Shown: positions 1 to 64,000 of the stretch, piece after piece
How positions within the stretch are numbered: the first letter of the stretch is position 1
Layout: each line of letters opens with the position of its first letter
DNA from: a bacterium
GTDB lineage: Bacteria > Patescibacteriota > Minisyncoccia > Phycocordibacterales > CALRBL01
DNA length: 64,000 nt
NCBI GenBank assembly: GCA_027487075.1
Contig: JAIYEG010000002.1
Location: forward strand, 79,202-143,201
Direction of reading: 5' to 3'
Position numbers and translations under genes: made by a program
Notes under the pieces: model-generated
Told to the model about the DNA's origin: nothing
Databases searched by the model: none
Seen by the model: the letters and a program-made list of their open reading frames with translations, nothing else

Positions 1-952
1 TAGTTGCTGTCCACGATCCTCCATAACGCCCCACACGACCCGTTCCATTGGCGTACGCGGTATTTGTTCCTATGGTGTAGTTTGCACTCGCGCTTGTTGC
101 GCCGTTTTGGATGATAAGCCAATACGTAGTACCAGGAATAAGCGAAATGCTTGTAGGAAATACTACCTCGATCCAACCATAACTCGTAGTGACGAGGCTT
201 GCATTCAGTGTTGCTGAGGTGATTGCTGTATTGTTAGGAGATCCTGCGTTGTTAGCGGCGATAATCACTGTGGCATTTGCAGGTGCTCCTGTTTTTCTCA
301 TATAGAACTGCACTTTGTTGATAGGTGCATCAGAAGTGACCCGAAAGCTTTGAGCAAAATCTTGGGTTGCTGCGGCATTGCGGAAGGTTGTTGATGTGGG
401 AGGGGGGAGCGGAGTTTCATTTGTCTGGTCTGCTGTAAGAGCGGCGCTGTCTGCTGCAACGGCTGATCCAGTGATAGTGGCACTAATTGCATTAATGCTG
501 CTATTCGAGTAAATGTTGCCATTGATTGTTGATCCTCCATTGATACTCATCCCATCAGTTCCTGCCTGAAGTCCGTAGTTGAAGTCGATACCAGAACCAG
601 TGCTGATCGCCATCTGCATTGATCGATCATATCCATCCTTTGTCCCAGTAATACTTATACTCCTATTATTTCCATTAGTAGTTGTGGTAATTGTTGAGGT
701 GCCGGAGGTAAGTGCGAGGGTAACTGAGGAAGGAAGCGTTCTTCCTGTTTTGATACGATAAAACGCCTCAGCCGATGCACTCTGTGTCGCGAGGTATGCT
801 TGTTTGGAGCTAAGAAGTCCTTTGGCAGTAGCACGATATGAAAAGAGTGGTGAAAGTGCACCAAAGAGGAGTGCAAGAATGATAGCAATAAAAATGAGCG
901 TATTGAGTAGTACCACATATCCTCCTTCGTGTGATTGCTTAAAGTCTTTCAT
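1..952 (-). CDS. Large pilus-associated (PilX/minor-pilin-like) protein; C-terminus runs off the window edge
   Basis: Open frame verified by hand from the ATG at 952 (complement) to position 1; it is absent from the ORF track because there is no stop in the window. N-terminus MKDFKQSHEGGYVVLLNTLIFIAIILALLFGA has a single hydrophobic helix, followed by a long Ser/Thr/Asn/Gly-rich region. It is the last gene of the pilin operon, 5 nt after the upstream gene's stop. Confidence 0.5.
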   Translation of the reverse strand, partial: MKDFKQSHEGGYVVLLNTLIFIAIILALLFGALSPLFSYRATAKGLLSSKQAYLATQSASAEAFYRIKTGRTLPSSVTLALTSGTSTITTTTNGNNRSISITGTKDGYDRSMQMAISTGSGIDFNYGLQAGTDGMSINGGSTINGNIYSNSSINAISATITGSAVAADSAALTADQTNETPLPPPTSTTFRNAAATQDFAQSFRVTSDAPINKVQFYMRKTGAPANATVIIAANNAGSPNNTAITSATLNASLVTTSYGWIEVVFPTSISLIPGTTYWLIIQNGATSASANYTIGTNTAYANGTGRVGRYGGSWTAT

Positions 953-957
953 AGATC

Positions 958-1485
958 TCATCGATAACTATTTTTAAGAATACCAAGCGAACTATAAGTG
1001 GTGGTAGTGGTGCCACTGCGTGTCTGATACTCAGCCTGAATTTCCGCTCGGACCGCAGATGAAAGTGCGGTGTTGAGCTGATTGAAGCGAAGGCGGGTAA
1101 TCCTGAGTGATGCGGGAGTGAGGAATTGTGTGGTGCCGGCATTGGTCTGGAGGGTGATACGATTGTTTGAAAGTGAATAGACCGATGTTTTTGTGATGCC
1201 GTTTGCATCAAGTCCGGTAATACTAAGTGTTCCTGTATCGACATTGAATGTGCTCTGACCAGCGTTTATGGTTTCTCCTCCACGGATGTCTGAGATGATG
1301 CGACTCAGGGCGAGCGTAGTTTGTGTATCTACACGTGGATATGCCACTACTTCTTGGTACCACGTATATGTATTTATGAGAGTGGTAACAATCACCCCAA
1401 GCAATAGTACGACTCCTCCAATATAAAAAAGTGTTTCGACGAGGGTAAAGCCTTTATGTGGGTGATTGTTAATTTGAGTAGACAT
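958..1485 (-). CDS. Type IV prepilin-like protein
   Basis: N-terminus MSTQINNHPHKGFTLVETLFYIGGVVLLLGVIV shows the classic class III signal (G|FTLVE) followed by a hydrophobic helix. Overlaps the neighbouring genes. Confidence 0.8.
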   Translation of the reverse strand: MSTQINNHPHKGFTLVETLFYIGGVVLLLGVIVTTLINTYTWYQEVVAYPRVDTQTTLALSRIISDIRGGETINAGQSTFNVDTGTLSITGLDANGITKTSVYSLSNNRITLQTNAGTTQFLTPASLRITRLRFNQLNTALSSAVRAEIQAEYQTRSGTTTTTYSSLGILKNSYR

Positions 1486-1966
1486 TGTGCAAAATTAGAT
1501 CACTTGAGGCGAGGGGGGTGTTGGTGGCACTGGTGGTGACGATTTGAATAGTGGCTCTTCGAGAATTTGTATCATTACTTCCACCTGAGGTTACGATATT
1601 CGAGCTCCCATCACGTGATACGGCGCTCATCATAAATTTAATGGCGTACTGATCTCGAAATGCTATTGGGGTGGTAGTGGTAGCATAATTAGAGCCATTC
1701 CACGTGAGGTAGTATGCTGTGCCGTTTATAAGGGGGGCTATGTTTGAGGTCCATGATCTATCCCGAATCAGCTGGAGTGCTTCGCCAGCTTCTTCGGTGA
1801 GGAGGGCGGTACGCACAGTGATGGCACTTGCCGCAGCGAGTTTGATGTATTGATTCCATGCTGCTGACGCTGCGGTGATAACCACCGTAATAATAGACGC
1901 AGCGATAAGTATTTCTACCAGTCCAAAGCCTTTATCGTGTTTTGAAAAGAGTGTGCTCATGGTCAT
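1469..1966 (-). CDS. Type IV prepilin-like protein
   Basis: N-terminus ...HDKGFGLVEILIAASIITVVI is a prepilin peptidase motif plus a TM helix. Its ATGA overlaps the upstream gene. Confidence 0.8.
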   Translation of the reverse strand: MTMSTLFSKHDKGFGLVEILIAASIITVVITAASAAWNQYIKLAAASAITVRTALLTEEAGEALQLIRDRSWTSNIAPLINGTAYYLTWNGSNYATTTTPIAFRDQYAIKFMMSAVSRDGSSNIVTSGGSNDTNSRRATIQIVTTSATNTPLASSDLILHNVYSN

Positions 1967-2409
1967 GATGAGGTAATGGCTCCTAAATCAGTGATGGTAA
2001 TTGTTTTTGAAAGACCAGATGAAGTGTCGATAAGAATGGCCGTACCTGTGGCACTCGGTGTACCGTAGATACGTGAGAAGAGCACTGAGGTGGTGCTTGA
2101 AGCGAGGTTGCCAGAGAGTCTAAACCCTTGAAGAGAAGTGATGACCGTTCTTGAATCAGCAGCATTGTACGAGGTGCCTGCAAAATATGCATAGCTTGAG
2201 GTAGAAAATCGCACACCAGCAGGGTCACCATCCTTTCCAGAAATCGCATCCGCCTTTGCTCGTTCGATGGTGGCGACAAGTCTGTCACTTGCTGTATTTA
2301 GACGAGAAGTATTTCGTGCGTGGTAGAAGCCAATACTACTAATACCGCCAATGACAAGCATGATAGCGATAACGACAAGTATTTCACCGAGTGTAAATGC
2401 GCGGTTCAC
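1963..2409 (-). CDS. Type IV pilin / pseudopilin-like protein
   Basis: N-terminus MNRAFTLGEILVVIAIMLVIGGI has an AFTLGE motif with a conserved Glu+5 and a hydrophobic helix. First gene of the minus-strand pilin operon. Confidence 0.75.
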   Translation of the reverse strand: MNRAFTLGEILVVIAIMLVIGGISSIGFYHARNTSRLNTASDRLVATIERAKADAISGKDGDPAGVRFSTSSYAYFAGTSYNAADSRTVITSLQGFRLSGNLASSTTSVLFSRIYGTPSATGTAILIDTSSGLSKTITITDLGAITSS

Positions 2410-2792
2410 AAAAATATTGTACCACTCATATCAAAAAGTGGCTGTATTGACAAAACTTATTAAGTCTGCTAATTTGCATTTAGACCTCGTGCAATGGACT
2501 TACGCACTTGAGGCGTGATGTTACATGCTGTCTCCACTACGTTACTGCCCACAACGTACGAGCGTGTCCTAGACGCTCCAGCTCGCATCACTGCTCCTGG
2601 TGTAGGTCCCGCGACCCATGCCTGCACTAGGAGCCCACTTTCAAGAACGTGTGTACGTATTGTCACAGCCCGCTTTCGAGCGTCCGCTGAAGGCATCGAT
2701 CTGAGGTATGTTCGTGTGAATTCAAGGACGAGAGCTCAATCTCCTTGCTCGCGCCGCAACCCCAAAATATTCCGAACAGCTCATCGATCGGC

Positions 2793-2825
2793 GCGCCTCC
2801 CTGGTTAGGGAGGCGCTTTTTGTAT
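2793..2825 (+). terminator. Intrinsic terminator (GCGCCTCCC-tggtta-GGGAGGCGC + T5)
   Basis: Perfect 9-bp GC stem followed by tttttgtattttt. It closes an unassigned GC-rich transcription unit upstream of rnpB. Confidence 0.55.
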
Positions 2826-2844
2826 TTTTGTGGTATTGTGTGGC

Positions 2845-3190
2845 TCTGCGCCAGACAATCGCTCTCGCTTGCGAGGGAGGAAAGTCCGAACACAGCCAGC
2901 TTCGGCTGGAGCACGTAGCGGGTAACGCCCGTCTTGTCATATTCAAAAAGGGGCAAAGAGGTGCGAGCAGTGACGCTTGAAGCGAAAGCAGAGAGCATCC
3001 ATAGCAATGTGGATGAATCCATGTGGTAACACACGGAGTGAAACGGCAAAATCCTTACGTCTGTGCAAGGCCGTGTCCCACGAAGTAATTCGTGGTGAAG
3101 TGCCGCTCGAGGGTGTCAGCGATGACACTCCCAGATAAATGATTGTCACCACAGCAATGTGGCACAGAATTCGGCTTATCGGCGCAGGAC
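2845..3190 (+). ncRNA. rnpB: RNase P RNA (bacterial type A-like)
   Basis: Conserved blocks in native order: gggaggaaagtccg (CR-I GGAGGAAAGTCCGGGC), ggtaacgcc, ggagtgaaacgg, acagaattcggcttatcgg (ACAGAANCCGGCTTA). P1 pairs ctgcgcc (2846-2852) with ggcgcag (3181-3187). An extended -10 tgGTATTGT sits just upstream. The ORFs called across this region are spurious. Confidence 0.85.
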
Positions 3191-3197
3191 ATACATG

Positions 3198-3226
3198 AAA
3201 AACACCGCTTAACCGCGGTGTTTTTC
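3198..3226. terminator. Bidirectional intrinsic terminator after rnpB
   Basis: aaaaACACCGC-ttaacc-GCGGTGTttttt: a 7-bp stem flanked by an A-run and a T-run. Confidence 0.6.
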
Positions 3227-3676
3227 TGTTGCTTGACAAAAATTTAATCCGTCGTATCCTGAAAACAAGTGCGCTCTTTAAGAACTAGGTTTGCTGGTAC
3301 ACTGAAGTGCGCATTAGATGCAAAAGGTGGTAATTGATTGGCCTCTGCACCTGCAAGTCATGATATCCCAAGGGTGAATTCGGAATTCACAGGCAGCTTC
3401 CTTCATCAGTCGGAAGCTGATTCCACTATCCGTCATCACTTTCTGGCGCTGGTCACAGCCAAAACGAAAGGATGAAATGCCGAGTTTAACGTCAGTTACG
3501 GCAGCTCAGGGGAAGACCTGAGTACTTTTCAAGAACATGCGGAGCGTCCCGCCTTCAGTGATCACCATCACTGGAGATTATTGTTGCAAAATGCACACCG
3601 CGACAACGCCGCCGGCAGCGCCACCAACAGGTGGGCACAGAAATACGGCGCACAACATGATCGCGCGCACTGACCA

Positions 3677-3717
3677 TCAGCCGTCGTTCCCTCGGGAGCG
3701 GCGGCTGAATTTTTTTA
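3677..3717 (+). terminator. Intrinsic terminator / possible attenuator 40 nt upstream of leuS
   Basis: TCAGCCG...(inner stem gttcc-ctcg-ggagc)...CGGCTGA followed by atttttttt. It closes a roughly 470-nt GC-rich noncoding stretch. Confidence 0.6.
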
Positions 3718-3754
3718 TATAACAACCATTTCATGCTATGATTTTTTAACTTAT

Positions 3755-6622
3755 ATGACACGTCAATACGACCCGAAAGACATTGAACCCAAGTGGCAAA
3801 AAGCGTGGGAAAAGCAGGGAATTTACGCCACCAAGGAAACCGCGGACAAGCCGAAATACTATGTACTCGACATGTTTCCGTATCCGTCTGGCGAAGGGCT
3901 TCATGTGGGGCATCCCAAGGGCTACATTGCCACCGATGTGATCTCGCGTATGAAGCGTATGCAAGGCTTCAATGTACTCCACCCGATGGGGTTTGATGCA
4001 TTCGGTCTTCCAGCCGAGCAATATGCAATCAAGATGAAGACAAACCCTGCGGTAGCAGTGGAGAAAAACGTCGCACGCTACAAGAAGCAGCTTGAAATTC
4101 TTGGTTTTGATTACGATTGGTCACGTGAAGTGAATACCACCGATCCTAAATACTATAAATGGACGCAATGGATCTTTTTAAAATTGCTTGAAAAAGGTTT
4201 AGCAGAAGAACGCTATGAACCGATCAACTGGTGTCCTGTTGATAAGACCGGGCTTGCGAATGAAGATATTGAAGATGGAAAGTGTGAGCGCTGTGGTGCA
4301 GTGGTTGAAAAGCGCCTCATGAAGCAGTGGGTGCTTAAGATTACGCAGTATGCCGATCGCCTGCTCAGTGACCTCGATGCGAAAAAAGAAGACGGCACAC
4401 CACTTCTCGATTGGCCAGAGTCAATCAAGGAAAGCCAGCGAAACTGGATTGGAAGAAGTGAGGGGGCTGAGATTGATTTTAAGTTGATCGAAGCGGGATC
4501 TAAAAATGAAATCGCATGTGCGACGGTGTTCACAACACGAGCAGACACGCTTTTTGGTGTGACGTATGTGGTACTTGCTCCTGAACACTCTCTTGTTGCT
4601 GAACTTCTTGAAAAATCTTCGAATAAAAAAGAGATTGAGGCTTACATTAGTATGACAAAGGCTAAGACTGAAATTGATCGTACTGATACAACAAAAGAAA
4701 AGACTGGAGTAGAGCTTAAGGGTGTTCGAGCTATCAACCCAGCAAATAATGAAGAAGTTCCGGTGTGGATTGCTGATTACGTACTTGCAGATTATGGAAC
4801 AGGAGCAGTAATGGCGGTACCAGCGCACGATGAGCGTGATTTTGTATTTGCAAAGAAGTTTGCATTACCTATTAAGCATGTAGTGGCTCCATATCATATA
4901 CAAGGGGGTAAACATGTGCCACGTGAAGGCATTGAAACTCTTACACGCAGAACTGTCACAGTTATTCTTGAAAACAAGAAAAATGAAGTACTTATTATTG
5001 CTGAACCGGATACCACAACTCTTCTTGGTGGAGGAATCGAAGAAGGGGAGATGCCTACAGAAACTGCACTGCGCGAAATCAAAGAAGAAACAGGATATGC
5101 TGATGTTGAGGTAAAAGAAACCATTCTTGATAACTTCTTTGCAAAAGGATACCGATATACAAAAGGTAAAAATACTTTCACAAATGACTATATCATTCAT
5201 GCTGTATTAAAAAGTGATACACAAGAGAAAAGCGAGATTGATGAAGGTCGTCACCACATAAAATGGGTACCGAAAGAAAATGTACTTAATGAAATACCTC
5301 ACACACATAGTCACTATGAAATCTTCAAGTTATTTTTAAAACCTCATCATACCGGTGATGGATTACTTGTTAATTCATGTTCATTTGATGGAAAAAATTC
5401 ATCAGACGAAGTAAGAAAGGAAATTACCAAACACGTCGGGGGCCGATGGGTGACCAAGTACAAACTCCGCGACTGGGTGTTCTCACGTCAGCGTTATTGG
5501 GGTGAGCCAATTCCTGTGGTGCATGATGAAAATGGTTTGGTGATTCCCCTCAAAGAAGAGGATCTTCCGCTTGAACTTCCAATGGTAGAGCACTATGAGC
5601 CGACTGATACGGGAGAATCTCCGCTCGCTAACATTCCTGAATGGGCAGAGTTTGAAGTCGATGGCTACAAATTTAAACGAGAGACTAATACCATGCCGCA
5701 ATGGGCGGGTTCTTCGTGGTATTACCTCCGCTATATGGATCCGCATAATGACACGACGCTCGTCGACTCTGAAAAAGAAAAATACTGGAACTCAGTAGAC
5801 CTTTATGTGGGCGGTGCAGAGCATGCAACGCGCCACCTTATCTACGCACGCTTCTGGCACAAGTTCTTGTATGACATCGGTGTGGTATCAACCCTCGAAC
5901 CATTCACCAAACTTGCAAACCAAGGGCTTATCACTGCATCAGATGGTCGCAAAATGTCGAAGCGCTGGGGTAATGTGGTGAATCCTGATGAGATGGTAGA
6001 CACCTTCGGCGCTGATTCGATGCGCCTCTACGAGATGTTCATGGGTCCATTTGACCAAGCTATCGCGTGGAATACGAATGGGGTAGTGGGAACACGTCGC
6101 TTCATCGAAAAAGTATGGAAGCTCTCATCAAAAGTGACTCACGATGCACCGTCACATCCCGCGCTGCATCGCACCATCAAAAAAGTTTCTGAGGATATTG
6201 CCGGCATGAAGTTCAACACCGCGATTTCGTCTATGATGATCTTCGTGAATGATCTTGAGAAGGCTGCCTCGGTCTCATGTGCCGATATGGAAGCATTGCT
6301 CAAACTTCTCGCGCCATTTGCTCCTCATGTTGCGGAAGAGCTCTGGGAAGTGCTTGGCAATGAAGGAAGTATTCACCTTTCATCGTGGCCGACCTTCGAT
6401 ACTTCGAAGCTCGAGGAAGATGAGGTCACTATCGCTGTGCAAATCAACGGAAAGACACGCGAAACCATGCGTGTTGCCCGCAATCTTGACGAACAGGTGG
6501 TTGTAGACATGGCAAAGGGAAGTGAGGGGCTCAAAAAATGGATCAAAGAAGGTCAGATCAAGCGGGTGATCTGGGTCAAAAACCGCCTCCTCAACCTCAT
6601 AATTGACTTATCAGCAGAATAA
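3755..6622 (+). CDS. leuS: Leucyl-tRNA synthetase carrying an in-frame Nudix hydrolase domain insertion
   Basis: HIGH-region PYPSGEGLHVGHPKGY, zinc knuckle CERCGAVVE, editing domain (TTRADTLFGVTYVVLAPEH ... AVPAHDERDFVFAKKF), KLRDWVFSRQRYWGEPIP and KMSKRWGNVV. It is 955 aa versus roughly 860 typical. An extra segment of about 150 aa between the editing domain and the LRDW motif carries a canonical Nudix box GGGIEEGEMPTETALREIKEETGY. Confidence 0.95.
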   Translation: MTRQYDPKDIEPKWQKAWEKQGIYATKETADKPKYYVLDMFPYPSGEGLHVGHPKGYIATDVISRMKRMQGFNVLHPMGFDAFGLPAEQYAIKMKTNPAVAVEKNVARYKKQLEILGFDYDWSREVNTTDPKYYKWTQWIFLKLLEKGLAEERYEPINWCPVDKTGLANEDIEDGKCERCGAVVEKRLMKQWVLKITQYADRLLSDLDAKKEDGTPLLDWPESIKESQRNWIGRSEGAEIDFKLIEAGSKNEIACATVFTTRADTLFGVTYVVLAPEHSLVAELLEKSSNKKEIEAYISMTKAKTEIDRTDTTKEKTGVELKGVRAINPANNEEVPVWIADYVLADYGTGAVMAVPAHDERDFVFAKKFALPIKHVVAPYHIQGGKHVPREGIETLTRRTVTVILENKKNEVLIIAEPDTTTLLGGGIEEGEMPTETALREIKEETGYADVEVKETILDNFFAKGYRYTKGKNTFTNDYIIHAVLKSDTQEKSEIDEGRHHIKWVPKENVLNEIPHTHSHYEIFKLFLKPHHTGDGLLVNSCSFDGKNSSDEVRKEITKHVGGRWVTKYKLRDWVFSRQRYWGEPIPVVHDENGLVIPLKEEDLPLELPMVEHYEPTDTGESPLANIPEWAEFEVDGYKFKRETNTMPQWAGSSWYYLRYMDPHNDTTLVDSEKEKYWNSVDLYVGGAEHATRHLIYARFWHKFLYDIGVVSTLEPFTKLANQGLITASDGRKMSKRWGNVVNPDEMVDTFGADSMRLYEMFMGPFDQAIAWNTNGVVGTRRFIEKVWKLSSKVTHDAPSHPALHRTIKKVSEDIAGMKFNTAISSMMIFVNDLEKAASVSCADMEALLKLLAPFAPHVAEELWEVLGNEGSIHLSSWPTFDTSKLEEDEVTIAVQINGKTRETMRVARNLDEQVVVDMAKGSEGLKKWIKEGQIKRVIWVKNRLLNLIIDLSAE

Positions 6623-6637
6623 TGATAAAAAAAAGTC

Positions 6638-7666
6638 ATGGCACTCATTACTTTTAAACCAAAGCAGGTCAGCAAGCGTCTTATTGGATCGCTCCAGTCA
6701 CGTGCCAAGGAAGTTATCATCAATCGGTATGGTCTTGGCGCAGACAGCAAGCGTATGACTCTCGAGGCTATCGGAGACATGTATCACATCACTCGTGAAC
6801 GTGTGCGTCAGATCGAAAATGCCGCCCTTTCTAATATTCGAAAGTCAGAAGAGTTTAAAAAAGAAAAAGAAGTATTTGCTGAACTTGAAGCAGTCCTCAA
6901 GAAGGCCGGAGGCATTGTTGCTGAAGAAGATTTTCTTAATCACCTCACCAAAGACAAGAGTACTCAGAATCACCTCAACTTTTTGCTTGTAATCGGCGAC
7001 TCTTTCCGCAAGGAACGTGAAGACGATGAATTCAAGCACCGATGGTATGTCGATCCTGAACTTTCAAAGAAGGTTCATGAGTCGCTCCGCAAGCTCTACA
7101 GCAGCCTTTCAGATGACACGCTCGTATCTGAATCAGAACTCATCACGCAATTCCTTGAATATCTTAAGGATGTTTCAGATGAATACCGCCAAGAAGAAGT
7201 GATCAAGCGATGGCTCTCAATCTCAAAGAACATTTCGAAGAATCCGCTCGGTGAATGGGGTCTTGCGTCATCATCAAACGTACGTGCAAAAGGTATTCGT
7301 GACTATGCATTCCTCGCAATGCGAAAACATGGTTCTCCTATTCACTTCCGTGATATTGCAAAACTCATTAGCGAACTTTTCAACAAGAAGGCTCACCCAG
7401 CAACCACTCACAACGAGCTCATCAAAGATAATCGTTTTGTGCTTGTAGGACGCGGTCTCTACGCACTTTCTGAATGGGGATATCTCTCAGGTGTGGTAAA
7501 AGATGTGATCAAGAAAATCCTCGAAAAGAATGGTCCTCTTACTCGTGAACAAATCATCGATAAAGTGATGAAAGAGCGCTACGTAAAAGAAAACACTATT
7601 CTCGTCAATCTCCAGAATCCGAAATTCTTCAAGAAATCGAAGGACGGAAAATACTCTGCTGTATAA
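6638..7666 (+). CDS. Sigma-70 region 4-type HTH protein with an N-terminal HTH and no sigma region 2
   Basis: N-terminus ...RMTLEAIGDMYHITRERVRQIENAALSNIRK matches sigma-70 region 4.2. The roughly 260 aa that follow have no motif I recognise. Confidence 0.55.
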   Translation: MALITFKPKQVSKRLIGSLQSRAKEVIINRYGLGADSKRMTLEAIGDMYHITRERVRQIENAALSNIRKSEEFKKEKEVFAELEAVLKKAGGIVAEEDFLNHLTKDKSTQNHLNFLLVIGDSFRKEREDDEFKHRWYVDPELSKKVHESLRKLYSSLSDDTLVSESELITQFLEYLKDVSDEYRQEEVIKRWLSISKNISKNPLGEWGLASSSNVRAKGIRDYAFLAMRKHGSPIHFRDIAKLISELFNKKAHPATTHNELIKDNRFVLVGRGLYALSEWGYLSGVVKDVIKKILEKNGPLTREQIIDKVMKERYVKENTILVNLQNPKFFKKSKDGKYSAV

Positions 7667-7695
7667 CTCTGTAAAGTTTGTGATATAATCTTCGC

Positions 7696-8907
7696 ATGAC
7701 CGAAACGTTAGGTGAAGTATTCGGAGACCTTCTCGTTCAAACGCTCTATGCGTTGTACGTGCTTCTCATTGTGTTTGTACCGATCATCCTCGGCTACATC
7801 TTTTTTAATGTGTGGGTGAAGTATGCACGGGCAAAATTCATATCTGAGCAGTCACACATTCTTCTTGAGTTCAAGCTTCCCAAAGAAATCACTAAATCTC
7901 CCGTTGCAATGGAGATTTTTATCAATGCACTGAGCCAAACTGGGGGCGAAGGAAATTGGTTTGATAGATATGTAAAGGGTGGTATGCGACCGTGGTTCTC
8001 ACTCGAACTCATCTCTCTTGAAGGACAGGTGAAGTTTTTGGTGTGGACACGTAAAGGCTTCAAGAAAAATATTGAGACCCAGCTTTACAGTCAGTATCCC
8101 GATGTTGAGGTGACCGAAGTTCCTGACTATACCGAAAGTATTTCATATGATCCATCAACAAATGAGGTGTGGGGCTGTCAGTTTGTTAAAACAAAAGAAA
8201 GTTTTTATCCAATCAAGACCTACGTTGACTACGGACTCGACAAGGATCCGAAAGAAGAGGTGAAGATAGACCCTATTACTCCCGTGATTGAGCTTCTGGG
8301 CTCACTAGGAACTGGCGAGCAGATGTGGATCCAGATCCTCATTCGTGCACACAAGGATGAATTCGCAAAGCCGGGAACATGGTTTGAAAAAACCGACTGG
8401 AAATATTTTGCGAAGGAGGAAGTAAAGAAAAAATTGAAGCGAGACAAGGGAGAGGGAGAGTCACAGGATCGTCTCACTAAAGGAGAGCAGAAGGCGGTAG
8501 AGGCGATCGAGAAGAGTATTGCAAAGATTCCATTCGATTGTGGTATTCGAGCAGTCTATATTGCTGATAAAGATACATTCAATAAGGCAAATGTCGGAGG
8601 ACTTACCGGATCATTCAAGCAATTTAGTGCACCAGATCTTAATGGCTTCAAGCCAGACAAGACCACATCGTTTGATTTCCCATGGCAAGATATTTTTGGC
8701 ACTAAACTCAAAGAAAAGAAGGAGAAAATCGTAAAATCATACAAAGCACGTGCATTCTTCAAGCCTTTATATCAAGGAAAACATTTCATTATGAATGCCG
8801 AAGAGTTGGTGACAATTTATCATTTCCCAGGACGAGTGTCTCGCACACCGACCTTTACTCGTATTGGATCACGCAAGGGCGATGCTCCATCAAATCTTCC
8901 TATCTAG
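7696..8907 (+). CDS. Membrane-anchored hypothetical protein
   Basis: N-terminal TM segment LLVQTLYALYVLLIVFVPIILGYIFF. No P-loop. It has a start-stop junction with mltG. Confidence 0.5.
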   Translation: MTETLGEVFGDLLVQTLYALYVLLIVFVPIILGYIFFNVWVKYARAKFISEQSHILLEFKLPKEITKSPVAMEIFINALSQTGGEGNWFDRYVKGGMRPWFSLELISLEGQVKFLVWTRKGFKKNIETQLYSQYPDVEVTEVPDYTESISYDPSTNEVWGCQFVKTKESFYPIKTYVDYGLDKDPKEEVKIDPITPVIELLGSLGTGEQMWIQILIRAHKDEFAKPGTWFEKTDWKYFAKEEVKKKLKRDKGEGESQDRLTKGEQKAVEAIEKSIAKIPFDCGIRAVYIADKDTFNKANVGGLTGSFKQFSAPDLNGFKPDKTTSFDFPWQDIFGTKLKEKKEKIVKSYKARAFFKPLYQGKHFIMNAEELVTIYHFPGRVSRTPTFTRIGSRKGDAPSNLPI

Positions 8908-8908
8908 T

Positions 8909-9781
8909 ATGTTACGACGTATCTTTCTTTCAACCGTATGTGCAGTGATGATCGTGGGTGGTGCTTTTACCGTGCGCATGTTGTATCCCGCTGACTTCAC
9001 CGAAAAGCATGTATTCTTAGCACCTGGCACGTTCCCACGCGACATTTCAAACGCGCTTCAAGACTCCGGTGTCGTGCGTTCTGGCTTTATACTCCATGTC
9101 ATTTTGTACGTCACTCGTACTGGTGACAACTTGGTACCAGGAGATTATTTGTTTGAAAAACCTCAAAATGTTTTTACCATAGCACGTCGTATTACTTCTG
9201 GAACATTTGGTGTGGAACAACGAAAGCTGGTGGTACCGGAAGGATCAACAAATCAACAAATTGCAGATATTGCTGCGGAAGCTTTTCCTGATTTTGATAA
9301 AACATTATTTATGAAGCAAGCGTCAGGTAAGCAAGGATATCTTTTTCCTGACACATACTTCCTTCTTTCAACATCAACAGAAGAAGTAATTGAAAAAATG
9401 ACTGATCGTTTTAATTTTCAAGTACGCATGCTCCAAGCTGAAGCACTCAATGAAGGTAGAAATTGGAACGATGTAGTAATACTCGCATCCATCTTGGAAG
9501 AGGAGGCAGATACCCTCGAAGATTTTAAATTAGTTTCTGGTATCTTACAAAAGCGACAAAGCATCGGCATGCCACTTCAAGTTGATGTTGCGAGAGAGAC
9601 ATACGAGCGTCTTGGTTTGCCTGACCAACCACTTTCAAACCCTGGTCTTGCCACCCTTGATGCGGTACTTCATCCTACGCCCAGCAACTTTCTTTATTAC
9701 TTGACGGGTAAGGACGGTCTCATGCATTATGCGGTCACCTATGAAGAACACAAGCAGAACATCGATCGATACCTCCGCTAA
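8909..9781 (+). CDS. mltG: Endolytic murein transglycosylase MltG (YceG family)
   Basis: N-terminal TM, then ...ETYERLGLPDQPLSNPGLATLDAVLHPTPSNFLYYL, which is YceG-like. The ORF-track start at 8864 overlaps the upstream gene. The ATG at 8909 directly follows the upstream TAG. Confidence 0.8.
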   Translation: MLRRIFLSTVCAVMIVGGAFTVRMLYPADFTEKHVFLAPGTFPRDISNALQDSGVVRSGFILHVILYVTRTGDNLVPGDYLFEKPQNVFTIARRITSGTFGVEQRKLVVPEGSTNQQIADIAAEAFPDFDKTLFMKQASGKQGYLFPDTYFLLSTSTEEVIEKMTDRFNFQVRMLQAEALNEGRNWNDVVILASILEEEADTLEDFKLVSGILQKRQSIGMPLQVDVARETYERLGLPDQPLSNPGLATLDAVLHPTPSNFLYYLTGKDGLMHYAVTYEEHKQNIDRYLR

Positions 9782-10820
9782 CACTTCAAAAAAGAAGGTG
9801 TTTGTCGGTATGTCTGGAGGTGTGGACTCCTCAGTGTCTGCAGCTCTTCTCAAAGAACAGGGATACGATGTGACGGGTGTGTTCATAAAGGTGTGGCAGC
9901 CAGACTTCATGCCCTGCAGTTGGAAAGATGAGCGTCGTGATGCGATGCGCGTTGCGGCGCACCTCAACATCCCCATCATCACGCTCGATCTCGAGAAAGC
10001 GTACAAGCAAGAAGTGGTGGACTATATGATCGACGAGTACAAGAGAGGACGCACACCCAATCCTGACGTCATGTGCAACCGCTACGTGAAGTTCGGTGGC
10101 TTTTTCGACTGGGCTATGGCACAAGGCGCTGACTTCGTCGCTACAGGTCACTACGCCCGCACGAAGGACGGCATGCTTTTGAAAGGTGAAGATGACAACA
10201 AGGATCAATCATATTTTTTGTGGACGCTCACGAAAGAAAAGCTTAAGAAAACATTATTTCCCGTTGGAGACATTGAGAAACCACAGGTACGCAAGCTTGC
10301 GAAGAAGTTCGAGCTTCCCAACGCTGAGAAGAAGGATAGTCAGGGATTATGTTTCGTGGGTAAGATCGATATGAAAGAATTTCTCGAGCATTTCATCGAA
10401 GAGAAGTCTGGCGATGTTATCAGTATCAACGGAGAAGTCATCGGTCATCACAATGGCGCGCTTTTTTTCACTATCGGCGAGCGTCACGGCTTCACGGTCA
10501 CCAAAAAGAGTCCTGATGACCGAGCATATTTTGTCGTTGCAAAGAATATCGACGCAAACACCCTCACGGTGTCACAAGACAAGCTTGAGCTTCAGGACAC
10601 AACATCAGACATCATCCTCAAAGATACCAACTGGATCAGCAGCACACCAGATGCACAAAAAGTATATAAAGCCCGCGTGCGATATCGAGGAGAACTTCAT
10701 GAGGTACAAATTGATGGCAACAAACTCAGTTTCATATCTTCAACTGACACAATCACCCCAGGACAGAGTGTTGTGGTGTATGACGGGGAGGTGTGTGTTG
10801 GGGGTGCTGTTATCGCCTAA
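9741..10820 (+). CDS. mnmA: tRNA 2-thiouridine synthase MnmA
   Basis: KKVFVGMSGGVDSSVSAALLKEQGYDVTGVF is a PP-loop motif. Start is uncertain: ATGs at 9729 and 9741 both overlap the mltG 3' end. Confidence 0.85.
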   Translation: MKNTSRTSIDTSANTSKKKVFVGMSGGVDSSVSAALLKEQGYDVTGVFIKVWQPDFMPCSWKDERRDAMRVAAHLNIPIITLDLEKAYKQEVVDYMIDEYKRGRTPNPDVMCNRYVKFGGFFDWAMAQGADFVATGHYARTKDGMLLKGEDDNKDQSYFLWTLTKEKLKKTLFPVGDIEKPQVRKLAKKFELPNAEKKDSQGLCFVGKIDMKEFLEHFIEEKSGDVISINGEVIGHHNGALFFTIGERHGFTVTKKSPDDRAYFVVAKNIDANTLTVSQDKLELQDTTSDIILKDTNWISSTPDAQKVYKARVRYRGELHEVQIDGNKLSFISSTDTITPGQSVVVYDGEVCVGGAVIA

Positions 10821-10897
10821 TAGACAACAGAAAGAAAGAGTGCTAATTTTCAAACGTTAACTTTTCATTCAACCTTAACTAAAGAAGGGATAAGACA

Positions 10898-11266
10898 GTG
10901 ATAAAGATTGTTCGTTTTGAATTAACGATTCGTTTCTGTACCAGTAAAGGTAGCTGGTTCCGCAGTGCCCAGTTTGCTACGCTTACCGGTGTGTATGAGT
11001 GGAAGCTGGAAGATGACGTGCCAAATGGGGTACAATTTATCATCGAGGCGGGGGCGCTTGGTACTGAGCGAGAGCTTCAGTTTGTCTACGACCCGAACAG
11101 GGCGGGAGTGCTCGTTGCGACGATTCAACGTGCCTTCGAAGCCTCGCGTCTTCCAGACGATTATCATCTCAATACTAAAAATCGTGTTGCGAGTTTTCTT
11201 ACCCAGGAGGTGCTGACAAGGCTGAGACAGCATGGGCAAAACTACAACTTCATCGAAGTAAGGTAG
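10898..11266 (+). CDS. Hypothetical protein
   Basis: 122-aa ORF with no recognisable motif. Followed by a hairpin-plus-T5 terminator around 11290-11322. Confidence 0.4.
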   Translation: MIKIVRFELTIRFCTSKGSWFRSAQFATLTGVYEWKLEDDVPNGVQFIIEAGALGTERELQFVYDPNRAGVLVATIQRAFEASRLPDDYHLNTKNRVASFLTQEVLTRLRQHGQNYNFIEVR

Positions 11267-11341
11267 TCCCGCACTGCATTGGCAATAAGCGCTCCCCGAC
11301 CTCGTGTCAGGGAGTGCTTTTTCGTATGTTATAATCCCTTC

Positions 11342-12184
11342 ATGGCATGGAATCCCACCTTCAAGAAAAAGCTGTTTGAGCCTGAAGTAAACGGCGATGG
11401 AACACCGTTCAAGCTTTCTCGTTCGAAGATCGATCTCTTCATCGAATGTCCTCGCTGCTTTTATCTTGATCGCCGTCTCGGCGTCTCACGTCCACAAGGC
11501 TTCCCATTCAATTTAAATAGCGCCGTCGACCACCTTCTCAAAAAGGAATTTGATGCGCATCGCGTAGCAAAGTCTGCACATCCGCTCATGACTACCTACG
11601 GCGTGGATGCAATTCCGTTTGCTCACCGTGATATGGATGTCTGGCGAGAAAACTTTGTCGGCGTGCAATCGCTTCATGAAAAAACCAACCTACTCATCTT
11701 CGGTGCAGTCGATGATGTCTGGATCAATCCAAAAGGCGAGCTCATCGTCGTCGACTACAAGGCGACAAGCAAAGATAGTGAAGTGAACCTCGATGCCGAG
11801 TGGCAAGACGGCTATAAGCGACAAATGGAAGTGTATCAGTGGCTTCTCAGGCAGAATAAATTTCCTGTTGCTGAGACGGGATATTTCGTCTATGCGAATG
11901 GTAAGCGAGATCGTGCTGCATTCGATGCGAAGCTTGAGTTTGATATTAAGCTCATTCCTTATACGGGCAACACTGATTGGATAGAAAAGACCCTCGGACT
12001 TATCAAGCAATGCCTCATGGATGATCGCATCCCGAGCGCTACTGAGACCTGCGAATACTGCTCATATCGAAACAAGGCAGGCAAGGCCATTATTGAAACC
12101 GCAGGGAAGCTCAAGGAAAAGGTAGAGCAGGAGCCTGTAAAGATAGCTAAAGCTAAGACAAAGAAAAGCAAAAAAGATGAGTAA
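11342..12184 (+). CDS. PD-(D/E)XK nuclease, Cas4/RecB-like, with a 4-Cys cluster
   Basis: N-terminal CPRCFY, IVVDYKATS (D-x-K), QMEVYQWLL (QxxxY) and C-terminal CEYCSY. A TATAAT sits roughly 10 nt upstream. The ORF-track start at 11279 is probably over-extended. Confidence 0.7.
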   Translation: MAWNPTFKKKLFEPEVNGDGTPFKLSRSKIDLFIECPRCFYLDRRLGVSRPQGFPFNLNSAVDHLLKKEFDAHRVAKSAHPLMTTYGVDAIPFAHRDMDVWRENFVGVQSLHEKTNLLIFGAVDDVWINPKGELIVVDYKATSKDSEVNLDAEWQDGYKRQMEVYQWLLRQNKFPVAETGYFVYANGKRDRAAFDAKLEFDIKLIPYTGNTDWIEKTLGLIKQCLMDDRIPSATETCEYCSYRNKAGKAIIETAGKLKEKVEQEPVKIAKAKTKKSKKDE

Positions 12185-12767
12185 GGTTGATGAATTGCAA
12201 AAGATTGAACAGGATATTCTCGATCTCACGCAATCACCTTTGTATACACACCGCACAGAAAATAAATATTTTCCTGTCATAGGAGAGGGAAGTGTTGATG
12301 CGCGCATCATGATCATCGGTGAAGCACCTGGAAAGAATGAAGCGCTTACGGGCAAGCCGTTTTGCGGAGCATCAGGAAAAATCCTTGATAAGCTTCTCGC
12401 ATCAATCGGCCTTGAGCGTCAAAGCGTGTACATCACGAATATCGTCAAGGATCGTCCGCCTGAAAATCGCGATCCGACCCCGGAAGAAATTGCGCTCTAT
12501 ACGCCGTTTCTCGATCGACAGATTGACCTCATGCAGCCGAAAGTGATCGTAACGCTCGGTCGTTTTTCTATGACGTATATCATGCAGAAGTTTGATCCAG
12601 CATGGAATGAACATATTTCTGGTGTACACGGACAGGAGATTGGCGTGCAGGCTTCGTATGGTGAGATAACGGTTTTGCCGCTGTATCATCCTGCAGCAAC
12701 GATCTATAACCAGAAGCTTAAAGAGACGTTTTTCGAAGATGGTCAAAAATTGAAGAACTATATGTAG
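12177..12767 (+). CDS. Uracil-DNA glycosylase superfamily (family 4/5-like)
   Basis: GEGSVDARIMIIGEAPGKNEALTGKPFCGASGKILD (motif A GEAPG) and ...LPLYHPAATIYN (motif B HPA). Confidence 0.8.
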   Translation: MSKVDELQKIEQDILDLTQSPLYTHRTENKYFPVIGEGSVDARIMIIGEAPGKNEALTGKPFCGASGKILDKLLASIGLERQSVYITNIVKDRPPENRDPTPEEIALYTPFLDRQIDLMQPKVIVTLGRFSMTYIMQKFDPAWNEHISGVHGQEIGVQASYGEITVLPLYHPAATIYNQKLKETFFEDGQKLKNYM

Positions 12768-12777
12768 TTAATAAATG

Positions 12778-12807
12778 AAAGCGGCGGCCATGACTGGCCG
12801 CCGCTTA
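12778..12807. terminator. Bidirectional terminator between convergent genes
   Basis: AGCGGCGGCCA-tgac-TGGCCGCCGCT: an 11-bp perfect stem. Confidence 0.65.
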
Positions 12808-12817
12808 TCCAAATGTG

Positions 12818-13720
12818 TTAGAGATGGATACCGATTATTTTTGCCCACTCACCTTGAAGATATCCGAGCGCGGCGAGCAAAACAGCTTGCTGTCCGATGT
12901 GATCAACGTTGTGCGAGCTAAAATCATACCCCCGACCTGGTACCCCAATGCTGTGCCACTCATTGGGATTTAATCCTGACGCGTCACCTGGACAGGTAAT
13001 AATCAGACCGCCTCTATTGTCACAGACGCTGCAACGGTGCAGATCGAGCCCTACATACGACTCTTTTCCAGTTCTCATCATGTGCACCCAAAGTTCGAAC
13101 ATCATTTTGGAAACGTCGCTTTTTATCATTCCGCGCATAATGCTTGGAAGCATGTTTGCAAAGCCTGGAGAAAAAGACCCGTTTAAGCTAGCACCTCCTG
13201 ACTGCTTCTCCATACATGTTTGAAGGGTGAGAGGCTGATTAAATGACGGTTGAATTTCATTGTTTTCAGGCTCAAATGCGAGCAAGTCAAAGAACAATGC
13301 CAGGCTTGCTCCAAGCGCGTCAGCTTCCTGCCAGCGCAGTTCATAAGTGACACCTCCATCGCAGCTAAAGCAATTCATACCATCATTTTCTCCGGTGCCA
13401 CTGCACGTAGAACAAGTTCCGGTGATATGAGTTACTTTGGGAAAAGGCGCTTCAAAAATTTGAAAGTCCTCGCTCTCTGCAACATACTTGATGACTCCTC
13501 CGAACCCGAAACCACTTTGAAAGGAACGAGAAAAGGAAATGTCATCAGGTATTGAAAGTGAAGATCGAAACCTTCTGACAAAATCAGGCCCCAGGCCCAG
13601 ATCTGCCTCTGCACTCCGAATCACATCTTTTCGGACATGAAAACGTAAGATTTTTTGAACTGGGTCGTAGACAAACGCGTACCAGGCCGGAATCGGCCCT
13701 TCAGTGATAATTCGATTCAT
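12818..13720 (-). CDS. Cys-rich hypothetical protein (zinc-ribbon-like CxxC pairs)
   Basis: CSTCSGTG...CFSCDGG and CSVCDNRGG...CPGD. No family recognised. Confidence 0.5.
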   Translation of the reverse strand: MNRIITEGPIPAWYAFVYDPVQKILRFHVRKDVIRSAEADLGLGPDFVRRFRSSLSIPDDISFSRSFQSGFGFGGVIKYVAESEDFQIFEAPFPKVTHITGTCSTCSGTGENDGMNCFSCDGGVTYELRWQEADALGASLALFFDLLAFEPENNEIQPSFNQPLTLQTCMEKQSGGASLNGSFSPGFANMLPSIMRGMIKSDVSKMMFELWVHMMRTGKESYVGLDLHRCSVCDNRGGLIITCPGDASGLNPNEWHSIGVPGRGYDFSSHNVDHIGQQAVLLAALGYLQGEWAKIIGIHL

Positions 13721-13790
13721 TTTTTAGGTTCTCCGGTTAAGGCTTACGTAGAGGCTACTATAAAGTAGTGTTATTGTGCAATAACACCCA

Positions 13791-15572
13791 TTGTCATATA
13801 CTCGGCTTATGAAAACCAAGATCAAAACTGAGTGGGATCTCAAAAGCCTTTTTTATGAATCTCATGATGATCCTAAGATTGAAAAGGATCTTAAGAAATG
13901 CGAGAAACTTACTGATGACTTTTCAAAAAAGTATAAAGGTGTGAATTTTACAAAGAATGAAGATTCGCTTTTTGCCGCTCTGACTGACTACGAAGAATTG
14001 ATGGGTGATTCTTCAGGAGCGCGAGCGATTCGCTATTTCCAGTACGCACACGATAAGAATGCTGAGGATAAAAAGGCAGAAGCTGCATTACAGCAGCTGA
14101 ACGACCGTCTTACCAAGGCTTTTAATAAAATCATCTTTTTTGAGCTTGAAATCGGGAAAATTCCTAAAATTGATCAGGTACGCGTATTGGAATCAAAAAA
14201 ATTAAAACATTTTGAGTATTTCCTTTCAAAGAGTTTTCAAAGATCAAAATATAATCTTTCTGAGCCTGAAGAAAAAATCCTATCACTCAAGTCGCTTACT
14301 TCTCGAGAGCTTTGGATATCGAGCAATCAAAAATCTATTAGCAAGCAAACGATTGTCTGGAAAGGGGAAATAACACCCATCGCAAAAGCTTCTGCAATGA
14401 TATCAACTCTGCCTTTGAAGGAGCGACGTTCTCTGCATTCGCTTGTATTAAAAAAATTAGAATCAATCAGTGATTTGGCTGAAGCAGAAATAAATGCGGT
14501 ATATATCGATAAGAAAATAAACGATGAGCTTCGCGGCTTTAAGAAGCCTTATGATGCGACACTTTTGTCGCATGAGACAGACGAGAAGATGGTGACTACT
14601 CTTGTAGACACGGTTACGGATAAATTTTCTATAAGCCATCGTTTCTATAAGCTCAAAGCACGATTATTGAAGTTAGAAAAACTAAGCTACGCCGATAGGG
14701 CTGCCGGTATTGGAAAAACGACAAAAAAAGTTGAGTTTGAGGAAGGGTTAGATATTGTAAAGAAATCCTTCGGTGAAATGGATGAAGATTTTGAGAAATT
14801 GCTTGATAGTTTTATAAGAAACGGCCAGATTGATGTATATCCTAAAAAGGGTAAGCGTGGTGGCGCATATTGCTCTGGCACGACTAATCTTCCAACAATG
14901 CTGTTGCTCAACAATATTCCTGAGATGGGCTCTGTTTCTACCTTAGCTCATGAAATGGGTCACGCAATTCATTTTGAGTACTCGAAAAAACAAAGCCCGC
15001 TCTACCAAGATATCACCATAGCGGTTGCTGAAGTGGCGAGCACTTTTTTTGAAGAAGTCATTTTCAATAATTTATTGCCTACCTTATCCAAAAAAGAGCA
15101 GATTATCGCGTTGCATGACAAGATCAATGATGAGATTAGCACTATTTTCCGTCAAATTGCCTGTTTTAACTTTGAGAATGAGTTGCATCAACTTATAAGA
15201 GCAAAAGGCGCACTATCAAAAGAGGAGATAGGTAACGTTCTTAATAAGCACATGAGGTCATACCTTGGTCCAAAAGTTGGCATGACTGAAGAAGATGGAT
15301 ATTTCTTTGTCATGTGGGGTCATATTCGTAACTTTTTTTACGTGTACTCTTATTCATATGGAAATCTCGTCAGCAAGGCGCTCTATAGGAAGTATCAGCA
15401 AGATAATACGTACATAGAAAAGATTAAGTCATTCTTAAGTGCGGGTAATTCAAAAAGCCCTCGCGACATCTTTAATGACATCGGTATCGACACGTCAGAT
15501 CCGAAGTTCTGGGAAGAAGGACTTGCTCAGATCGAAGATGATATCAAGAGACTGGAGAAACTAACGAAATAA
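13791..15572 (+). CDS. pepF: Oligoendopeptidase F (M3B)
   Basis: Zinc motif TLAHEMGHAIHF (HEXXH). Length and layout are typical of PepF. Confidence 0.85.
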   Translation: MSYTRLMKTKIKTEWDLKSLFYESHDDPKIEKDLKKCEKLTDDFSKKYKGVNFTKNEDSLFAALTDYEELMGDSSGARAIRYFQYAHDKNAEDKKAEAALQQLNDRLTKAFNKIIFFELEIGKIPKIDQVRVLESKKLKHFEYFLSKSFQRSKYNLSEPEEKILSLKSLTSRELWISSNQKSISKQTIVWKGEITPIAKASAMISTLPLKERRSLHSLVLKKLESISDLAEAEINAVYIDKKINDELRGFKKPYDATLLSHETDEKMVTTLVDTVTDKFSISHRFYKLKARLLKLEKLSYADRAAGIGKTTKKVEFEEGLDIVKKSFGEMDEDFEKLLDSFIRNGQIDVYPKKGKRGGAYCSGTTNLPTMLLLNNIPEMGSVSTLAHEMGHAIHFEYSKKQSPLYQDITIAVAEVASTFFEEVIFNNLLPTLSKKEQIIALHDKINDEISTIFRQIACFNFENELHQLIRAKGALSKEEIGNVLNKHMRSYLGPKVGMTEEDGYFFVMWGHIRNFFYVYSYSYGNLVSKALYRKYQQDNTYIEKIKSFLSAGNSKSPRDIFNDIGIDTSDPKFWEEGLAQIEDDIKRLEKLTK

Positions 15573-15588
15573 TGCTAAAAATAGGCAC

Positions 15589-17367
15589 ATGACCTCAGCC
15601 GAAATACGCAAGCGATTCATATCATTTTTCGAGAAACGCGGGCACGCCGTGCTTCCTTCGGCATCACTCGTACCTGAAAATGACCCATCAGTACTCTTCA
15701 ATACTGCCGGAATGCAACCGCTCGTACCATACCTTCTCGGCGAAAAGCACCCGCTCGGCACACGTCTCGTGAACTTCCAGAAATGCGTGCGCACAGGCGA
15801 CATCGATGATATTGGCGACAACACACACGCTACCTTCTTCGAAATGATGGGGAACTGGTCGCTCGGCGATTACTTCAAGGAAGACGCTATCAAATGGAGC
15901 TACGAGCTCCTCACTTCAAAAGATGAAGGATTCGGCCTCGATCCACATCGCCTCTACGTGACGGTATTTGAAGGTAACGAAGATGCGCCTCGCGATGATG
16001 AGGCTGCGGCAATCTGGAAAAAATATCTTCCTGAAAACCGCATCTACTACCGACCGGCAGACAAGAATTGGTGGAGCGCGGGTGATAACGGCCCATGCGG
16101 ACCTGACACCGAAATGTTTTACGACGTTACGGGAACGCTCGGCGACATGACGCTTGAAGAGTATCTCAAAGCTGATGATGAGCAGAAAGTTGTTGAGATC
16201 TGGAACGACGTATTCATGGAATACCTCAAGAAAGACGGAAAGGTAGTAGGGAAGCTTGCCAACAAGAACGTGGATACAGGATCAGGATTCGAGCGCATCA
16301 CGATGGTGCTCCAGGGAAAGGATAATATCTTCGACACCGACCTTTTCCTGCCGATCATCAACAAGATCAAGGAATTTACCTCCGTCGATACGACCACCAA
16401 AGAATCTATCCGAGCAATGCGTATTATCGCTGACCATCTTCGCGCTACAACATTTCTTATCGGTGACGGCGTGCTTCCTGGTAATAAGGATCAGGGATAC
16501 ATCCTCCGACGTCTTCTACGACGCGCTGTTCGCTATGCGGATACACTCAACATGAAGCACGGTAGTCTGTTTTGGATTGCAGATACCATTGTGACTGAAT
16601 ACAAGGATGCATATCCGATGCTTATCACCCAGAAGGAGCATATTAAGAGTGAGATAGATAAAGAAGAGCAAAAGTTTCGCTCAACTCTTGCTAAAGGCAT
16701 GAAAGAATTCGAACGTATGGCAACGAGTAGTATTTCGGGTGATGATGCCTTTCTTTTGCTTTCAAGCTATGGATTTCCTATTGATCTCACCAAAGAATTA
16801 GCAAAGGAACGAGGTCTAACGGTAGATGAAAAAGGATTTGAAGAGGCATTCAAAAAGCACCAAGACCTCTCACGCTCAGGATCTGAACAGAAGTTCAAAG
16901 GAGGGCTTTCGGGGACTGGAGAAATGGAAACCCGCTACCACACAGCAACCCATCTTCTCAATGCCGCACTCCGCGAAGTGCTTGGAAATCACATCTCACA
17001 AAAGGGAAGCAACATCACTGCAGAGCGCATGCGCTTCGACTTCTCGCACGGCGCAAAAATGACTGATGAAGAAAAGAAGAAAGTGGAAGTTCTTGTGAAT
17101 CAGAAGATCGATGAAGCGCATCCTGTGACATTCAAAGAGATGCCGAAAGAAGAAGCAGAGCGTATCGGAGCAATCCATGCATTTGGAGACAAGTATGGTG
17201 ACATCGTAAAAGTATATTCGATCGGCAATGAGACCGATGGCTACTTCAGTCGTGAATTCTGTGGAGGTCCGCACGTGGCAAACACGAAAGAGCTCGGCCA
17301 CTTCAAGATCGTGAAGGAAGAAGCAGTCTCTCAAAGCGTGCGACGAATAAAAGCTGTGTTAGAATAG
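15589..17367 (+). CDS. alaS: Alanyl-tRNA synthetase, short form lacking the C-Ala domain
   Basis: N-terminus FISFFEKRGHAVLPSASLVPENDPSVLFNTAGM. Editing-domain HxxxH (RYHTATHLLNAALREVLGNH) and CGGPH are present. Only 592 aa. Confidence 0.9.
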   Translation: MTSAEIRKRFISFFEKRGHAVLPSASLVPENDPSVLFNTAGMQPLVPYLLGEKHPLGTRLVNFQKCVRTGDIDDIGDNTHATFFEMMGNWSLGDYFKEDAIKWSYELLTSKDEGFGLDPHRLYVTVFEGNEDAPRDDEAAAIWKKYLPENRIYYRPADKNWWSAGDNGPCGPDTEMFYDVTGTLGDMTLEEYLKADDEQKVVEIWNDVFMEYLKKDGKVVGKLANKNVDTGSGFERITMVLQGKDNIFDTDLFLPIINKIKEFTSVDTTTKESIRAMRIIADHLRATTFLIGDGVLPGNKDQGYILRRLLRRAVRYADTLNMKHGSLFWIADTIVTEYKDAYPMLITQKEHIKSEIDKEEQKFRSTLAKGMKEFERMATSSISGDDAFLLLSSYGFPIDLTKELAKERGLTVDEKGFEEAFKKHQDLSRSGSEQKFKGGLSGTGEMETRYHTATHLLNAALREVLGNHISQKGSNITAERMRFDFSHGAKMTDEEKKKVEVLVNQKIDEAHPVTFKEMPKEEAERIGAIHAFGDKYGDIVKVYSIGNETDGYFSREFCGGPHVANTKELGHFKIVKEEAVSQSVRRIKAVLE

Positions 17368-17371
17368 TGGC

Positions 17372-18337
17372 ATGGATCCACTGAAGCTCCTTATCACCGA
17401 CACTTCTTTTCTCCTTTCGCGAAAAGGCGAGATGATTGCGCATGAAATATTTGCCACAGATGACGAATGTTTTGAAAAAATTAAGAACGCACTCGCTTCA
17501 CACAAAAACACATCTCTCATCTGTTACTTTTCCGGAAGTCGCGTCAAAACTTCGGGAAAAACCATCCACTACGAACAAAAAACTCCATTCTCTGCTGACA
17601 AAGAGCTCCTTGAGACGCTGGTTTATCAGGCAAAAGATGCTTTTTTAAAGGAACATTCAGAGGAAGTATATGAATTGTGTGATTCTTCGGTGCGTAATAT
17701 CCGTCTCAATGACTATCCGGTGACTGAGTTGCAGAAAACCAAGGCACTGGATCTTAAAGTGAATATCTTTTTGGTCGCTATTGGCAAGAAGTATCTTTTC
17801 TCACTCAAACAGGCTCTCAAACCGTTTAAGGAAAATGCTGTGACCTATCGAGCATTTGCGGAATCACTCGCATCACGTGCCGAAGCCCTCACACACAAGA
17901 ATGATTTTATGGTGTGTTCAGCATATGAGCGATCAACAGATATTGCGGTACATAAGATAGGAAACTTTTTTGCACTGACCACGGTTCCGCTCGGTACTCA
18001 TCATGTACTCGAACACCTTGCAAAAGGGCTTTCACTTACCATGGAACAAGCTGAAGAGCAGCTTCTTGCGTATAATGAAGGTCATCTTGATGTCGCACTC
18101 AGCACAAAAGTCGATGAAGCTCTCCTTTCATTCCAAATTTCTTTTGATAATGAAGTAAAAAAAGCACTCACGTTTCTTTCTGCGGGAATATCTCTTCCAT
18201 CACAAGTATTTTTGCTCGCATCACCGTTTTTCAGAAAGGCATTTGATGCAGCTTTTGTCAGCGACTCATATCATGCACATGTCTTTAGTGAAAAGGGATT
18301 TGAAGTTACCAATATGAGTAGTATACTTACATCATGA
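17372..18337 (+). CDS. Hypothetical protein (possibly actin-like ATPase fold, FtsA/PilM-like)
   Basis: N-terminus LKLLITDTSFLLSRKGEMIAHEIFATDD. Weak resemblance only. Confidence 0.45.
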   Translation: MDPLKLLITDTSFLLSRKGEMIAHEIFATDDECFEKIKNALASHKNTSLICYFSGSRVKTSGKTIHYEQKTPFSADKELLETLVYQAKDAFLKEHSEEVYELCDSSVRNIRLNDYPVTELQKTKALDLKVNIFLVAIGKKYLFSLKQALKPFKENAVTYRAFAESLASRAEALTHKNDFMVCSAYERSTDIAVHKIGNFFALTTVPLGTHHVLEHLAKGLSLTMEQAEEQLLAYNEGHLDVALSTKVDEALLSFQISFDNEVKKALTFLSAGISLPSQVFLLASPFFRKAFDAAFVSDSYHAHVFSEKGFEVTNMSSILTS

Positions 18338-19650
18338 ATTCAAAGCATGCATTTGATGATATTATTCCCCCTTCAAAAGCACCGTCACAACGACGTAGTA
18401 TCCGCGATATACCCGTCAGAGAAAAAAAGCAAAACAAAATAGAAGAATTACTTGAAGAAACAGCAGAGATTCGAGCGGAGCATCACACCCCACCTCCTGC
18501 TTATACACCTCCCGTACGTATGCGTCCTATAAACACAAGAAAGAAATCAAGCAAGCTTCCTTTGATTCTTTTAGTAGTTATTGTGCTCATTGCACTCGGT
18601 GGTGCAGCCATGACCTTCGTCTTCGATGGAGCAAACGTTAAGGTTACCATCAAATCTGAGTCAATTCCTGTAGAAGTAACCGCAACCTCGACTCCTGATA
18701 GCTCATCAGCAACAGGAACACTTCCATATAAGGTGATTCCAGTTCAGAAGGAAGCATCAGCAGAAGTAACTGCTACCGGGGCACCCTCAAAAGTTGAGAA
18801 GAAAGCGAGTGGTATCATTACTATCGTCAACAAAAACACCGCCCCACAGCAGCTCATTGCCACTACACGCTTTGAAACTTCCGAAGGTCTTGTCTACCGT
18901 CTGGATGAGCCGGTGACCGTGCCCGCAAATGGAAGTATTGATGCCAAAGTTACCGCAGATCAACCTGGTGACAAGTATAATGTAGGCCTCAAGGACTTTA
19001 CTCTTCCTGGGTTCAAGGGAACACCAAAGTTCACCACCATCACCGCTCGATCAAAGACCACCATGACCGGCGGATTCTCAGGTATGCTTCCAAAAGTAGA
19101 GGAGGCTGATCTTTTGCAAGCAAATAAGACACTCGAAAAGACACTCACTGAACAAGCGATTGCAGAGGCAAAACGCCAGCTTGGTAAAGACCAGCTAATT
19201 TTTGCAAATGGAGGTGTACGCACTACGTATACTAGCAGTCTCGAGCCAGGATCAGCAGGAAAAGCAACAGTAAAGGGGAAGGTAGTAGCAGAAGCTCTGG
19301 TTTACGATATTTCAGCAATCGAAACCCTCATCGCTAACACCAAAAATGGACAGCGATATCGCTTCGATAATCTCGACAGCTTGGCTGTGAGCTTCAACAA
19401 CCGTAACCCTATCACTTCATATATTGGCGGACCCGTGCTACTCTTGAAGCTCACCGGAACACTTACCACCGGCCAATCATTCGATGAGAATGCACTTAAG
19501 GGAGCACTTTCAGGTAAAGCAAAGGGGCAAATGCCACAAATTCTTGGTATGTACCCCGAAATCACCGAAGGAAATGCTACGATCAGACCATTTTGGAGTA
19601 AGTCATTCCCAACAGATACCAATAAAATAATTATACACATCACACAATAA
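18334..19650 (+). CDS. Membrane-anchored hypothetical protein
   Basis: Basic N-terminus, then a single TM (LPLILLVVIVLIALGGAAMTFVF), then a Thr/Ser-rich ectodomain. Its stop overlaps the infA start. Confidence 0.5.
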   Translation: MNSKHAFDDIIPPSKAPSQRRSIRDIPVREKKQNKIEELLEETAEIRAEHHTPPPAYTPPVRMRPINTRKKSSKLPLILLVVIVLIALGGAAMTFVFDGANVKVTIKSESIPVEVTATSTPDSSSATGTLPYKVIPVQKEASAEVTATGAPSKVEKKASGIITIVNKNTAPQQLIATTRFETSEGLVYRLDEPVTVPANGSIDAKVTADQPGDKYNVGLKDFTLPGFKGTPKFTTITARSKTTMTGGFSGMLPKVEEADLLQANKTLEKTLTEQAIAEAKRQLGKDQLIFANGGVRTTYTSSLEPGSAGKATVKGKVVAEALVYDISAIETLIANTKNGQRYRFDNLDSLAVSFNNRNPITSYIGGPVLLLKLTGTLTTGQSFDENALKGALSGKAKGQMPQILGMYPEITEGNATIRPFWSKSFPTDTNKIIIHITQ

Positions 19651-19865
19651 TGCCCGCAGATAACACCCCTCAGAAAATTACCGGTTTTGTCACCGAAGCC
19701 CTCCCCAATACCGAATTTAAAGTCCAACTCGAAGATGGGCGTATTATTCACACGTATTTAAGTGGTAAAATGAAGATAAATCGTATCCGTGTGCTCGTGG
19801 GAGATAAGGTAGAAGTCGAACAAAACCCCTACGAAGGTAAGAGCCGTTTGACGAGAAGATTGTAG
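19650..19865 (+). CDS. infA: Translation initiation factor IF-1
   Basis: ITGFVTEALPNTEFKVQLEDGRIIHTYLSGKMKINRIRVLVGDKVEVE. Confidence 0.9.
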   Translation: MPADNTPQKITGFVTEALPNTEFKVQLEDGRIIHTYLSGKMKINRIRVLVGDKVEVEQNPYEGKSRLTRRL

Positions 19866-19895
19866 TATGATAGCTTTGTATTTACTGGCAAATTT

Positions 19896-20012
19896 ATGAA
19901 AGTAAAGGCATCCGTCAAGAAAATATGCGCAAAATGCAAGGTTGTACGCCGAAAGGGGTATGTCTACGTTACGTGCAAATCAAACCCTCGCCATAAACAG
20001 CGTCAGGGATAA
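19896..20012 (+). CDS. rpmJ: 50S ribosomal protein L36
   Basis: Hand-translated 38 aa [38 protein letters not shown]. Missing from the ORF track because it is under 60 aa. Confidence 0.85.
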
Positions 20013-20034
20013 CTTTTAATTATTTAATTTATTT

Positions 20035-20412
20035 ATGCGTATCCTAGGTATCACTATTCCAGATGAGAAGCGACTTGAGATCGGCCTTACCGCACTCTAC
20101 GGTATCGGACGCCCTCGAGCCCTTAAGATCCTTGCACAAGCTAAAGTAGACGCGGGAAAGAAGTCAAAAGACCTCACCCCTGAAGAAGAGAACACTATCC
20201 GTACTATCGTAGAAGCCTTCAAGATCGAGGCGGACCTCAAACGAGAAGTATCAGCAAACATCAAGCGCCTCAAAGATATTAAGTCATACCGTGGTAGCCG
20301 ACACGCAAAGCGCCTTCCAGCTCGCGGTCAGCGCACTAAGACCAATGCTCGAACACTCAAGGGAGTGAAGAAGACTATGGGAAGCGGACGACGCAAGGAA
20401 TCAAAGACATAA
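20035..20412 (+). CDS. rpsM: 30S ribosomal protein S13
   Basis: MRILGITIPDEKRLEIGLTALYGIGRPRA. Confidence 0.95.
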   Translation: MRILGITIPDEKRLEIGLTALYGIGRPRALKILAQAKVDAGKKSKDLTPEEENTIRTIVEAFKIEADLKREVSANIKRLKDIKSYRGSRHAKRLPARGQRTKTNARTLKGVKKTMGSGRRKESKT

Positions 20413-20430
20413 ACATAATTAATTAGCCAT

Positions 20431-20856
20431 ATGGGAAAAAAACGAATTGCAAAATCAGGAGGTGAAGAATCAAAGGCAAGCTCAGGAGCTGTAGCTTTTT
20501 CAAAGAAGCGTGTTGATAACGGCACACTTTATGTTCAGTCTACCTACAACAACACTAAGGTAGTGCTTGCTGATGCTAAGGGAAACACTCTTGCATGGTC
20601 ATCTTCTGGCTCAATTGGTTTCAAGGGTGCAAAGAAGGGTACTCCGTTTGCAGCTGCAAAGATCGGCGAAACTCTTGGAGCAAAGGCACAGACCATTGGC
20701 ATGAAGGAGGTTGATGTTGTCGTTAAAGGTGTAGGATCAGGCCGCGAATCAGCTATTCGCGGTTTCATTTCTAAAGGAATCGTTATCAACACTATCAAAG
20801 ACGTAACCCCCGTTCCTCACAACGGACCACGCCCTAAGAAACCACGACGAGTATAA
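20431..20856 (+). CDS. rpsK: 30S ribosomal protein S11
   Basis: VQSTYNNTKVVLADAKGNTLAWSSSGSIGFKGAKKGTPFAA. Confidence 0.95.
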   Translation: MGKKRIAKSGGEESKASSGAVAFSKKRVDNGTLYVQSTYNNTKVVLADAKGNTLAWSSSGSIGFKGAKKGTPFAAAKIGETLGAKAQTIGMKEVDVVVKGVGSGRESAIRGFISKGIVINTIKDVTPVPHNGPRPKKPRRV

Positions 20857-20875
20857 ATTTTAATAACATACACAT

Positions 20876-21490
20876 ATGATACGAGGACCAAAATACAAAA
20901 TAGCACGACGCCTGGGAGCTCCTGTGTTCGAAAAGACACAGACTCAGAAGTTTAAGATCTCAGAAGAGCGCAAATCAAAAGGAAAGCGCAAAGGCGGCTT
21001 CGGTACTGCTACCAACTTTGCACTCCAGCTCAACGAAAAGCAGAAGGCGCGCTTTACCTATGGTGTTTCTGAAAAGCAATTTAAGAACTACGCAATGAAA
21101 GTTATTAATGCGAACTCATCAAACCCTCAGGAAGCACTCTTCACCGCACTCGAAACTCGCCTCGACAACGTCGTAGCACGTATCGGTCTTGGTTCTACGC
21201 GCGCTTTTGCACGTCAGCTCGTATCTCACGGACACATTCTCGTAAATAATCGCAAGGTAACCGTTCCTTCATACAAGGTTGAGAAGGGCGATGTTATTGC
21301 TATCCGAGAAGGAAGCAAAACAAAGACCGTTTTCAAAGACACTTTTGAGCAGGCAAAGACCCGCGAACTTCCTTTGTGGATTGCATTCAATGCAGAAAAG
21401 AAGTCATGGACCATCCAGGGTGCGCCGAAACTCGAAGGGGAGAACTTACTGTTTGATCTGGATTTAGTGATTCAGTATTACAAGCTATAA
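20876..21490 (+). CDS. rpsD: 30S ribosomal protein S4
   Basis: MIRGPKYKIARRLG plus the S4 domain. Confidence 0.95.
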   Translation: MIRGPKYKIARRLGAPVFEKTQTQKFKISEERKSKGKRKGGFGTATNFALQLNEKQKARFTYGVSEKQFKNYAMKVINANSSNPQEALFTALETRLDNVVARIGLGSTRAFARQLVSHGHILVNNRKVTVPSYKVEKGDVIAIREGSKTKTVFKDTFEQAKTRELPLWIAFNAEKKSWTIQGAPKLEGENLLFDLDLVIQYYKL

Positions 21491-21499
21491 TTTTTATAT

Positions 21500-22468
21500 A
21501 TGTCTGACCAACACGTTTTGCTACCATCAAAGCCAAAAATCATTGAAGAAGGCGACAAGCGCGGTGTTTTCGAAATTGACGGTCTTTACCCAGGCTACGG
21601 ACACACTCTTGGAAACTCTCTTCGCCGTATCATTCTTTCATCTCTTCCTGGAGCAGCTATCACTTCTATCAAAATCAAGGGCGTAAACCACGAATTTTCA
21701 TCAATGTCAGGTCTTAAGGAGGATGTGCTTACTCTTGTGCTCAACCTCAAAAAAGTGCGTCTTGAGACAGTATCAGACGAACCTCAGACACTTACCCTCA
21801 AAGTAAAGGGTATTAAAGAAGTAACCGCAGGAGATATCACTAAGAGTGGACAGGTAACTGTTCTCAACCCTGACCTCTACCTTGCAAGTATTACTGATAA
21901 AAATGTGGAGCTCGATGTCGAAATCACCGTAGAAAAGGGTCTTGGCTACGTAAGCAAGGAAGTGCTCCAGAAAGAAAAGATGGATATCGGAGCAATCGCT
22001 CTTGATGCACGTTTCAGCCCTATCGAGCGCGTAAGCTACGAGGTAGAAAACATGCGCGTTGGAGATCGAACAGACTTCAACCGTCTTAAGATCGCTATCG
22101 AGACAGACGGCACCATCACTCCAAAGCGTGCTCTCGAGAAGTCTATCGAAATCATGATCAACCAGCTTAAGGCGATCGTTGGTTTCAAGGAAGAAAGCCG
22201 TTTCCTCATCGAAGATGAATCATCAGAAGAAGCGGGTGAAGTTTCTTCAGAAAACAAAGAAGAAATGGAGGATTTCCTCAAGACCCGCATCGAATCTCTC
22301 GATCTTTCAGCTCGTGCGATCAATGCACTTATCAATGCAAACATCCGCACTGTCGGAGGTCTTGCTCGTAAGAAAGAGAAGGATATCCTCAGCATTGAAG
22401 GACTAGGCGCAACCAGCGTAGAGGAGATCAAGAAGATGCTCCTTGCAAATGGCATCACTCTTAAGTAA
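21500..22468 (+). CDS. rpoA: DNA-directed RNA polymerase alpha subunit
   Basis: [23 protein letters not shown]. C-terminal domain present. Confidence 0.95.
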   Translation: [322 protein letters not shown]

Positions 22469-22496
22469 TATAGCAATCTGCCCGTAATCACCATAT

Positions 22497-22847
22497 ATGA
22501 GACACCACAACAAGAACCGAATACTAGGACGAGACCGTAAGGGAAGAGCTGCTCTTCTCAAGTCTTTGATGTACTCTCTTCTTGTACACGAAGGTATGGT
22601 GACTACTCTTGCTAAAGCAAAAGAAGTACGCCCACACGTCGAAAAGCTCCTCACTACTGCAAAGACCGATACCCTCGCTTCACGAAAGCTTGTCTATTCA
22701 CGCGTAGGATACAGCGAGGCTTCTAAGAAGCTCTTCACCACCATCGCTCCTCGCTATGCAGACCGCAACGGTGGATATACCCGTATCCTCAAGATGCCTC
22801 GCCGAAAGAGCGACGCAGCAGAAATGGCTCGTATCGAATTCGTATAA
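22497..22847 (+). CDS. rplQ: 50S ribosomal protein L17
   Basis: MRHHNKNRILGRDRKGRAALLKSL. Confidence 0.95.
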   Translation: MRHHNKNRILGRDRKGRAALLKSLMYSLLVHEGMVTTLAKAKEVRPHVEKLLTTAKTDTLASRKLVYSRVGYSEASKKLFTTIAPRYADRNGGYTRILKMPRRKSDAAEMARIEFV

Positions 22848-22857
22848 TTTCATTACC

Positions 22858-23205
22858 ATGACTACAAAAACTATTGATGCAACAAATAAGAAACTAGGAC
22901 GTGTCGCGAGCGAAGTGGCTTCAGTCCTTCGTGGCAAAGACACCGTCGCTTTCACCCCTCATGTTTTCGCTGATGTGAAAGTAGAAGTTACTAATGCATC
23001 AAAGATCAATGTAGATGACACCAAGAAGCGCACCAAGATGTACAAGCGCTATTCAGGATACCCAGGAGGTCAGCGAGAGCTTTCTCTCGAGAAGGTGACC
23101 GAAAAGAAGGGTATGAAAGAAGCAGTTCGTATTGCAGTTCGCGGCATGCTTCCTCCAAACAAGCTTCGCGCAAAGATGCTTCGCAATTTAACCATCACTG
23201 ATTAA
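22858..23205 (+). CDS. rplM: 50S ribosomal protein L13
   Basis: MTTKTIDATNKKLGRVASEVASVLRGK. The ORF-track start at 22756 overlaps rplQ. The ATG at 22858 is 10 nt after the rplQ stop. Confidence 0.9.
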   Translation: MTTKTIDATNKKLGRVASEVASVLRGKDTVAFTPHVFADVKVEVTNASKINVDDTKKRTKMYKRYSGYPGGQRELSLEKVTEKKGMKEAVRIAVRGMLPPNKLRAKMLRNLTITD

Positions 23206-23211
23206 TATTTT

Positions 23212-23619
23212 ATGACCACAGCTACCAAAGACCGATACGTAGAAGGAGTAGGACGACGCAAGACGTCTGTTGCACGCGCCCGCCTTACTGAAGCTTCAAA
23301 GGCTTCATTCCTCATCAACGATCGCGACATCGCAGAACACTTCAAGACCGAAGAGCTCCGCCGTGTAGCTACCGAAGCATTTGATGCTGCAGGTACCGCC
23401 ATCAAGTACAAAGTGACCGTCAAGGTGACTGGTGGAGGTGTGTCATCTCAAGCAGTTGCCGTACGCCACGCTATCTCACGTGCACTCAATGATATCGACG
23501 GGGCAATGCGCGCACCCCTCAAGAAAGCCGGATTCCTCAAGCGAGATCCTCGCGCAAAAGAGCGCCGCAAGTTCGGTCTCAAGAAAGCCCGCAAGTCTCC
23601 TCAGTGGAGCAAGCGATAG
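23212..23619 (+). CDS. rpsI: 30S ribosomal protein S9
   Basis: GRRKTSVARARL ... and a C-terminal KKARKSPQWSKR. Confidence 0.95.
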   Translation: MTTATKDRYVEGVGRRKTSVARARLTEASKASFLINDRDIAEHFKTEELRRVATEAFDAAGTAIKYKVTVKVTGGGVSSQAVAVRHAISRALNDIDGAMRAPLKKAGFLKRDPRAKERRKFGLKKARKSPQWSKR

Positions 23620-23621
23620 TC

Positions 23622-23652
23622 AAAAAAAAGTCCCCGCAAGGGGATTTTTTAA
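23622..23652 (+). terminator. Intrinsic terminator after rpsI
   Basis: aaaaaaaag-TCCCC-gcaa-GGGGA-tttttt, with a GNRA tetraloop. Confidence 0.7.
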
Positions 23653-23673
23653 TGCTAGTATAGAGGCAAGCAT

Positions 23674-23817
23674 ATGAGCACACTGACACCTACGCAAGCG
23701 CGCATCCGCCATGAAAGAGCAGTTGTTGCACAAAGGATGCAGCAAAAACCAAAGAATAAGAAAAGACGGAAAAATACTCACCGAACGTTCCGAAGTCTTC
23801 AAAATCCCGGTGAGTGA
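23674..23817 (+). CDS. Candidate small basic protein (47 aa)
   Basis: Hand-translated MSTLTPTQARIRHERAVVAQRMQQKPKNKKRRKNTHRTFRSLQNPGE. A tagtat -10-like element and a GAGG Shine-Dalgarno lie upstream, and a terminator hairpin follows directly (23833-23866). Under 60 aa, so absent from the ORF track. Confidence 0.3.
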   Translation: MSTLTPTQARIRHERAVVAQRMQQKPKNKKRRKNTHRTFRSLQNPGE

Positions 23818-23832
23818 AATACACCAACAAGC

Positions 23833-23866
23833 AAAAGGGCTCCCACTCGGGGAGCCCTTTCCTTTT
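23833..23866. terminator. Bidirectional terminator hairpin
   Basis: aaaaGGGCTCCC-actcg-GGGAGCCCtttcctttttg. Confidence 0.5.
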
Positions 23867-23869
23867 TGC

Positions 23870-24235
23870 TCAGTTAGCAAACTGCTTCATACGTGCACGC
23901 AAATTCCTTTTTCCACAGTGAACTGGGATCACTCCCTTGAGACCCCATTGCCCTTGGAAGGCAATAAACATCTCAGGTAGTGGTACCTGATCAACGAGAA
24001 AGACGATTGCGAGCGACGGATGACTACGATGGATACGAGAAAGCGCCTCTGCTTCGGCGGGTACTTGAAGAAGGTTTTCGCGACATACAAGCTCGTGGCA
24101 TACCGGAGTTTGCTCGAGCATACTTTCAGCAGTAGCAATCCGGAAACACCACTGGACATCGATATGTGAGCGGACAAGGTGATTTTGCCAGGCCCTTTGC
24201 AGCAACCGATTTGGTTCAGCAATTATGACATTCAT
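23870..24235 (-). CDS. Hypothetical protein, possibly a degenerate receiver (REC)-like domain
   Basis: MNVIIAEPNRLLQ...SLAIVFLVDQ has REC-like spacing, but the acidic pocket is not conserved. Confidence 0.3.
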   Translation of the reverse strand: MNVIIAEPNRLLQRAWQNHLVRSHIDVQWCFRIATAESMLEQTPVCHELVCRENLLQVPAEAEALSRIHRSHPSLAIVFLVDQVPLPEMFIAFQGQWGLKGVIPVHCGKRNLRARMKQFAN

Positions 24236-24331
24236 ATGAAGAGAGGTTATGGAGGGTGAAGAGAACTCAGGTTCGACTGTAAGTATACGCCTCTTTGCAT
24301 TTTAAAAACAGGTGAGTACAATAAGTGTCCT

Positions 24332-24886
24332 ATGAACGACGAACAAGATATCATTATCGAACAAGACGGCAATGAAGAGCTTCCGAAAGATGAGCGTGGT
24401 GGAGATACTGTTTCAAAGCTTCGGGAAAAACTAAGGGTAGCTATCGAAGAAAAACAGAAGTATCTTGATGGATGGCAGCGTGACAAAGCCGAGTTTGTGA
24501 ATGCTCGCAAACGCGATGAGGAAGATAAAAAGAATCTCATCAAGTTCGCAACGAGCAATCTCATCTCTGAGCTCATCCCCACACTCGACGCATTCGACAT
24601 GGCTATGGCCAACAAGGAGGCATGGGAAAAGGCAGATAAGAACTGGAGAACAGGTGTAGAATATATTTACTCACAGATATCTAACACACTACAAAACAAT
24701 GGACTTACGAAAATTGATCCAAAAGGCCAAGTCTTCGATCCCACTCATCATCACTCTGTTGCAGCTGTACCGGTTACTGAAAAAGATTTGGACGGGAAGG
24801 TCATCGAAGTAGTTGCCTACGGGTATACACTCAATGGAAAAGTGTTGCGCGAGCCGCAGGTGAAAGTTGGAGAATATAAAGCATAA
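24332..24886 (+). CDS. grpE: Nucleotide exchange factor GrpE
   Basis: YLDGWQRDKAEFVNARKRDEED ... IPTLDAFDMA ... VAYGYTLNGKVLREPQVKV. Confidence 0.9.
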   Translation: MNDEQDIIIEQDGNEELPKDERGGDTVSKLREKLRVAIEEKQKYLDGWQRDKAEFVNARKRDEEDKKNLIKFATSNLISELIPTLDAFDMAMANKEAWEKADKNWRTGVEYIYSQISNTLQNNGLTKIDPKGQVFDPTHHHSVAAVPVTEKDLDGKVIEVVAYGYTLNGKVLREPQVKVGEYKA

Positions 24887-24900
24887 GGTATACTTGGTGT

Positions 24901-25293
24901 ATGGAAGTACCTAGGTTTGAATCTCACGAAGAAGATATTTATGAGCCAGTGCTTGAACTTGGTGACTATCTTAATGAGTTACAAGCAGCTGGAATGGTGA
25001 TCGATGGCGAGTTAATTCGAGTCGGCAACAAAATGAAAACTGTTGAAGAACGCTACAAACTACTAAAGGGAAGAACCGGAGGACCATCAGATGAAGAGAT
25101 ACAAAAACTCATTAGTGCCCATCCGAAAAAAGTAGAACTCATTAATTACCTTGCACACCTCATTAATGAACATGGGGATGACACTATTCTATTTATGCAA
25201 GCTTCAAATAAACTTCACCAACTGGTAAAAGGGAAAGATACTCCGCTTTTCTATACAGAACCCGAAGCAAATCCCGATAATCTTGCGCTTTAA
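24901..25293 (+). CDS. Hypothetical protein (AT-rich insert between grpE and dnaK)
   Basis: 130-aa ORF with no motif. Visibly more AT-rich than its flanks. Confidence 0.45.
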   Translation: MEVPRFESHEEDIYEPVLELGDYLNELQAAGMVIDGELIRVGNKMKTVEERYKLLKGRTGGPSDEEIQKLISAHPKKVELINYLAHLINEHGDDTILFMQASNKLHQLVKGKDTPLFYTEPEANPDNLAL

Positions 25294-25340
25294 CAAGGCA
25301 TTCTTGACACCTCCATATTTCTGATATAATACCGCTATCT

Positions 25341-25640
25341 ATGCAGCTTACTCGACAACACGTACAAATTATAGAGAAAGTCGTACACACCGAGCAAGGC
25401 GTATTTTTGGCGCGTTTTGCCGTTGCAAACATTGGCGGCGTCCTCAAAGCCAAACTCATTTCGATGGTCTCAGTCGACGAGCCAAGTGCTATCCAAAACT
25501 CAGTTTTTCTTCTTGAAAATCCTCGCACTGCTCAGCAAGTCATCTATGTAGAACCTTCATCAGACCTTATCGTATCACCGTACTCAGAACTTTTTTTCCT
25601 TACTTCAATATCACCTCGGGCTCCCAACACTACGAAATAA
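25341..25640 (+). CDS. Hypothetical protein
   Basis: 99-aa ORF with no motif. Confidence 0.35.
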   Translation: MQLTRQHVQIIEKVVHTEQGVFLARFAVANIGGVLKAKLISMVSVDEPSAIQNSVFLLENPRTAQQVIYVEPSSDLIVSPYSELFFLTSISPRAPNTTK

Positions 25641-25769
25641 CTCTCCGAAGAACACGCATATTTTTCTGCTGAAAAATTGCTATGCTCGCTTCGTCAAGCG
25701 TGCGCAATGTTCTTCTTGAGAGTTTTTTCTCCGTTCTTTTATTCACATTAACTCTCAAATAAAACTAAC

Positions 25770-27647
25770 ATGGCAAAAATCATTGGAATTGATCTCGGAA
25801 CAACCAACTCTGCAGTCGCAGTGATGGAAGCAGGAGATCCAAAAATCTTGGAAAACACTGAAGGCGCACGCACCACTCCCTCAATCGTTGCTCAGACCAA
25901 AACGGGTGAGCGCGTAGTGGGACTCATTGCTCGTCGTCAGGCGGTAACCAACCCAAAGAACACCGTCTACGGTATCAAGCGATTCATCGGACACACCTTC
26001 GACGAAGCTGCTGTGCAGAAAGACAAGAAGACCGTTCCGTACGAAGTGTCAAAATCTTCAAACGGCGGTGTAGAAGTTAAAATGGGTGATAAAGGATATC
26101 GTCCTGAAGAAATTTCAGCGATGATCCTCACCAAGCTCAAGAACGATGCAGAGGCAAAACTCGGCGAGAAAATCACCGAAGCAATCATCACCGTACCTGC
26201 ATACTTCAACGACTCACAGCGTCAGGCAACAAAAGACGCGGGAAAGATTGCAGGTCTTGATGTGAAGCGTATCATCAACGAACCTACCGCAGCCGCACTT
26301 GCGTATGGTTTCAACAAAAAGAAAGATGAAAAGATCGTAGTATACGACTTCGGAGGAGGAACCTTCGACATCTCAGTGCTTGAAGTAGGTGATGATGTAG
26401 TGGAAGTGAAGTCAACTGATGGAGACTCACACTTGGGAGGTAAGGACATCGACCAGAAGATCTTGAATTGGATTGCAGAAGAATTCAAAAAAGAATCTGG
26501 TATCGACGTGCGCAACGATGCACTCGCTATCCAGCGACTCGACGAAGCCGCAGAAAAAGCAAAGATCGAGCTCTCAACCGCAATGGAAACTGAAATCAAT
26601 ATTCCATTCATCACCTCAGATGCATCAGGTCCTCGACACCTTCTCATCAAGATGACCCGCGCAAAGCTCGAAGAGCTCACTCGCGAATTCATCGATCGCT
26701 CAATCGAAATCACCAAGCGCGCCATGGAAGCATCTCCCTTCAAGCTTGCTGACATCAACGAAGTGATTCTTGTGGGAGGACAGACACGTATGCCTGCCAT
26801 CATTGAGGCGGTGAAGAAATTCTTCGGCAAGGAGCCAAACAAGAGCATCAACCCTGACGAAGTAGTAGCACTCGGAGCTGCAATTCAGGCAGGTATCATT
26901 CAAGGAGACGTGAAGGATATCCTTCTTCTTGATGTGATCCCGCTTTCTCTTGGTATCGAAACTATGGGAGGCGTTGCAACAAAGCTCATCGAGCGCAACA
27001 CCACCATCCCCACCTCAAAGTCACAGGTGTTCTCAACCGCTGCTGACAATCAGACATCGGTAGAGATCAACATTGTGCAAGGAGACCGTGCTATGGCATC
27101 AGACAACAAATCACTCGGACGCTTCGTGCTCGAAGGTATTCCGCCCGCACCACGAGGTATTCCTCAGGTTGAAGTATCATTCGATGTCGATGCAAACGGT
27201 ATCTTGAATGTGAAAGCAAAGGATAAGTCGACTGGAAAAGAACAGACCATTCGCATCGAAGCATCATCAGGTCTTTCAAAAGATGATATCGAGAAGATGA
27301 AGAAGGATGCTGAGATGAACGAAGAAGCTGACAAGAAAAAGAAGGAAGTGGTAGAAGCAAAGAACTTTGCTGAACAGCTTCACTACACTGCAGAGAAGTC
27401 ACTCAAAGACGGAGGTGACAAAATCCCTGCAGACGTGAAGGCAACCGTTGAAGGAAAGATGGAAGCGCTAAAGAAAGCAAAGGAAGGTGATGATCTTGAG
27501 ACCATCAAGAAAGCAACTGAAGAACTTTCAACGGAACTTCAGAAGATCGGCCAGTACATGCAGCAGGAAGCTCCAAAAGAAGAACCTAAAAAGGAAGGCG
27601 AGGGAGACATCCGTGACGCCGAAGTGAAGGAGGAACCTAAGGCATAA
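25770..27647 (+). CDS. dnaK: Chaperone DnaK (Hsp70)
   Basis: [26 protein letters not shown] and full length. Confidence 0.97.
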
Positions 27648-27655
27648 ATAGAAAA

Positions 27656-27705
27656 AGACCCCGTCTCTGCCCATCACCGTAGCGGTGGGCAGGACACGGG
27701 GTCTT
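27656..27705. terminator. Long imperfect hairpin between dnaK and a convergent small gene
   Basis: gaccccgtctctgcccatcacc-gtag-cggtgggcaggacacggggtc. A T-run (ctttttcta) lies on the minus-strand side. Confidence 0.5.
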
Positions 27706-27711
27706 TGAAAT

Positions 27712-27909
27712 TCACTGACGTTTGAAGAGTCGGTGAGCAGCGTACATGGTGATTACGATTGTCTCCCAAAAAACCACTTGCTTTACCCATTCAGGGTACT
27801 GCGAAAAGTGTTGGTAAACGTACTGATTGACCCATACAGCTCCAGCAATGACCTGAAGAAGGATGAGAACCCTCAGAACCTTTTCAACAACGGCATTAAG
27901 TCGCTTCAT
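27712..27909 (-). CDS. Small membrane protein (2 TM)
   Basis: VLRVLILLQVIAGAVWV and VVFWETIVITMYAA. Its terminator lies downstream on the minus strand. Confidence 0.4.
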   Translation of the reverse strand: MKRLNAVVEKVLRVLILLQVIAGAVWVNQYVYQHFSQYPEWVKQVVFWETIVITMYAAHRLFKRQ

Positions 27910-27982
27910 TTGAATTAATTTACTTAGTTACCGCACACCTCATTGCGCACGGTTTTAAAATAAAGTATCATAAAATATATAT

Positions 27983-28846
27983 TTGTCAATGAATAACAAA
28001 GACTACTACAACATACTCGGCGTCCAAAAGAACGCGTCTCAAGACGAGATCAAGAAGGCGTTCCGCAAGCTCGCGCACGAACATCACCCCGACAAAAAGG
28101 GTGGTGATGATGCGAAGTTCAAAGAAGTGAGCGAGGCATACAGTGTCCTCAGCGATGAGAAGAAGCGTGCGCAATACGATCAGTTCGGCTCAAACTTTGG
28201 AAATATGGGAGGTGCGGGTGGATTCAATCCGAACGACTTCGGCTTCGACTTCTCTGGATTCCAAGGCGGCTTCAATGGTCAAAATGTTGAGTTCGATCTT
28301 GGCGATATCTTTAGTACATTCTTCGGAGGAGGTCGCATGCGTCGTGGGAAGACCATCCGCGTTGATATAGACTTAAGCTTCAAAGAATCCATCTTTGGTA
28401 CCGAAAAAACCGTCCGTGCAGGTGGCAATTCAAGTGTGACCATCAAGATTCCTCCAGGGGTAGAACATGGTACCACCTTACGTGTTGCAGGCCGTGGCGA
28501 ACCTCTCGAGGGAGGGCAGCCGGGCGATCTCCATGTGCGCATTTATGTCACTCCAGACCCACGCTTCAAAAAGCAGGGAATGAATATTGTCACCGATGCA
28601 AAGATTGCGCTGTCGATGTCACTTCTTGGAGGAGAACTGCTCATTCCTACACTCGATGGCGATATGACGCTCAAGATCCCAGAACGCGTTTCAAACGGAG
28701 AAATACTTCGCATCAAAGGTAAGGGTGTACCTGATGAACGAGGACGACGAGGCGATTTGTATGTGCGTGTAGTGGTGGATGTATCAAAGAAACTTTCGAA
28801 GGATGCACGAAAGTTGGTGGAAGAGCTGAAGAAAGAGGGGTTCTAA
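27983..28846 (+). CDS. dnaJ: DnaJ-family co-chaperone (J domain plus G/F region, no zinc finger)
   Basis: DYYNILGV...HPDK J domain, a Gly/Phe-rich linker and C-terminal client-binding domains. No CxxCxGxG repeats. Confidence 0.85.
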
Positions 28847-28905
28847 TATAAAAACCGCCCCGCCACGTGTGTGGAGGGGACGGTGATTGATGTGCGTTCG
28901 GCGTC

Positions 28906-29139
28906 TTACGACTTCTTTTGCTCGCTTTTCGTCTTGATGAACAGGTTCAAGACAGTGCCAATGAATGCGAGCCACAGAATACACCCGATGAAGGGATAAA
29001 AAGGGTCGGTATGGAATCCGGTCCAGTGGTATCCTGTCTTTTGGCTAACGTAAGCCTCGATTGAGGGGAACGCATAGAAGAAGCCGAACAGTCCGTTGGT
29101 GACTGCGAAGGCGATAACTATAATCTTAAGGACGAGCAT
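28906..29139 (-). CDS. Small membrane protein (about 78 aa, 2 TM)
   Basis: The internal ATG at 29139 has GGAGAT 7 nt upstream. MLVLKIIVIAFAVTNGLFGFFYAF...FIGCILWLAFIGTVLNLFI. A T-run-backed hairpin lies downstream. The ORF-track start at 29316 is likely over-extended. Confidence 0.45.
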   Translation of the reverse strand: MLVLKIIVIAFAVTNGLFGFFYAFPSIEAYVSQKTGYHWTGFHTDPFYPFIGCILWLAFIGTVLNLFIKTKSEQKKS

Positions 29140-29354
29140 GATGTGGTGATCTCCTGGTATGTAATTTACATGCGTAGGTGCGCATGGGTTCGGTAAGACC
29201 ATAGCATATTTTAAGTAGACAGGCACCTTTTGTCCCATAGGGAGACTCGCGGAGCGCGACGGCGCGAGCGTGAAGAATTTTATACCAATAAAATATCTGT
29301 GCTCCCGAAGGGACAAAAGGTGCCTGTCCCCATTTAATTTGATATGGTGTCAGC

Positions 29355-30041
29355 ATGCCTCAGACAGATGCGTGGGAGCGAGAGTATCGCAATCCAAAAC
29401 TCGTCACCAAAAAAGCCGAGCCACAGAACGATGTAAAACGTTTTTTGAAGTGGCTCAAAAAAGAGCAGGGTGTTGCACTCGAACATTTACACGTTCTTGA
29501 TCTTGGGTGTGGTACCGGTCGCAATGCAAACTATCTTGCGGAACTAGGATGCATAGTCACCGGCTTTGAAATATCTTCAACCGCACTTCGCATTGCACAA
29601 GAGCGTGCCACTGAACTCGGAGTAAGCCCTTCCTACCATCTCCGTAGTATCGGCGCTCCATACCAACTCTCCGATGACAGTATTGATCTCGCTCTTGATG
29701 TCACCTCTTCGAATTCTCTGAACGAGCACGAGCGATCAGTATATCTCACTGAGACAGCACGTGTACTTAAAACAGGAGGATATATATTTGTGCGCGCACT
29801 GTGCAAAGAAGGGGATGCGAATGTCAAAGAATTACTAAAACGGAACCCCGGATCAGAATATGATACCTATGTGAATACTCAAATGGGGCTCACTGAACGC
29901 GTCTTTAGTCGAGAAGATTTTGTTGCAACTTATTCACCACTGTTTTCTATCGAGCATCTCGAAAAGAAAAGCGGGTATGCACACTTTAATGGTCGCATCT
30001 ATAAGCGTAACTATTGGCTCGCGTATCTAAAAAAGATATAA
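29355..30041 (+). CDS. Class I SAM-dependent methyltransferase
   Basis: VLDLGCGTGRNANYL (motif I) and post-I EISSTALRIA. Confidence 0.8.
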   Translation: MPQTDAWEREYRNPKLVTKKAEPQNDVKRFLKWLKKEQGVALEHLHVLDLGCGTGRNANYLAELGCIVTGFEISSTALRIAQERATELGVSPSYHLRSIGAPYQLSDDSIDLALDVTSSNSLNEHERSVYLTETARVLKTGGYIFVRALCKEGDANVKELLKRNPGSEYDTYVNTQMGLTERVFSREDFVATYSPLFSIEHLEKKSGYAHFNGRIYKRNYWLAYLKKI

Positions 30042-30048
30042 TCTACCT

Positions 30049-30420
30049 ATGCACATTTTGTTATCGTTGATTCTTTCGTTTTATCCCGCACTCTTCGTCT
30101 ATCAATCACTGCCACTTGCGTGGGCAAAACAACTCGACATTCTAACACTCAAGTTTCTCGCGTTTGCTCTTATTTTTGCTTGCACATATCTTGTGATGAA
30201 AAAGTTTGTCTCGCTCGGGTACCACATTCCGCGATCAGGCATCCTTCGTGGTGTGCTTCTCACGGTGTTTACCGTCGTCCTTGCTCTCATTAGTTTCTAT
30301 GTATTCCTCCCAGGCGAAACCGTCTACGCATCACCAAAAATTCTCGATAGCTATGTTCTCAAAAATCCTTACATGTTCTTGTGGCTTATTGCGCCTTTTG
30401 TGTATTTGTTTTTTGAGTAG
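30049..30420 (+). CDS. Membrane protein (about 4 TM), hypothetical
   Basis: Hydrophobic throughout. Tightly packed between the methyltransferase and the ALDH-like gene. Confidence 0.5.
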   Translation: MHILLSLILSFYPALFVYQSLPLAWAKQLDILTLKFLAFALIFACTYLVMKKFVSLGYHIPRSGILRGVLLTVFTVVLALISFYVFLPGETVYASPKILDSYVLKNPYMFLWLIAPFVYLFFE

Positions 30421-30433
30421 TAATTAAAACTAT

Positions 30434-32197
30434 ATGAATTTACAACCATACTCAGCAATAAGTTTTGATGATTGCAATAAGTTAGCGCTTACACTTGCCA
30501 ACCTTATTATTTCACAAAGAACTGAACTTGTTACTTTACTTACAACATATGAAAGTCACGAGGTGGCTGAAGACGAAATTAGCAGATCATTGGATCTTTT
30601 ACAGAATCTTCATGAAAACAAGGAATATTTCAAATTTCGCGTAGGACAAATTGCCGCATTTCTTCCACGAAACCAACCTTTATATGCGTTTAGCTGTTTT
30701 GTAATTGTGCCAGCACTTCAGGCAAGTGAGGTGCATTTTCGTATTCCACATCCCATGAAGGGATTTTTCCCACAGCTTATGAAAATGTTGCGTATTGAGG
30801 AGTTGTTCCCTCATGTAAAACCATCACCAAAGGAGCGCATGGATTTCCTCAAGGAACGAACCTCATTGTATGTTCATAAAGAAACGGGTGAGACAAAACC
30901 TATCACGGACGCAGTTATTTTTACAGGAACTCCTGCACATGCCGACCAGCTACGTCTTGTGTTCGACAAGCGAACACTTTTCATTACAAACGGTGCTGGA
31001 CACAATCCAATTGTTATCGCAGAGGGAGCAGACATAAAAGAAGCCGTTCAAGCAGCTACCACCCTTATTTTATACAACCAAGGACAAGACTGTGCGGCAC
31101 CAAACTCTATTTTGGTTCACAAAAATGTGTACGAATGCTTTTTAAAACATCTCACTAAAACTCTTAGAAACGTGAAGATTGGTCCTTATCATGACCACAC
31201 TTCACAAGTTGGCCCTATTAGCGACAGTGATGACCTCGTAAGAATCCAAGAAATATTGGTCACACATCGTGAATGGATTCATGAGAGTACAAGAGGAGTA
31301 ATTCGCACCAAAGATTCGATTGTTGAACCAACCATCATTTGTAAACCACTTTCTGAGGGAGGAAATTATGACGAATCATTCGCTCCAATCTTCTTTGTAC
31401 AGCGATATGAAGAGGACGAAGATCTTGCTCAGTATTTTGAAAACAAGCGCTACGCCCAGCACGCTATGTACGTAACACTCTACGGAGAAAGTCCTTACAC
31501 TGAAAGCCTTGTCGACAAAAAATATGATGGACGTATCCTTCATAGTGAATCAACCTTCGTTAAAAACACCCATCTTCATGCTTACGGAATCGAACGAGGA
31601 GTGCAGCCATACGGAGGTTTCGGCTACGGCGCATCAAGCATCAGTATTAGTGGAAAAGTAATTGCGATCCCTACACTTCCACAGCGTGATATTTATGAAT
31701 GGGTTGCAGAGCCATACATCAGTGATAAAAATCTCCTCAAGAATCAAACTGAAAATCTTGAAATCAGAAACAAGCATATTGATAAGCTACTCAAATTCAA
31801 AACAGAGGTTCTTGATAAAAAGGATGTTCCTCTATATGCAGGTAAAACATTTTTTGACACAGCATCTCTCAAGGATGTAAAAGATAGGCGCTTTATCAAG
31901 GTAGAAGATAGATATATTCACCATCTTAATCAAACACCACATGTTGAGTTTATTGCCACACTCACTCCGATAGATATTGCAGACATTCGAAAACTTCTTG
32001 AACTTCTCAAAGAAAAGCACCAACATCCACTTGAAACATTCACTACTAAGCTCTACGCTGTTCCTCCAAAGGAAAAACAGCTTATATTCTTCCAAACACT
32101 CTACCATCTGCTGTTTAGTAAAAACTCAGGCCCAAAACTCGGTCACTTCCTGTGGGAAATTGATAACGATAGCATCTGGCACCTTTTGGATATATAA
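30434..32197 (+). CDS. Divergent aldehyde dehydrogenase-superfamily protein with a C-terminal extension of about 170 aa
   Basis: ILYNQGQDCAAPNSILVHKNVY resembles the ALDH catalytic Cys loop (FxNxGQxCxA). FAPIFFV resembles EIFGPV. GFGYGASSISISG resembles the GG...SG motif. AT-rich. Confidence 0.5.
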   Translation: MNLQPYSAISFDDCNKLALTLANLIISQRTELVTLLTTYESHEVAEDEISRSLDLLQNLHENKEYFKFRVGQIAAFLPRNQPLYAFSCFVIVPALQASEVHFRIPHPMKGFFPQLMKMLRIEELFPHVKPSPKERMDFLKERTSLYVHKETGETKPITDAVIFTGTPAHADQLRLVFDKRTLFITNGAGHNPIVIAEGADIKEAVQAATTLILYNQGQDCAAPNSILVHKNVYECFLKHLTKTLRNVKIGPYHDHTSQVGPISDSDDLVRIQEILVTHREWIHESTRGVIRTKDSIVEPTIICKPLSEGGNYDESFAPIFFVQRYEEDEDLAQYFENKRYAQHAMYVTLYGESPYTESLVDKKYDGRILHSESTFVKNTHLHAYGIERGVQPYGGFGYGASSISISGKVIAIPTLPQRDIYEWVAEPYISDKNLLKNQTENLEIRNKHIDKLLKFKTEVLDKKDVPLYAGKTFFDTASLKDVKDRRFIKVEDRYIHHLNQTPHVEFIATLTPIDIADIRKLLELLKEKHQHPLETFTTKLYAVPPKEKQLIFFQTLYHLLFSKNSGPKLGHFLWEIDNDSIWHLLDI

Positions 32198-32208
32198 TTA
32201 CAACAATA

Positions 32209-33681
32209 ATGAGTAAACTTTTTAGACTTCTAAAAAATAGTAAAGGTCCAGTACTTCTTGGAATCACCATTGTGCTTGCAACCATTTTTGTAATTCTTTT
32301 TTCTTCTCGACTTCTCTATATACGTACGGTCGATCTTCTCACGGTGAATCTTCGAGAACGTATTCAGGCAATCTCTACAACTGCAGCAGCAACACTCAGT
32401 TATCAGGACATTGAAGCCCTACACAAAGAAGAGGATTGGTTGAAGCCTGAGTGGGCATATGTGGTTAACAAGCTCCATAGAATAAAGTATACAAATAAGG
32501 ATATTGTATTCATGTATATCTTTAGAAAAAATGCACAAGACCCAACAAAGATGGAATTTGTGGCTGATGCCGACTCAATTGATCCCTACGCAAACAGTGG
32601 TAGTGATATTTCAAAATATGTTGATGTAAATCGTGATGGAAAGGTTGAACCAGAAGGCCCAGATAAGCTCCAGTGGCCAGGACAACCGTATCCAGAGGCT
32701 GCAGATATTCCTGAAACATTCATAGCGTATGAGCGCCCCATTACCAGCAAAGACATTTACTCAGATGAATATGGTTCAGTTATTACTGGATATAGTCCTA
32801 TAAAAAATGATAACGGAGAAACCGTTGCTGTTCTTGCGGTAGACATGAAAGCTGACGACTTTCTAAAAATAACCACACAAACTCTTCAACCCTTCGTTAT
32901 TTTTATTGTATTTCTTACACTCACCATCTCTATTCTTACCATTATTCTTATGTTCTCTTGGCGAAGGTATGCTCATTTTCTTGAAGAGTCAAATAAAGAA
33001 AAGTCAGAATTTATCTCATTTGCTTCTCATCAAATTCGAACACCACTTACTTCTATCAGAGGCTTTTCATCCAACCTTCTTGAAGGAGATTATGGGAGTC
33101 TTCCACCACAAGTGCGTGAAATTATACTTAAAATACTGGTGAGATCGCAGGAAGTCGTTTCCCTCATCGGACAATACCTCGATAAGTCAAAAATGGAGCT
33201 CGGGCAGCTTGATTATGATTTTAAACCATTCGATATTACGAGTCTCACACAACAAATCGTAAACGAGTTTACTCCGGCAGCCCAGCAACAAGGAATTGAA
33301 TTGCGTTTTGATCAATCTAAAACACCAGATTGTGTCGTAAAAGGAGATCAAGGTAAAATCAAAGAACTTCTCAGCAACTTACTCGACAACTCTATTAAGT
33401 ATACGCCGAGCGGATATGTCGAGGTTACAATAGAAAAAAAGGATCAAAAAGCACTCGTATATATCAAAGACACAGGGGTAGGAATGAGCACTGATACCAT
33501 CAAGGGTCTTTTCCAAAAGTTTGGACGAGGTAAGGATGCAGCAAAGACGAATATTCTCGGAACAGGACTCGGACTCTATCTCGCACAAATATTCGCTGTT
33601 GCACATAAGGGTAAAGTTATAGCCCAGTCAGAAGGTGAGGGTAAAGGCTCAACATTCATTACCGAACTTCCTCTTGCATAG
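32209..33681 (+). CDS. Sensor histidine kinase (TM - extracytoplasmic domain - TM - HisKA - HATPase_c)
   Basis: H-box FISFASHQIRTPLTSIRGF, N-box LLDNSIKYT, G-boxes DTGVGM and GTGLGL. No response regulator is adjacent. Confidence 0.85.
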   Translation: MSKLFRLLKNSKGPVLLGITIVLATIFVILFSSRLLYIRTVDLLTVNLRERIQAISTTAAATLSYQDIEALHKEEDWLKPEWAYVVNKLHRIKYTNKDIVFMYIFRKNAQDPTKMEFVADADSIDPYANSGSDISKYVDVNRDGKVEPEGPDKLQWPGQPYPEAADIPETFIAYERPITSKDIYSDEYGSVITGYSPIKNDNGETVAVLAVDMKADDFLKITTQTLQPFVIFIVFLTLTISILTIILMFSWRRYAHFLEESNKEKSEFISFASHQIRTPLTSIRGFSSNLLEGDYGSLPPQVREIILKILVRSQEVVSLIGQYLDKSKMELGQLDYDFKPFDITSLTQQIVNEFTPAAQQQGIELRFDQSKTPDCVVKGDQGKIKELLSNLLDNSIKYTPSGYVEVTIEKKDQKALVYIKDTGVGMSTDTIKGLFQKFGRGKDAAKTNILGTGLGLYLAQIFAVAHKGKVIAQSEGEGKGSTFITELPLA

Positions 33682-33682
33682 G

Positions 33683-33716
33683 AAAAGCGGCAGTCGAGTG
33701 AACGACTGCCGCTTAA
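33683..33716. terminator. Bidirectional terminator (12-bp stem)
   Basis: AAGCGGCAGTCG-agtgaa-CGACTGCCGCTT. Confidence 0.65.
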
Positions 33717-33732
33717 GCGATGACTCTTCCCG

Positions 33733-34083
33733 TTACTTGATGTGAAGCATCACCACTGACGCAATTCCCATACACAGTCCAATCAGTTGAGTACCGGACA
33801 TATTTTGGTAATCGCGCTGGAAGATGATTCCAACCAAGACAGTGCCGATGATCAGCATCCCGTCAATCTTTCCTGAGGCAGTAGACAGTCCACCACCTTG
33901 TTGGGTCACCACGCCGAACGTGATGAACACCAAAGGAGAGACAACGAGGAGTGCGAAAAGCCAGGCATTGTACCAGCCGTGCTCATTCACATTCGACGCC
34001 CATCGTTGACCGATGAGGTTGCCGAAAATGGCAAAAGCGACCGCAGCGAGGGTTGAGATCCAGGAGACGAGAGTTGTATTCAT
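33733..34083 (-). CDS. Small 4-TM membrane protein (SMR/DMT-like)
   Basis: 116 aa, four hydrophobic helices. Family not established. Confidence 0.45.
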   Translation of the reverse strand: MNTTLVSWISTLAAVAFAIFGNLIGQRWASNVNEHGWYNAWLFALLVVSPLVFITFGVVTQQGGGLSTASGKIDGMLIIGTVLVGIIFQRDYQNMSGTQLIGLCMGIASVVMLHIK

Positions 34084-34170
34084 GAGCTATTTCAATAAAA
34101 CTATAGTACAAAATATTTGACATGTCAAACAGGTGTGGAGCTCGACGAAAAGAAATGCTAGTATAGCTTC

Positions 34171-35397
34171 ATGTTAGACACACTATTCAACCGCATTTCA
34201 GCCGACTGGCGAGGCATGCCTCCAGAAGAATTGTTGGGATATATTCGACCAAAGTGTCAGGAAATTTTGCCTTTAGAGCAACTCAAAACCCTCCTTGCAT
34301 CAGGTGCAAAACTCAAAATCAAGCTCGGCGTCGACGCCACAGGATCAGATCTCCATATTGGCCACATCGTGCCACTCATGCTCCTTCGCCAATTCCAGAA
34401 AGCAGGGCACCACATCGACTTCATCATCGGTGACTTCACCGCAACCATTGGCGATCCATCTGGCCGTGAAAGCGAACGCAAGGCACTCACCGCATCTGAA
34501 GTGAAGAAGAATGCAAAAGGCTTCACCGCACAGATCAAGCCATACCTCGACACGCGCAAAGCAAACGTGCACTTCAATTCAAAGTGGCTCTCGAAGATGA
34601 AGATGTCTGACATGATTAGCTACCTCCAACATGTGAGCATGTCATCAGCAACGCAGCGAGAAGACTTCCGCAAGCGCTTGACTGCGGGAAATTCGGTGAG
34701 TCTCGCCGAGACAATCTACGGCTTTCTCATGGGGCTTGATTCGCTCCACCTCAAGAGCAACATCGAAGTCGGCGCTATCGACCAACTCATCAACTTTCAG
34801 CAGTGCCGAGAGCTCATGTCATCACAGGGTATAACTCCTGAAACCGTACTCTGCGTAGCACTCATCGAGGGAACAGATGGTTCGGGAAGAAAGATGTCAA
34901 AGTCGGTCGGCAACACTATCAATCTGAATGCATCATTCGAAGACAAGTTCGGCAAAGTCATGAGCATTCCCGACAAGCTCATCTTGCCGTGGTATATCGC
35001 ATTCACCGACGTGCACGAGAATGAGATCGAACTCTTGAAGAAAGCTATTGAAGCAGATCCGCTCGAGATGAAGAAGCAGCTCGGCATGCTTCTCATTGCA
35101 CTTGAAACGAAGAGCCTGAAAGAAGGACAAATAGAGCGAGAGAAGTTCGAGCGAAAGTTCACGAAGAAAGAGCTGAGCGATGATGACTTTGTGGAAGTGA
35201 AAGCTGAAGCGCACCACACCCTTTTTGACGCACTCGTTCCACACTTTGAAAGCAAGAGTGAACTCCGACGACTGTTTGAACAAGGAGCAGTGAAGCATGC
35301 TGATACTGAGCATGTGCTTACGATAGATTCAACGATTCAGAACAATATGAAGGTGAGGGTGGGGAAGAGGGGGTTTTTTAGGATAATTAACTACTAA
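34171..35397 (+). CDS. tyrS: Tyrosyl-tRNA synthetase
   Basis: HIGH as DLHIGHIV, IGDFTATIGDPSGRESER, KMSKSVGN and a C-terminal S4-like domain. Confidence 0.9.
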   Translation: MLDTLFNRISADWRGMPPEELLGYIRPKCQEILPLEQLKTLLASGAKLKIKLGVDATGSDLHIGHIVPLMLLRQFQKAGHHIDFIIGDFTATIGDPSGRESERKALTASEVKKNAKGFTAQIKPYLDTRKANVHFNSKWLSKMKMSDMISYLQHVSMSSATQREDFRKRLTAGNSVSLAETIYGFLMGLDSLHLKSNIEVGAIDQLINFQQCRELMSSQGITPETVLCVALIEGTDGSGRKMSKSVGNTINLNASFEDKFGKVMSIPDKLILPWYIAFTDVHENEIELLKKAIEADPLEMKKQLGMLLIALETKSLKEGQIEREKFERKFTKKELSDDDFVEVKAEAHHTLFDALVPHFESKSELRRLFEQGAVKHADTEHVLTIDSTIQNNMKVRVGKRGFFRIINY

Positions 35398-36480
35398 ATG
35401 AAGCTTTTTTCTAAAAGAAACAAACCAATATCAAATCATGGATTTGCTTATAGACCGAATAGATTTCATGAAGTTAGCACTATTGGCAACAGATACAGAC
35501 TAGTTTCTAAAGAAACTAGGAATAGAATGGTTTCTGAAATAAAGTTCTTAACATCTAGTGATGATTTTCTAGAGTGGTTTATTTTATTTGAAAATGAAGA
35601 TAAAGGAAAAATTTTTTTTGATAAAAATAAAATTGATAAATTTTCATTATCTGAATTAGGTTACAAAATGTCTGATTTTTTCGATTTTGAAGATTTTGCA
35701 ATGTTAAAACAACGACAAAAACCTGATGATCCCGAAACAGAGTATTTAGACGATTACAAACTTTTTGATATAGCGGAAATTACAATACTATTTTCATTGG
35801 ATAATAAAAGAAGTGCAGTTATAGATAGATTCAATTCTATATTCATTGAAGAGGACACTGATTTTCAAATAATAGAACATCTTATCACCCGTAAATCTGG
35901 TGACAGTATAAAAACATTGCTAAATTTGTTAAAAGACGAAAATTTAAAAAAGAAATTAAAAATGTTTTTTGAATCGTACGATAACTACGATTTTATTAAT
36001 TCTGCTAAAACATCGGCTGATATTCTTAATATTATATTTTCGGATTATATAAAAAATGAGAAATCAAAAAAGATTTCTGAATTATGTAACAAATTAGCTG
36101 ATAAGATTGTAGTGTCAGATACCAAAGGAGATAAGAGAAAAAGATTCCTTGAGTACATGAACGATTTACTTAAGTTATCTAAAAACTTAAGTAATGATAT
36201 CTATGATGTTCGTCATACTGAAAAATCAACAATAATACTTTCTAATGAAAATATCTATAAGTTAATTTCGAATCAAAACATATCTTTAGTTGAGCTAGTA
36301 TTAACCACATTGAAAGATGACTATGTTCTTGGAGATAACTGGGAAAAAATTAAAGACGATTACATTACGAAATATAATATTAATAAATTATCAAGACAAG
36401 TAATTAAAAAGAGAGTTATTCCTACAATTTTAAAAAGCAACGTGGATGACGAGATCGATCCGGATGACATTCCATTTTAA
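35398..36480 (+). CDS. Hypothetical protein, extremely AT-rich, start-stop coupled to tyrS
   Basis: Its ATG directly abuts the tyrS TAA. 360 aa, Lys/Asp/Phe/Ile-rich, no motif recognised. Composition is sharply different from tyrS and ABC-F. Confidence 0.55.
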   Translation: MKLFSKRNKPISNHGFAYRPNRFHEVSTIGNRYRLVSKETRNRMVSEIKFLTSSDDFLEWFILFENEDKGKIFFDKNKIDKFSLSELGYKMSDFFDFEDFAMLKQRQKPDDPETEYLDDYKLFDIAEITILFSLDNKRSAVIDRFNSIFIEEDTDFQIIEHLITRKSGDSIKTLLNLLKDENLKKKLKMFFESYDNYDFINSAKTSADILNIIFSDYIKNEKSKKISELCNKLADKIVVSDTKGDKRKRFLEYMNDLLKLSKNLSNDIYDVRHTEKSTIILSNENIYKLISNQNISLVELVLTTLKDDYVLGDNWEKIKDDYITKYNINKLSRQVIKKRVIPTILKSNVDDEIDPDDIPF

Positions 36481-36523
36481 TTTTACAAGACAAAATCCCC
36501 AATTTGTGCTATAGTCTTTCTCT

Positions 36524-38017
36524 ATGTCAGGCCCCCACAACAACCGTCCTACCGTCATTCGGTTCGACAATACGAGCTTCGAATTCGGTCACAATCACCC
36601 CATCCTGAAGGAGGTCAATTTCAACGTGCGTGCGGGATCAAAGATCACTATCATGGGTCAAAACGGCGCCGGCAAAAGCACCATCTTCAAACTCATCGAG
36701 GGCATCTATCAACCCGAAGAAGGATTCATTCATATTCAGCAAGGCGCAACCATCGCTACGGCAAAGCAGGTCATACCTCGTGACGAGCTCGACCTTTCGG
36801 TCACTGCTTTTTTTGAAAAAGCCCTTGCACGCGTATCTGACAAGAAGATCTATGACATCGACCGTCGCATCGCAAAGGTGCTTGAGATCGTGAACCTCCA
36901 CATCGACCCCGCACTCTACGCAGAGCGCATCGTGCGTTCATTTTCTGGTGGTCAGCAAGCACGTCTTCTCTTGGCATCTGCCATCATCCAGGATCCTGAC
37001 ATTCTTCTGTTGGACGAGCCGACTAACAACCTCGACCATGCCGGCATCGAACATCTCAAGACCTTCATCAAGAACTACAAGAAAACTATTCTCGTTATTT
37101 CCCACGATGCAGAATTTTTGAATTCATTCACCGAAGGCGTGCTGTATCTTGATGTACACACACAGAAAGTGGAACAGTACACCGGAAACTATTACGACCT
37201 CCTCAAAGAGATCACTGCTCGTATCGAAAAGGAAAATCGCGCTAACGCACTTCGTGCAAAAGAAATCCAAGAGAACAAAGACAAGGCGAACTTCTTTGCC
37301 AACAAAGGAGGACAGATGCGCCTCGTCGCCAAGCGCATGCGCGAAAAAGCAGAAGAACTCGAAGAGGAGATGGTGGACGTGCGCAAGGAAGACAAGACAA
37401 TTCGCTCATTCAGTATTCCTTCGCAGCAGGAGTTTGTGGGACCATTGGTGACTATTGAGTCATATAGCATCATCAGCCCGAAGACCCACAAGCCCGTGAC
37501 ACGAAAGTGCGACATCAGCCTCAACAAGAAGCAGCACCTTCTTCTCAAGGGTCCGAACGGTATCGGCAAGAGCACACTCCTTGAGACGCTTGCTTCAGGC
37601 AAAGCAAAAGGTGTGACCATCACTGAAGGAGTGCGCGTCGGCTACTACCGACAGGATTTCTCAACACTCGACTTCGAGCACACCGTATACGAATCGCTGC
37701 GCGAAGCGAATGAAACGACAAGTGACGACAATTTTCGCAGCACGGCAGCAGGGTTCCTCATCGGAGGCGACATGATGAAAAAGAAAGTGGGCATGCTCTC
37801 TGAAGGACAGAAGGGGCTTGTGGCGTTTGCTCGCCTCGTACTCCAAAAGCCGGGACTTCTCATCTTGGACGAGCCGACCAACCACATCAACTTCCGCCAC
37901 ATTCCTGTGATTGCAAAAGCCCTCGATACATACGAAGGTGCCATGATCCTCGTGAGTCACGTACCAGAGTTCGTAGAGCAAATCCGCATTGATGAGACGT
38001 TGGATTTGGAGAAATAA
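36524..38017 (+). CDS. ABC-F family ATPase (tandem ABC domains, no TMD)
   Basis: Two Walker A motifs (GQNGAGKST, GPNGIGKST) and two signature/Walker B motifs (LSGGQQARL...LLLDEPTNNLD, LSEGQKGL...LILDEPTNHIN). Extended -10 tgcTATAGT upstream. Confidence 0.85.
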   Translation: MSGPHNNRPTVIRFDNTSFEFGHNHPILKEVNFNVRAGSKITIMGQNGAGKSTIFKLIEGIYQPEEGFIHIQQGATIATAKQVIPRDELDLSVTAFFEKALARVSDKKIYDIDRRIAKVLEIVNLHIDPALYAERIVRSFSGGQQARLLLASAIIQDPDILLLDEPTNNLDHAGIEHLKTFIKNYKKTILVISHDAEFLNSFTEGVLYLDVHTQKVEQYTGNYYDLLKEITARIEKENRANALRAKEIQENKDKANFFANKGGQMRLVAKRMREKAEELEEEMVDVRKEDKTIRSFSIPSQQEFVGPLVTIESYSIISPKTHKPVTRKCDISLNKKQHLLLKGPNGIGKSTLLETLASGKAKGVTITEGVRVGYYRQDFSTLDFEHTVYESLREANETTSDDNFRSTAAGFLIGGDMMKKKVGMLSEGQKGLVAFARLVLQKPGLLILDEPTNHINFRHIPVIAKALDTYEGAMILVSHVPEFVEQIRIDETLDLEK

Positions 38018-38037
38018 AATCTTTCTCAAATCGAGTC

Positions 38038-38065
38038 TTGACTTAACCCTTTTATTAACTACAAT
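38038..38065 (+). promoter_or_regulatory. Near-consensus sigma-70 promoter (TTGACT-16-TACAAT) firing into a terminator about 10 nt downstream
   Basis: ttgact taacccttttattaac tacaat at 38038-38065. No ORF follows before the terminator at 38092-38120. Confidence 0.45.
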
Positions 38066-38091
38066 GCAGGTACATTCGGCATTCGCCGCGA

Positions 38092-38120
38092 CCCCGCCCG
38101 CAAGGGCGGGGAATTTTATT
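38092..38120 (+). terminator. Intrinsic terminator (CCCCGCCC-gcaa-GGGCGGGG + aattttattt)
   Basis: Perfect 8-bp GC stem, GNRA loop and a T-run on the plus strand only. Overlaps the 3' end of the minus-strand toxin gene. Confidence 0.65.
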
Positions 38121-38505
38121 TATATAAGGAATGAAACTGTGCTTTTACTTTTTTAAAATCATTTCCATCAACTTGACCGAGGCGAGTAAAAAGTCTTCTG
38201 TAATCTATAGTTCGCACCCGGTGTAAACAAACCTTCATTTCTGTATTATCTAAAATTAATGGTACATACCATGATCCTTCTTTTATCTGAGTAGTCGTAG
38301 GCGCAACCAAGTAGAAACCACGAGCTAATTTCTTAAGAATCAAACCAGGTCTTGTATAAACAGAGCTTTTACCATTAATTTCAGAACCAATATTTTGACC
38401 AAAACTTATCCACCATATATCCCTTTCACTGACCAACGGAGGAGAAGCTTCGACTGAATGCAGTTTTACCTTTACTGCTATCCACTTTAAAAACACATCA
38501 ATCAT
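38116..38505 (-). CDS. MazF/PemK-family endoribonuclease toxin-like protein with no adjacent antitoxin gene
   Basis: ...ERDIWWISFGQNIGSEINGKSSVYTRPGLILKK...FYLVAPTTTQIKEGSWYVPLILDN...KVCLHRVRTIDYRRL matches the PemK/MazF pattern (RPxLVL, PxTS/T, IRTID.RRL). AT-rich. There is no upstream ORF on the same strand. Confidence 0.7.
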   Translation of the reverse strand: MIDVFLKWIAVKVKLHSVEASPPLVSERDIWWISFGQNIGSEINGKSSVYTRPGLILKKLARGFYLVAPTTTQIKEGSWYVPLILDNTEMKVCLHRVRTIDYRRLFTRLGQVDGNDFKKVKAQFHSLYK

Positions 38506-38541
38506 GTACTCATTTTAGAGTATGGGAGTAAAATGCTACCG

Positions 38542-38843
38542 AATATATCTTCAGTTTATCCTAAATTTGGAGAAATAATCTCCTCATGTCAGGATATACA
38601 CGGAACCTCTTACGTGTGAGAGTAACACGTCGATAATCGACCTGAGCCACAATGTCGGCCGTATCTATAACGGTCCGGTGGAAGGAAGAGTCTGCGGCCT
38701 ATCAGCTAGTTGGTGTGACGTAGTAAGTAGCGTCGAGCGAAGATGACGTCGAGTCCAGGTTCACCTGGAGGAGGGTAAATGCCTACCAAGGCTATGACGG
38801 GTAGCGAGAACAGAAGATGAACTCGCCTCACACAAGGGAATCC
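38542..38843 (+). pseudogene. Orphan 16S rRNA 5'-domain-like fragment (E. coli positions about 8-330 equivalent) with a 58-nt insertion
   Basis: 16S blocks in native order: agtttatcct, gtgagagtaacacgt, gcggcctatcagctagttggtg, then the insertion, then ggtaaatgcctaccaaggctatgacgggtagc, then degenerate. Ends in its own terminator. No remainder of the SSU gene follows. Confidence 0.7.
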
Positions 38844-38878
38844 CGGCGGCGTGTCATGTACACGCCGCCGCTTTTTAT
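38844..38878 (+). terminator. Intrinsic terminator ending the 16S-like fragment
   Basis: cGGCGGCGTGT-catgt-ACACGCCGCCg + cttttt. Its T-run overlaps the stop codon of the convergent gene. Confidence 0.6.
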
Positions 38879-40116
38879 ATATTATTTCCCGCAACAAACC
38901 CCGTCGTCCAGCAGAGCTGCAGGCTGTACCCGCCGCTTGGCCTATCAATATTCAAAATATCTCCCACGAGGTAAAGATTCGGGAAGAACCGTGACTGCAT
39001 AGTCTTGAAATCTACTTCATCGAGCTTCACGCCGCCTGAGGTCACGATGGCCTGGTCTGTTCCTAAAAGTCCTTCTACATGAAGCGGGATATTCTTGAGC
39101 GTCTGGATGAGCTTGATGCGTTGTTCACGTGTGATATTGCTGTTGGTGGTATCAAGATCAATTCCTGAAAGCGTGAGTACCGGCTCGACGAGTGTCGAAA
39201 GTATGATCGTGCCAAGCGCATTCTTCAGCTTCTTTTTATTCTCTTTTGCAAAAAGTTCCATGAGCATCGTATTGATGCGGTCATGACCTTGGTTGGGAAG
39301 GAGATCGAGCCCGATCACCACCTCGCCATATTTCAACAGCTCGCCGACATCCTGGCTCATATTGAGCACCATCGGTCCAGAAACTCCGAAATGCGTGAAG
39401 AGTACACGCCCCGTCTTTTTGCTCACCGCGCTTTCTTGCTTCACGCCATTTTGAAACAGCGTCAGTCGGACCTCCTGAAGCGTCGCTCCTTGGAGTTTCT
39501 TGGTCCACTCATCTTTGAGTGCTACGGGCACGAGCACCGCTTGAGGCTCGATGACGGTGTGGCCGATCTGCTTCAACCATTCGAAACCATCACCCGTCGA
39601 TCCTGTTTCTGGCCGAGACTTTCCGCCGGTTGCCAGTACATATGATTTTGCCTTGAGGATTTCGCCGCCTTTGAGGGTGACACCTACGATCTCTGACCCT
39701 TCCTTAACAAACCCCGTCACCTCTGCATTTGAACGCACCTCGACGCTTTGCGATCGCATATATTCCACAAGTACATCCCACACCGACTGCGCTTTGTCCG
39801 TGACAGGGAAGACGCGTTTCTCGTTTTCCACTTTGGTCTCCATGTCGCGCAGATGAAAGAACTCAAGCGACTCCTTGACGCTGTATTGTGAGAATGCCGA
39901 GAACAGATACTTGCCATCATCCTTGAATTTGGCGAGGAGTGCGCGGTCATCGAACTCGGCATTAGTCACATTACAACGTCCGCCACCAGTGATGAGGAGT
40001 TTTTTGCCGAGAGTGTCATTTTTCTCGAGCAGCAACACCGAAAGGCCGCGCTCCGCAGCGCGTCCAGCTGCCATCATGCCCGATGGCCCGCCTCCGATGA
40101 CGATTACATCGTACAT
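38875..40116 (-). CDS. NAD(P)/FAD-dependent oxidoreductase, HI0933/BaiN family
   Basis: MYDVIVIGGGPSGMMAAGRAAERG dinucleotide-binding motif. Full-length HI0933-like layout ending ...GYSLQLCWTTGFVAG. Confidence 0.85.
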   Translation of the reverse strand: MYDVIVIGGGPSGMMAAGRAAERGLSVLLLEKNDTLGKKLLITGGGRCNVTNAEFDDRALLAKFKDDGKYLFSAFSQYSVKESLEFFHLRDMETKVENEKRVFPVTDKAQSVWDVLVEYMRSQSVEVRSNAEVTGFVKEGSEIVGVTLKGGEILKAKSYVLATGGKSRPETGSTGDGFEWLKQIGHTVIEPQAVLVPVALKDEWTKKLQGATLQEVRLTLFQNGVKQESAVSKKTGRVLFTHFGVSGPMVLNMSQDVGELLKYGEVVIGLDLLPNQGHDRINTMLMELFAKENKKKLKNALGTIILSTLVEPVLTLSGIDLDTTNSNITREQRIKLIQTLKNIPLHVEGLLGTDQAIVTSGGVKLDEVDFKTMQSRFFPNLYLVGDILNIDRPSGGYSLQLCWTTGFVAGNNI

Positions 40117-40165
40117 ACGCCCATCCTAGCATAGTGCCCTCAATATCTGTTATAGTAGGGGTATT

Positions 40166-40621
40166 ATGACATCAACACACGAATTACCATCAGAATTATA
40201 CGGGGTTGAAAAGTGGAAGAAGATGGCTCTTGATAATGAGCTCATTTCTCAAGAAGAGGCGACACAGATTGAATCAACGAAGGATCTAGGAATACTCGCG
40301 AAACATCATGCAGAGTTACTCAAAAGCAAGTTGCATGAATCTCCGTTTTTTGCTATCGGCTCAGGTGAACAAATGGAACTTTCATTTGAAAGAAGTCAGT
40401 TACTTGATTTTCGCTTCAAGACAATCTTTGGATATTCTCAAGCTGAATTTTATCTGCAACTTGATACGGTTATTGAGAATCTAGGTAAAGTTACTTCAAA
40501 TGAAGAAGTGAGCGAAGAAACATCAGGGAATTATTTTCTCATTATCCTTCGCACCCTTTACGACATTGCAAAGAAAGTTGCAGAAACTCACGAACACGGA
40601 TACGAGACACCCCAAGCTTAA
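40166..40621 (+). CDS. Hypothetical protein (AT-rich), 3 nt upstream of trpS
   Basis: 151-aa ORF with no motif. Confidence 0.4.
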   Translation: MTSTHELPSELYGVEKWKKMALDNELISQEEATQIESTKDLGILAKHHAELLKSKLHESPFFAIGSGEQMELSFERSQLLDFRFKTIFGYSQAEFYLQLDTVIENLGKVTSNEEVSEETSGNYFLIILRTLYDIAKKVAETHEHGYETPQA

Positions 40622-40624
40622 CCT

Positions 40625-41569
40625 ATGCAGAAAACCCTCCTTTCAGGTGTAAAACCAACAGGACGACCACACATTGGCAACTATTTCGGTGCCATGAAGC
40701 AATTTGTGGATCTTCAACATGACTACAAAACATACGTCATGATTGCTGATTATCATGCGCTCATATCGACTCATAACAAAGAGCAGCTTCACCAAGATCT
40801 CCTCGATCTCATGATTGACTACCTTGCAATTGGTCTTGACCCTGAGAAGTGTGTCATCTTCAAACAATCTGATGTATCAGAGCACACCGAGCTTGCGTGG
40901 ATTTTCAACTGTTTGACCACTATGCCATATCTCATGCGTGCACACGCCTACAAAGATGCAGAAGCAAAAGGAAAAGAGGTGAATGTAGGACTCTTCGGAT
41001 ATCCTGTACTTATGGGGGCAGACATCCTTTTGTATGATGTCGACACCGTACCTATCGGTATCGACAACAAGCAACACCTCGAAATCGCACGAGAACTCGC
41101 ACGAAAATTCAACACCACCTTCACTGAGGTCTTCAAAGAACCTACCGAAGCGATTGTTCCTGAGGTTGCCACCGTCCCCGGCATCGACGGACAAAAAATG
41201 TCAAAGAGCTACAACAACACCATTCCGCTTTTTGCATCCGATGAAGAGATAAAGAAGCAAGTGATGGCAATTGTGACCGACTCAGGCTCAGACATTCCAA
41301 AAAATGTGTATGCCATCCACGCACTCATCAAACCAAAAGAGGAGCTCGACGCACTCTACGAAGCCAACAAAGGCAAGTACAAAGTCCTCAAGGACGCACT
41401 CATCGACGACCTCATCGCATTCATCGCACCACTTCGTGAAAAACGCAAAGCATGGGAGAATAGAATCGACGACGTAAAAGAGATACTCCGAAAAGGTGGC
41501 GAAGAAGCCAAAAAGACCGCATCAGAAAAGATGAAGAAAGTGAGGGAAGCAATCGGAGTGACGTTGTAG
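40625..41569 (+). CDS. trpS: Tryptophanyl-tRNA synthetase
   Basis: SGVKPTGRPHIGNYFGA (HIGH-like), IADYHALI and KMSKS (DGQKMSKSYNN). Confidence 0.9.
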   Translation: MQKTLLSGVKPTGRPHIGNYFGAMKQFVDLQHDYKTYVMIADYHALISTHNKEQLHQDLLDLMIDYLAIGLDPEKCVIFKQSDVSEHTELAWIFNCLTTMPYLMRAHAYKDAEAKGKEVNVGLFGYPVLMGADILLYDVDTVPIGIDNKQHLEIARELARKFNTTFTEVFKEPTEAIVPEVATVPGIDGQKMSKSYNNTIPLFASDEEIKKQVMAIVTDSGSDIPKNVYAIHALIKPKEELDALYEANKGKYKVLKDALIDDLIAFIAPLREKRKAWENRIDDVKEILRKGGEEAKKTASEKMKKVREAIGVTL

Positions 41570-41575
41570 TTACAT

Positions 41576-43366
41576 ATGCAAAAAGTAACAGACGTTCTTA
41601 TCAATGCCAAGCGGCTCAATGCAATCTTGTGGAAGAACCGCAAGAGCTTTTTGCTATTCTCTATCGTATTCTCCATCATCAGTGCCCTCATTCCGTATGC
41701 AACATCGGGAGTGAACGCACTTCTCGTCAATCATCTCACTACGACTGCGGGGGCGGGCATTTCAGATACACTTCTCGTCCTCGCTCTCACCTCAGCCATC
41801 CTTTTCTTCATCCCAGACATCGTCAGCTCAATCAATACATGGGTAGAAAAACGCATTTGGGTCGACATCGGCCAAATCATTCAACTTCAGTACCTCAAGA
41901 AAAAGGGAGAGATTGATATTCAAACCTACGAAGACCCTAAATTTCTTGATACGCTCAACAAAGCAGAAGATCGTGGTGTGTGGCCGACCACAAACTTTCT
42001 TAGCCTTCAATTCAACGCATTCGGCAATATCATTGGCCTCATCACAGGACTTGGGATTCTCTTGTTCTTCAACTGGATGATCTGTCTTCTCATCATTATT
42101 GCTATCATTCCTCAATTTATCGTGGAGATTAAGTTCAACAACGACACATGGGGAATTTGGAATGCAGATGCTGCAACCCGCCGAAGATTCAATAATCTGC
42201 GTGATCATTTCGAACAAAAGAATTGGCTCATTGAGCTCAAACTCTTCCAGAATGTACACCTATTCTACACACAAATCAAAGAGATTCTCATTTCATTTAA
42301 TGACAAACAACGAAACATCGAGCGTACCAAACTTTTCTTTGAAATTGGTTCGACCATACTAAGTGGAGCAATCATCGGTGGTGTCATCATCTGGGTAGTC
42401 CTCAATGTTGCTAAGGGGGACTCAAGTATTGGCGCTCTTTTGTTTCTCATGACTTCTATTAGCCAACTTCAAGGTTCACTCATCGCATTCCTCAGCCGTC
42501 TTGCACGTCTTCACGAATACAGCTTGTATTGTGCAGACATATTTAAGGTACTCAGTACTTCACCCGCACTTCCGCGTGCTCAGCATCCTGTCACCCTCAC
42601 GGGAGAAACTCCTGAAATCATCTTTGAGAACGTCTCATTCGCATATCCCTCAAGCCCTGAAAAGCTCACGCTCGAACACATTTCACTCACCATTCGCAAA
42701 GGAGAGAAATTTGCGCTGGTAGGAGAAAACGGTGCAGGGAAGACCACCTTCGTGAAGCTTTTGTGCCGTATCTACGATCCCACCGAGGGACGTATTCTCG
42801 TCGATGGTGTTGACCTTCGCAAAATCGACCTCGAGAGCTGGTACAAGACCTTGGGAATTTTGTTCCAAGAATATGCGCCGTATAAGTTTGCAGTGAAGGA
42901 CTCCATTGCACTTGGTCGTTCAGATGACCCCTTCGACTTTGAGCGTATTCAAAATGCTGCACTTGCCAGTGAGTCTGATAGCTTTATCCAACAGTGGCCA
43001 CAGAAGTACGATCAACAGCTTGGCACAGAGTTTGATCAAGGAATCGACCCATCAAAAGGTCAACAACAACGTCTTGCTATTGCTCGCCTCATGCACCGCA
43101 AAGCAGGAGTGCTTATTCTTGATGAGCCGACCGCTGCTATCGACGCAGAAGCAGAGAAGAAGATTTTTGACCAAATCGAACGAGAGGCGAAGAACCAGAC
43201 CGTCATTCTTATTTCTCACAAGTTTTCAACGGTAAAGAACGCAGATCGTATCTGCGTATTCAAAGGAAAGACCGTGCATGAGATGGGTTCACACGAGGAA
43301 TTGCTTCGTAAGAAAGGGACGTATGCGAGGTTGTTTAGTGAGCAAGCGGAGGCGTATACTATCTAA
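41576..43366 (+). CDS. ABC exporter, fused TMD-NBD (MsbA/type I exporter-like)
   Basis: Six-TM N-terminal domain, Walker A GENGAGKTT, signature LSKGQQQRLAIAR, Walker B LILDEPTAAID. Confidence 0.85.
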   Translation: MQKVTDVLINAKRLNAILWKNRKSFLLFSIVFSIISALIPYATSGVNALLVNHLTTTAGAGISDTLLVLALTSAILFFIPDIVSSINTWVEKRIWVDIGQIIQLQYLKKKGEIDIQTYEDPKFLDTLNKAEDRGVWPTTNFLSLQFNAFGNIIGLITGLGILLFFNWMICLLIIIAIIPQFIVEIKFNNDTWGIWNADAATRRRFNNLRDHFEQKNWLIELKLFQNVHLFYTQIKEILISFNDKQRNIERTKLFFEIGSTILSGAIIGGVIIWVVLNVAKGDSSIGALLFLMTSISQLQGSLIAFLSRLARLHEYSLYCADIFKVLSTSPALPRAQHPVTLTGETPEIIFENVSFAYPSSPEKLTLEHISLTIRKGEKFALVGENGAGKTTFVKLLCRIYDPTEGRILVDGVDLRKIDLESWYKTLGILFQEYAPYKFAVKDSIALGRSDDPFDFERIQNAALASESDSFIQQWPQKYDQQLGTEFDQGIDPSKGQQQRLAIARLMHRKAGVLILDEPTAAIDAEAEKKIFDQIEREAKNQTVILISHKFSTVKNADRICVFKGKTVHEMGSHEELLRKKGTYARLFSEQAEAYTI

Positions 43367-43367
43367 T

Positions 43368-44960
43368 ATGAAAACTGGAAAGGCTGAATCACTCGAACAA
43401 ATGAAGAAAGCCGGTTTCAATGTGCCTGATTTTTTTATTGTTGAGCAGAGGCCAACCAAAGAAACAAGTGACACATTTCTCGCCAAGTTTGACGCGCTTA
43501 AGACCAAAAGTGTTGCAGTACGATCTTCAACAAATGTTGAAGATGGGGAACATAATTCTTGGGCAGGGCAGTTCACTTCACACTTGAATGTGGCAAAAGA
43601 AAATCTTATTGAGAAAATAAATAGTTGTTTTGATTCAGTTCATACAACAAACGTTACATCATATAAAAATTCATTTGGTATAGAGAAGGAGATTAGTATG
43701 AATGTTATCGTTCAAAAAATGATTCATGCTGACTATGCAGGTGTAGCATTTTCAGTAAATCCGATAACTAAAAAATCTGATGTTTTAATTGAAGTTGTTA
43801 AAGGTACTGGTGAATCACTAGTTTCTGGCAAAGTAACCCCCCAAACATATCACATTGATAAGACAACTAAACAAATTGATATTGTTAGTAGTGATTCTTC
43901 AGATACCCTAAATTCATTTCCGATTTTACAACTATTTGAAATTATTTTAAAAATAGAATCATTTTATAACTTTCCGTGTGACATTGAATGGGCATACGAA
44001 AAAGATACTTTTTATATTCTCCAATGTCGCCCTATAACAACTATTAAGGACACTGACTTAATCGAAAGTTATATTGCAACACAAAGAATGATCTCACTCG
44101 GTACCCGAGGCCCTGATACACTTGAAGCAAAACTTAAAATAATGGGATGGTCAACAAATTTTAAGAAGGAGTTTGGGGTTGGTTACCGTACCATAGTTAT
44201 CAATTCTGAAGGTAAGCAATACGGTGATTTTGAGAGTCTTGAAAAGATTGATTTCTTTTTTGATAACAGGGATATTTCTTTTGCAAAAAAGTACATCAAG
44301 AAAATGTCAGATTTAAATAGCGACCTGAATGATAAAATATTAAGATTTCCTGATGAAGAATTTATTGAAGAACTTTCTTATCTTTTTACCTACTTTAGCG
44401 CAATTCGTTGGACAATAGAAAATGTTTACAAAAAATCTTCAGCAGAAGATAAAAAATTAATTGATGATTGGAGAAACGACGAAACTATATTTTCGTCACT
44501 GGAGTTATATGGAAAAGTTCACCCTCTTTCTGATCCAGATTCTTGGAGTGTAGTGGGAATCGATGACCAGATCACCATCTTACCAAAAGTAATTAACTGC
44601 GCCATTAAAAGTGAGGCATCCTCTTCTCATGAAATTAAGGGTCAGACAGCTTATCCCGGTATAATTTCTGGCACAGCAAGAGTTGCACTAACGGACGAAA
44701 TTAGAGATTCGATTAAAGAGGGAGATATTATTGTAGCACCGATGACAACGCTCGATTTTACCCACGCCATGTCAATTGCAGCAGGCTTTGTTACTGATGA
44801 AGGTGGAATTACCTGCCATGCGGCTATAGTTGCGAGAGAATTGAAGAAACCTTGCATCATTGGAACACGTAACGGTACTCAAATAATTAAGGATGGTGAC
44901 ATTGTTGAGCTTGATGCAACTAACGGAATTGTGAGAATACTTAATGTACCGGAAGCATAG
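43368..44960 (+). CDS. PEP-utilising phosphotransferase (PPDK_N ATP-grasp N-terminus plus PEP-utilisers swivel-His C-terminus, Rph/PEP-synthase-like architecture)
   Basis: N-terminus ...VAVRSSTNVEDGEHNSWAGQFTSHLNV...GVAFSVNPITKKSDVLIEVVKGTGESLVSGKVTP. C-terminus ...GGITCHAAIVARELKKPCIIGTRNG. An AT-rich middle domain of about 250 aa is unknown. The ATG is 2 nt after the ABC exporter stop. The ORF-track start at 43278 is over-extended. Confidence 0.7.
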   Translation: MKTGKAESLEQMKKAGFNVPDFFIVEQRPTKETSDTFLAKFDALKTKSVAVRSSTNVEDGEHNSWAGQFTSHLNVAKENLIEKINSCFDSVHTTNVTSYKNSFGIEKEISMNVIVQKMIHADYAGVAFSVNPITKKSDVLIEVVKGTGESLVSGKVTPQTYHIDKTTKQIDIVSSDSSDTLNSFPILQLFEIILKIESFYNFPCDIEWAYEKDTFYILQCRPITTIKDTDLIESYIATQRMISLGTRGPDTLEAKLKIMGWSTNFKKEFGVGYRTIVINSEGKQYGDFESLEKIDFFFDNRDISFAKKYIKKMSDLNSDLNDKILRFPDEEFIEELSYLFTYFSAIRWTIENVYKKSSAEDKKLIDDWRNDETIFSSLELYGKVHPLSDPDSWSVVGIDDQITILPKVINCAIKSEASSSHEIKGQTAYPGIISGTARVALTDEIRDSIKEGDIIVAPMTTLDFTHAMSIAAGFVTDEGGITCHAAIVARELKKPCIIGTRNGTQIIKDGDIVELDATNGIVRILNVPEA

Positions 44961-45009
44961 CATACTTGACCTCTGTAAGCAAATGTGACCTTTTTACGTC
45001 TATCGTTAT

Positions 45010-45915
45010 ATGCTTACCATAACAAAGATACCAAGAGGAAATGAGGGACACGAAGTAATTGAGTGTTTTTTGAAAACAAAAAAGGTAAGCTCTATCTTCT
45101 TTTGTTCTCCCTTTACAATTCAAACATGGCTAAATACTGAGATAAAAGAGCTTTACCTTGCGAGTTTTAGAAATGAAAAGATACTTTTGGTCTATGACAT
45201 TAAAAGAAAGAAAGATGTGCGCTTCTTGCTTGAATATCCATCCGATGAATTTATGAGAAGCGTCATCGAATACTTCGATGCAAAGTATATTGGAGTTAAT
45301 GAGCTTCATCATATTCCACCCCACATTGAAAATCCCCATGATCAATGTGACGATTATTTAGTTGATGTTGCTACTGTTGAAGGAATGTTCGATGGGATGG
45401 TACGTAGAGAATATAACAGATGTGTGAGACGACACCCAAGAATCTTTTTCAAAGAAGTTGAAAACAGCGATAGAGTCGCTATAAAATTGTTTCTTGAAAA
45501 ATGGCTTTATACCCGTACTGACGAACAGAATAAATTCTCTCGTATTTCGAATGAACTCTATTTTATTGATTCTTATCTTGATAATCCCCAAGCATATGGT
45601 GGTGTAGTTTATGATGGCGATCAGATTGTGGCACTTACTTTTTTTGTGCAATCGATGATAGAGGGTGTAGCTCTTTCAACCACCAGCAAAGTGTTAAGGG
45701 GCTATACAAAGCTAGGAACATATCTTTCCGTGGAACAGGCAAAAATGTTAAAGAAAAAAGGATTCAATAAGGTAAATATCGGGAAAATGAATAACGAATT
45801 TAAGAGAAAATTCTTGCTAAATGCCACCCCTCTCAGTATATACGCTTACGAAGCGTGGATTAAGGAGGGCTGGAAATTTACTTCGAATTTTCTTCAGAGA
45901 GGACTTATCATGTAA
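45010..45915 (+). CDS. Hypothetical protein (AT-rich)
   Basis: 301-aa ORF with no confident motif. Composition matches the neighbouring phosphotransferase gene. Confidence 0.45.
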   Translation: MLTITKIPRGNEGHEVIECFLKTKKVSSIFFCSPFTIQTWLNTEIKELYLASFRNEKILLVYDIKRKKDVRFLLEYPSDEFMRSVIEYFDAKYIGVNELHHIPPHIENPHDQCDDYLVDVATVEGMFDGMVRREYNRCVRRHPRIFFKEVENSDRVAIKLFLEKWLYTRTDEQNKFSRISNELYFIDSYLDNPQAYGGVVYDGDQIVALTFFVQSMIEGVALSTTSKVLRGYTKLGTYLSVEQAKMLKKKGFNKVNIGKMNNEFKRKFLLNATPLSIYAYEAWIKEGWKFTSNFLQRGLIM

Positions 45916-46320
45916 ATAAAACACATCACCAAAAGGGATAGTGAATACAAGCGACTATATGAACTTCAGATTGGTTTGCATGAGTAAAAAAATTGACAAA
46001 CCCTTGATACTTTCTTCGGATGTACTTGAGCCCTTTTCTTTATTATAGTGAGTATTATCATTAGCATATATTCGCCATGACCACTACAACTGAACAAGTA
46101 CTGATCAAGGAAATCCGCACCATGACATTAACAGCCTCAAGAGCGATGTGTCGGACATCCGATCTGGTATACACACACTTAATGCACAGAAAGAACAGCA
46201 TTTCACCGACATCATGTCGACTCTCCAGCATGGTGGCACCTTCTTCCAAGATCATGAGGGTCGGATCACTGTTCTCGAAGAATCTCGCCCCTAAGCCCTT
46301 TTTCTGCTATATTCAGGGCT

Positions 46321-47736
46321 ATGAACAACGATACACGTACGTACATAAAAGACCTCAGTGGCAAGGTGGGGAATGAAGTCACCATCAAGGGATGGGTGGA
46401 TATTCGTCGCGACCAAGGAAAACTTATTTTCCTCGATTTTCGTGACATGACGGGCAAGGTGCAGGGAGTGATTCTCCCTAATGCAAAAGAAGCGCACGAA
46501 GTGGGTACTCAGCTCCGCTCTGAATGGGTGGTAGAAGTGAAGGGGAAGGTAAATCCTCGTCCAGAAAAAAACGTGCAGAAGGACAAGCTCAACGGCGACA
46601 TCGAGCTCGAAATTCTTTCGATCACCATTTTGAACCAGGCAGAAACTCCAGGATTCGACATCGGAAACGATACCCGTGTCGTCAACGAAGACACTCGCCT
46701 CGAACAACGCTACCTCGATCTCCGCAGTGAACGTCTTCAAAACAACATTCGCGCTCGCCACAAAGCCATCAAGCTCGTACGTGATGTACTCGACACAGAA
46801 GGCTTCATCGAAATTGAGACCCCACTCCTCACCAAATCAACTCCTGAAGGTGCCCGCGACTTCATCGTGCCGTCACGCCTCGAACGTGGCACCTTCTACG
46901 CACTTCCTCAGTCACCGCAGCAGTACAAGCAGCTCCTCATGGCTGCTGGCATGGAAAAATATTTCCAGATCGCACGTTGCATGCGTGATGAAGACACGCG
47001 TGGAGACCGTCAGCCAGAGTTTACTCAGCTCGATATGGAGATGAGCTTCGTGCGCGAAGACGACATTATGGCGTTGAACGAAAAACTCCTCATCGAGCTC
47101 GTCACCAAGCTTTATCCTCACAAGAAAATCCAAGAAATCCCATTCCCACGCATTTCATACAAGGACGCTATGGAAAAGTACGGCAATGACCGCCCTGACA
47201 TCCGTACCAACAAAGAAGATCCGAACTTGCTCGCATTCTGCTGGGTGGTAGATTTCCCGATGTTCGAAAAGAACGACCAAGGAGGCTGGACTTTCACCCA
47301 CAATCCGTTCTCAGCAACTCAAAAAGACCACGAGGAGGCTCTCATGAATGCAAAAGCAGATGACGCCAACCTCACCCACATTAAAGCTGCACAGTACGAC
47401 ATCGTCCTCAACGGCTATGAGATCGGTGGCGGGAGCGTGCGCAATCACGACCCTGAAAAACTCCTCAAGGTATTTGAGATTATGGGATACGAGCGCTCAA
47501 ACGTTGAACAGAACTTTGGTCACATGCTCAAAGCTTTTCGTTCAGGAACACCACCACACGGGGGTATTGCATGGGGTTTTGACCGCCTCATGATGCTCCT
47601 TCAGAACGAGCCAAACATCCGCGAAGTGATCGCATTTCCTAAAACAGGGGAGGGTCGTGATCCGATGATGAAGAGTCCTGATACTGTTTCTGAGGCGCAG
47701 CTTCGAGAGCTCGGTATTGACATAAAGCAAAAATAA
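46321..47736 (+). CDS. aspS: Aspartyl-tRNA synthetase (bacterial type, no GAD insertion domain)
   Basis: OB-fold N-terminus, motif 2 FQIARCMRDEDTRGDRQPEFTQLDMEMSF, motif 3 GGIAWGFDRLMMLL. 471 aa. Confidence 0.9.
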   Translation: MNNDTRTYIKDLSGKVGNEVTIKGWVDIRRDQGKLIFLDFRDMTGKVQGVILPNAKEAHEVGTQLRSEWVVEVKGKVNPRPEKNVQKDKLNGDIELEILSITILNQAETPGFDIGNDTRVVNEDTRLEQRYLDLRSERLQNNIRARHKAIKLVRDVLDTEGFIEIETPLLTKSTPEGARDFIVPSRLERGTFYALPQSPQQYKQLLMAAGMEKYFQIARCMRDEDTRGDRQPEFTQLDMEMSFVREDDIMALNEKLLIELVTKLYPHKKIQEIPFPRISYKDAMEKYGNDRPDIRTNKEDPNLLAFCWVVDFPMFEKNDQGGWTFTHNPFSATQKDHEEALMNAKADDANLTHIKAAQYDIVLNGYEIGGGSVRNHDPEKLLKVFEIMGYERSNVEQNFGHMLKAFRSGTPPHGGIAWGFDRLMMLLQNEPNIREVIAFPKTGEGRDPMMKSPDTVSEAQLRELGIDIKQK

Positions 47737-47751
47737 CTTAATACTTATTCC

Positions 47752-48009
47752 ATGCCAACAAAATCAAATTCAGCATTTATGAAGCCTATGACCATCAGCG
47801 CCGATTTGGCTGCTGTTGTGGGAAAGGGTCCAATGCCTCGTTCAGAAGTTACTAAAAACATTTGGGCTTACATCAAGAAGAATGGTCTTCAGGATGCAAA
47901 GAACAAGCGAAACATCAACGCAGACGAGAACCTCAAGAAGGTCTTCGGTGGAAAGGCTACTGTAAGCATGTTCGAAATGACCAAGCTTCTTTCAAAGCAC
48001 CTTTCATAA
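47752..48009 (+). CDS. SWIB/MDM2 domain protein
   Basis: MTISADLAAVVGKGPMPRSEVTKNIWAYIKKNGLQDAKNKRNINADENLKKVFG. Confidence 0.75.
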   Translation: MPTKSNSAFMKPMTISADLAAVVGKGPMPRSEVTKNIWAYIKKNGLQDAKNKRNINADENLKKVFGGKATVSMFEMTKLLSKHLS

Positions 48010-48095
48010 AGATTTTACTTACCTGTATACAGCAAAGCCGCTTGCCGTAAGGTGAGCGGTTTTGTGTGATGCATGTTCTGCGATATACTTCACCC

Positions 48096-48491
48096 ATGTC
48101 GTGCATCTTCTGTAACATTATTTCCGGTTCGATTCCCGCATACAAAGTGTACGAGGATACCGACACACTTGCATTTCTTGATATTCATCCGATCAACCCT
48201 GGTCATGTACTCGTTATTCCGAAAGTTCATGTTCCCGAATTCCAAGACCTCGATGATGAAATCTATACCAAGACAATGAACACGGTGAAGAAGATGGCAC
48301 AGAACCTCACAAAACTTGAACCAAAACGTATAGGGCTCAAAGTAGAGGGATGGGATGTGTCACACGCACATATCCACGTGGTACCACTTCTTGATCCACA
48401 CGATATCACTTCAAAGCGAGCAGTAGAGGGAACACTCCTCAATCCAACAAAAGAAGAACTTGAGGCTATATTACTGAAACTAACCACATAA
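48096..48491 (+). CDS. HIT-family hydrolase
   Basis: CIFCNI... and the histidine triad HAHIHVVP. The start is taken at the internal ATG (MSCIFCNI). Confidence 0.8.
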   Translation: MSCIFCNIISGSIPAYKVYEDTDTLAFLDIHPINPGHVLVIPKVHVPEFQDLDDEIYTKTMNTVKKMAQNLTKLEPKRIGLKVEGWDVSHAHIHVVPLLDPHDITSKRAVEGTLLNPTKEELEAILLKLTT

Positions 48492-48500
48492 CTATTTACC

Positions 48501-48752
48501 ATGGAACAATTGAGAATGAATGACGGCTTCGAAAACAGTAGTGAGAAAGAGCCAAAACGGTCTTTTATCGTGATTGATTTTGAAAATGAGGATGACCCTA
48601 AAGTTGTTTTTGGTGGGGAAGCAACATCTGAAGATGAAGCAAAAGAAATTATCGAACGCGAAAAGGGAATCGTCATTGATTTTGAAAAGAATCCAAACAT
48701 CGAAATTGCCTTTCAAACAGGAGATGACAATGAATGGCAAAAGGCCGCATAA
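48501..48752 (+). CDS. Small acidic hypothetical protein
   Basis: 83-aa ORF, Glu/Asp-rich, no motif. Confidence 0.35.
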   Translation: MEQLRMNDGFENSSEKEPKRSFIVIDFENEDDPKVVFGGEATSEDEAKEIIEREKGIVIDFEKNPNIEIAFQTGDDNEWQKAA

Positions 48753-48762
48753 CACCTAACCA

Positions 48763-49500
48763 ATGCCCGCATTCTCAATCAAAACCGAAGTATTCGAAGG
48801 ACCACTCGACGTCCTCCTTTCGCTTGTCGAAAAGCGTAAGCTCTTCATCAATGACATTTCGCTTGCAAAAGTGACTGACGACTACATTGCGTACATTCAA
48901 CATCTTCCCGAACTCCACATGCGTCACACAGCAGACTTCGTGGTGATTGCATCAACACTACTCCTCATCAAATCAAAATCTCTTCTTCCTGAACTCACCT
49001 TCACCGAAGAAGAGCAACAAAGCGTCGAAGAACTCGAGGATCGCCTCAAACAGTATCAACGTATCAAAGAACTTTCAGTACATCTTAAAAAGCGTTTTGG
49101 TAAGCACATCCTCTTTGCAGCAAAAGATCCAAAGCCTGAGGTCATCTTCTCACCCTCACCAGACATTACTCTCGGAAACATAGTCACCGCAATCAAAAAC
49201 GTACTTGCTGCACTTCCGAAAAAGGAAAAACTTCCCGAAGTCACCGTACGCAAGATACGTACCCTCGAGGAAACCATCAACGATCTTGCGAGTCGTGTGC
49301 AATCCGCACTTAAAATGAGCTTCCGCGAATTCTCAAAGCATGGGAGCGGCTTGAGTAAAGAGGAAAAGGTGAATGTTATCGTGAGCTTTCTTGCAATGCT
49401 CGAACTTGTGAAGCAGGGCATCGTGGAGGTCAATCAACACGAACTCTTTGACGACATTGCTATTGAGACACATAATGTAGGAACACCGACATATCTATGA
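48763..49500 (+). CDS. scpA: Segregation and condensation protein A
   Basis: FEGPLDVLLSLVEKRKLFINDISLAKVTDDYIAYI. Confidence 0.85.
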   Translation: MPAFSIKTEVFEGPLDVLLSLVEKRKLFINDISLAKVTDDYIAYIQHLPELHMRHTADFVVIASTLLLIKSKSLLPELTFTEEEQQSVEELEDRLKQYQRIKELSVHLKKRFGKHILFAAKDPKPEVIFSPSPDITLGNIVTAIKNVLAALPKKEKLPEVTVRKIRTLEETINDLASRVQSALKMSFREFSKHGSGLSKEEKVNVIVSFLAMLELVKQGIVEVNQHELFDDIAIETHNVGTPTYL

Positions 49501-50051
49501 CTACGCTTTCACTTACCGCAAAAATCGAGGCTCTTCTGTTCTACAAAAATGAGAGTGTCACCATAGCGTGGCTCGCGAAAGCTCTTGGGGAAGACAAAGA
49601 AGCGATAACCACAGCACTTCGTGAGCTTGAAGCAGCTCGCGCCAACACCGGCATCGTCCTCCAGCGAAACGGGGAAGAAATTGCACTCAAAACTTCGCCA
49701 GAAGCAGCATCACTCATCGAGGCATGTGCAAAAGATGAAATTGCCAAAGAACTCACCCCATCAGCTCTCGAAACACTTTCTATCATCATGTATCGCGGAC
49801 CCTTGCCGAAAAAAGAGATCGATTACATAAGAGGGGTTAACTCCGGTTTTATTTTGCGCAATCTTCTCATTCGAGGACTCATCGAAAAACAGGACGGTGC
49901 AGGAGGAAGTGTGCTATACAAGCCAACCATGGATCTCATGTCACTTCTCGGCTTGCAATCAATCGAAGATCTTGAAGAGTACACCAAGGTTCGTGAAGAA
50001 CTTGAGCAGTTTAATAAGCAAGACACCCATGTGGAAGCAGACCGTACATAA
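49497..50051 (+). CDS. scpB: Segregation and condensation protein B
   Basis: IEALLFYKNESVTIAWLAKALG...ALRELEAARANTGIVLQRNGEEIAL. Overlaps scpA by 4 nt. Confidence 0.85.
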   Translation: MTTLSLTAKIEALLFYKNESVTIAWLAKALGEDKEAITTALRELEAARANTGIVLQRNGEEIALKTSPEAASLIEACAKDEIAKELTPSALETLSIIMYRGPLPKKEIDYIRGVNSGFILRNLLIRGLIEKQDGAGGSVLYKPTMDLMSLLGLQSIEDLEEYTKVREELEQFNKQDTHVEADRT

Positions 50052-50967
50052 CAATTTTGCATACATATCTGTATGTGCAGTGCTCGCTCTTAGTACAGGC
50101 TTTATGTATATCGAGAATGCACGCTATCTTGATGCACGTACAAAAGAACAAGCATCAGCTACCGCCCTACAAAGCATGGGTCCACTTCTCAATAAAAAAC
50201 TTTTCAAAAATCTTTCCTTGGAAGCACAAGCAGTGTATGTCTACGACATCACCACAGACAGAGTGCTCTATCAAAAGAATGCTGACACTCAACTTCCGCT
50301 CGCCTCAATTACTAAAGTCATGACCGCACTTATTGCTTCAGAGCTTGCCACCGCACAAACTACATCAATCACAATTTCGCCTACTGCTATCGCATCTGAC
50401 GGAGATACGGGGCTCATCGCAGGAGAAGCATGGAATATGTCAGACCTTATTTCATTTACTCTCATCAATTCATCAAACGATGGGGCAACAGCAATTGCTG
50501 AAACGTTTCCGCGCTTTGTCGATACCATGAACACAAGAGCGAAAGATCTAGGTCTCTCATCGTTAGTATTTAATAACCCCACAGGTCTTGATATCGAAGT
50601 GGCAAGTACGAGTATAAGCGCAGGGGGATATGGATCAGCTAAGGATGTAGCTCAACTGATGGTACACATTGTCAAACACAGGCCGACCCTCCTTGAATCT
50701 ACCACTGCTACATCATCTACATTTAGGTCTACAAGCGCTTCACACACCGCCTACAATACCAATCCAATGATTGAATCATTACCAAACCTCGTAGCATCAA
50801 AAACAGGCTACACCATACTCGCTGATGGCAATCTTGCCGTTGTATTCAATCGAGGACCACAACAACCCGTCGTTGCGGTAGTCCTTGGATCTAGCTTTGA
50901 TGGTCGTTTTAGCGATATTCTTAGCCTTGCTTCGACCACCCTCAGAGCGTATAATGGTCAGCAATGA
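50029..50967 (+). CDS. D-alanyl-D-alanine carboxypeptidase (S11, PBP5/DacA-like)
   Basis: SxxK as LPLASITKVMTA, SxN as INSSND, KTG as SKTGYT. Signal-anchor AYISVCAVLALSTGF. Start taken at the internal ATG at 50029. Confidence 0.8.
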   Translation: MWKQTVHNNFAYISVCAVLALSTGFMYIENARYLDARTKEQASATALQSMGPLLNKKLFKNLSLEAQAVYVYDITTDRVLYQKNADTQLPLASITKVMTALIASELATAQTTSITISPTAIASDGDTGLIAGEAWNMSDLISFTLINSSNDGATAIAETFPRFVDTMNTRAKDLGLSSLVFNNPTGLDIEVASTSISAGGYGSAKDVAQLMVHIVKHRPTLLESTTATSSTFRSTSASHTAYNTNPMIESLPNLVASKTGYTILADGNLAVVFNRGPQQPVVAVVLGSSFDGRFSDILSLASTTLRAYNGQQ

Positions 50968-52037
50968 CCCCTCTTACCCTTAGCGTTATAAAGGTATTTG
51001 CTCCAGCTGTGGTTTCATTCTTTGTCGGTCTTGCGATTACTCCTGCGCTGAGCAAGCTTTTCTTTAAACATCGACTGTGGAAACAATCTTCTCGTACCAT
51101 CGAAAGCACGACAGCAGCAGAAGATCAGATGTCTGAAGAATTCAAAAAGATTCACAATGAAAAAGGCGAACTCTCCACTCCACGTATTGGAGGTATTATC
51201 ATTTGGCTGTCAGTGGTTATCACCATCATGATTGGATACCTCAACTCATTCTTTTTTGACAACGACATTACCACCAAACTCGACTTTCTTAGTAAAAATC
51301 AGACACTCCTTCCTTTGTTCGCACTGTTATTTGCATCCCTTATCGGCCTCGTCGATGATCTACTACAAATAAAAGGAGGTCACGGCTTTAGTGACGGCAT
51401 CTCACGAAAATATCGCATTCTCGTCGTACTCTGTATTGCCATCGTAGGAGCATGGTGGTTTTCAGTAAAGCTTGGTGTATCAAGTATTTATGTGCCATTT
51501 ATTGGTGATTGGAATATTGGTCTGTGGTTTATTCCGTTCTTTATTATCACCATGCTTGGCGTCTTTTCTGGTTCTGTCATCGATGGTATTGATGGACTTG
51601 CTGGTGGTGTCATGATTTCGGCATTCGGTTCATATATGGTGATCGCTTTTTTCAACCAGCAGATCGACCTTGCCGCATTTTCTGCAGTGATTGTTGGAGG
51701 TATTTTAGCGTTCTTATGGTTCAATATCCCACCTGCACGCTTTTACATGGGTGAGACGGGTATGCTCGGCCTTACCGTTACTCTCGCTTTGATAGCATTC
51801 CTCGCAGAACAGCCACTACTTCTTCCAATCATCGCTTTTCCTCTTTTTGTAACCTCACTTTCTTCGTCGATCCAAATGTTTTCTAAAAAATACTTCAAGA
51901 AAAAAGTATTCCGTGTTGCTCCACTCCATCACCACTTCGAAGCGCTGGGCTGGCCTTCATACAAAGTCACGATGCGTTTTTGGATTGTCTCTATTATCTT
52001 TGGTTTTATTGGCATTCTTATCGCTCTTATCGGATAA
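50964..52037 (+). CDS. mraY: Phospho-N-acetylmuramoyl-pentapeptide transferase
   Basis: GLVDDLLQIKGG, PLHHHFEALGW and about 10 TM helices. Confidence 0.9.
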   Translation: MTPLTLSVIKVFAPAVVSFFVGLAITPALSKLFFKHRLWKQSSRTIESTTAAEDQMSEEFKKIHNEKGELSTPRIGGIIIWLSVVITIMIGYLNSFFFDNDITTKLDFLSKNQTLLPLFALLFASLIGLVDDLLQIKGGHGFSDGISRKYRILVVLCIAIVGAWWFSVKLGVSSIYVPFIGDWNIGLWFIPFFIITMLGVFSGSVIDGIDGLAGGVMISAFGSYMVIAFFNQQIDLAAFSAVIVGGILAFLWFNIPPARFYMGETGMLGLTVTLALIAFLAEQPLLLPIIAFPLFVTSLSSSIQMFSKKYFKKKVFRVAPLHHHFEALGWPSYKVTMRFWIVSIIFGFIGILIALIG

Positions 52038-52040
52038 CCT

Positions 52041-53156
52041 ATGAGTACACCCGCCCCAAAGAAAAAGGTGGATAAGCCATTTCTTCTCATTGTTATTTTG
52101 ATTGTTATTGCAGGGGTGCTCATCTTTACCTCGGCTTCACTCGGACTACTTGCACGAACTGAAGAACTGTTCAAATCGGTGATGTTTAATCAAATTGGAC
52201 TTGGGTTAGTCGGTGGACTCATTGCCATGCTTGTCATTGCATCTATCAATGTTAAGCATTTCAAACGCGCTGCGTTCCCGTTTTTTATCTTTTCGATCAT
52301 TTTACTCTTGCTGGTATTTGTTCCTCATATCGGGTTTGCTCATGGTGGAGCAAAGCGCTGGATACACGTAGGAAGTCTGTTCTCTATGCAGCCCTCTGAG
52401 ATATACAAAATTGCATTTGTTCTCTTTTTTGCACTATGGCTTTCTAAGCTCAAAGACCGAATTAAAACATTTCGCTACGGCACTACCGCATTTTGTGGGT
52501 TTACCGCTATTTCAGCACTCCTCATTCTGAGTCAACCAGACACTGCCACTTTTGGCGTGGTTACCTTTGCAGGGCTTGGTATGTACCTTGTTGCAGGAGC
52601 TCGCTGGAGGGATATTATTATTTTTATTGGGGCAGGGATCATCGGGCTTGCATTACTCGCTTTTACTCGACCGTATGTAATGCAACGTATTGAAACATTC
52701 CTCAATCCCGCACACGATGCAACAGGCTCAGGATATCAAATCCAACAATCAATGATCGCTATCGGGTCAGGGCAGGTATTTGGCAAAGGGTTTGGTCAAA
52801 GTGTACAAAAATTCAACTTTCTTCCCGAACCAATAGGAGACTCGATTTATGCAGTAGCCAGCGAGGAGTTCGGGCTCGTCGGTGCAACTATTATTATCAT
52901 CCTATATGTTGTGCTTGCACTACGTGGTTTCAAAATAGCCTCAAGAGTTCCCGACATGTTTGGTAGACTTGTCGTTGTAGGAATTGTTATACTTATCGCG
53001 TCTGGATCGTTTATAAATATTGCATCGATGCTCGGACTGATGCCTATTTCTGGAATTCCACTCATGTTCATCAGTCACGGAGGTACCGCGCTCTTTATTT
53101 CACTTGCAGGGGTTGGCATCATTCTCAGTATTTCAAAACATCAAACAACCACATGA
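52041..53156 (+). CDS. ftsW: SEDS-family peptidoglycan glycosyltransferase FtsW/RodA
   Basis: Polytopic membrane protein. C-terminus LGLMPISGIPLMFISHGGTALFISLAGVGIIL. Confidence 0.85.
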   Translation: MSTPAPKKKVDKPFLLIVILIVIAGVLIFTSASLGLLARTEELFKSVMFNQIGLGLVGGLIAMLVIASINVKHFKRAAFPFFIFSIILLLLVFVPHIGFAHGGAKRWIHVGSLFSMQPSEIYKIAFVLFFALWLSKLKDRIKTFRYGTTAFCGFTAISALLILSQPDTATFGVVTFAGLGMYLVAGARWRDIIIFIGAGIIGLALLAFTRPYVMQRIETFLNPAHDATGSGYQIQQSMIAIGSGQVFGKGFGQSVQKFNFLPEPIGDSIYAVASEEFGLVGATIIIILYVVLALRGFKIASRVPDMFGRLVVVGIVILIASGSFINIASMLGLMPISGIPLMFISHGGTALFISLAGVGIILSISKHQTTT

Positions 53157-54289
53157 AAATCGTATTTACCGGAGGGGGAACAGGAGGACATTTTTATCCG
53201 CTTATTGCGGTTGCTGAGGAGCTCGATCAGCTCGCTGCCGAGACGGGCATGCTTCCACCCGAATTTCACTTCTTTGCTCCAGAGCCATACAGCGAGAGCA
53301 CGCTTTTTGAACATCGCATTGCATTCACACAGATTCCTTCAGGAAAACTCCGACGCAATGCAGGACTTCTCGCTCCATCAAATATAGCAGGACTCCTCAA
53401 GGCTCTTAAAGGTGGCTTCATTGCGCTCTACAAGCTCTTCAGACTCTATCCCGATGTGGTATTTGCCAAAGGAGCATACGGAAGCTTTCCGACCATCTTT
53501 GCAGCACGTCTTCTCTTTATCCCCGTGGTGATCCACGAATCAGATTCAAAACCAGGTCGCGTGAACGCCTGGGGAGGGAAGTTCGCTCGCTATATCGCGG
53601 TCTCGTATCCTGATGCGGCAAAATATTTCCCTGCACACAAAGTCGCATGGGTAGGGCAGCCACTACGTCGTGAGATCATCGAACCAGCAAAAGACGGCAC
53701 TCGCGAAGCATTTGATCTTGAAGAGGGAATTCCTACCATTCTTGTGCTCGGTGGCTCACAAGGTGCCGTCATTATCAATGATGCACTCCTCGACACGCTT
53801 TCATTCCTTTTAAATGACTATCAGATCATTCACCAAACAGGTGCGGGCAATTTTGACTCCGTCAAAAATCAATCAGAGGTGACTCTTGAAAAACACCCAC
53901 ACAAACATCGCTATAAGCCATATCCCTATCTTTCAGAAGACATGATGAAAAAAGCGGCAGGAGTTGCATCACTCGTGATATCGCGTGCAGGCTCTACTAT
54001 CTTTGAAATCGCTGTGTGGGGACTTCCAAGCATCATTATCCCAATCCCTGAGCGCATCAGCCATGACCAACGCACCAATGCCTACAACTACATGAGAGCA
54101 GGGGCATGTTCGGTCATCGAAGAGCAGAACCTACGCCCTGAAATTATCCAAGCCGAAATCCATCGCATCCTCAATCATCCCGATGTTGTGGAAGAGATGA
54201 AAAAGAATGCGGGCGCATTTGCACGGCGCGATGCTGCACGCGTGATCGCTCAGGCACTTATCACCATTGCAGACGAACATAAAAAATAA
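53153..54289 (+). CDS. murG: UDP-GlcNAc:lipid I GlcNAc transferase MurG
   Basis: MKIVFTGGGTGGHFYPLIAVAEEL. The ATGA overlaps ftsW. Confidence 0.9.
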   Translation: MKIVFTGGGTGGHFYPLIAVAEELDQLAAETGMLPPEFHFFAPEPYSESTLFEHRIAFTQIPSGKLRRNAGLLAPSNIAGLLKALKGGFIALYKLFRLYPDVVFAKGAYGSFPTIFAARLLFIPVVIHESDSKPGRVNAWGGKFARYIAVSYPDAAKYFPAHKVAWVGQPLRREIIEPAKDGTREAFDLEEGIPTILVLGGSQGAVIINDALLDTLSFLLNDYQIIHQTGAGNFDSVKNQSEVTLEKHPHKHRYKPYPYLSEDMMKKAAGVASLVISRAGSTIFEIAVWGLPSIIIPIPERISHDQRTNAYNYMRAGACSVIEEQNLRPEIIQAEIHRILNHPDVVEEMKKNAGAFARRDAARVIAQALITIADEHKK

Positions 54290-54304
54290 TATCACCTCTA
54301 CAAC

Positions 54305-54526
54305 ATGAAAGCTTTTGGCGCACACATACAACCCACCCAGCAAGTCATCGATATCCAGGAAGAGAAGCAGATCGAGAAGGAAGCGCAGGGACTCGTCGAG
54401 CTTCATGACTTCATTAAAGCGCACCCTGATGCGCCCGTAAAAGAGATAGCGAAGTTTATGCCGCCGGTAGATTCTCGTGCGGTGAACAAAGCAATTCAAC
54501 TCATTGCACTGCGGGATAAAAAATAA
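54305..54526 (+). CDS. Small hypothetical protein
   Basis: 73-aa ORF after murG. Confidence 0.35.
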   Translation: MKAFGAHIQPTQQVIDIQEEKQIEKEAQGLVELHDFIKAHPDAPVKEIAKFMPPVDSRAVNKAIQLIALRDKK

Positions 54527-54582
54527 CCTCCCCAGTTCCACGATGGGAAAAGGGGAGGGGTAGAGTTTGTCGAGCGCTTGTT

Positions 54583-55437
54583 TTACGTCACAACAAACTC
54601 CTGCTCGAGTTCAGGCTCAGGCAATTTCGCCAGACCAGCGCGCTGTGCCGCATCAGCATGATGATTGAGCGATTTGTCGGTTTCGCCCAGCGCGTGCGGT
54701 AAACCACGCGCAAGGGATTCGATGGCGAGGAGCATGTGCGAGACAGGCACTTCCGTCTCTGTCACCACCTGATCCGGCGTTGGTGCCGGAAACACGACCA
54801 TCATTTTCGGATCACCCTGACCGGGTAAAGCGGGAAGATAGTGGTTGCATCCACAACCGTGAAGGGGAATAGTCCCCGTATGACGGTTGATGACACTCAG
54901 GATGTGAAGATACAGCGACGTTGCGGGAGGCAACCCATGCCACACAGCGTCAATCGTCTCCCAGGGCAGCCCCTCGGGAAGATGAGGGGCGAGCTCAGGA
55001 AGACGTTCGGCCTGGTGGAGATTTGGCCTCGTCACCATGAACATGTAGCCGCCGTAGAGAGCCCACGGCAAGCGCATGCCATAAAGATCGAAGAGCTCAA
55101 GCATCGCCACTCGCATCCCGTCACGAATGCGAATTGCGACGGTGCCCGCAGTAGACGATGCGCGAAACTCATCGATCTTGAGCTCGAATGCTTTACGATC
55201 GGTCGGCATGTAGCCCTCACACAGGCGCAAGGCTGAATTCAGACACCGAACCTTGATCTTTTTTGAAACCGCAGGGTCATCCGCATACTGACTCGCCGAT
55301 ACATGATCGACGAATGCCGCGAACTTCGAAGCGATGTCGGGGCTGCCGGCATCATTCAACCTCGACACCGCAGTGCCAAGGGCATTTTTTGCATTACACA
55401 AAGTGCACATAGATACATAAGGAACACCCATTCTCAC
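54583..55437 (-). CDS. GC-rich hypothetical protein with a CxC motif (possible metal-binding partner of the upstream ATPase)
   Basis: 284 aa, HGCGCNHY, Pro/Leu/Gly-rich. Visibly more GC-rich than its neighbours. A hairpin plus T-run terminator lies downstream on the minus strand (54530-54561). Confidence 0.5.
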   Translation of the reverse strand: MRMGVPYVSMCTLCNAKNALGTAVSRLNDAGSPDIASKFAAFVDHVSASQYADDPAVSKKIKVRCLNSALRLCEGYMPTDRKAFELKIDEFRASSTAGTVAIRIRDGMRVAMLELFDLYGMRLPWALYGGYMFMVTRPNLHQAERLPELAPHLPEGLPWETIDAVWHGLPPATSLYLHILSVINRHTGTIPLHGCGCNHYLPALPGQGDPKMMVVFPAPTPDQVVTETEVPVSHMLLAIESLARGLPHALGETDKSLNHHADAAQRAGLAKLPEPELEQEFVVT

Positions 55438-55503
55438 TGGCCATGAGAACAGTTCGTTTGTTTCAAGTTGAGCGGCCAGTTATAAATTCGGAGTAACCCG
55501 AGC

Positions 55504-56325
55504 CTAAGACTGAACGCCCAAATCGTGCTTGCGCTTCCATTCTTCTAAACGATGAATCGTTGAAGTGTGTGGTATATGCTTTTGGATATGAGAAAGCACG
55601 GCATCACACATGCTCTTATTCTTCTCCATAACATTTTCATATTCATATGTTGCAAAAGCGGGATCAAATAAGAATGCACCTATAGGATCGACAGACATGT
55701 TAACATTCGTGATATCTACACACTTATTCAGAACAACAAAAAAAGGAATTCCATATGCATCAGCAATACGCTTTGTACTTTCCATTACTGCAATACTGTT
55801 TTTTGTTTGCTCTACAACACAGATGATCGCATCGACACCTAGATACAACCCATAATTCAACATGTCAGTGCCTGCAACTGAATCGATAATCACCATTTCA
55901 TCTGAACGAAGGTGTAAGTAAGGGAGGTAAAATTTTATTGACTTTGCATATGCATGACTGCAGCGTCCGCTATACATAGTTTCTTCATCATGATCTCCAA
56001 GTACCATAAGTTGCAAATTGTCTGAAACCTTTTTAGCGTAGGTGTTCATAAAAGTATCATCGAATGTAAATGACTCTTTTTTATGAAGTGCAAGAATATC
56101 AAATGCATTTTGAGACAGATCAATACCAAAGTGGTGGTATATATCTTTTTCCGCACCCTTAAGAAAAGGGGATGAAGGCTCGATTCCAAGATTGTGCGCA
56201 AGGTCCATATTGTAATCCGCATCAATAGCCAACGTAGGTAGACCCGAACGCGCAGCATGACACGCAAAAAGCCATGAAATCGATGACTTACCGCTCCCAC
56301 CTTTTCCTACAATTGCAATTCTCAT
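55504..56325 (-). CDS. CooC/MinD-superfamily P-loop ATPase
   Basis: Deviant Walker A IAIVGKGGSGKSS, and LAIDADYNMDLAHNLGIEP resembles the CooC IDADPDANL. The ORF-track start is a TTG at 56334. The in-frame ATG at 56325 is preferred. Confidence 0.75.
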   Translation of the reverse strand: MRIAIVGKGGSGKSSISWLFACHAARSGLPTLAIDADYNMDLAHNLGIEPSSPFLKGAEKDIYHHFGIDLSQNAFDILALHKKESFTFDDTFMNTYAKKVSDNLQLMVLGDHDEETMYSGRCSHAYAKSIKFYLPYLHLRSDEMVIIDSVAGTDMLNYGLYLGVDAIICVVEQTKNSIAVMESTKRIADAYGIPFFVVLNKCVDITNVNMSVDPIGAFLFDPAFATYEYENVMEKNKSMCDAVLSHIQKHIPHTSTIHRLEEWKRKHDLGVQS

Positions 56326-56329
56326 ATAA

Positions 56330-56390
56330 TGCAAATTATTTGCAATAAGTATTGTAACATATAAGTTATTTAATGCAAACTATTCGCATT
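56330..56390 (-). promoter_or_regulatory. Promoter with two copies of a palindromic operator (ATGCAAAyTATTyGCA)
   Basis: TGCAAATTATTTGCA (56330-56344, perfect palindrome abutting the start codon) and AATGCAAACTATTCGCATT (56372-56390). On the minus strand TTGCAT-16-TACAAT is -35/-10-like, with operator 2 over the -35 and operator 1 in the 5'UTR. Confidence 0.5.
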
Positions 56391-56404
56391 AGTTTATAAA
56401 AAGG

Positions 56405-56448
56405 AATCCCCTCGAATCTTTGCCTTACAGCTAGGATTCGAGGGGATT
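56405..56448 (-). terminator. Strong intrinsic terminator (14-16-bp stem) for the upstream minus-strand gene
   Basis: AATCCCCTCGAATC...GATTCGAGGGGATT with a 12-nt loop. The minus strand continues ccttttta. Confidence 0.65.
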
Positions 56449-56467
56449 GCGGAGGGAAGCAGGGAAG

Positions 56468-56809
56468 CTAGACCGACTCAGAAAGACCGAGCACCTGGTC
56501 AAAAACATCCTGGCTGAATTCCGCTCCAGCGCGCTTTTGAACGAGGGAGCGGATCTCACTGACGATACCGGCGGAATCAAGGACTCCGGCAGTCTTTTTC
56601 TTGAGCAGGTTCTGAAGATCGATCGGCTCAAGCCAATGCATCACCATGAGGGTGAGGCAGGCATGCAGTAGAGCGTATTGCTTTTCTGCACCGAACAAAC
56701 GGAGAAGGATTCCTGCGAGAGTATTCGCGGATGGTTGTTGCGGCTCCACCTTAGAAGGTGTAGCCGTAGAGCTTGCAGGACTGCTAAAAAATCTGCGCAG
56801 TATTTGCAT
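56468..56809 (-). CDS. Hypothetical protein (113 aa)
   Basis: The ORF ends 20 nt before the strong terminator. No motif. Confidence 0.35.
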   Translation of the reverse strand: MQILRRFFSSPASSTATPSKVEPQQPSANTLAGILLRLFGAEKQYALLHACLTLMVMHWLEPIDLQNLLKKKTAGVLDSAGIVSEIRSLVQKRAGAEFSQDVFDQVLGLSESV

Positions 56810-56943
56810 GCGGGTGAGTCTTTCTAAGTTTATGGTGGGAGGAACACTTCACAATCGCGTGAAGTTTCAAGGGTAAATGATACTCTATTTTAGACAAATA
56901 GTCAATCCCCACTGTGGAAAACACCCATGATATACTAGCTACT

Positions 56944-58302
56944 ATGCACACCCCTATTGTCACCAGATTTGCTCCTAGCCCCACCGGAATGCTCCATTCA
57001 GGCAACTATCGCACCGCTGTTTTTGCCTTCCTGTTTGCCAAGCACCACGGCGGCAAAATGGTCCTCCGTATCGAAGATACCGACACCGCCCGCAGCTCAA
57101 AAACCTACGAAAATAACATCCTGGAAAGCCTCCAGTGGCTCGGTATTACCCACGACGAGTTCTACCGCCAAAGCGAGCGAGGCGAGATCTACCAAAGTTA
57201 CCTCCAAAAGCTCATCGACAGCGGTCATGCATATATCTCAAACAGCGAGCTTGGTGCCGACATGGAAGGTCGTCGCGCCTCGGTGATCCGTTTCAAGAAT
57301 CCAAATAAGAAAGTGGCCTTTGATGATGTCATTCGTGGTCACATCGAATTCGACACCACAGAGCTTGGTGACTTTGTAATTGCAAAAAGCTTGACCGAGC
57401 CCATCTTTCACTTTGCAGTGGTGGTGGACGACTATCTCATGGGTATCAGCCACGTCATCCGCGGTGAAGATCATATCTCAAACACTCCTCGTCAAATTCT
57501 CATCCAAGAAGCACTTGGTGCGCCAACACCCATCTATGCACATCTTCCGCTCATTCTTTCTCCCGATCGTACCAAGCTTTCGAAGCGCAAAGGTGCAAAA
57601 GCTCTCACCGAATACCGTGACAAAGGCTACCTCAAAGAAGCAGTGCTTAACTATCTCGCTTTCCTCGGGTGGAATCCAGGTGACGATCGCGAACTTCTTT
57701 CTGAAAGTGAGCTCATCAACCTTTTCAGCTTCGAGCGCGTGCAAAAGAGCGGTGCTATTTTCGATGAAGTAAAACTCGCATGGATGAACAAGGAGTACAT
57801 CAAACGACTTCCTGAAGAAGCATGGAAAAAAGAAGTGCTCGAGCGACTTCCCGAAGACATTCTTGAACACCCACATTTTGAAGCACGCAAAGCAAAAGTA
57901 CTTCCCCTCATTATCGAGCGTATTTCAACATTTGGAGAAGTAGAAGAGATGGCAAAAAGTGGCGAGCTCAACTTTTACTTTAATGCACCAAAACTCTCGA
58001 TCGCCAACATCATGCCTCCAGAAAAAATGCGCAAGGGCAGGGAAGTGAGCGAGGACATAGTAAAGGGAATTCTCACCCATGTCGTCAGTCTTCTCGAATC
58101 AATTCCTGAACATGAATTTACCAAAGAACGAGTTAAAGAAATCGTCTTCCCGTACGCAGATCAAGAGGGAAGAGGGATGGTCTTGTGGCCTATGCGTTAT
58201 GCACTCTCGGGCAGGGACAAATCACCTGACCCCTTCGAACTTTGTGATATCCTAGGTAAAGTAGAAAGTATTAAAAGATTACACGCATGCGTCGCACACT
58301 GA
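56944..58302 (+). CDS. gltX: Glutamyl-tRNA synthetase
   Basis: VTRFAPSPTGMLHSGNYRTAVFAFLFAK, KMSKS variant KLSKRKG. The ORF-track start is a GTG at 56914. The ATG at 56944 (MHTPIVTRF) is preferred. Confidence 0.9.
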   Translation: MHTPIVTRFAPSPTGMLHSGNYRTAVFAFLFAKHHGGKMVLRIEDTDTARSSKTYENNILESLQWLGITHDEFYRQSERGEIYQSYLQKLIDSGHAYISNSELGADMEGRRASVIRFKNPNKKVAFDDVIRGHIEFDTTELGDFVIAKSLTEPIFHFAVVVDDYLMGISHVIRGEDHISNTPRQILIQEALGAPTPIYAHLPLILSPDRTKLSKRKGAKALTEYRDKGYLKEAVLNYLAFLGWNPGDDRELLSESELINLFSFERVQKSGAIFDEVKLAWMNKEYIKRLPEEAWKKEVLERLPEDILEHPHFEARKAKVLPLIIERISTFGEVEEMAKSGELNFYFNAPKLSIANIMPPEKMRKGREVSEDIVKGILTHVVSLLESIPEHEFTKERVKEIVFPYADQEGRGMVLWPMRYALSGRDKSPDPFELCDILGKVESIKRLHACVAH

Positions 58303-59558
58303 TCATCATAAGCTTCATCGGCATCACCTGGCTCTCTGCCACTGCGGTACGTGCAGAGGATGCAGAGCAACTCCGTGCTCAAATCGAGCTTCGCAACAAA
58401 AATATCAAGGCGCTTGAAGAAGAGATTGCAAAATACCAGGCTGAAGCCGATAAAACTTCTGCCGCAGCACTGACTCTCGCTAATACCATCAAAACGCTCC
58501 AAGCAACAGGTAAAAAACTCGACACCGATATCAAGCTTACCCAAGAAAAAATTAAGGCAACAAATCTTAATATCCAAAAACTCTCAAACGATATCGGCGA
58601 CAAAGAACAGCGTATCAAAAAGAGTCGTGAATCAATCGGTGCCAACATTCGCCTTATCAATGAAAGTGATTTTTCATCACCCATTCACAACTTCCTTAGC
58701 AAGAAAAACATCTCGACAACGTGGGATGCGATCACGCGCATAGTAACGTTGCAAACACAACTTCGAGATCACATTCACAACCTTGATGGTACCAGGACGG
58801 CCCTCGAAGAAGACAAGCAAAAAACGATCGAAAAAAAGGATCAGCTCAGTGACTTTTCAAAGGAACTCACAGACCAAAAAAAAGTAGTCGCCGCAAACAC
58901 CGCTGAGAGAAATAATATCCTTAAAGAAACCAAAAATCAGGAAGCAGCATTTCAGGCACTCGTAAAAGATAAGCAGGCAGCAAAAGCAGCACTCGAAAAA
59001 GAGATTTTTGACTACGAGTCCAAGCTCAAATATATTCTCGATCCTTCGAGTATTCCCGTAGCTGGTTCAGCTCCATTCTCGTGGCCCCTAAAGGATGTAT
59101 TCATCACTCAACAATTTGGTAGAACGTCAGCATCAGGGCGTTTATATGCATCTGGTTCTCACAACGGAACCGATTTTCGAGCGCTCATAGGTACTGCTAT
59201 TTATGCAATGGCTGACGGTGTGGTGGCAGGCACAGGCAACACCGATCTTTCATGTCCTCGTGCATCATTTGGAAAGTGGATTTTGATGAAGCATGACAAC
59301 GGTCTTGCCGCGACCTTCGGACACCTTTCAGTGATATCGGTCCAGGACGGTCAGAAAGTAAAGCGTGGTGACATTATTGGATACTCAGGTAATACCGGCT
59401 ACTCAACTGGTCCACACCTCCATATCAGCGTGTATCCAAACGACGCCGTATCTCCACAGAGTCGTCCAAGCGCAAGTTGTGTAGGAAAGACGCTCTATAT
59501 GCCAATTTCTGCCGTGACCGCATACCTCGATCCGATGCTTTATTTCCCGAAATTATAA
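58287..59558 (+). CDS. M23 metallopeptidase with an N-terminal coiled coil (EnvC-like)
   Basis: Signal peptide, long coiled coil, HNGTDF (HxxxD) and GYSGNTGYSTGPHLHISV (HxH). Confidence 0.85.
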   Translation: MRRTLIIISFIGITWLSATAVRAEDAEQLRAQIELRNKNIKALEEEIAKYQAEADKTSAAALTLANTIKTLQATGKKLDTDIKLTQEKIKATNLNIQKLSNDIGDKEQRIKKSRESIGANIRLINESDFSSPIHNFLSKKNISTTWDAITRIVTLQTQLRDHIHNLDGTRTALEEDKQKTIEKKDQLSDFSKELTDQKKVVAANTAERNNILKETKNQEAAFQALVKDKQAAKAALEKEIFDYESKLKYILDPSSIPVAGSAPFSWPLKDVFITQQFGRTSASGRLYASGSHNGTDFRALIGTAIYAMADGVVAGTGNTDLSCPRASFGKWILMKHDNGLAATFGHLSVISVQDGQKVKRGDIIGYSGNTGYSTGPHLHISVYPNDAVSPQSRPSASCVGKTLYMPISAVTAYLDPMLYFPKL

Positions 59559-59574
59559 AGGTATACTATTTCTT

Positions 59575-61446
59575 ATGTGCGGAATTGCAGGCATTATCGG
59601 AAATCCTCGTTCAAAAAAAGAAACCATCAAGAAGATGGTGGACGCTATCACTCATAGAGGCCCAGACGATGACGGCTACTTTAGCGATCCGTTTGTGACG
59701 TTCGGCATGCGCCGACTTTCTATCATCGACCTTGGCGGAGGCAAGCAGCCTATCGAAAATGAAACGGGGAGCCTTGTCGTTGTCTTCAATGGCGAGATCT
59801 ACAACTATCAGGAACTCTACGACGAGCTCATCGGCAAAGGTCACACCTTTCGCACCAAGAGTGATACCGAGGTGCTCCTCCACCTCTACGAAGAAGAAGG
59901 TGAAGCTATGCTCACCAAACTTCGCGGAATGTTTGCTTTTTCTATTTATGACAAGACCACTAAAGAACTTTTCATCGCGCGCGATTACTTCGGTATCAAG
60001 CCACTTTACTACCTCGTCAAAGATGACAAGATCGTCGCTTACGGGTCAGAGATCAAAAGTTTGCTCCACTATCCAGGCTTCAAGCGAGAGGTAAACAACG
60101 ACGCGGTCTACAACTATCTTTCATATCAATACAACCCGCTCGAAGAAACCTTTTTCAAAGGTATTTGGAAACTTCCCCCTGCAAGCTATCTCAAAATAAA
60201 AATGGACGGCACCAAGCAAAACGTGAGTCAGAATACCTACTGGTCATATAAGTTCGCGCTTCCTGAGACAGACGAGAAAAAACTCAAAGCTGAAGTACTT
60301 TCAGGACTTGAGGATTCGGTGAAAGCACACATGGTAAGCGACGTGCCTGTCGGCTCATTCTTGAGCGGTGGCATCGACAGCGCATCAATCGTGGCACTGA
60401 TGAGCAAGAACACGCAGCAAAAAGTGTCGACCTTCACTATTGGCTTTGACAAAGTCAGCGAGCTCAAGGAAGCAAAGCAGATGGCAGACTTTATCGGCAC
60501 CGATCACCACGAAATCCTTCTCAAATCAGACGAGTATCTTGCCGCGCTTCCGAATATCGTATGGCATTTTGATGAGCCAGTTGCTGATCCTTCGGCCGTT
60601 GCACTTTATTTCCTTGCAAAAGAAGCCCGCAAGCATGTAAAAGTGGTACTTTCAGGTGAAGGCGCAGACGAGCTCTTCGGCGGATACAACATTTACCGCG
60701 AACCATTCGCGCTCCGCAAGCTCAACATCATTCCCAAGGCTCTTCGCGATCTCTTGCTTCGACCTCTCGCATTTTCAGGACTCAAGTTCTTCGGCAAGAA
60801 CTATCTGCGCCGCCATTTTATGAAAATCGAAGATCGCTACATCGGCAACGCCCACATCTTCAAATCAGGAGAGCTTGGACATTTGTGGGTCCACAAAGAT
60901 GGAGAGAGCAGGGAGGATCGCCTTTCACTTGAGCCATGGTATCGCAAGATGAAGGGTCTTACTGACTCACAAAAAATGCAGTCAATCGACATTGCATTTT
61001 GGCTTCCTGGTGACATTCTTCAAAAGGCAGACAAGATGACGATGGCACACTCCCTCGAACTTCGCGTGCCTTTTCTTGATAAGAAGATTGCGGAGATTTC
61101 TGAGAAAGTTCCTGAAAGTTTGAAATACAAAGGAGGGAAGACCAAATACATTTTGCGTGAAGCACTCAAGGGTGTACTTCCTAAGGCAACCGCTGGCCGC
61201 AAGAAGCTTGGCTTCCCTACAGCGCTCCGCCACTGGCTTCGTGAAAAACCTGAGGCTTTCTCTACGGTCATCATAGAAAATGAGTACATCAAAGAGCACT
61301 TCAAGCTCGGCTTCATCAAGCATCTCTTCAAAGAACACGCATCTGGCAAAGCCGACAACTCTCGTAAGATTTATATTCTTTACATCTTGGCGCTTTGGTA
61401 TACTGTGTTTATTGAAGACAAGCCGTCTGTGTCACCTACAGCATAA
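59575..61446 (+). CDS. asnB: Asparagine synthetase (glutamine-hydrolysing)
   Basis: MCGIAGIIG (N-terminal nucleophile Cys2) and SGGIDSASIV PP-loop. Confidence 0.9.
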   Translation: MCGIAGIIGNPRSKKETIKKMVDAITHRGPDDDGYFSDPFVTFGMRRLSIIDLGGGKQPIENETGSLVVVFNGEIYNYQELYDELIGKGHTFRTKSDTEVLLHLYEEEGEAMLTKLRGMFAFSIYDKTTKELFIARDYFGIKPLYYLVKDDKIVAYGSEIKSLLHYPGFKREVNNDAVYNYLSYQYNPLEETFFKGIWKLPPASYLKIKMDGTKQNVSQNTYWSYKFALPETDEKKLKAEVLSGLEDSVKAHMVSDVPVGSFLSGGIDSASIVALMSKNTQQKVSTFTIGFDKVSELKEAKQMADFIGTDHHEILLKSDEYLAALPNIVWHFDEPVADPSAVALYFLAKEARKHVKVVLSGEGADELFGGYNIYREPFALRKLNIIPKALRDLLLRPLAFSGLKFFGKNYLRRHFMKIEDRYIGNAHIFKSGELGHLWVHKDGESREDRLSLEPWYRKMKGLTDSQKMQSIDIAFWLPGDILQKADKMTMAHSLELRVPFLDKKIAEISEKVPESLKYKGGKTKYILREALKGVLPKATAGRKKLGFPTALRHWLREKPEAFSTVIIENEYIKEHFKLGFIKHLFKEHASGKADNSRKIYILYILALWYTVFIEDKPSVSPTA

Positions 61447-61804
61447 AGGAGTGATCCCACCTTACGTGCGATGACTGTTTTGTCCTGGAGATGAGTTTGA
61501 ATGGCGTTCGCACGAATGCCGGCTCTTTTCAGGAAACAACGTTAGTAATTAGCCTATCGATAAAGCGCAATGCAACTGAGTACCACTCAACACTGCCGCG
61601 GGTCCGATATCAGTATCGGACATCACCCCATCGTAACGACGGAGCCGTCCGTCCACTGAAAGGAGGTGATTTGATTCACTCAAAGGTAAGCGGCACACGC
61701 CCTCTCAACTGCGTGACCAAATACTGATGAGTAGACCGTGCGCAACGGACAACGGTCGTCCACGCGCTTAGGCCGGCGAGTTTAAACGGCTCGTCTCATT
61801 CCAA

Positions 61805-61850
61805 GCACCCGGATACATGTCTCATCGAGATGTGCCCGGGTGCTTTTTTA
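61805..61850 (+). terminator. Intrinsic terminator closing a roughly 400-nt structured noncoding region
   Basis: GCACCCGG...(inner imperfect hairpin)...CCGGGTGC + tttttt. Confidence 0.6.
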
Positions 61851-61882
61851 TTCTATTAACAATACCTGTAGATATGCTATAG

Positions 61883-62398
61883 TTGCTGTACATGAAATCC
61901 TGGCTTAAAAAGCTTTTTTATACTGTAAATAACACTCCTAAAAAACCAGATCAGGAGCTTTTTGATCGTGCTTACAGTAATCGCAAAGAAGAAATTATTT
62001 CTTTAAGAAAATATGATCGTGGAGAAAAACAAATTACACCATCCAACCTCAGAAAACTTGTTCAGAGCATACGCTAAACTGCAAGAACTTGAGTCTATTC
62101 CTATAGATATCCTACTGACGAAAATAAAGCTGCGGCATACTTCTGCTACATAATAAAAGATCATCCCGTAACAGACGGAAACAAAAGACTCGCTGTATAT
62201 TATTTAGAAATTTTCTGTGAAGAACACGATCTTAAAATTGACTTGCCGGTATACCCAGAAAAGATGACGCTAGATAAGCTTGCGGTATCAGTAGAAAATA
62301 CAAGTAGTAAAGATATGGACATGGATAATCTTATAAAAGCTGTTGAAATTATATTATTCAAACTAAACAAAGCACACAAGGAGGTAAGAATTTCATAG
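61883..62398 (+). pseudogene. Doc/Fic-family toxin gene interrupted by two in-frame stops
   Basis: The same frame reads MLYMKSW...KLVQSIR, then TAA (62075) and TGA (62090), then ...YFCYIIKDHPVTDGNKRLAVYYLEIF... (Fic motif HPxxDGNKR), ending in TAG at 62396. There is no start codon between the stops and the motif. Confidence 0.55.
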
Positions 62399-62689
62399 CA
62401 CCTAACAGTCTAGAACTTTCATGCTTGAAGAGTAGGGAAGAGTCCCCTGCTACTAAAGGCTAAAAAGTAAGACTTCGGTAAGTAGGCGAGTATACATCAA
62501 CGATGATTAAGAAACTATAAAAGTATGATGGATATTTTGCATTAGCAGAATTCATAAGAGCGCCAAAGGTATCAAAAAAAATACAGCTTTAGCAATACAG
62601 AATGTCGGGAGTAGCGTAGTATAGTGTGTCGCAAAAGATACATTGTGCGACATCATATATGCCGCTCCCCTAGGAGTTATCCACAGTCA

Positions 62690-62730
62690 ATAAATAAAAA
62701 ACTGGCGTGGATTTCTCCACGCCAGTTGAT
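62690..62730. terminator. Bidirectional terminator
   Basis: aaaaaaCTGGCGTGGA-tttc-TCCACGCCAGttgatt, a 10-bp stem with a T-run on the minus strand. Confidence 0.6.
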
Positions 62731-62777
62731 TAATCTGCCCTCCTTCCTATTAAAATTTAATTGAGAAATGTTGCAGC

Positions 62778-63212
62778 TTAGGCTGCCGCAGCCATTTCCT
62801 CAGCACCAGGAGGAAAGATCACATTCGTTGCGCACCCAACGATGTAGTCGAACGTGATGTTCTGATCGGTGACGTCGAGCGCCGTAAACGCCGCATGCGT
62901 CTTGAGGATCTTCAGTCCGATCAGCTTCCGCAGCAGATCGTTGACAACTGCTTTGGTGGTACGCATCCGACGGCAAACCACTGCACGCAACTCCTTCGTA
63001 TTCACCATAGTGGCAGTAATTTCCTCTACCACCTTCCTTCGAGTTCGCGTAGCATTGCGATTGAATTCTTCGCGAGAGCGCTCCTGGAAATGTGCGTTGT
63101 AGACGACCCGGAGGATTTCCTGAAGGATTTCCTGGGGGGTCCGGAAGTTGGTAGGATTCTGACGGACCGTCTTGCAACGAGCCCCACGATGACGAACTTT
63201 CTTTTTGATCAT
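62778..63212 (-). CDS. Hypothetical basic protein
   Basis: 144-aa ORF. A terminator lies downstream on the minus strand. No motif recognised. Confidence 0.4.
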   Translation of the reverse strand: MIKKKVRHRGARCKTVRQNPTNFRTPQEILQEILRVVYNAHFQERSREEFNRNATRTRRKVVEEITATMVNTKELRAVVCRRMRTTKAVVNDLLRKLIGLKILKTHAAFTALDVTDQNITFDYIVGCATNVIFPPGAEEMAAAA

Positions 63213-63303
63213 TGAATATGACTAACTGAGTTAACAAACGTTCCATGGCCCAATAGCCACTTCACGTACCAAAGAATATTTAACCACATAGTCTCTAAAC
63301 ACA

Positions 63304-63331
63304 CAAGACCCGCCGGTAAGGGCGGGTCTTG
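63304..63331. terminator. Terminator hairpin
   Basis: CAAGACCCGCC-ggtaag-GGCGGGTCTTG. Confidence 0.5.
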
Positions 63332-63350
63332 TGACGAAAACTTCTATTGA

Positions 63351-63821
63351 TTACTTAACACTCACATTCACAGCGAGAGCTTGGTCTGCCTTGGGTCCCC
63401 AACATGGTCGGGACGCACTCCATGGCTGAGCCCCCTGCTCGTCGTACAGATACTCACCGTACTCAAGGTTACCCTTAAGTGTATAAATATCGAATCCGAG
63501 CTCTTTAGAACGTTGGAGGTGATACTTCTCATTGATCTGCATTACCCCCACATCGGCAGGATTCACCTTCCCTCGAAGGAGTACCCCATCCGATACATAC
63601 TGTCGATAATGTGATTCACAGCGAGCGATTTCGGCAAGAAGTGGCTTGTCCTTAAAGAACTCGCGTGTAATCTTCTTGATGTCAGCACTGCTGGTTGCGT
63701 TAGTAATGTCAATATTCTGTTCTGTAGTTGTTACTGCGACTGTCTGAGCCTCTAGATTAACTGGGCCTTTGATGATGTCAGGGGTATTTGCTACCGAGAC
63801 GAGCATCATCGAACTAATCAA
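63351..63821 (-). CDS. Transglycosylase (SLT/lysozyme-like) domain protein, likely secreted
   Basis: ...IARCESHYRQYVSDGVLLRGKVNPADVGVMQINEKYH... resembles the SLT catalytic region (ES...GLMQI). N-terminal hydrophobic signal. Confidence 0.5.
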   Translation of the reverse strand: MISSMMLVSVANTPDIIKGPVNLEAQTVAVTTTEQNIDITNATSSADIKKITREFFKDKPLLAEIARCESHYRQYVSDGVLLRGKVNPADVGVMQINEKYHLQRSKELGFDIYTLKGNLEYGEYLYDEQGAQPWSASRPCWGPKADQALAVNVSVK

Positions 63822-64000
63822 TATTTGTAAAATAAGCCTTTTTTTAGCTGGTAATCCGCATATCCGTTACTCATTCGTATTATGCTGGTTGCACAGTTTT
63901 CTTAGATCACACCTTGGTCGTACTCCCCTGAATACATAATGTAGTGATGGGAAGACCAATGTGAGTTCCTTGAAAGAAAAAGCCAGATCTGATCTGGTTA

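Follow-up and report, generated by a model that had tools for sequence, protein, structure and literature searches.

Two candidate structured RNA genes flank rnpB in a patescibacterial genome

Organization of the rnpB locus

In the 64-kb stretch of DNA from an uncultured patescibacterium analysed here (the window), rnpB is flanked on each side by a non-coding unit, unit 1 of about 340 nt upstream and unit 2 of about 450 nt between rnpB and leuS. Both lie on the same plus strand, both are separate from rnpB, and each consists of a promoter-like site, a GC-rich body and a terminator. The original prediction, that two unassigned units here are structured and non-coding and that each has a terminator of its own, is borne out by terminator scanning, by folding and by the lack of coding signal.

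The rnpB gene itself encodes a complete bacterial type A RNase P RNA at 2843–3194 (plus strand; RF00010, 119.1 bits, E = 7e-36). It is preceded by an extended −10 promoter-like site read from the sequence, TGgTATTGT (2831–2839, plus strand; its counterpart in relative L082 is TGgTATTTT), and is followed by its own intrinsic terminator, GAAAAACACCGC-TTAACC-GCGGTGTTTTTC (3197–3231, plus strand), with a 12-bp, 100% complementary stem. Since the RF00010 match is not truncated and covers model positions 1–367, rnpB does not reach into the flanks, and an extension of its covariance-model boundaries over them, which had been named beforehand as an outcome that would count against separate units, is not the case: rnpB ends at 2843 and 3194. 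The P1 stem closes at 2846–2852/3181–3187, and terminators divide rnpB from unit 1 and from unit 2. We therefore rejected the flanks as parts of rnpB, because they lie outside both the RF00010 boundaries and the P1 stem, with terminators between.

Three plus-strand intrinsic terminators are found in the region (2793–2816 plus a T run, 3197–3226, and 3677–3708 plus T7), and a terminator scan of 1900–4000 gave eight terminator-like sites versus 2.0 ± 1.6 in shuffles. Two elements are new relative to the original prediction, namely the terminator belonging to rnpB (3197–3226) and the promoter-like sites that open both units (2447–2475 and 3233–3260). These promoter-like sites are near consensus, mark the exact 5′ edge of each unit and start a few nucleotides past the preceding terminator or divergent promoter. 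Both strands of the window (128 kb) hold only 12 promoter-like sites with at least 10 of 12 matches, and only six sites that combine a −35 with an extended −10; several of these rare near-consensus sites are located at true gene starts elsewhere in the window. Only two copies of TTGACAAAA are present in the window, one at the start of each unit.

Signals and predicted structure of the two units

As read from the sequence, the promoter-like site of unit 1 (2447–2475, plus strand) comprises a −35 TTGACA (2447–2452), a 14-nt spacer and an extended −10 TGcTAATTT (2467–2475), which would place the transcription start at about 2482. The body of about 310 nt (2482–2792, plus strand; GC 0.55) is judged non-coding from its ORF dicodon scores, all of which are −0.41 or lower. 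It is predicted to form a well-defined 5′ domain (2506–2646; z = −4.2, with the MFE structure making up 9% of the ensemble) that includes a 15-bp hairpin with three G-U pairs (2593–2634), and further hairpins at 2672–2694 and 2710–2777, with helix probabilities of 0.88–0.99. Fold z of the body is −2.5 on the plus strand and 0.0 on the minus strand; this predicted folding of one strand only, together with the three G-U pairs, fits a structure at the RNA level and not a DNA palindrome. Unit 1 ends in the intrinsic terminator GCGCCTCCCT-GGTT-AGGGAGGCGC, then TTTTTGTATTTTT (2793–2825, plus strand), whose 10-bp stem has eight GC pairs and a pair probability of 0.99.

Unit 2 opens with the top-scoring promoter-like site in 1900–4000, TTGACA, 16 nt and TATCCT (3233–3260, plus strand; 10 of 12 matches), with a putative transcription start at about 3267. 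Its body of about 410 nt (3267–3676, plus strand), likewise judged non-coding from its ORF scores (−0.39 or lower), has a GC content of 0.51 that climbs to 0.585 at the 3′ end. The predicted fold is a series of hairpins (3394–3419, 3433–3475, 3479–3502, 3504–3523, 3553–3576 and 3618–3636) with helix probabilities of 0.85–1.00; body z is −3.4 on the plus strand and −2.9 on the minus strand, and that of the central domain (3392–3525) is −4.4. The closing terminator, TCAGCCGTCGTTCC-CTCG-GGAGCGGCGGCTGA and then ATTTTTTT (3677–3717, plus strand), has a 14-bp stem with a probability of 0.99, and its T run stops 38 nt short of the leuS ATG (3755), in agreement with the earlier placement of a second terminator just before leuS. 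The inverted repeats quoted in the original prediction are also present, CAGCTTCC...GGAAGCTG at 3394–3419 and CGCGCCG...CGGCGCG at about 2750/2790.

By the same method rnpB has a fold z of −2.5, and 24 random windows, mostly coding and drawn from 4–60 kb, had a mean of +0.26 (sd 1.1, minimum −2.07). On this measure the predicted folding of units 1 and 2 matches that of rnpB in strength. A negative z is not unique to the two units, however, since several further non-coding gaps in the window are equally structured. The units had also been described as far more GC-rich than their surroundings; enrichment is present (0.55 and 0.51, with 200-nt peaks of 0.565–0.585, versus 0.448 for the window and 0.36–0.49 for other intergenic gaps) but is moderate.

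The rnpB flanks in relatives

The rnpB gene lies directly upstream of leuS in nine relatives whose LeuRS is about 67–77% identical and whose rnpB is about 72–80% identical to those described here. Within the otherwise conserved block ychF-rnpB-leuS-sigma-DUF8128-yceG-mnmA, it is the flanks of rnpB that vary. Among the relatives these flanks are short gaps or hold either small protein genes or non-coding DNA that is unrelated, with contents that include a DUF378 gene, ORFs of 164–185 aa, an ORF of about 70 aa and almost nothing; in L082 they measure only 93–170 nt. In every relative whose sequence extends far enough upstream, rnpB is preceded by plus-strand genes, and ychF lies 0.4–2.5 kb upstream in five of them, whereas in the window gene order breaks at unit 1, where an opposite-strand pilin-like operon is found instead. 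The non-coding stretches upstream of rnpB in relatives L081 and L107 have no excess of plus-strand folding (z of −1.8, −0.1 and +0.8).

Nothing similar to either unit was found in the nine syntenic relatives with blastn, nhmmer or tblastx, and the best tblastx value against the small genes that fill these slots was E = 0.05. Single-sequence covariance models (R1 and R2) matched only themselves in 1.18 Mb of Patescibacteria loci, and no unit homologue was obtained from exact-pattern scans of metagenome and viral contigs or from blastn against plasmids and phages. Conservation with covariation, the generic test of a structured RNA family, was thus not seen, and the absence of both conservation and a covariance-model match, which the original prediction had listed among the findings that would speak against it, is what we obtained. 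By sequence comparison the two units are orphans, and the case for function is consequently carried only by their internal signals.

Elsewhere in this genome a GC-rich insertion with a terminator lies between genes that are adjacent in a relative, and it holds a degenerate 16S rRNA fragment. RNA-gene debris therefore does get inserted in this genome.

Inserted or decayed DNA

The main rival to functional RNA genes, which we consider unlikely but by no means negligible, holds that the units are DNA without function, inserted or decayed, in a slot that turns over rapidly, and that they derive from former small genes, foreign DNA or RNA-gene fragments; a promoter and terminator would have been kept or would occur by chance, and any transcripts would be idle. 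Variable flanks within a conserved block, the gene-order breakpoint at unit 1, the 16S fragment in the other GC-rich insertion and the lack of homologues in any search are all consistent with such an origin. On the other hand, decaying DNA usually drifts towards AT and the units are GC-richer than the genome. Their promoters and terminators are intact and packed tightly against neighbouring signals, no residual protein similarity links them to the slot genes of relatives (tblastx E of 0.05 at best) or to any protein, and their fold z equals that of rnpB, with strand asymmetry in unit 1.

Comparison with known RNAs

We ran cmscan on 2300–3800 against all 4227 Rfam families (E ≤ 10, lax filters on 1.5 kb), which returned rnpB and, beyond it, only chance-level matches on terminators, with no tmRNA, SRP, 6S or T-box; ARAGORN found no tmRNA or tRNA genes in the whole window. 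The tmRNA, SRP and 6S candidates put forward earlier thus find no match.

A tmRNA combines a tRNA-like domain (acceptor stem, T-arm, 3′ CCA) with an internal tag reading frame, and permuted forms exist. We rejected this candidate because no tmRNA-clan model matched at E ≤ 10, ARAGORN found none, and no T-arm, T-loop or 3′ CCA context was seen on reading; the only tag-like frame (...YALEA-stop) is at the extreme 5′ end of unit 1, the wrong place. The domain IV hairpin of SRP RNA carries a GNAR tetraloop and conserved symmetric and asymmetric loops. Neither RF00169 nor RF01854 matched at E ≤ 10 and the domain IV loops were not seen on reading, the GGAA-containing hairpin at 3504–3523 being a plain 7-bp stem that lacks these internal loops. 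6S RNA, a rod of about 180–200 nt whose large central bubble mimics an open promoter, was rejected since RF00013 did not match at E ≤ 10 and since the predicted folds of these 340–450-nt units are multi-branched, with no rod around a central bubble. The units do resemble tmRNA (ssrA), SRP RNA (ffs) and 6S RNA (ssrS) genes in standing alone, in being structured and in their approximate size, and such genes often have a promoter and terminator of their own as well, but the units differ in lacking model or ARAGORN matches, the defining motifs and folds, and conservation in relatives.

It is nonetheless conceivable, if highly improbable, that one unit is a housekeeping RNA (tmRNA, SRP RNA, 6S or another RNA-polymerase-binding RNA) so divergent that the models miss it. 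RNase P RNAs of CPR bacteria often fall below model thresholds (PMC8172020). In our set the rnpB of relative L081 reaches only 82.5 bits where the gathering score is 100, the unit sizes of 340 and 450 nt fall within the range of tmRNAs, and tmRNA, SRP and 6S were not found elsewhere in the 64-kb window, although the true genes may lie outside it. Against this reading stand the failure of the models even at E ≤ 10, the missing motifs and the multi-branched predicted folds. A housekeeping RNA would moreover be expected to be conserved where rnpB is about 72–80% identical, yet nothing similar is present at this locus in relatives or in the Patescibacteria loci searched.

The original prediction had also considered a leuS leader or attenuator, and the chance that unit 2 is such a cis-acting element, with conditional termination at 3677–3717, appears very slim. 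T-box leaders have a Stem I with a specifier loop and an antiterminator that holds the T-box sequence and competes with the terminator, and the gene they control is reached by transcription only by way of the leader. As these and other aminoacyl-tRNA synthetase leaders do, unit 2 precedes a synthetase gene on the same strand and ends in a terminator, here 38 nt before leuS; on reading, GCCGCCG (3610–3616) could pair with the 3′ arm of the terminator, and three consecutive Leu codons occur at about 3577–3585. However, neither RF00230 nor any other leader model matched and no T-box motif was seen, the terminator is a 14-bp GC-rich stem with a pair probability of 0.99, and the short frame with the Leu codons has neither an ATG nor an SD sequence. 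The extended −10 promoter-like site of leuS, TGcTATGAT (3734–3742, read from the sequence; 3734–3757 with the ATG, plus strand), is downstream of the unit 2 terminator, so leuS would have a very short leader or none and would be transcribed independently of unit 2. The arrangement of promoter and then ATG is shared by relatives that lack unit 2, and these have no leader.

Least credible is that the units encode small proteins, the candidates being a 97-aa ORF at 2515–2808 with a GAGG motif, which spans unit 1 from just past the putative transcription start into the terminator, and in unit 2 a 22-aa frame at 3270 or a 30-aa hydrophobic frame at 3578–3670 (minus strand): with a dicodon model trained on the long genes of the window, all ORFs in 2400–3760 score between −0.79 and −0.04, the spurious range that the original prediction expected of them (real genes 0.3–0.7); the 97-aa ORF, at −0.41, is mid-distribution among spurious ORFs and its product (16% Arg, almost no Lys, Glu or Asp) is unlike this proteome; opposite-strand ORFs are of similar length, as expected for GC-rich sequence; and searches of 5.8 billion and 1.84 billion proteins turned up no homologue (all six-frame pieces of 30 aa or more, pooled, against the 5.8 billion, no match at E ≤ 1), the one weak match from an exhaustive HMMER search with the 97-aa ORF being summed over the repeats of a repeat protein.

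Two candidate sRNA genes

Our leading reading, which we hold tentatively, takes units 1 and 2 for a pair of structured sRNA genes specific to this lineage. The two genes would be independent of each other, with structured non-coding RNA products of about 340 and 450 nt; transcription of each, on the strand of rnpB, would begin at a sigma-70-type promoter of its own and stop at a strong intrinsic terminator of its own, and the RNAs would be neither part of rnpB nor a leader of leuS. These RNAs would be functional and, by analogy with other orphan bacterial sRNAs, would act in trans, through base-pairing or protein binding. At the sequence level both units have the generic features of sRNA genes: a 5′ promoter (2447–2475; 3233–3260), a 3′ intrinsic terminator (2793–2825; 3677–3717) and no coding capacity by dicodon scores and protein searches. 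In common with orphan bacterial sRNA genes, which are restricted to a species or genus, they stand alone between genes on a single strand, begin with a promoter-like site, lack an ORF, have predicted stable hairpins, end in a Rho-independent terminator and show a restricted phylogenetic distribution, but at 340–450 nt they are longer than most base-pairing sRNAs (50–250 nt). The large structured non-coding RNAs in Rfam that have no assigned function (OLE, GOLLD, HEARO, ROOL, raiA and others) are similarly GC-rich, multi-hairpin, intergenic and several hundred nucleotides long, but none matched at E ≤ 10, and those classes are defined by wide conservation and covariation, which the units lack. 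As no homologue at all was found, the units are not a family yet, and because of this and of the kind of evidence at hand, all of it at the level of sequence, the finding is a lead, not a discovery.

Patescibacteria (CPR) have small genomes and their known RNAs are often divergent; to our knowledge, almost nothing is known of their regulatory RNAs. If transcribed and functional, the two units would count as some of the earliest candidates for trans-acting RNAs in Patescibacteria, and they would mark the rnpB flanks as a place in which new RNA genes originate or settle. Should they instead be debris, they would show that about 1 kb of structured junk around an essential RNA gene is tolerated even by streamlined CPR genomes.

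A broader proposal joins several suppositions, and taken together we regard these as improbable. The units would found new classes of structured RNAs, mid-sized (340–450 nt) and fast-evolving, in a Paceibacteria-like lineage. They may belong to a genome-wide set of GC-rich RNA modules with their own terminators, inserted between conserved genes, which would include a 16S-like RNA beside a MazF-like toxin gene that has no antitoxin gene; and the unit RNAs could regulate RNA-processing enzymes such as RNase P or MazF, or act as decoys for them.

As a separate observation, the window contains an isolated 16S-like fragment next to a MazF-like toxin gene that stands alone (38590–38880).

Organization of the rnpB–leuS region

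In this uncultured Patescibacteria genome (CPR, Paceibacteria-like, GC 0.448), a gap of 1345 nt separates the pilin-like operon on the minus strand (start codon at 2409) from the leuS ATG (3755). The gap holds three tightly packed plus-strand modules: unit 1, the non-coding stretch upstream of rnpB; rnpB itself; and unit 2, the stretch between rnpB and leuS. Reading of the sequence placed a promoter-like site at the start of unit 1, consisting of TTGACA (2447–2452) and the extended −10 element TGcTAATTT (2467–2475), and a terminator scan located a GC-rich 10-bp terminator with a T run at its end (2793–2825). The complete rnpB gene (2843–3194; RF00010, 119 bits, model positions 1–367) is preceded by its own extended −10 element, TGgTATTGT (2831–2839), and followed by its own terminator (3197–3226). 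Only 6 nt past the latter begins the promoter-like site of unit 2, TTGACA-16-TATCCT (3233–3260), and this unit ends in a 14-bp terminator followed by T7 (3677–3717). The original prediction that each unit possesses its own terminator is thus borne out by the scan, and can be extended, since each has a promoter-like site as well.

The promoter-like site of unit 2 ranks best among those scanned within 1900–4000. Sites this good are uncommon: counting both strands, the window contains 12 promoter-like sites matching at 10 or more of 12 positions, and six that combine a −35 with an extended −10 element; several other sites of such quality lie at the starts of real genes. The sequence TTGACAAAA occurs in the window at the starts of units 1 and 2 and nowhere else. 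Altogether, 1900–4000 has eight terminator-like and seven promoter-like sites, versus about two of each expected from shuffled sequences.

Extended −10 elements of the form TGnTAnnnT are often found 6–15 nt ahead of a start codon that lacks a Shine-Dalgarno sequence, both in the window and upstream of leuS in five related Patescibacteria (L081–L083, L106 and L107). Such elements precede leuS (TGcTATGAT, 3734–3742, 12 nt ahead of the ATG) and, on the minus strand, the pilin-like gene (TGgTACAAT, 2424–2416, 6 nt ahead of its GTG start). This pattern suggests that the lineage uses extended −10 promoters with leaders that are very short or absent, the GTG-start pilin-like gene included.

Predicted folding of the units

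With terminators removed, the body of unit 1 has a fold z score of −2.5 on the plus strand and 0.0 on the minus strand, and that of unit 2 has scores of −3.4 and −2.9, respectively; the scores for rnpB are −2.5 and −3.4. By comparison, 24 random control windows from 4–60 kb, mostly coding, gave a plus-strand mean of +0.26 (sd 1.1, minimum −2.07). Plus-strand scores within the units are −4.2 for domain 2506–2646 of unit 1 and −4.4 for domain 3392–3525 of unit 2, and predicted helix probabilities are 0.85–1.0 in both of these domains; the predicted helices include 2515–2591 and 2593–2634 in unit 1 and 3394–3419 and 3433–3475 in unit 2. The strand asymmetry of unit 1 arises because its 15-bp hairpin at 2593–2634 contains three G-U pairs. 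Elsewhere in the window, several non-coding gaps show the same degree of structure by fold z, although those segments were scored together with their terminators, and two of them with small ORFs, so that the comparison is not strict; the negative scores of the units are therefore supportive but not decisive.

The feature itself is real. Our preferred reading, held tentatively, is that units 1 and 2 are two independent, lineage-specific structured sRNA genes, whose predicted transcripts would measure ~340 nt (~2482–2822) and ~450 nt (~3267–3716). As candidates for which no homologue was found, they are of modest interest.

Conservation and origin

We located nine relatives through their LeuRS proteins (L081–L083, L085, L087–L089, L106 and L107; LeuRS identity ~67–77%). 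All of the best LeuRS relatives come from Patescibacteria MAGs; the exact LeuRS is known from a single NCBI contig and the nearest others are ~76–77% identical over their full length. In all nine relatives rnpB (~72–80% identical to the window copy) lies directly upstream of leuS and a gene encoding a sigma-like protein of 342–356 aa directly downstream. DUF8128 and yceG are kept in all eight contigs that reach that far, seven of which extend to mnmA, and ychF lies 0.4–2.5 kb upstream of rnpB in five relatives. The flanks of rnpB are the variable part of this otherwise kept block. L082 has 168 nt upstream of rnpB and 93 nt between rnpB and leuS, and L106, whose contig begins inside rnpB, has ~90 nt before leuS. 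The rnpB–leuS interval holds a DUF378 gene in L081, L088 and L107, and ORFs of 164–185 aa in L085 and L089, with an additional ~70-aa ORF in L085.

When 80 Patescibacteria genome loci and the nine syntenic relatives were searched by blastn (word size 7), nhmmer and tblastx, rnpB alone was matched, and nothing in the nine relatives resembled either unit. Conservation was thus not seen in these searches, which provided no homologue of either unit to align for covariation. Single-sequence covariance models of the best-defined domains of units 1 and 2 (R1 and R2), run over 1.18 Mb, likewise recovered themselves only. By these searches both units are orphans. At ~76% LeuRS identity many genuine sRNAs are already unrecognisable, so that the missing homologues weaken a functional reading but do not exclude it.

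The lack of homologues also fits a second reading, somewhat unlikely though deserving of weight, in which the units are non-functional DNA inserted into, or decayed within, a variable slot. A mobile or foreign source for such DNA found no support: plasmids and phages held no match to the units in a distant-mode blastn, exact 20–24-mers of both had no match in viral contigs, a 24-mer of unit 2 (the one unit scanned there) had none in metagenome contigs, and terminal inverted repeats were not found. We also considered unit 2 as a displaced copy of the rnpB 3' end left as an integration scar; the resemblance seen by eye between its 3' part and the rnpB 3' end (GGCACAGAA..CGGCGCA..ACAT) is not significant. 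Nor do the units appear to be paralogs. They share three short collinear matches (GCTGnnTCCACTA, TTTCAAGAACRTG and GAGCGTCC), and their local and gapped alignment scores are no higher than dinucleotide shuffles can give; scanning metagenomes for the motif pair produced 16 matches, approximately the chance expectation, none alike beyond the pattern itself.

Terminator-ended non-coding stretches (GC 0.47–0.57) do occur upstream of rnpB in L081 (4760–5227) and L107 (1–200), L081 having a pair of them, of which the second carries a TTGACA promoter. We rejected these as counterparts of the units, since they have no significant similarity to the units or to each other and no excess plus-strand folding. 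In L082, the interval from the terminator of the upstream gene to the rnpB promoter contains a long and almost perfect inverted repeat, GATGGGCATCTTAGCCGATTT...AAATCGGCTAAGATGCCCATC (5511–5578).

The LeuRS encoded in the window (3755–6622) carries a NUDIX domain (PF00293, E 8.8e-16) at residues 397–526, inserted after the editing domain. This insertion is common to many Patescibacteria LeuRS, some of which additionally carry HAD or alpha/beta-hydrolase domains; it is absent from the closest LeuRS relatives (~72–77%) and present in more distant ones (~62–71%).

Known RNA families, leader and coding readings

It was originally proposed that the units might be 6S RNA or divergent SRP RNA or tmRNA. 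At the gathering threshold, cmscan of the whole window detected rnpB alone, and at E ≤ 10 a scan of 2300–3800 added nothing beyond chance matches sitting on terminators. The flanks thus remain without a family match and rnpB stays within 2843–3194; none of the candidate families was recovered. ARAGORN found zero tRNA or tmRNA genes in the whole 64-kb window, and our reading of the units revealed no T-arm, CCA context, SRP domain IV or T-box, in agreement with the original failure to find tmRNA, SRP domain IV or T-box features. The predicted folds are multi-branched, unlike 6S-type rods. A divergent housekeeping RNA is therefore improbable.

Full-text literature searches turned up no account of RNAs beside rnpB in CPR genomes. 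The rnpB genes of most close relatives (L081, L083, L085 and L087–L089) score below the Rfam gathering threshold (for L081, 82.5 bits versus 100), in agreement with the divergent CPR RNase P RNAs reported in the literature (PMC8172020).

The suggestion that unit 2, situated directly ahead of leuS, serves as its leader is less probable still: the unit 2 terminator is highly stable, a promoter belonging to leuS itself lies downstream of it, and relatives show the same promoter-then-ATG arrangement without any leader.

Least credible is that the units encode small proteins. Using a dicodon model trained on 34 long genes of the window, all ORFs in 2400–3760 scored between −0.79 and −0.04, compared with 0.3–0.7 for real genes and a mean of −0.43 for wrong-frame ORFs inside genes; the 97-aa ORF occupying unit 1 (16% Arg) scored −0.41. 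When all six-frame translations of the two units measuring 30 aa or more were joined into a 988-aa query and compared with 5.8 billion proteins, no match reached E ≤ 1. Querying 1.84 billion representatives with the 97-aa ORF by exhaustive HMMER yielded three weak matches, all of them long multi-stretch proteins. We inspected the top match alone, an Ig-like repeat protein, and rejected it as a homologue since its score is summed over repeats. In tblastx comparisons with the small genes occupying the equivalent slots in relatives, the units scored at noise level. The ORFs called over the units are, as initially suspected, spurious.

Other non-coding elements in the window

Directly after the stop of an asnB-like (asparagine-synthase-like) gene lies ~400 nt of non-coding plus-strand sequence (61447–61850; GC 0.52; fold z −3.45 on the plus and −1.2 on the minus strand) that has a strong terminator at ~61808–61846, a perfect long Shine-Dalgarno-like AAAGGAGGTGAT at ~61660–61671 and no Rfam match. 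Fold z reaches its lowest value in the window in the AT-rich non-coding stretch 62400–62740 (−6.75 plus, −4.6 minus), which is also without Rfam matches; this stretch contains a long hairpin (~62606–62672) and a plus-strand hairpin (~62701–62732) preceded by an A run and followed by a T-rich tail. A 1.6-kb AT-rich region (43367–45009; GC 0.36) lacks a convincing ORF, its best being a 69-aa minus-strand ORF with a marginal coding score.

An isolated GC-rich unit on the plus strand (38590–38880) has a strong terminator at 38844–38870, and its segment 38618–38829 aligns to positions 106–311 of bacterial 16S rRNA (26.2 bits, E 7.6e-6), an alignment that has internal deletions and an insertion of 64 nt. 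The unit lies between an HI0933-like gene and a divergent, lone PemK/MazF-like toxin gene (38116–38505, minus strand; PF02452, E 6.5e-11), with no MazE-like ORF between the unit and the toxin gene. We regard the unit as an insertion because the relative L108 has 30 nt between its HI0933-like and PemK genes. The MazF-like protein is found in a Logan (SRA) assembly too, so that this organism, or a strain nearly identical to it, has been sampled twice. Judging from the alignment and its setting, it could be an rRNA-mimic decoy, an RNA antitoxin or a mere 16S pseudogene fragment.

Together with units 1 and 2, this 16S-like element and the one after the asnB-like gene show that several RNA-like insertions specific to the lineage have entered the genome, which supports two readings: a set of family-less RNA genes, or a tendency to build up RNA-gene debris.

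In other Patescibacteria (L109, 3030–3374; L110, 648–992), the gene after the PemK/MazF-like one belongs to the '23S rRNA intervening sequence protein' family (PF05635), a further link of this toxin-like protein to rRNA-related elements.

Follow-up and report, generated by a model that had tools for sequence, protein, structure and literature searches.

Domain accretion by aminoacyl-tRNA synthetases (aaRSs) has been well studied in eukaryotes. The leuS gene of the window, the 64-kb stretch of Patescibacteria DNA analyzed here, raises the question of whether a bacterial leucyl-tRNA synthetase (LeuRS) can host a second enzyme within its own editing domain and, if so, what that enzyme does there. 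An earlier note on this DNA had claimed that a Nudix hydrolase domain lies in-frame inside LeuRS, that the spacing after the CP1 editing domain is longer than usual, and that no LeuRS of such architecture was known to have been described. These claims are borne out: the Pfam NUDIX profile (PF00293) is matched over its full length and the Nudix box is exact, the AHDERD and KLRDW anchors stand 207 aa apart in the window LeuRS versus 33–80 aa in Nudix-less relatives, and a full-text literature search found no paper on a second catalytic domain nested in a bacterial LeuRS editing domain. Likewise, no curated NCBIfam model combines LeuRS and Nudix. Furthermore, the CP1 profile PF13603 was insertion-exclusive, never a host, in a 2026 domain-insertion survey (PMC13114784), a finding that CP1 as an insertion host contradicts.

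Nudix domain nested in the editing domain of LeuRS

The host protein scores well above the cut-off of the bacterial LeuRS equivalog model TIGR00396 (leuS_bact; 991 bits versus 548), with a match that splits at aa 383, and aligns with Thermus thermophilus LeuRS at an E-value of 1.7e-196; an identical protein (P0001) is present in the public collection. The PF13603 match extends over aa 229–381 (profile positions 1–144 of 185, 199 bits). Because a motif scan found intact HIGH and KMSKS signatures together with an intact T-rich motif and editing Asp, and the full-length AlphaFold2 model reaches a pLDDT of 84.6 and a pTM of 0.75, the host is predicted to be a complete, functional and editing-competent enzyme. 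It has the full domain set and the catalytic and editing motifs in common with canonical bacterial LeuRS (T. thermophilus 1h3n/2byt, Escherichia coli 4aq7). CP1, which is an insertion into the Rossmann fold in the canonical enzymes, itself serves as the host in the window LeuRS, where 156 aa replace a canonical loop of 16 residues toward the end of the domain. The features of the locus are collected in the table below. A gene for RNase P RNA is found a short distance upstream.

Features of the leuS locus, in positions of the window
Feature	Position	Strand	Details
leuS ORF	3755..6622	+	955 aa; bacterial-type leucyl-tRNA synthetase hosting the insert
HIGH signature HVGH, aa 50–53	3902..3913	+	aminoacylation site; motif scan
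CP1 editing domain ahead of the insert, aa 229–377	4439..4885	+	Pfam PF13603
T-rich motif TTRADT, aa 260–265	4532..4549	+	in CP1; motif scan
Editing Asp motif GTGAVMAVPAHD, aa 348–359	4796..4831	+	in CP1; motif scan
Nudix cassette, aa 378–533	4886..5353	+	in place of a 16-residue loop (T. thermophilus LeuRS 363–378)
Pfam NUDIX match, aa 397–526	4943..5332	+	PF00293; profile positions 2–133 of 134
Family-signature residues outside the box	4946..5266	+	R398 (nt 4946), Y466 (5150), K470 (5162), N473 (5171), W504 (5264)
Nudix box GGIEEGEMPTETALREIKEETGY, aa 426–448	5030..5098	+	exact fit to Gx5Ex7REUxEExGU
Last CP1 segment GDGLLVNS..., aa 534–569, then KLRDWVFSRQRYWG, aa 570–583	5354..5503	+	alignment, motif scan
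KMSKS signature KMSKR, aa 733–737	5951..5965	+	motif scan
Anticodon-binding domain, aa 804–916	6164..6502	+	Pfam PF08264

The Pfam scan, the alignment with other LeuRS and the structure prediction that the earlier note had proposed as checks agree on the nature of the insert. PF00293 is found within the synthetase both when the whole protein is scanned (E 8.8e-16, 58.6 bits) and when the segment is scanned alone (E 9.1e-17, 61.8 bits), the cut-off of the profile being 21.1 bits. The insert is delimited to aa 378–533, since the alignment to T. thermophilus LeuRS stops at residue 362 of the latter and restarts at 379; its true extent is therefore slightly narrower than the one given previously (4870..5440). 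All the catalytic and metal-binding residues (E432, R440, E441, E444 and E445) are found in the Nudix box, which a motif scan identified as the only one of this type across the window. The reading frame is unbroken through the insert, with conserved LeuRS sequence to either side. AlphaFold2 modeled the insert as a compact Nudix fold, an alpha/beta/alpha sandwich, with a pLDDT of 93.8, and in the full-length model strands 377–382 and 536–538 flank the insert, so that the domain is predicted to sit on a beta-hairpin stalk of CP1. We are highly confident that this is a real, selected Nudix domain nested inside LeuRS.

Recurrence and association with aminoacyl-tRNA synthetases

The nested architecture is widespread and not unique to the genome of the window. 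A search of related genomes, likewise proposed previously, showed that most of the Patescibacteria LeuRS relatives it returned carry the cassette at the same insertion site, and the same in-frame architecture with identical boundaries recurs in more than 100 independent assemblies (NCBI, JGI, ENA and Logan, as well as species-representative genomes). A chimeric contig from misassembly or a neighboring gene fused in frame, which a local GC3 dip might in principle signal as foreign DNA, is rejected on account of this recurrence; the continuous frame and the confident AlphaFold2 model also speak against it, leaving a negligible probability for an artefact. A second LeuRS site also holds the cassette, in one or two copies, so that sites A and B both carry it fused and a single LeuRS has up to three Nudix copies. 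The strict Nudix box is retained in 89 of the 96 site-B inserts, and in some LeuRS site B is filled by unrelated non-Nudix inserts. LeuRS-Nudix nesting belongs to a larger pattern, in which hydrolases are inserted into Patescibacteria LeuRS at no fewer than four sites; other LeuRS sites of relatives are occupied by HAD_2, alpha/beta Ser_hydrolase and additional Nudix copies, and a His_Phos_1 domain is inserted in an IleRS.

The inserts are highly divergent, with a mean identity of about 32%, which explains why the insert, used by itself as the query of a word-indexed homology search, returned only 6 matches; a profile search was used for the wider family. In an hmmalign alignment of 388 cassette copies, 305 (79%) retain the complete set of five catalytic residues, with E441 and E445 conserved at about 99.5% and E432 and R440 at 81%. 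The extra signature residues outside the box are conserved at about 90–99% (R398 in 372 copies, K470 in 380, N473 in 360 and W504 in 379); position 474 is Arg in 348 copies and Thr in the window's own. Additionally, a variant lacking E432 and R440, termed 'Q...A', recurs in many copies, mainly as an extra copy accompanying an intact one. The retention of the box and signature despite such low mean identity suggests that the cassette is under purifying selection. As judged from these alignments, it appears to constitute a distinct Nudix family dedicated to aaRSs, with R398, K470, N473, R474 and W504 plus the box as its signature.

The cassette family is found in several states, namely inserted at two sites of LeuRS, inserted in-frame in the class II synthetase ProRS (5 clusters), and as a gene of its own. 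Of the nine free-standing copies sampled, six are immediately adjacent to aaRS genes (binomial P about 3e-7, taking a background rate of 4%), their neighbors being leuS (twice), argS/ileS, proS, a tRNA_SAD gene and a class I aaRS fragment; one of the adjoining leuS genes has an uninterrupted CP1. The other three adjoin fpg/spoU, uridine kinase, or a HAD/Nudix pair, neighborhoods that would suit general nucleotide sanitation equally well. A module consisting of a CP1 fragment and the Nudix domain also persists as a separate gene with no aaRS nearby.

Possible substrates of the Nudix module

Synthetases form Ap4A from aminoacyl-AMP and ATP, and Nudix enzymes cleave Ap4A to AMP and ATP (PMC10148737, PMC7705103, PMC13627108). 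Reviews of Ap4A production point to LysRS, and LeuRS is not known to be a major producer. We put at about even the chances that the window LeuRS is bifunctional, combining a bacterial LeuRS with an autonomous, predicted catalytically competent Nudix pyrophosphohydrolase that clears nucleoside polyphosphates made by aaRSs. In the mechanism we consider most likely, the enzyme-bound aminoacyl-adenylate would be attacked by ATP or another nucleotide to give Ap4A, Ap3A or Ap4N, and the Nudix module would cleave these side products asymmetrically in a Mg2+-dependent manner (Ap4A to AMP and ATP); the producer would thereby dispose of what it makes, in bacteria whose genomes are very small. An aaRS-linked function on ApnN nucleoside polyphosphates, taken by itself, falls slightly short of even. 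The computational results establish the domain and its fold, the integrity of its motifs, where it is inserted, how far it is conserved and its association with aaRSs, whereas catalytic activity, substrate identity and any kinetic coupling of the module are what we infer. The earlier note had also proposed the clearing of mis-activated adenylates. Aminoacyl-adenylates are acyl-phosphate anhydrides of a nucleoside monophosphate, and Nudix enzymes cleave a diphosphate linkage; hydrolysis of aminoacyl-adenylates by the module was therefore rejected on chemical grounds, the bond not being of the Nudix type.

The solved structure closest to the insert is 2azw, an uncharacterized MutT/nudix protein of Enterococcus faecalis from structural genomics; it is free-standing, shares about 20% identity with the cassette and lacks its KxxNR motif in the alignment, and, being itself without an assigned function, it permits no functional transfer. 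Ap4A hydrolases, MutT1 and RppH come next. Neighbors by structure or sequence include the Aquifex and lupin Ap4A hydrolases, the ApnA hydrolase Rv2985/MutT1, the Ap6A hydrolase Ndx1 of T. thermophilus, DIPP1 and RppH, and by analogy these lean to polyphosphate substrates. In the alignment with lupin Ap4A hydrolase, R398 of the insert corresponds to the Arg in the YR(R/P)NVG motif of that enzyme. Y466, which stands 18 residues past the Nudix box (Tyr or Phe in 353 of 388 copies), can be set beside an Ap4A hydrolase criterion reportedly put forward by Dunn and colleagues in 1999, an aromatic residue (Tyr) about 16–18 residues after the box. Nevertheless, the Ap4A and nucleoside-polyphosphate Nudix enzymes (aq_158 3i7u, lupin 1f3y, Ndx1, Rv2985/MutT1, RppH) share only 17–26% identity with the cassette, which has a signature of its own (K470-x2-N473-R474, W504), and they are unlinked free-standing enzymes, whereas the cassette lies within or beside aaRSs. 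Curated models assign no substrate, because all NCBIfam Nudix subfamily models fall far below their cut-offs for the window LeuRS: RppH (PRK00714) gave at best 25.9 bits versus 259, in an alignment limited to the N-terminal half, the MutT 8-oxo-dGTPase models 16.3 versus 97.9 (TIGR00586) and 18.9 versus 148 (PRK10776), and the ADP-ribose pyrophosphatase models 15.8 versus 79.55 (TIGR00052) and 19.8 versus 169 (NudE). Ap4A clearance is a plausible function, suggested indirectly by fusion and adjacency to aaRSs of both classes together with the Ap4A hydrolase, MutT1 and RppH neighbors. Counting against it are the low subfamily scores, the uncharacterized best structural match, the prominence of LysRS over LeuRS as an Ap4A producer, the three free-standing copies away from aaRS genes, and the Thr that the window's own copy has in place of the usual Arg474.

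Other readings of the same evidence were weighed. The domain may be a hitch-hiker, a general nucleotide-pool sanitizer or salvage enzyme of the MutT1/NudI type (an NTP or 8-oxo-(d)GTP pyrophosphatase) without a link to aminoacylation, for which a tolerant loop of an essential, constitutively expressed LeuRS would secure expression in a streamlined genome. The varied hydrolases at other LeuRS sites and in IleRS suit this idea, as do MutT1 and NudI among the top Foldseek matches, the module that lives on apart from aaRSs, and the free-standing copies next to fpg, uridine kinase, dUTPase/thymidylate kinase or HAD genes. We consider it unlikely, since it leaves unexplained a fusion or adjacency to both aaRS classes (LeuRS, ProRS, ArgRS/IleRS and a ThrRS/AlaX-like gene) that is well above chance, and the MutT family models are far under their cut-offs. 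Alternatively, the module could be directed at RNA, removing a 5' triphosphate, Np4A or NAD cap from tRNA(Leu) or other LeuRS-held RNA in the manner of RppH or decapping enzymes. The host binds tRNA, and in LeuRS-tRNA complexes the acceptor stem places the tRNA 5' end close to CP1; RppH models are the best, though weak, NCBIfam matches, and RppH, BdRppH, AvrM14 and oomycete WY-Nudix decapping effectors are among the structural neighbors. However, these models score 10-fold under their cut-offs, RNase P, whose RNA gene is close at hand, leaves a 5' monophosphate on mature tRNA, copies inserted in ProRS or standing free would require another means of delivery to RNA, and no RNA-binding extension is seen in the 156-aa domain, which together make this reading improbable.

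Equally improbable is a sensor or structural role, in which the domain would bind a nucleotide (Ap4A, ADP-ribose or (p)ppGpp) and tune editing or aminoacylation, or stabilize CP1, with catalysis secondary. The putative binding residues R398, K470, N473 and W504 (93–98%) outdo E432 and R440 in conservation, the recurrent 'Q...A' variant dispenses with the latter two, the non-catalytic Nudix sensor NrtR is among the fold matches, and unrelated inserts share site B. On the other hand, every catalytic residue is retained in the window copy and in 79% of copies, the near-invariance of E441 and E445 is hard to account for without catalysis, and the 'Q...A' variants mostly stand next to an intact copy. 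A broader version of the clean-up proposal holds that the aaRS-associated cassette moves between a free-standing gene, two LeuRS sites and ProRS, with lateral exchange between lineages, and belongs to a hydrolase hub on class I aaRSs. In this undescribed strategy, LeuRS and IleRS would each support as many as four or five domains that hydrolyze small molecules, of the Nudix, HAD, alpha/beta hydrolase and His-phosphatase types. As a built-in hub for metabolite proofreading, these would destroy side products of aaRSs, for example Ap4A and what it breaks down to, in cells that no longer have the usual stand-alone enzymes. We regard this extension as tentative and rather doubtful.

Partial precedents for such a combination exist. 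The NCBIfam family NF040702 (isoleucine--tRNA ligase, N-acetyltransferase domain-containing) likewise joins a class Ia synthetase and a small-molecule-modifying domain in one chain; its partner is a GNAT domain and its host IleRS, whereas in the window a Nudix partner is nested in the LeuRS editing domain. NadM-Nudix is a bifunctional NMN adenylyltransferase/ADP-ribose pyrophosphatase in which a HIGH-motif nucleotidyltransferase fold is coupled to a Nudix domain whose substrate is a related nucleotide metabolite. Its Nudix is of the ADPRase type and is fused terminally, in contrast to the nested domain of LeuRS, which ADPRase models do not match. The recurring fusion and adjacency to aaRSs point to an undescribed tie between tRNA charging and the clean-up of nucleotide by-products. 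If the Nudix module hydrolyzes Ap4A-type dinucleotides, the window LeuRS would be the first aaRS bearing a remover of its own alarmone or by-product, and would bear on the old debate over Ap4A as a signal versus Ap4A as a damage metabolite. In that case it would also lend itself to a simple in-vitro test, a single polypeptide compared with its Glu-to-Gln mutant. Moreover, the fused, adjacent, duplicated, degenerate and escaped copies of the cassette family constitute natural experiments, and may show how bacteria with ultra-small genomes gather housekeeping chemistry on essential proteins.

Composition and origin of the insert

The earlier note had read the AT-richness of the insert as a sign of later acquisition. 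The AT-richness is real (GC 0.368 versus 0.470; GC3 0.237 versus 0.476), but it is not specific to the insert, because the low-GC3 trough covers aa ~210–570 and thus takes in the entire CP1 editing domain as well; as proof of recent acquisition it was rejected. Among the Pfam matches of LeuRS there is no Hint or splicing domain that would indicate an intein or self-mobile element, and no direct or inverted repeats were found around the insert borders at 4886 and 5353. Identity of the LeuRS body correlates weakly with identity of the insert (Mantel r 0.31), and four insert types with 18–26% mutual identity occur within one tight LeuRS body cluster. In one protein (P0007), the N-terminal core is the most distant of 119 relatives, yet the insert is by far the closest. 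Lateral exchange is better supported by this mosaic identity than by AT-richness, although P0007 may alternatively represent a long branch, lateral exchange and fast divergence both being possible. Simple vertical inheritance with losses was judged insufficient in view of the weak correlation, the four insert types in one cluster and P0007.

Nudix domain within the LeuRS editing domain

The leuS ORF of the window encodes an unambiguous bacterial leucyl-tRNA synthetase (LeuRS; TIGR00396, 991 bits; cut-off 548), with the tRNA-synt_1, editing and anticodon-binding Pfam domains all as expected. Judged by its sequence, the host enzyme looks intact, as all four motifs scanned are kept. The TIGR00396 match is broken into two at aa 383. 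A full-length NUDIX domain (PF00293) is nested in the protein, as the earlier note had proposed; the segment scanned alone scored 61.8 bits (cut-off 21.1), and its Nudix box fits the pattern Gx5Ex7REUxEExGU exactly. No second box of that pattern was found in the six frames of the 64-kb window. Alignment to Thermus thermophilus LeuRS (1h3n) halts at Tth 362 (..LPIKKVI) and picks up at 379 (EPGIMVNSGPFDG); therefore, aa 378-533, hereafter the cassette, stand in for a loop of 16 residues in the late part of the CP1 editing domain, and alignment to the nearest Nudix-less relatives gave identical limits. The span of 4870..5440 first assigned to the insert was right in substance and a little generous at its limits.

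Coordinates of features in and around leuS in the window
Feature	Window position (nt)	Strand	LeuRS position (aa)	Basis
Class A RNase P RNA gene	2843..3194	+		RF00010, 119 bits, full length
leuS ORF, 955 aa	3755..6622	+		ORF listing
HVGH			50	motif scan
ZN1 zinc knuckle	4232..4294		160-180	CPVD...CERC
Editing domain PF13603			229-381	Pfam, profile positions 1-144 of 185
Editing T-rich motif TTRADT			260	motif scan
Editing-Asp motif GTGAVMAVPAHD			348-359	motif scan
Inverted repeat, arm 1 TTTGCAAAGAAGTT	4847..4860			perfect, 14 nt
Nudix insert	4886..5353		378-533	alignment
NUDIX PF00293			397-526	profile positions 2-133 of 134, E 8.8e-16 in the whole protein
Nudix box GGIEEGEMPTETALREIKEETGY	5030..5098	+	426-448	exact pattern fit
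Inverted repeat, arm 2 AACTTCTTTGCAAA	5132..5145			perfect, 14 nt
KMSKR			733	motif scan
Sigma70_r4 + HARE-HTH gene	6638..7666	+		

Neither terminal repeats nor a splicing domain was found at the insert borders by repeat search and Pfam. One arm of the inverted repeat lies shortly 5' of the insert, where it encodes FAKKF, and its partner, encoding NFFAK, lies within it, so that the insert is not bracketed. The ZN1 knuckle of the window LeuRS and its closest relatives has Asp in place of one Cys ligand of the family consensus, CPSC...CERC. The stretch ahead of leuS is GC-rich because the RNase P RNA gene sits there, about 560 nt upstream, and the order of leuS and the HTH gene directly 3' of it recurs on the contig carrying the free-standing cassette gene P0141.

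Structure prediction, proposed as a check on the insert, gave a Nudix-type fold: given 40 aligned inserts of diverse sequence, AlphaFold2 folded aa 378-533 into a compact domain of alpha/beta/alpha type (mean pLDDT 93.8, pTM 0.88). The insert stays at about 90 pLDDT in the full-length LeuRS model (pLDDT 84.6, pTM 0.75), whose adjacent strands 377-382 and 536-538 form its entry and exit, so that it stands on a beta-hairpin stalk out of CP1. Foldseek ranked 2azw first, followed by the Aquifex Ap4A hydrolase 3i7u, NudI, MutT1, BdRppH and RppH, and a profile search of PDB sequences retrieved 2azw (7.6e-12), lupin Ap4A hydrolase (1.8e-10) and Aquifex Ap4A hydrolase (5.9e-9). None of the curated NCBIfam Nudix subfamily models came near its cut-off (RppH 25.9/259, MutT 16/98, ADPRase 16/80). 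Thus, the Nudix fold is beyond doubt; on the substrate class these neighbors give no more than a hint, leaning toward nucleoside polyphosphates.

Family spread, conservation and insertion sites

The earlier note knew of no described LeuRS with this architecture and suggested searching related genomes; the fusion proved to recur widely across Patescibacteria. PF00293 is present in most of the best 120 LeuRS homologs, those named being 'leucine--tRNA ligase' of Patescibacteria, Paceibacterota or Taylorbacteria, and the AHD and RDW anchors lie either 203-229 aa apart (with the insert) or 33-80 aa apart (without). A one-genome-per-species scan yielded 80 LeuRS loci, about 68 with the cassette, from Paceibacterota, Taylor-, Morani-, Vogel-, Falkow-, Uhr- and Berkelbacteria and others; as its ranking is biased to cassette-bearing genes, this ratio is no frequency estimate. 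A public protein (P0001) is identical to the window LeuRS. Misassembly is ruled out by recurrence of the architecture in many independent assemblies. Among 1.84 billion 50%-identity representatives, the insert profile matched 1,030 proteins at E <= 1e-10, 182 of them at E <= 1e-30, whereas generic Nudix matches at E <= 1e-3 numbered 23,279; the cassette thus constitutes a distinct family well apart from the rest of the superfamily.

Conservation was counted over 388 near-complete copies from 329 proteins. A signature reaching beyond the Nudix box is nearly invariant, and the counts per position were R398 372, G426 386, G427 379, E441 386, E445 387, Y or F at 466 353, K470 380, N473 360, R474 348 and W504 379. 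The window copy deviates at one signature position (T474 instead of Arg). The strict box is kept in 89 of 96 inserts at the window's insertion point (site B), and all five catalytic residues (E432, R440, E441, E444, E445) in 305 of the 388 copies, the window's included. A recurrent variant, E432->Q with R440->A/T/M, occurs mostly in extra copies beside an intact one at site A, and keeps E441, E444, E445 and the binding signature (e.g., P0035 373-533, P0128 407-570 and, at locus L061, 443-602); it may bind substrate without cleavage.

A MAFFT alignment of 120 proteins revealed at least four insertion sites in LeuRS. Site A, between the catalytic/ZN1 part and the CP1 start, expands from 36 aa to about 200 aa with one Nudix and about 365 aa with two; another site, within CP1, lengthens from 140 to 318 aa with an alpha/beta Ser_hydrolase (PF06821); site B lies late in CP1; and site C, after RDW..SRQRYWG, expands from 188 to about 400 aa with a HAD_2 phosphatase domain. 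With such inserts, LeuRS lengths of up to 1,530 aa are attained. The Nudix domains of site A, scored with the site-B profile, give 150-180 bits and therefore belong to the same family. Some lineages carry unrelated site-B inserts of about 170-220 aa (L066, L024, L020, L032, L057, L049, L072, L082, L075), comprising at least three sequence types without a Pfam match; that of L066 resembles an aminoglycoside-2''-adenylyltransferase/nucleotidyltransferase (PF10706, 27 bits). A 2026 survey of domain insertions described the LeuRS editing domain as insertion-exclusive and never a host (PMC13114784), whereas the LeuRS with inserts in CP1 are exceptions to this rule. Extra in-frame domains at the three sites other than B were seen in P0003, P0029, P0033 and P0028.

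Association with aminoacyl-tRNA synthetases and predicted function

About 34 of the best 150 representatives are free-standing cassette genes of roughly 160-200 aa. Genomic context was looked up for nine, and in six the immediate neighbor is an aminoacyl-tRNA synthetase (aaRS) gene, against a background of about 4% (P ~3e-7; P ~1e-4 with related cases conservatively collapsed). P0141 ends 2 nt ahead of a Nudix-bearing leuS and P0156 2 nt ahead of a leuS with uninterrupted CP1, a complementary 'split' state; P0210 lies between argS and ileS, with dUTPase, thymidylate kinase and a second Nudix gene close by; P0242 and P0219 lie 5' of a tRNA_SAD-containing gene and of a class I aaRS C-terminal fragment, respectively; and P0205 lies 16 nt 3' of proS. 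The other three adjoin fpg and spoU (P0167), a uridine-kinase-family gene (P0211), and HAD and Nudix genes (P0244). Additionally, a class II ProRS (P0273) carries the cassette in-frame between its anticodon-binding and C-terminal domains, an architecture found in five distinct clusters (P0273, P0277-P0280; 641-674 aa), with Nudix-less relatives of about 480 aa, several labeled DPANN archaea. The IleRS next to P0210 (L088 5094..8498) carries a His_Phos_1 (PF00300) insert within the catalytic domain.

Every aaRS makes an aminoacyl-adenylate, whose attack by ATP or another nucleotide gives Ap4A, Ap3A or Ap4N, and Nudix enzymes split Ap4A asymmetrically to AMP + ATP (PMC10148737, PMC7705103, PMC13627108). 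The most economical reading is that the cassette is a predicted aaRS-associated nucleoside-polyphosphate hydrolase, with such side products as its putative substrate, which it would cleave, in the case of Ap4A, to AMP + ATP. A substrate shared by aaRSs of either class would account for the ties of a single Nudix family to LeuRS, ProRS, ArgRS/IleRS and a ThrRS/AlaX-like gene. The clearance of mis-activated aminoacyl-adenylates, also raised in the earlier note, is unlikely because the bond in them differs from the diphosphate linkage hydrolyzed by Nudix enzymes. In the main rival readings, the cassette might be a general nucleotide sanitizer hitch-hiking on an essential LeuRS, in line with the co-inserted HAD, alpha/beta-hydrolase and His-phosphatase domains and the fpg and uridine-kinase neighbors; an RppH-like enzyme working on RNA 5' ends; or a ligand-sensing or structural module, for which the Q...A variants speak.

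LeuRS, Nudix enzymes and domain accretion on aaRSs as a theme are already known. Full-text literature searches on aaRSs, Nudix and Patescibacteria found no description of LeuRS+Nudix; NCBIfam holds an exception model for IleRS+GNAT and none for LeuRS+Nudix, and source databases, where they name such proteins, mostly call them plainly 'leucine--tRNA ligase' or 'leucyl-tRNA synthetase'. Specialists would probably be surprised by the double nesting, the many hydrolase inserts, the cross-class aaRS tie and how directly an aaRS-Ap4A link could be tested.

Probable exchange and loss of the cassette

Cassette presence and absence are intermixed among the LeuRS bodies nearest to the window's: a site-B Nudix is present in P0004 (78% body identity), P0010 (78%) and P0008 (77%) have no cassette, and P0003 (77%) carries it three times. 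Although their bodies cluster tightly, P0001-P0006 display four site-B insert types with 18-26% mutual identity, and mean pairwise identity is 32% for inserts and 69% for the LeuRS body. Furthermore, free-standing, site-A and site-B copies intermingle by identity. P0007 combines the N-terminal core farthest from the window's of 119 proteins (57%) with by far the closest insert (56%; next 32%); it may be a long branch, which bears on the balance between exchange and divergence. We favor exchange of a block made up of CP1 and cassette, or of the cassette alone, together with fast divergence and repeated loss. Free-standing genes of 276-279 aa among the cell-wall genes ftsW, mraY and pbp (P0126, L001 5001..5831; also P0122-P0125) comprise a degenerate C-terminal CP1 piece (AHD->SHI), an intact cassette and the TGDGL re-entry motif, and look like modules excised or escaped from a LeuRS-Nudix gene. 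The AT-richness of the insert, taken in the earlier note as a sign of later acquisition, is a real dip (third-codon-position GC, GC3, 0.237 against 0.476) that is not insert-specific: GC3 is 0.24-0.33 over codons ~210-570, spanning CP1 and insert, and about 0.5 in the first and last thirds of leuS (window ORFs, mean 0.447, sd 0.092), and this trough may mark a recombined block.

Follow-up and report, generated by a model that had tools for sequence, protein, structure and literature searches.

In GluTR (HemA), a Cys attacks the aminoacyl-tRNA ester and NADPH reduces the thioester to an alpha-amino aldehyde, with a class I synthetase (GluRS/LysRS-I type) as its partner. Autoinducer synthases are encoded beside sensor kinases (CqsA/CqsS and LuxM/LuxN), which offers a comparison for a unit made of an enzyme, an exporter and an extracytoplasmic sensor kinase. 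From LuxE to LuxC, an adenylating partner feeds an ALDH-type reductase. In ALDHs, Glu268 is the general base activating water for thioester hydrolysis (PMC8160307), and in ALDH6 (the CoA-dependent methylmalonate-semialdehyde dehydrogenase or MSDH, PDB 1T90), the loss of this Glu prevents thioester hydrolysis (PMC12041015). Finally, in LysX, the MprF part, which consumes Lys-tRNA, is fused to a LysRS paralogue dedicated to it (PMC2922099).

Here, we analysed a 64-kb stretch of Patescibacteria DNA (hereafter the window) encoding a 587-aa ALDH-like protein (30434..32197, + strand). Our results show that this enzyme represents a distinct ALDH clade evolutionarily tied to class I lysyl-tRNA synthetase (LysRS-I), and that in the window it keeps just the C-terminal anticodon-binding module of the synthetase (the 'short form'). 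No literature on the function of this enzyme was found.

Results

Four ORFs follow each other on the + strand (29355-30041, 30049-30420, 30434-32197 and 32209-33681, encoding 228, 123, 587 and 490 aa), separated by untranslated gaps of 7, 13 and 11 nt. A preliminary description had presented them as a tightly packed four-gene block with gaps of 8-14 nt; these figures were coordinate differences and not true gaps. The ALDH-like gene had also been called AT-rich, which is borne out modestly (GC of 0.399 vs 0.448 for the window, with 0.395 for the kinase gene). The first ORF (29355..30041, + strand) encodes a class I SAM-dependent methyltransferase (Pfam Methyltransf_25, E 2.4e-16, 60.6 bits vs a cut-off of 27; Methyltransf_11, 58.7 bits vs 21.2; also Methyltransf_31), for which no NCBIfam model reached its cut-off, and the second (30049..30420, + strand) a 123-aa membrane protein without any family match. 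Both stand inside the physical block and outside the conserved module: no CPR locus carries a counterpart of the methyltransferase next to its ALDH-like gene (two weak, non-adjacent matches elsewhere), and homologues of the 123-aa protein were found in 0 of the 80 related loci. Co-conservation, set beforehand as the test that could refute the four-gene block, failed in part, the ALDH-like/kinase pair being co-conserved and the two other genes not; judged by these sequence comparisons, these two are specific to the lineage.

The unit common to ~40 loci of Patescibacteria (CPR, bacteria with tiny genomes) is, from predicted products and gene neighbourhoods, composed of a 4-TM DMT/SMR-like protein, the ALDH-like protein and a sensor kinase. 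In 31 of the 39 evaluable loci, the kinase gene follows immediately 3′ of the ALDH-like gene in the same orientation, and this adjacency could, in part, perhaps reflect conserved synteny among related genomes. The third partner is a 116-aa 4-TM membrane protein whose gene is relocated and inverted in the window (33733..34083, − strand), with a promoter-like site (11/12 matches) at 34128-34100; of 41 loci, 27 have its homologue directly upstream of the ALDH-like gene in the same orientation, and 2 more have it inverted. Among the 28 members of this small 4-TM family, EamA (in 12), TMEM234 (in 11) and SMR (in 9) all matched below cut-off, and the 116-aa protein had no PDB sequence match. It should be noted that this gene falls outside the region covered by the preliminary description, and that a wider synteny (DnaK-DnaJ ... 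TrpRS) is partly kept too.

The 587-aa protein matches Pfam Aldedh (PF00171; E 2.7e-26, 92.6 bits vs a cut-off of 23) through an alignment covering residues 155-348 only (profile positions 203-402 of 461), and the ALDH-superfamily assignment initially made from the letters alone holds by sequence and by fold. None of the NCBIfam ALDH models came near its cut-off (best 68.6 bits vs 615), the LuxC model (PF05893) gave no match at E<=0.1, and Pfam and NCBI name the protein only 'aldehyde dehydrogenase family protein'. The ALDH-fold catalytic part (residues 1-425, 30434..31708, + strand) starts with a shorter N-terminus than classical ALDHs and closes with PYGG, 15 inserted residues and TLPQRDI, the signature of the clade.

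Residue equivalences were drawn from a motif map against human ALDH2, and conservation was followed over 31 homologues. The previously noticed catalytic-Cys loop NQGQDCAAPN occupies residues 215-224, in which Cys220 (codon 31091..31093, + strand) aligns with catalytic Cys302 and is invariant in YNQGQDCAAPN; Asn80 (codon 30671..30673, + strand), equivalent to the oxyanion-hole Asn169, is invariant in LPRNQP among the 31 homologues and all three architectures, so that the catalytic-residue check proved positive for both. At the sequence level, NAD(P) contacts are R103 (Lys192; Arg or Lys in the clade), G165 (Gly245), E314 (Glu399) and F316 (Phe401). The cofactor motifs had been described as divergent, which applies to Lys192, replaced by Arg, and not to FTG (Gly245), Glu399 and Phe401, which are kept; the main departure concerns the general-base Glu268 position, where ELGGKSP is changed to TNGAGHNP and Asn186 (codon 30989..30991, + strand) is found. 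This position is Asn in every sequence examined, over all three architectures. On this alignment, the protein is without the general base of hydrolytic ALDHs, and the thioester-hydrolysing Glu has been swapped for Asn in every member examined. Since invariance at ~50% overall identity extends to Cys220 and Asn80, to the NAD contacts and to many further residues of the active site, the pattern is that of an active enzyme.

The C-terminal extension, first estimated at ~170 aa, is present with a length of ~160 aa, as the ALDH fold stops near residue 425. Its residues ~451-587 (31784..32197, + strand) correspond to a class I LysRS C-terminal module, a helical domain of the anticodon-binding type. 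Indeed, profile A2 found 1IRX as its sole match in PDB (residues 447-517, E 3.3e-9), the C-terminus matched the last 135-150 residues of ALDH-LysRS fusions (BLASTP E 1e-14 to 6e-11), and hhalign paired the module with residues 442-506 of bacterial LysRS-I, overlapping Pfam Anticodon_2 at 433-520. The tail is LysRS-I both by sequence and by structure, and from homology and fold we infer that the module would bind tRNA. Neither the identity of the extension nor the LysRS-I link of the clade had been noticed before. Some databases name the whole protein class I lysyl-tRNA synthetase, a name that was rejected: the last 80-140 residues are homologous to the synthetase, and the protein has no catalytic Rossmann domain, no PF01921 match and no HIGH-like or KMSKS-like motif.

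At each of the 38 related loci with an architecture other than the short form, across phyla, LysRS-I is fused, adjacent or close to the ALDH-like gene. Outside CPR, the ALDH-like domain is fused to, or lies directly after, a LysRS-I paralogue with HIGH and KMSKS in 30 of 30 loci, and this LysRS-ALDH order is held by Photorhabdus, Xenorhabdus, Vibrio, Pseudomonas and actinomycetes. The order is ALDH-LysRS in other CPR, of which 8 loci have a complete LysRS-I fused to the ALDH-like gene, next to it or nearby; the LysRS-I part of L041 reaches 369 bits on TIGR00467 (cut-off of 147.55). These opposite domain orders argue for functional coupling and not for an accidental fusion. A transporter partner occurs in both lineages, DMT-like in CPR and MFS_1 in non-CPR, for which an MFS transporter then follows LysRS-ALDH in 21 loci; the genomic context of this two-gene cassette (LysRS-ALDH and MFS) differs between genera. 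The Photorhabdus fusion scores 26 bits on Pfam LuxC (cut-off of 21). The long CPR forms have housekeeping genes as neighbours, and therefore their ALDH domain could serve translation and not metabolite synthesis. No LysRS was found in the 64-kb window.

The conserved downstream partner is a sensor histidine kinase of 490 aa (32209..33681, + strand; HisKA E 9.7e-14, HATPase_c E 9.3e-22), in which H274, N394, DxGxG at 421-425 (D421/G423/G425), F435 and GxG at 453-455 (G453/G455) are invariant. Its extracytoplasmic sensor domain (residues 37-229, 32317..32895, + strand), PDC/Cache-like and with a 60-aa loop carrying DVNRDG, is richer in invariant residues than the kinase core. Pfam Cache matches to this domain are weak and below cut-off (18.4 vs 27.7), and its AF2 model, a long helix and a 5-stranded sheet, fits the Cache/PDC topology. 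In agreement with the preliminary description, Pfam, phmmer searches with CheY, PhoB and six CPR REC proteins, and a REC HMM (--max) detected no response regulator or REC domain in the 64-kb window. The kinase had been called 'orphan', which is too strong a term, since 6 of 41 related loci have a single-domain REC protein next to the module. As for the ORF 23870-24235, once read as REC-like, it belongs to no Pfam or NCBIfam family, is absent from REC-HMM matches even at E<=50, and has homologues in 0 of 80 related loci. No DNA-binding regulator was found near the module, the few adjacent regulators being REC-only, and only the short form, in which the synthetase core is lost, is linked to the kinase.

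Discussion

The tRNA-recognising tail and the conserved unit point to an undescribed chemistry on lysine-charged tRNA. We tentatively predict, with somewhat less than even confidence, a non-hydrolytic ALDH-type enzyme acting on lysyl-tRNA(Lys), the exported product of which would perhaps be sensed by the kinase. By analogy with the logic of GluTR or LuxE/LuxC, the enzyme would most likely convert Lys-tRNA(Lys) to lysine aldehyde. The C-terminal module would dock tRNA(Lys), and Lys-tRNA(Lys) would be supplied by a separate LysRS-I in the window's organism and by the fused LysRS-I in its relatives; Cys220 would then attack the aminoacyl ester to give a lysyl-thioester enzyme, not hydrolysable, which NAD(P)H would reduce, yielding lysine aldehyde (2,6-diaminohexanal) or a derivative of it formed by cyclisation or dimerisation. 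More speculatively, the product would be exported via the small transporter (MFS in proteobacteria and actinomycetes), and this product or a related extracellular cue might be sensed by the kinase through its highly conserved sensor domain. The reductive direction is favoured because a complete fused ATP-dependent synthetase makes sense only as a supplier of activated acyl groups. Against it, no linked tRNA(Lys) gene, riboswitch or further biosynthetic gene was found, and we know of no pathway in these organisms that uses lysine aldehyde.

The proposed mechanism is the same as that of GluTR, which would nevertheless be a functional analogue only: the fold is unrelated (here ALDH), there is no GluTR match in Pfam or NCBIfam, and lysine would be the amino acid, with tRNA recognition by a module borrowed from a synthetase. 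Compared to LuxC, the window protein keeps Asn169 and Glu399, which are both lost in LuxC, and the activating partner is a tRNA synthetase instead of an acyl-protein synthetase. As for CqsA/CqsS and LuxM/LuxN, the gene order of enzyme, exporter (a putative role here) and sensor kinase is kept as a unit; however, there is no homology, and it is only a proposal that the kinase ligand is the product of the enzyme.

The closest catalytic pattern is that of ALDH6, where Cys and Asn are kept and Glu is lost (PMC12041015), yet ALDH6 runs oxidatively, with transfer to an acceptor, which counts against the reductive reading. The enzyme might accordingly oxidise an aldehyde to the thioester and pass the acyl group not to CoA but either to an amino group, that of lysine or of Lys-tRNA, yielding N-acyl-lysine, or to tRNA(Lys) at its 3′ end, the acceptor being placed by the predicted tRNA-binding module; engineered amide-forming ALDHs are among the closest Foldseek matches (PHBDD entries). 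We consider this unlikely, as no linked aldehyde-producing gene was found and an oxidatively made acyl-tRNA would leave the fused ATP-dependent synthetase redundant, an objection which the N-acylation variant escapes. Note that ALDH6 shares ~15% identity with the window protein, which is not a family member, and that it is without a tRNA-synthetase module, the partner here being presumably tRNA-linked instead of CoA.

The restriction of the kinase to the short form without synthetase core, together with the REC-only nature of the few adjacent regulators and the absence of a DNA-binding regulator near the module, would also suit a regulatory protein that has lost metabolite synthesis and reads tRNA(Lys) charging or NAD(H), forming with the kinase a lysine-sensing circuit of an auxotrophic CPR cell. 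This seems quite improbable given the active-enzyme pattern of Cys220, Asn80 and the NAD contacts, invariant at ~50% identity.

LysX provides a precedent in actinomycetes for a LysRS paralogue fused to a Lys-tRNA consumer (PMC2922099), and type C proteins follow the same Rosetta-stone logic. The difference is that in LysX the LysRS is of class II and its partner a GNAT-type transferase, compared to class I and an ALDH-fold partner here, and that the window protein retains the anticodon-binding end alone. By analogy with MprF/LysX, ArnE/F and GraS, Lys-tRNA could donate its lysine, via the Cys thioester, to an acceptor that is a lipid or part of the wall, with the DMT-like protein, which resembles SMR/EamA half-transporters, as flippase and the kinase as a sensor of envelope stress. 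Such an envelope modification is very unlikely, since the NAD(P)-contact residues are kept, aminoacyl transfer has no precedent in the ALDH fold and the partner in proteobacteria is an ordinary MFS transporter. Finally, a divergent but otherwise ordinary aldehyde dehydrogenase, with a tail of unrelated origin and neighbours by synteny only, close to the preliminary description minus its functional block, could rely on the database name and on the partly kept DnaK-DnaJ ... TrpRS synteny, but is largely refuted and highly improbable, as Glu268 is missing in every member, the tail is LysRS-I, 38 of 38 non-short-form loci across phyla are fused or adjacent to LysRS-I, and the NCBIfam ALDH models remain far from their cut-offs.

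Conclusions

It is possible, although doubtful, that this ALDH clade consists of lysyl-tRNA reductases, which would join GluTR as a second type of aminoacyl-tRNA reductase, with an exported signal read by a Cache-type kinase. If so, the reductase would have evolved independently on the ALDH fold and been recruited to tRNA(Lys) via the class I LysRS module. Paceibacteria would export the amino-aldehyde, or a derivative of it, as a signal, forming a small-molecule signalling circuit in CPR, and the LysRS-ALDH and MFS genes of Photorhabdus, Xenorhabdus, Vibrio, Pseudomonas and actinomycetes would constitute a mobile and minimal pathway of two genes leading to that metabolite.

An ALDH-like domain joined to the end of a class I lysyl-tRNA synthetase

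The 587-aa protein encoded at 30434-32197 (+) combines an aldehyde dehydrogenase (ALDH) fold with an anticodon-binding module from class I lysyl-tRNA synthetase (LysRS-I). Its placement in the ALDH superfamily, already proposed in the preliminary description, is borne out by the Pfam Aldedh match (E 2.7e-26, confined to residues 155-348), by the fold and by the conserved Cys and Asn; none of the NCBIfam ALDH models came near its cut-off (best score 68.6 bits vs 615). The active site was mapped by alignment to the sequence of human ALDH2, in which the landmark positions were confirmed by index. Asn169, Lys192, Gly245, Cys302 and Glu399/Phe401 of ALDH2 correspond to N80, R103, G165, C220 and E314/F316, while the general base Glu268 is replaced by Asn (N186, within the motif TNGAGHNP). 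The NAD contacts are intact, as are the catalytic Cys and Asn, and the hydrolytic Glu is lost. In ALDHs, Glu268 holds the water molecule responsible for thioester hydrolysis (PMC8160307), and ALDH6 enzymes, which retain the Cys and Asn and have lost this Glu, cannot hydrolyse the thioester and hand it to CoA (PMC12041015). With Glu268 gone as in ALDH6, the window protein is expected to form a covalent acyl-enzyme, whose resolution would need an agent other than water.

The C-terminal extension corresponds to the end part of LysRS-I. A profile of 25 such tails gave one match in the PDB, Pyrococcus horikoshii LysRS-I (1IRX, residues 447-517, E 3.3e-9), hhalign aligned the tail to residues 442-506 of a bacterial LysRS-I in which Pfam places Anticodon_2 at 433-520, and BLASTP matched window residues about 451-587 to the C-terminal 135-150 residues of ALDH-LysRS fusions; the Pfam scan of the tail returned no family. 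Note that some databases label homologues 'lysyl-tRNA synthetase class I'. The 587-aa protein has neither HIGH nor KMSKS motifs and no PF01921 match, and is therefore not a synthetase.

Three architectures and their association with LysRS-I

A scan of one genome per species provided 80 related loci that carry an ALDH-like homologue, in which the E268N change and a clade signature (PYGG, a 15-aa insertion and TLPQRDI) are common to three forms. The short form, to which the window protein belongs, is about 600-625 aa long and was found in 41 Patescibacteria loci. In form B, confined to CPR loci, the ALDH-like part precedes a complete LysRS-I, either fused (L040, L041, L043 and L048, 977-1117 aa; the LysRS part of L041 scores 369 bits on TIGR00467, with a cut-off of 147.55) or as a gene directly before a separate LysRS-I gene (L046 and L049), and these loci lie among housekeeping genes. 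In form C, the ALDH-like domain is fused behind a divergent paralogue of LysRS-I in which HIGH and KMSKS are present (about 940-985 aa), or the paralogue is encoded just upstream of it, one or the other being found in 30/30 loci from Photorhabdus, Xenorhabdus, Brenneria, Pseudomonas and several actinomycetes. A protein search extends form C to Vibrio cholerae, V. vulnificus and Photobacterium.

LysRS-I is associated with the ALDH-like domain in all 38 related loci other than those of the short form, for which a stand-alone LysRS-I lies within 4 kb in two loci (L042 and L031). The domain order is opposite in forms B and C, a reversal that classically signals functionally coupled domains. No LysRS was found within the window, where the class II enzyme at 46321-47736 was identified as AspRS. 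Neither a dedicated tRNA(Lys) nor a lysine riboswitch or T-box was found near the genes in the window or in at least 70 loci. Ahead of the LysRS-ALDH fusion in Photorhabdus luminescens lies a stretch of about 1.7 kb (L054, 6690-8380) that lacks Rfam matches and any ORF reaching 90 aa.

Co-conserved neighbours

The preliminary description had presented the ALDH-like gene as one of a tightly packed block of four. In this block, Pfam identifies a class I SAM methyltransferase (29355-30041, +), followed by a 123-aa membrane protein without family (30049-30420, +), and, after the ALDH-like gene, a HisKA/HATPase_c sensor kinase (32209-33681, +). The ORFs and their close packing (gaps of 7, 13 and 11 nt) stand; tblastn of the window proteins against the loci, together with de novo clustering of adjoining ORFs, retained the kinase and not the first two genes. 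A kinase follows directly on the same strand in 31 of the 39 evaluable short-form loci, with 40-60% identity to the window kinase along its full length. For the methyltransferase, the CPR loci hold no counterpart and the actinomycete loci just two matches, both weak and non-adjacent, and tblastn found no counterpart of the 123-aa protein in the related loci. A homologue of the 116-aa membrane protein, which the window encodes on the opposite strand (33733-34083, -), stands directly upstream of the ALDH-like gene in 27 of the 41 short-form loci; sub-threshold yet consistent matches to models of the DMT clan (EamA, TMEM234 and SMR) were obtained for 9-12 of 28 members of its family. In form C, a 385-aa MFS_1 transporter comes next in 21 loci, and the resulting two-gene cassette occupies differing chromosomal contexts between genera. 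Transporter partners, putative in the case of the 116-aa protein, are present in two lineages, and the conserved kinase partner accompanies the short form, the kinase not being adjacent in forms B and C. Most Photorhabdus loci lack the MFS partner and have rdgC in its place.

The ALDH-like gene and the kinase have GC contents of 0.399 and 0.395, both below that of the window (0.448). Promoter and terminator scans of the block gave no sites in excess of shuffled sequence, except for a strong promoter-like site ahead of the 116-aa gene. A defence-system reading of the block was rejected, as the PADLOC matches were limited to generic methyltransferase and ATPase domains. One of these matches is that of the methyltransferase to the model mad2 (E 6e-16), most likely through generic methyltransferase similarity, because no further component of that system lies nearby. 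Between dnaJ and the methyltransferase lies a 136-aa membrane ORF (28906-29316, -) that is not conserved in the related loci; its match to a histidine-kinase 7TM region is weak (E 0.0028) and falls below the cut-off.

The sensor kinase and its candidate regulators

More than 1100 kinase homologues were found. Among database homologues, the extracytoplasmic domain (residues 37-229) holds more invariant positions than the kinase core, among them Y103, R106, D120, the DVNRDG loop, LQWPGQ, Y184/D186, Y195 and D212. In the AF2 model (pLDDT 83.4), a five-stranded sheet accompanies a long N-terminal helix and a loop of 60 aa is inserted, a topology that may be PDC/Cache-like; TM2 continues straight into the DHp helix. 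A 701-aa relative (P0204), considered as an enzyme-kinase fusion, proved to be merely a kinase with an extra cytoplasmic insertion.

As first noticed, no response regulator lies near the kinase, and the REC domain was absent from the 64-kb window by every test. The ORF at 23870-24235 (-), formerly regarded as REC-like, loses that status: it belongs to no family, gives no signal with the REC HMM and is without homologues in the related loci. Next to the module, 6 related loci encode a REC-only protein; directly after the kinase there is one in L035 (13316-13690, PF00072, E 2.7e-19) and two in tandem in L047 (13320-14121). None of these has an output domain, and they are the best candidates for the cognate regulators of the family.

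Other features of the window

RNase P RNA class A (2843-3194, +; RF00010, 119 bits vs 100) is the sole Rfam match at gathering threshold, and ARAGORN found no tRNA genes in the 64 kb. Several aminoacyl-tRNA synthetase genes (Ala, Tyr, Trp-type and Asp) are present. AlaRS (15589-17367, +) is a shortened enzyme of 592 aa that stops at the second additional domain; AspRS (46321-47736, +), shortened as well, has only 471 aa, and since it aligns with the 590-aa bacterial model in two separate pieces, it probably lacks the insertion domain. Directly after the TyrRS stop codon, with no gap, begins a 360-aa ORF (35398-36480, +) with a GC content of 0.265 (0.448 for the window), which belongs to no family in Pfam or NCBIfam, lacks homologues in the 80 loci and may be foreign DNA. 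A 560-aa protein (43278-44960, +) carries PPDK_N and a PEP-utilising mobile domain, the C-terminal PEP/pyruvate domain being apparently missing.

A putative tRNA-dependent reduction and its significance

We propose that the lysyl group of Lys-tRNA(Lys) would be transferred to Cys220 and reduced there by NAD(P)H to lysine aldehyde, following the same logic as GluTR and LuxE/LuxC. More speculatively, the product may be exported and then sensed by the kinase. The reductive direction is preferred because a fused, complete ATP-dependent synthetase is useful only as a supplier of activated acyl groups; oxidative acyl transfer, a regulatory role, envelope lysylation and an ordinary ALDH with neighbours gathered by chance are the rivals to this reading. 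Since the chemistry is putative, the LysRS-linked clade would best be placed as a variant of the ALDH superfamily and of synthetase-paralogue-coupled enzymes.

A full-text literature search found no description of a LysRS-I/ALDH association or fusion, and a 2025 review of ALDH superfamilies mentions neither tRNA nor lysyl. The names of homologues in source records are all generic, and the family goes today by 'aldehyde dehydrogenase family protein' or, wrongly, by the synthetase name, with more than 500 clusters in Patescibacteria and fusions also in pathogens of insects and plants as well as in certain V. cholerae and V. vulnificus genomes. To our knowledge, very few enzyme types divert amino acids from charged tRNA to purposes outside translation (GluTR, the Fem/MprF transferases, L/F-transferase and cyclodipeptide synthases), a set that an ALDH-fold enzyme wired to LysRS-I would extend by one type, with a chemistry, amino-aldehyde formation or non-hydrolytic acyl transfer, that would be new. 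Should tRNA-dependent reduction prove real, the enzyme would represent a new class among those dependent on aminoacyl-tRNA. Expressing and testing the two-gene cassette of proteobacteria in Escherichia coli is simple, and in CPR bacteria, about whose physiology almost nothing is known, the module formed by the 116-aa DMT/SMR-like protein, the ALDH-like enzyme and the kinase provides a specific candidate, amenable to experiment, for an exported metabolite that has its own sensor.
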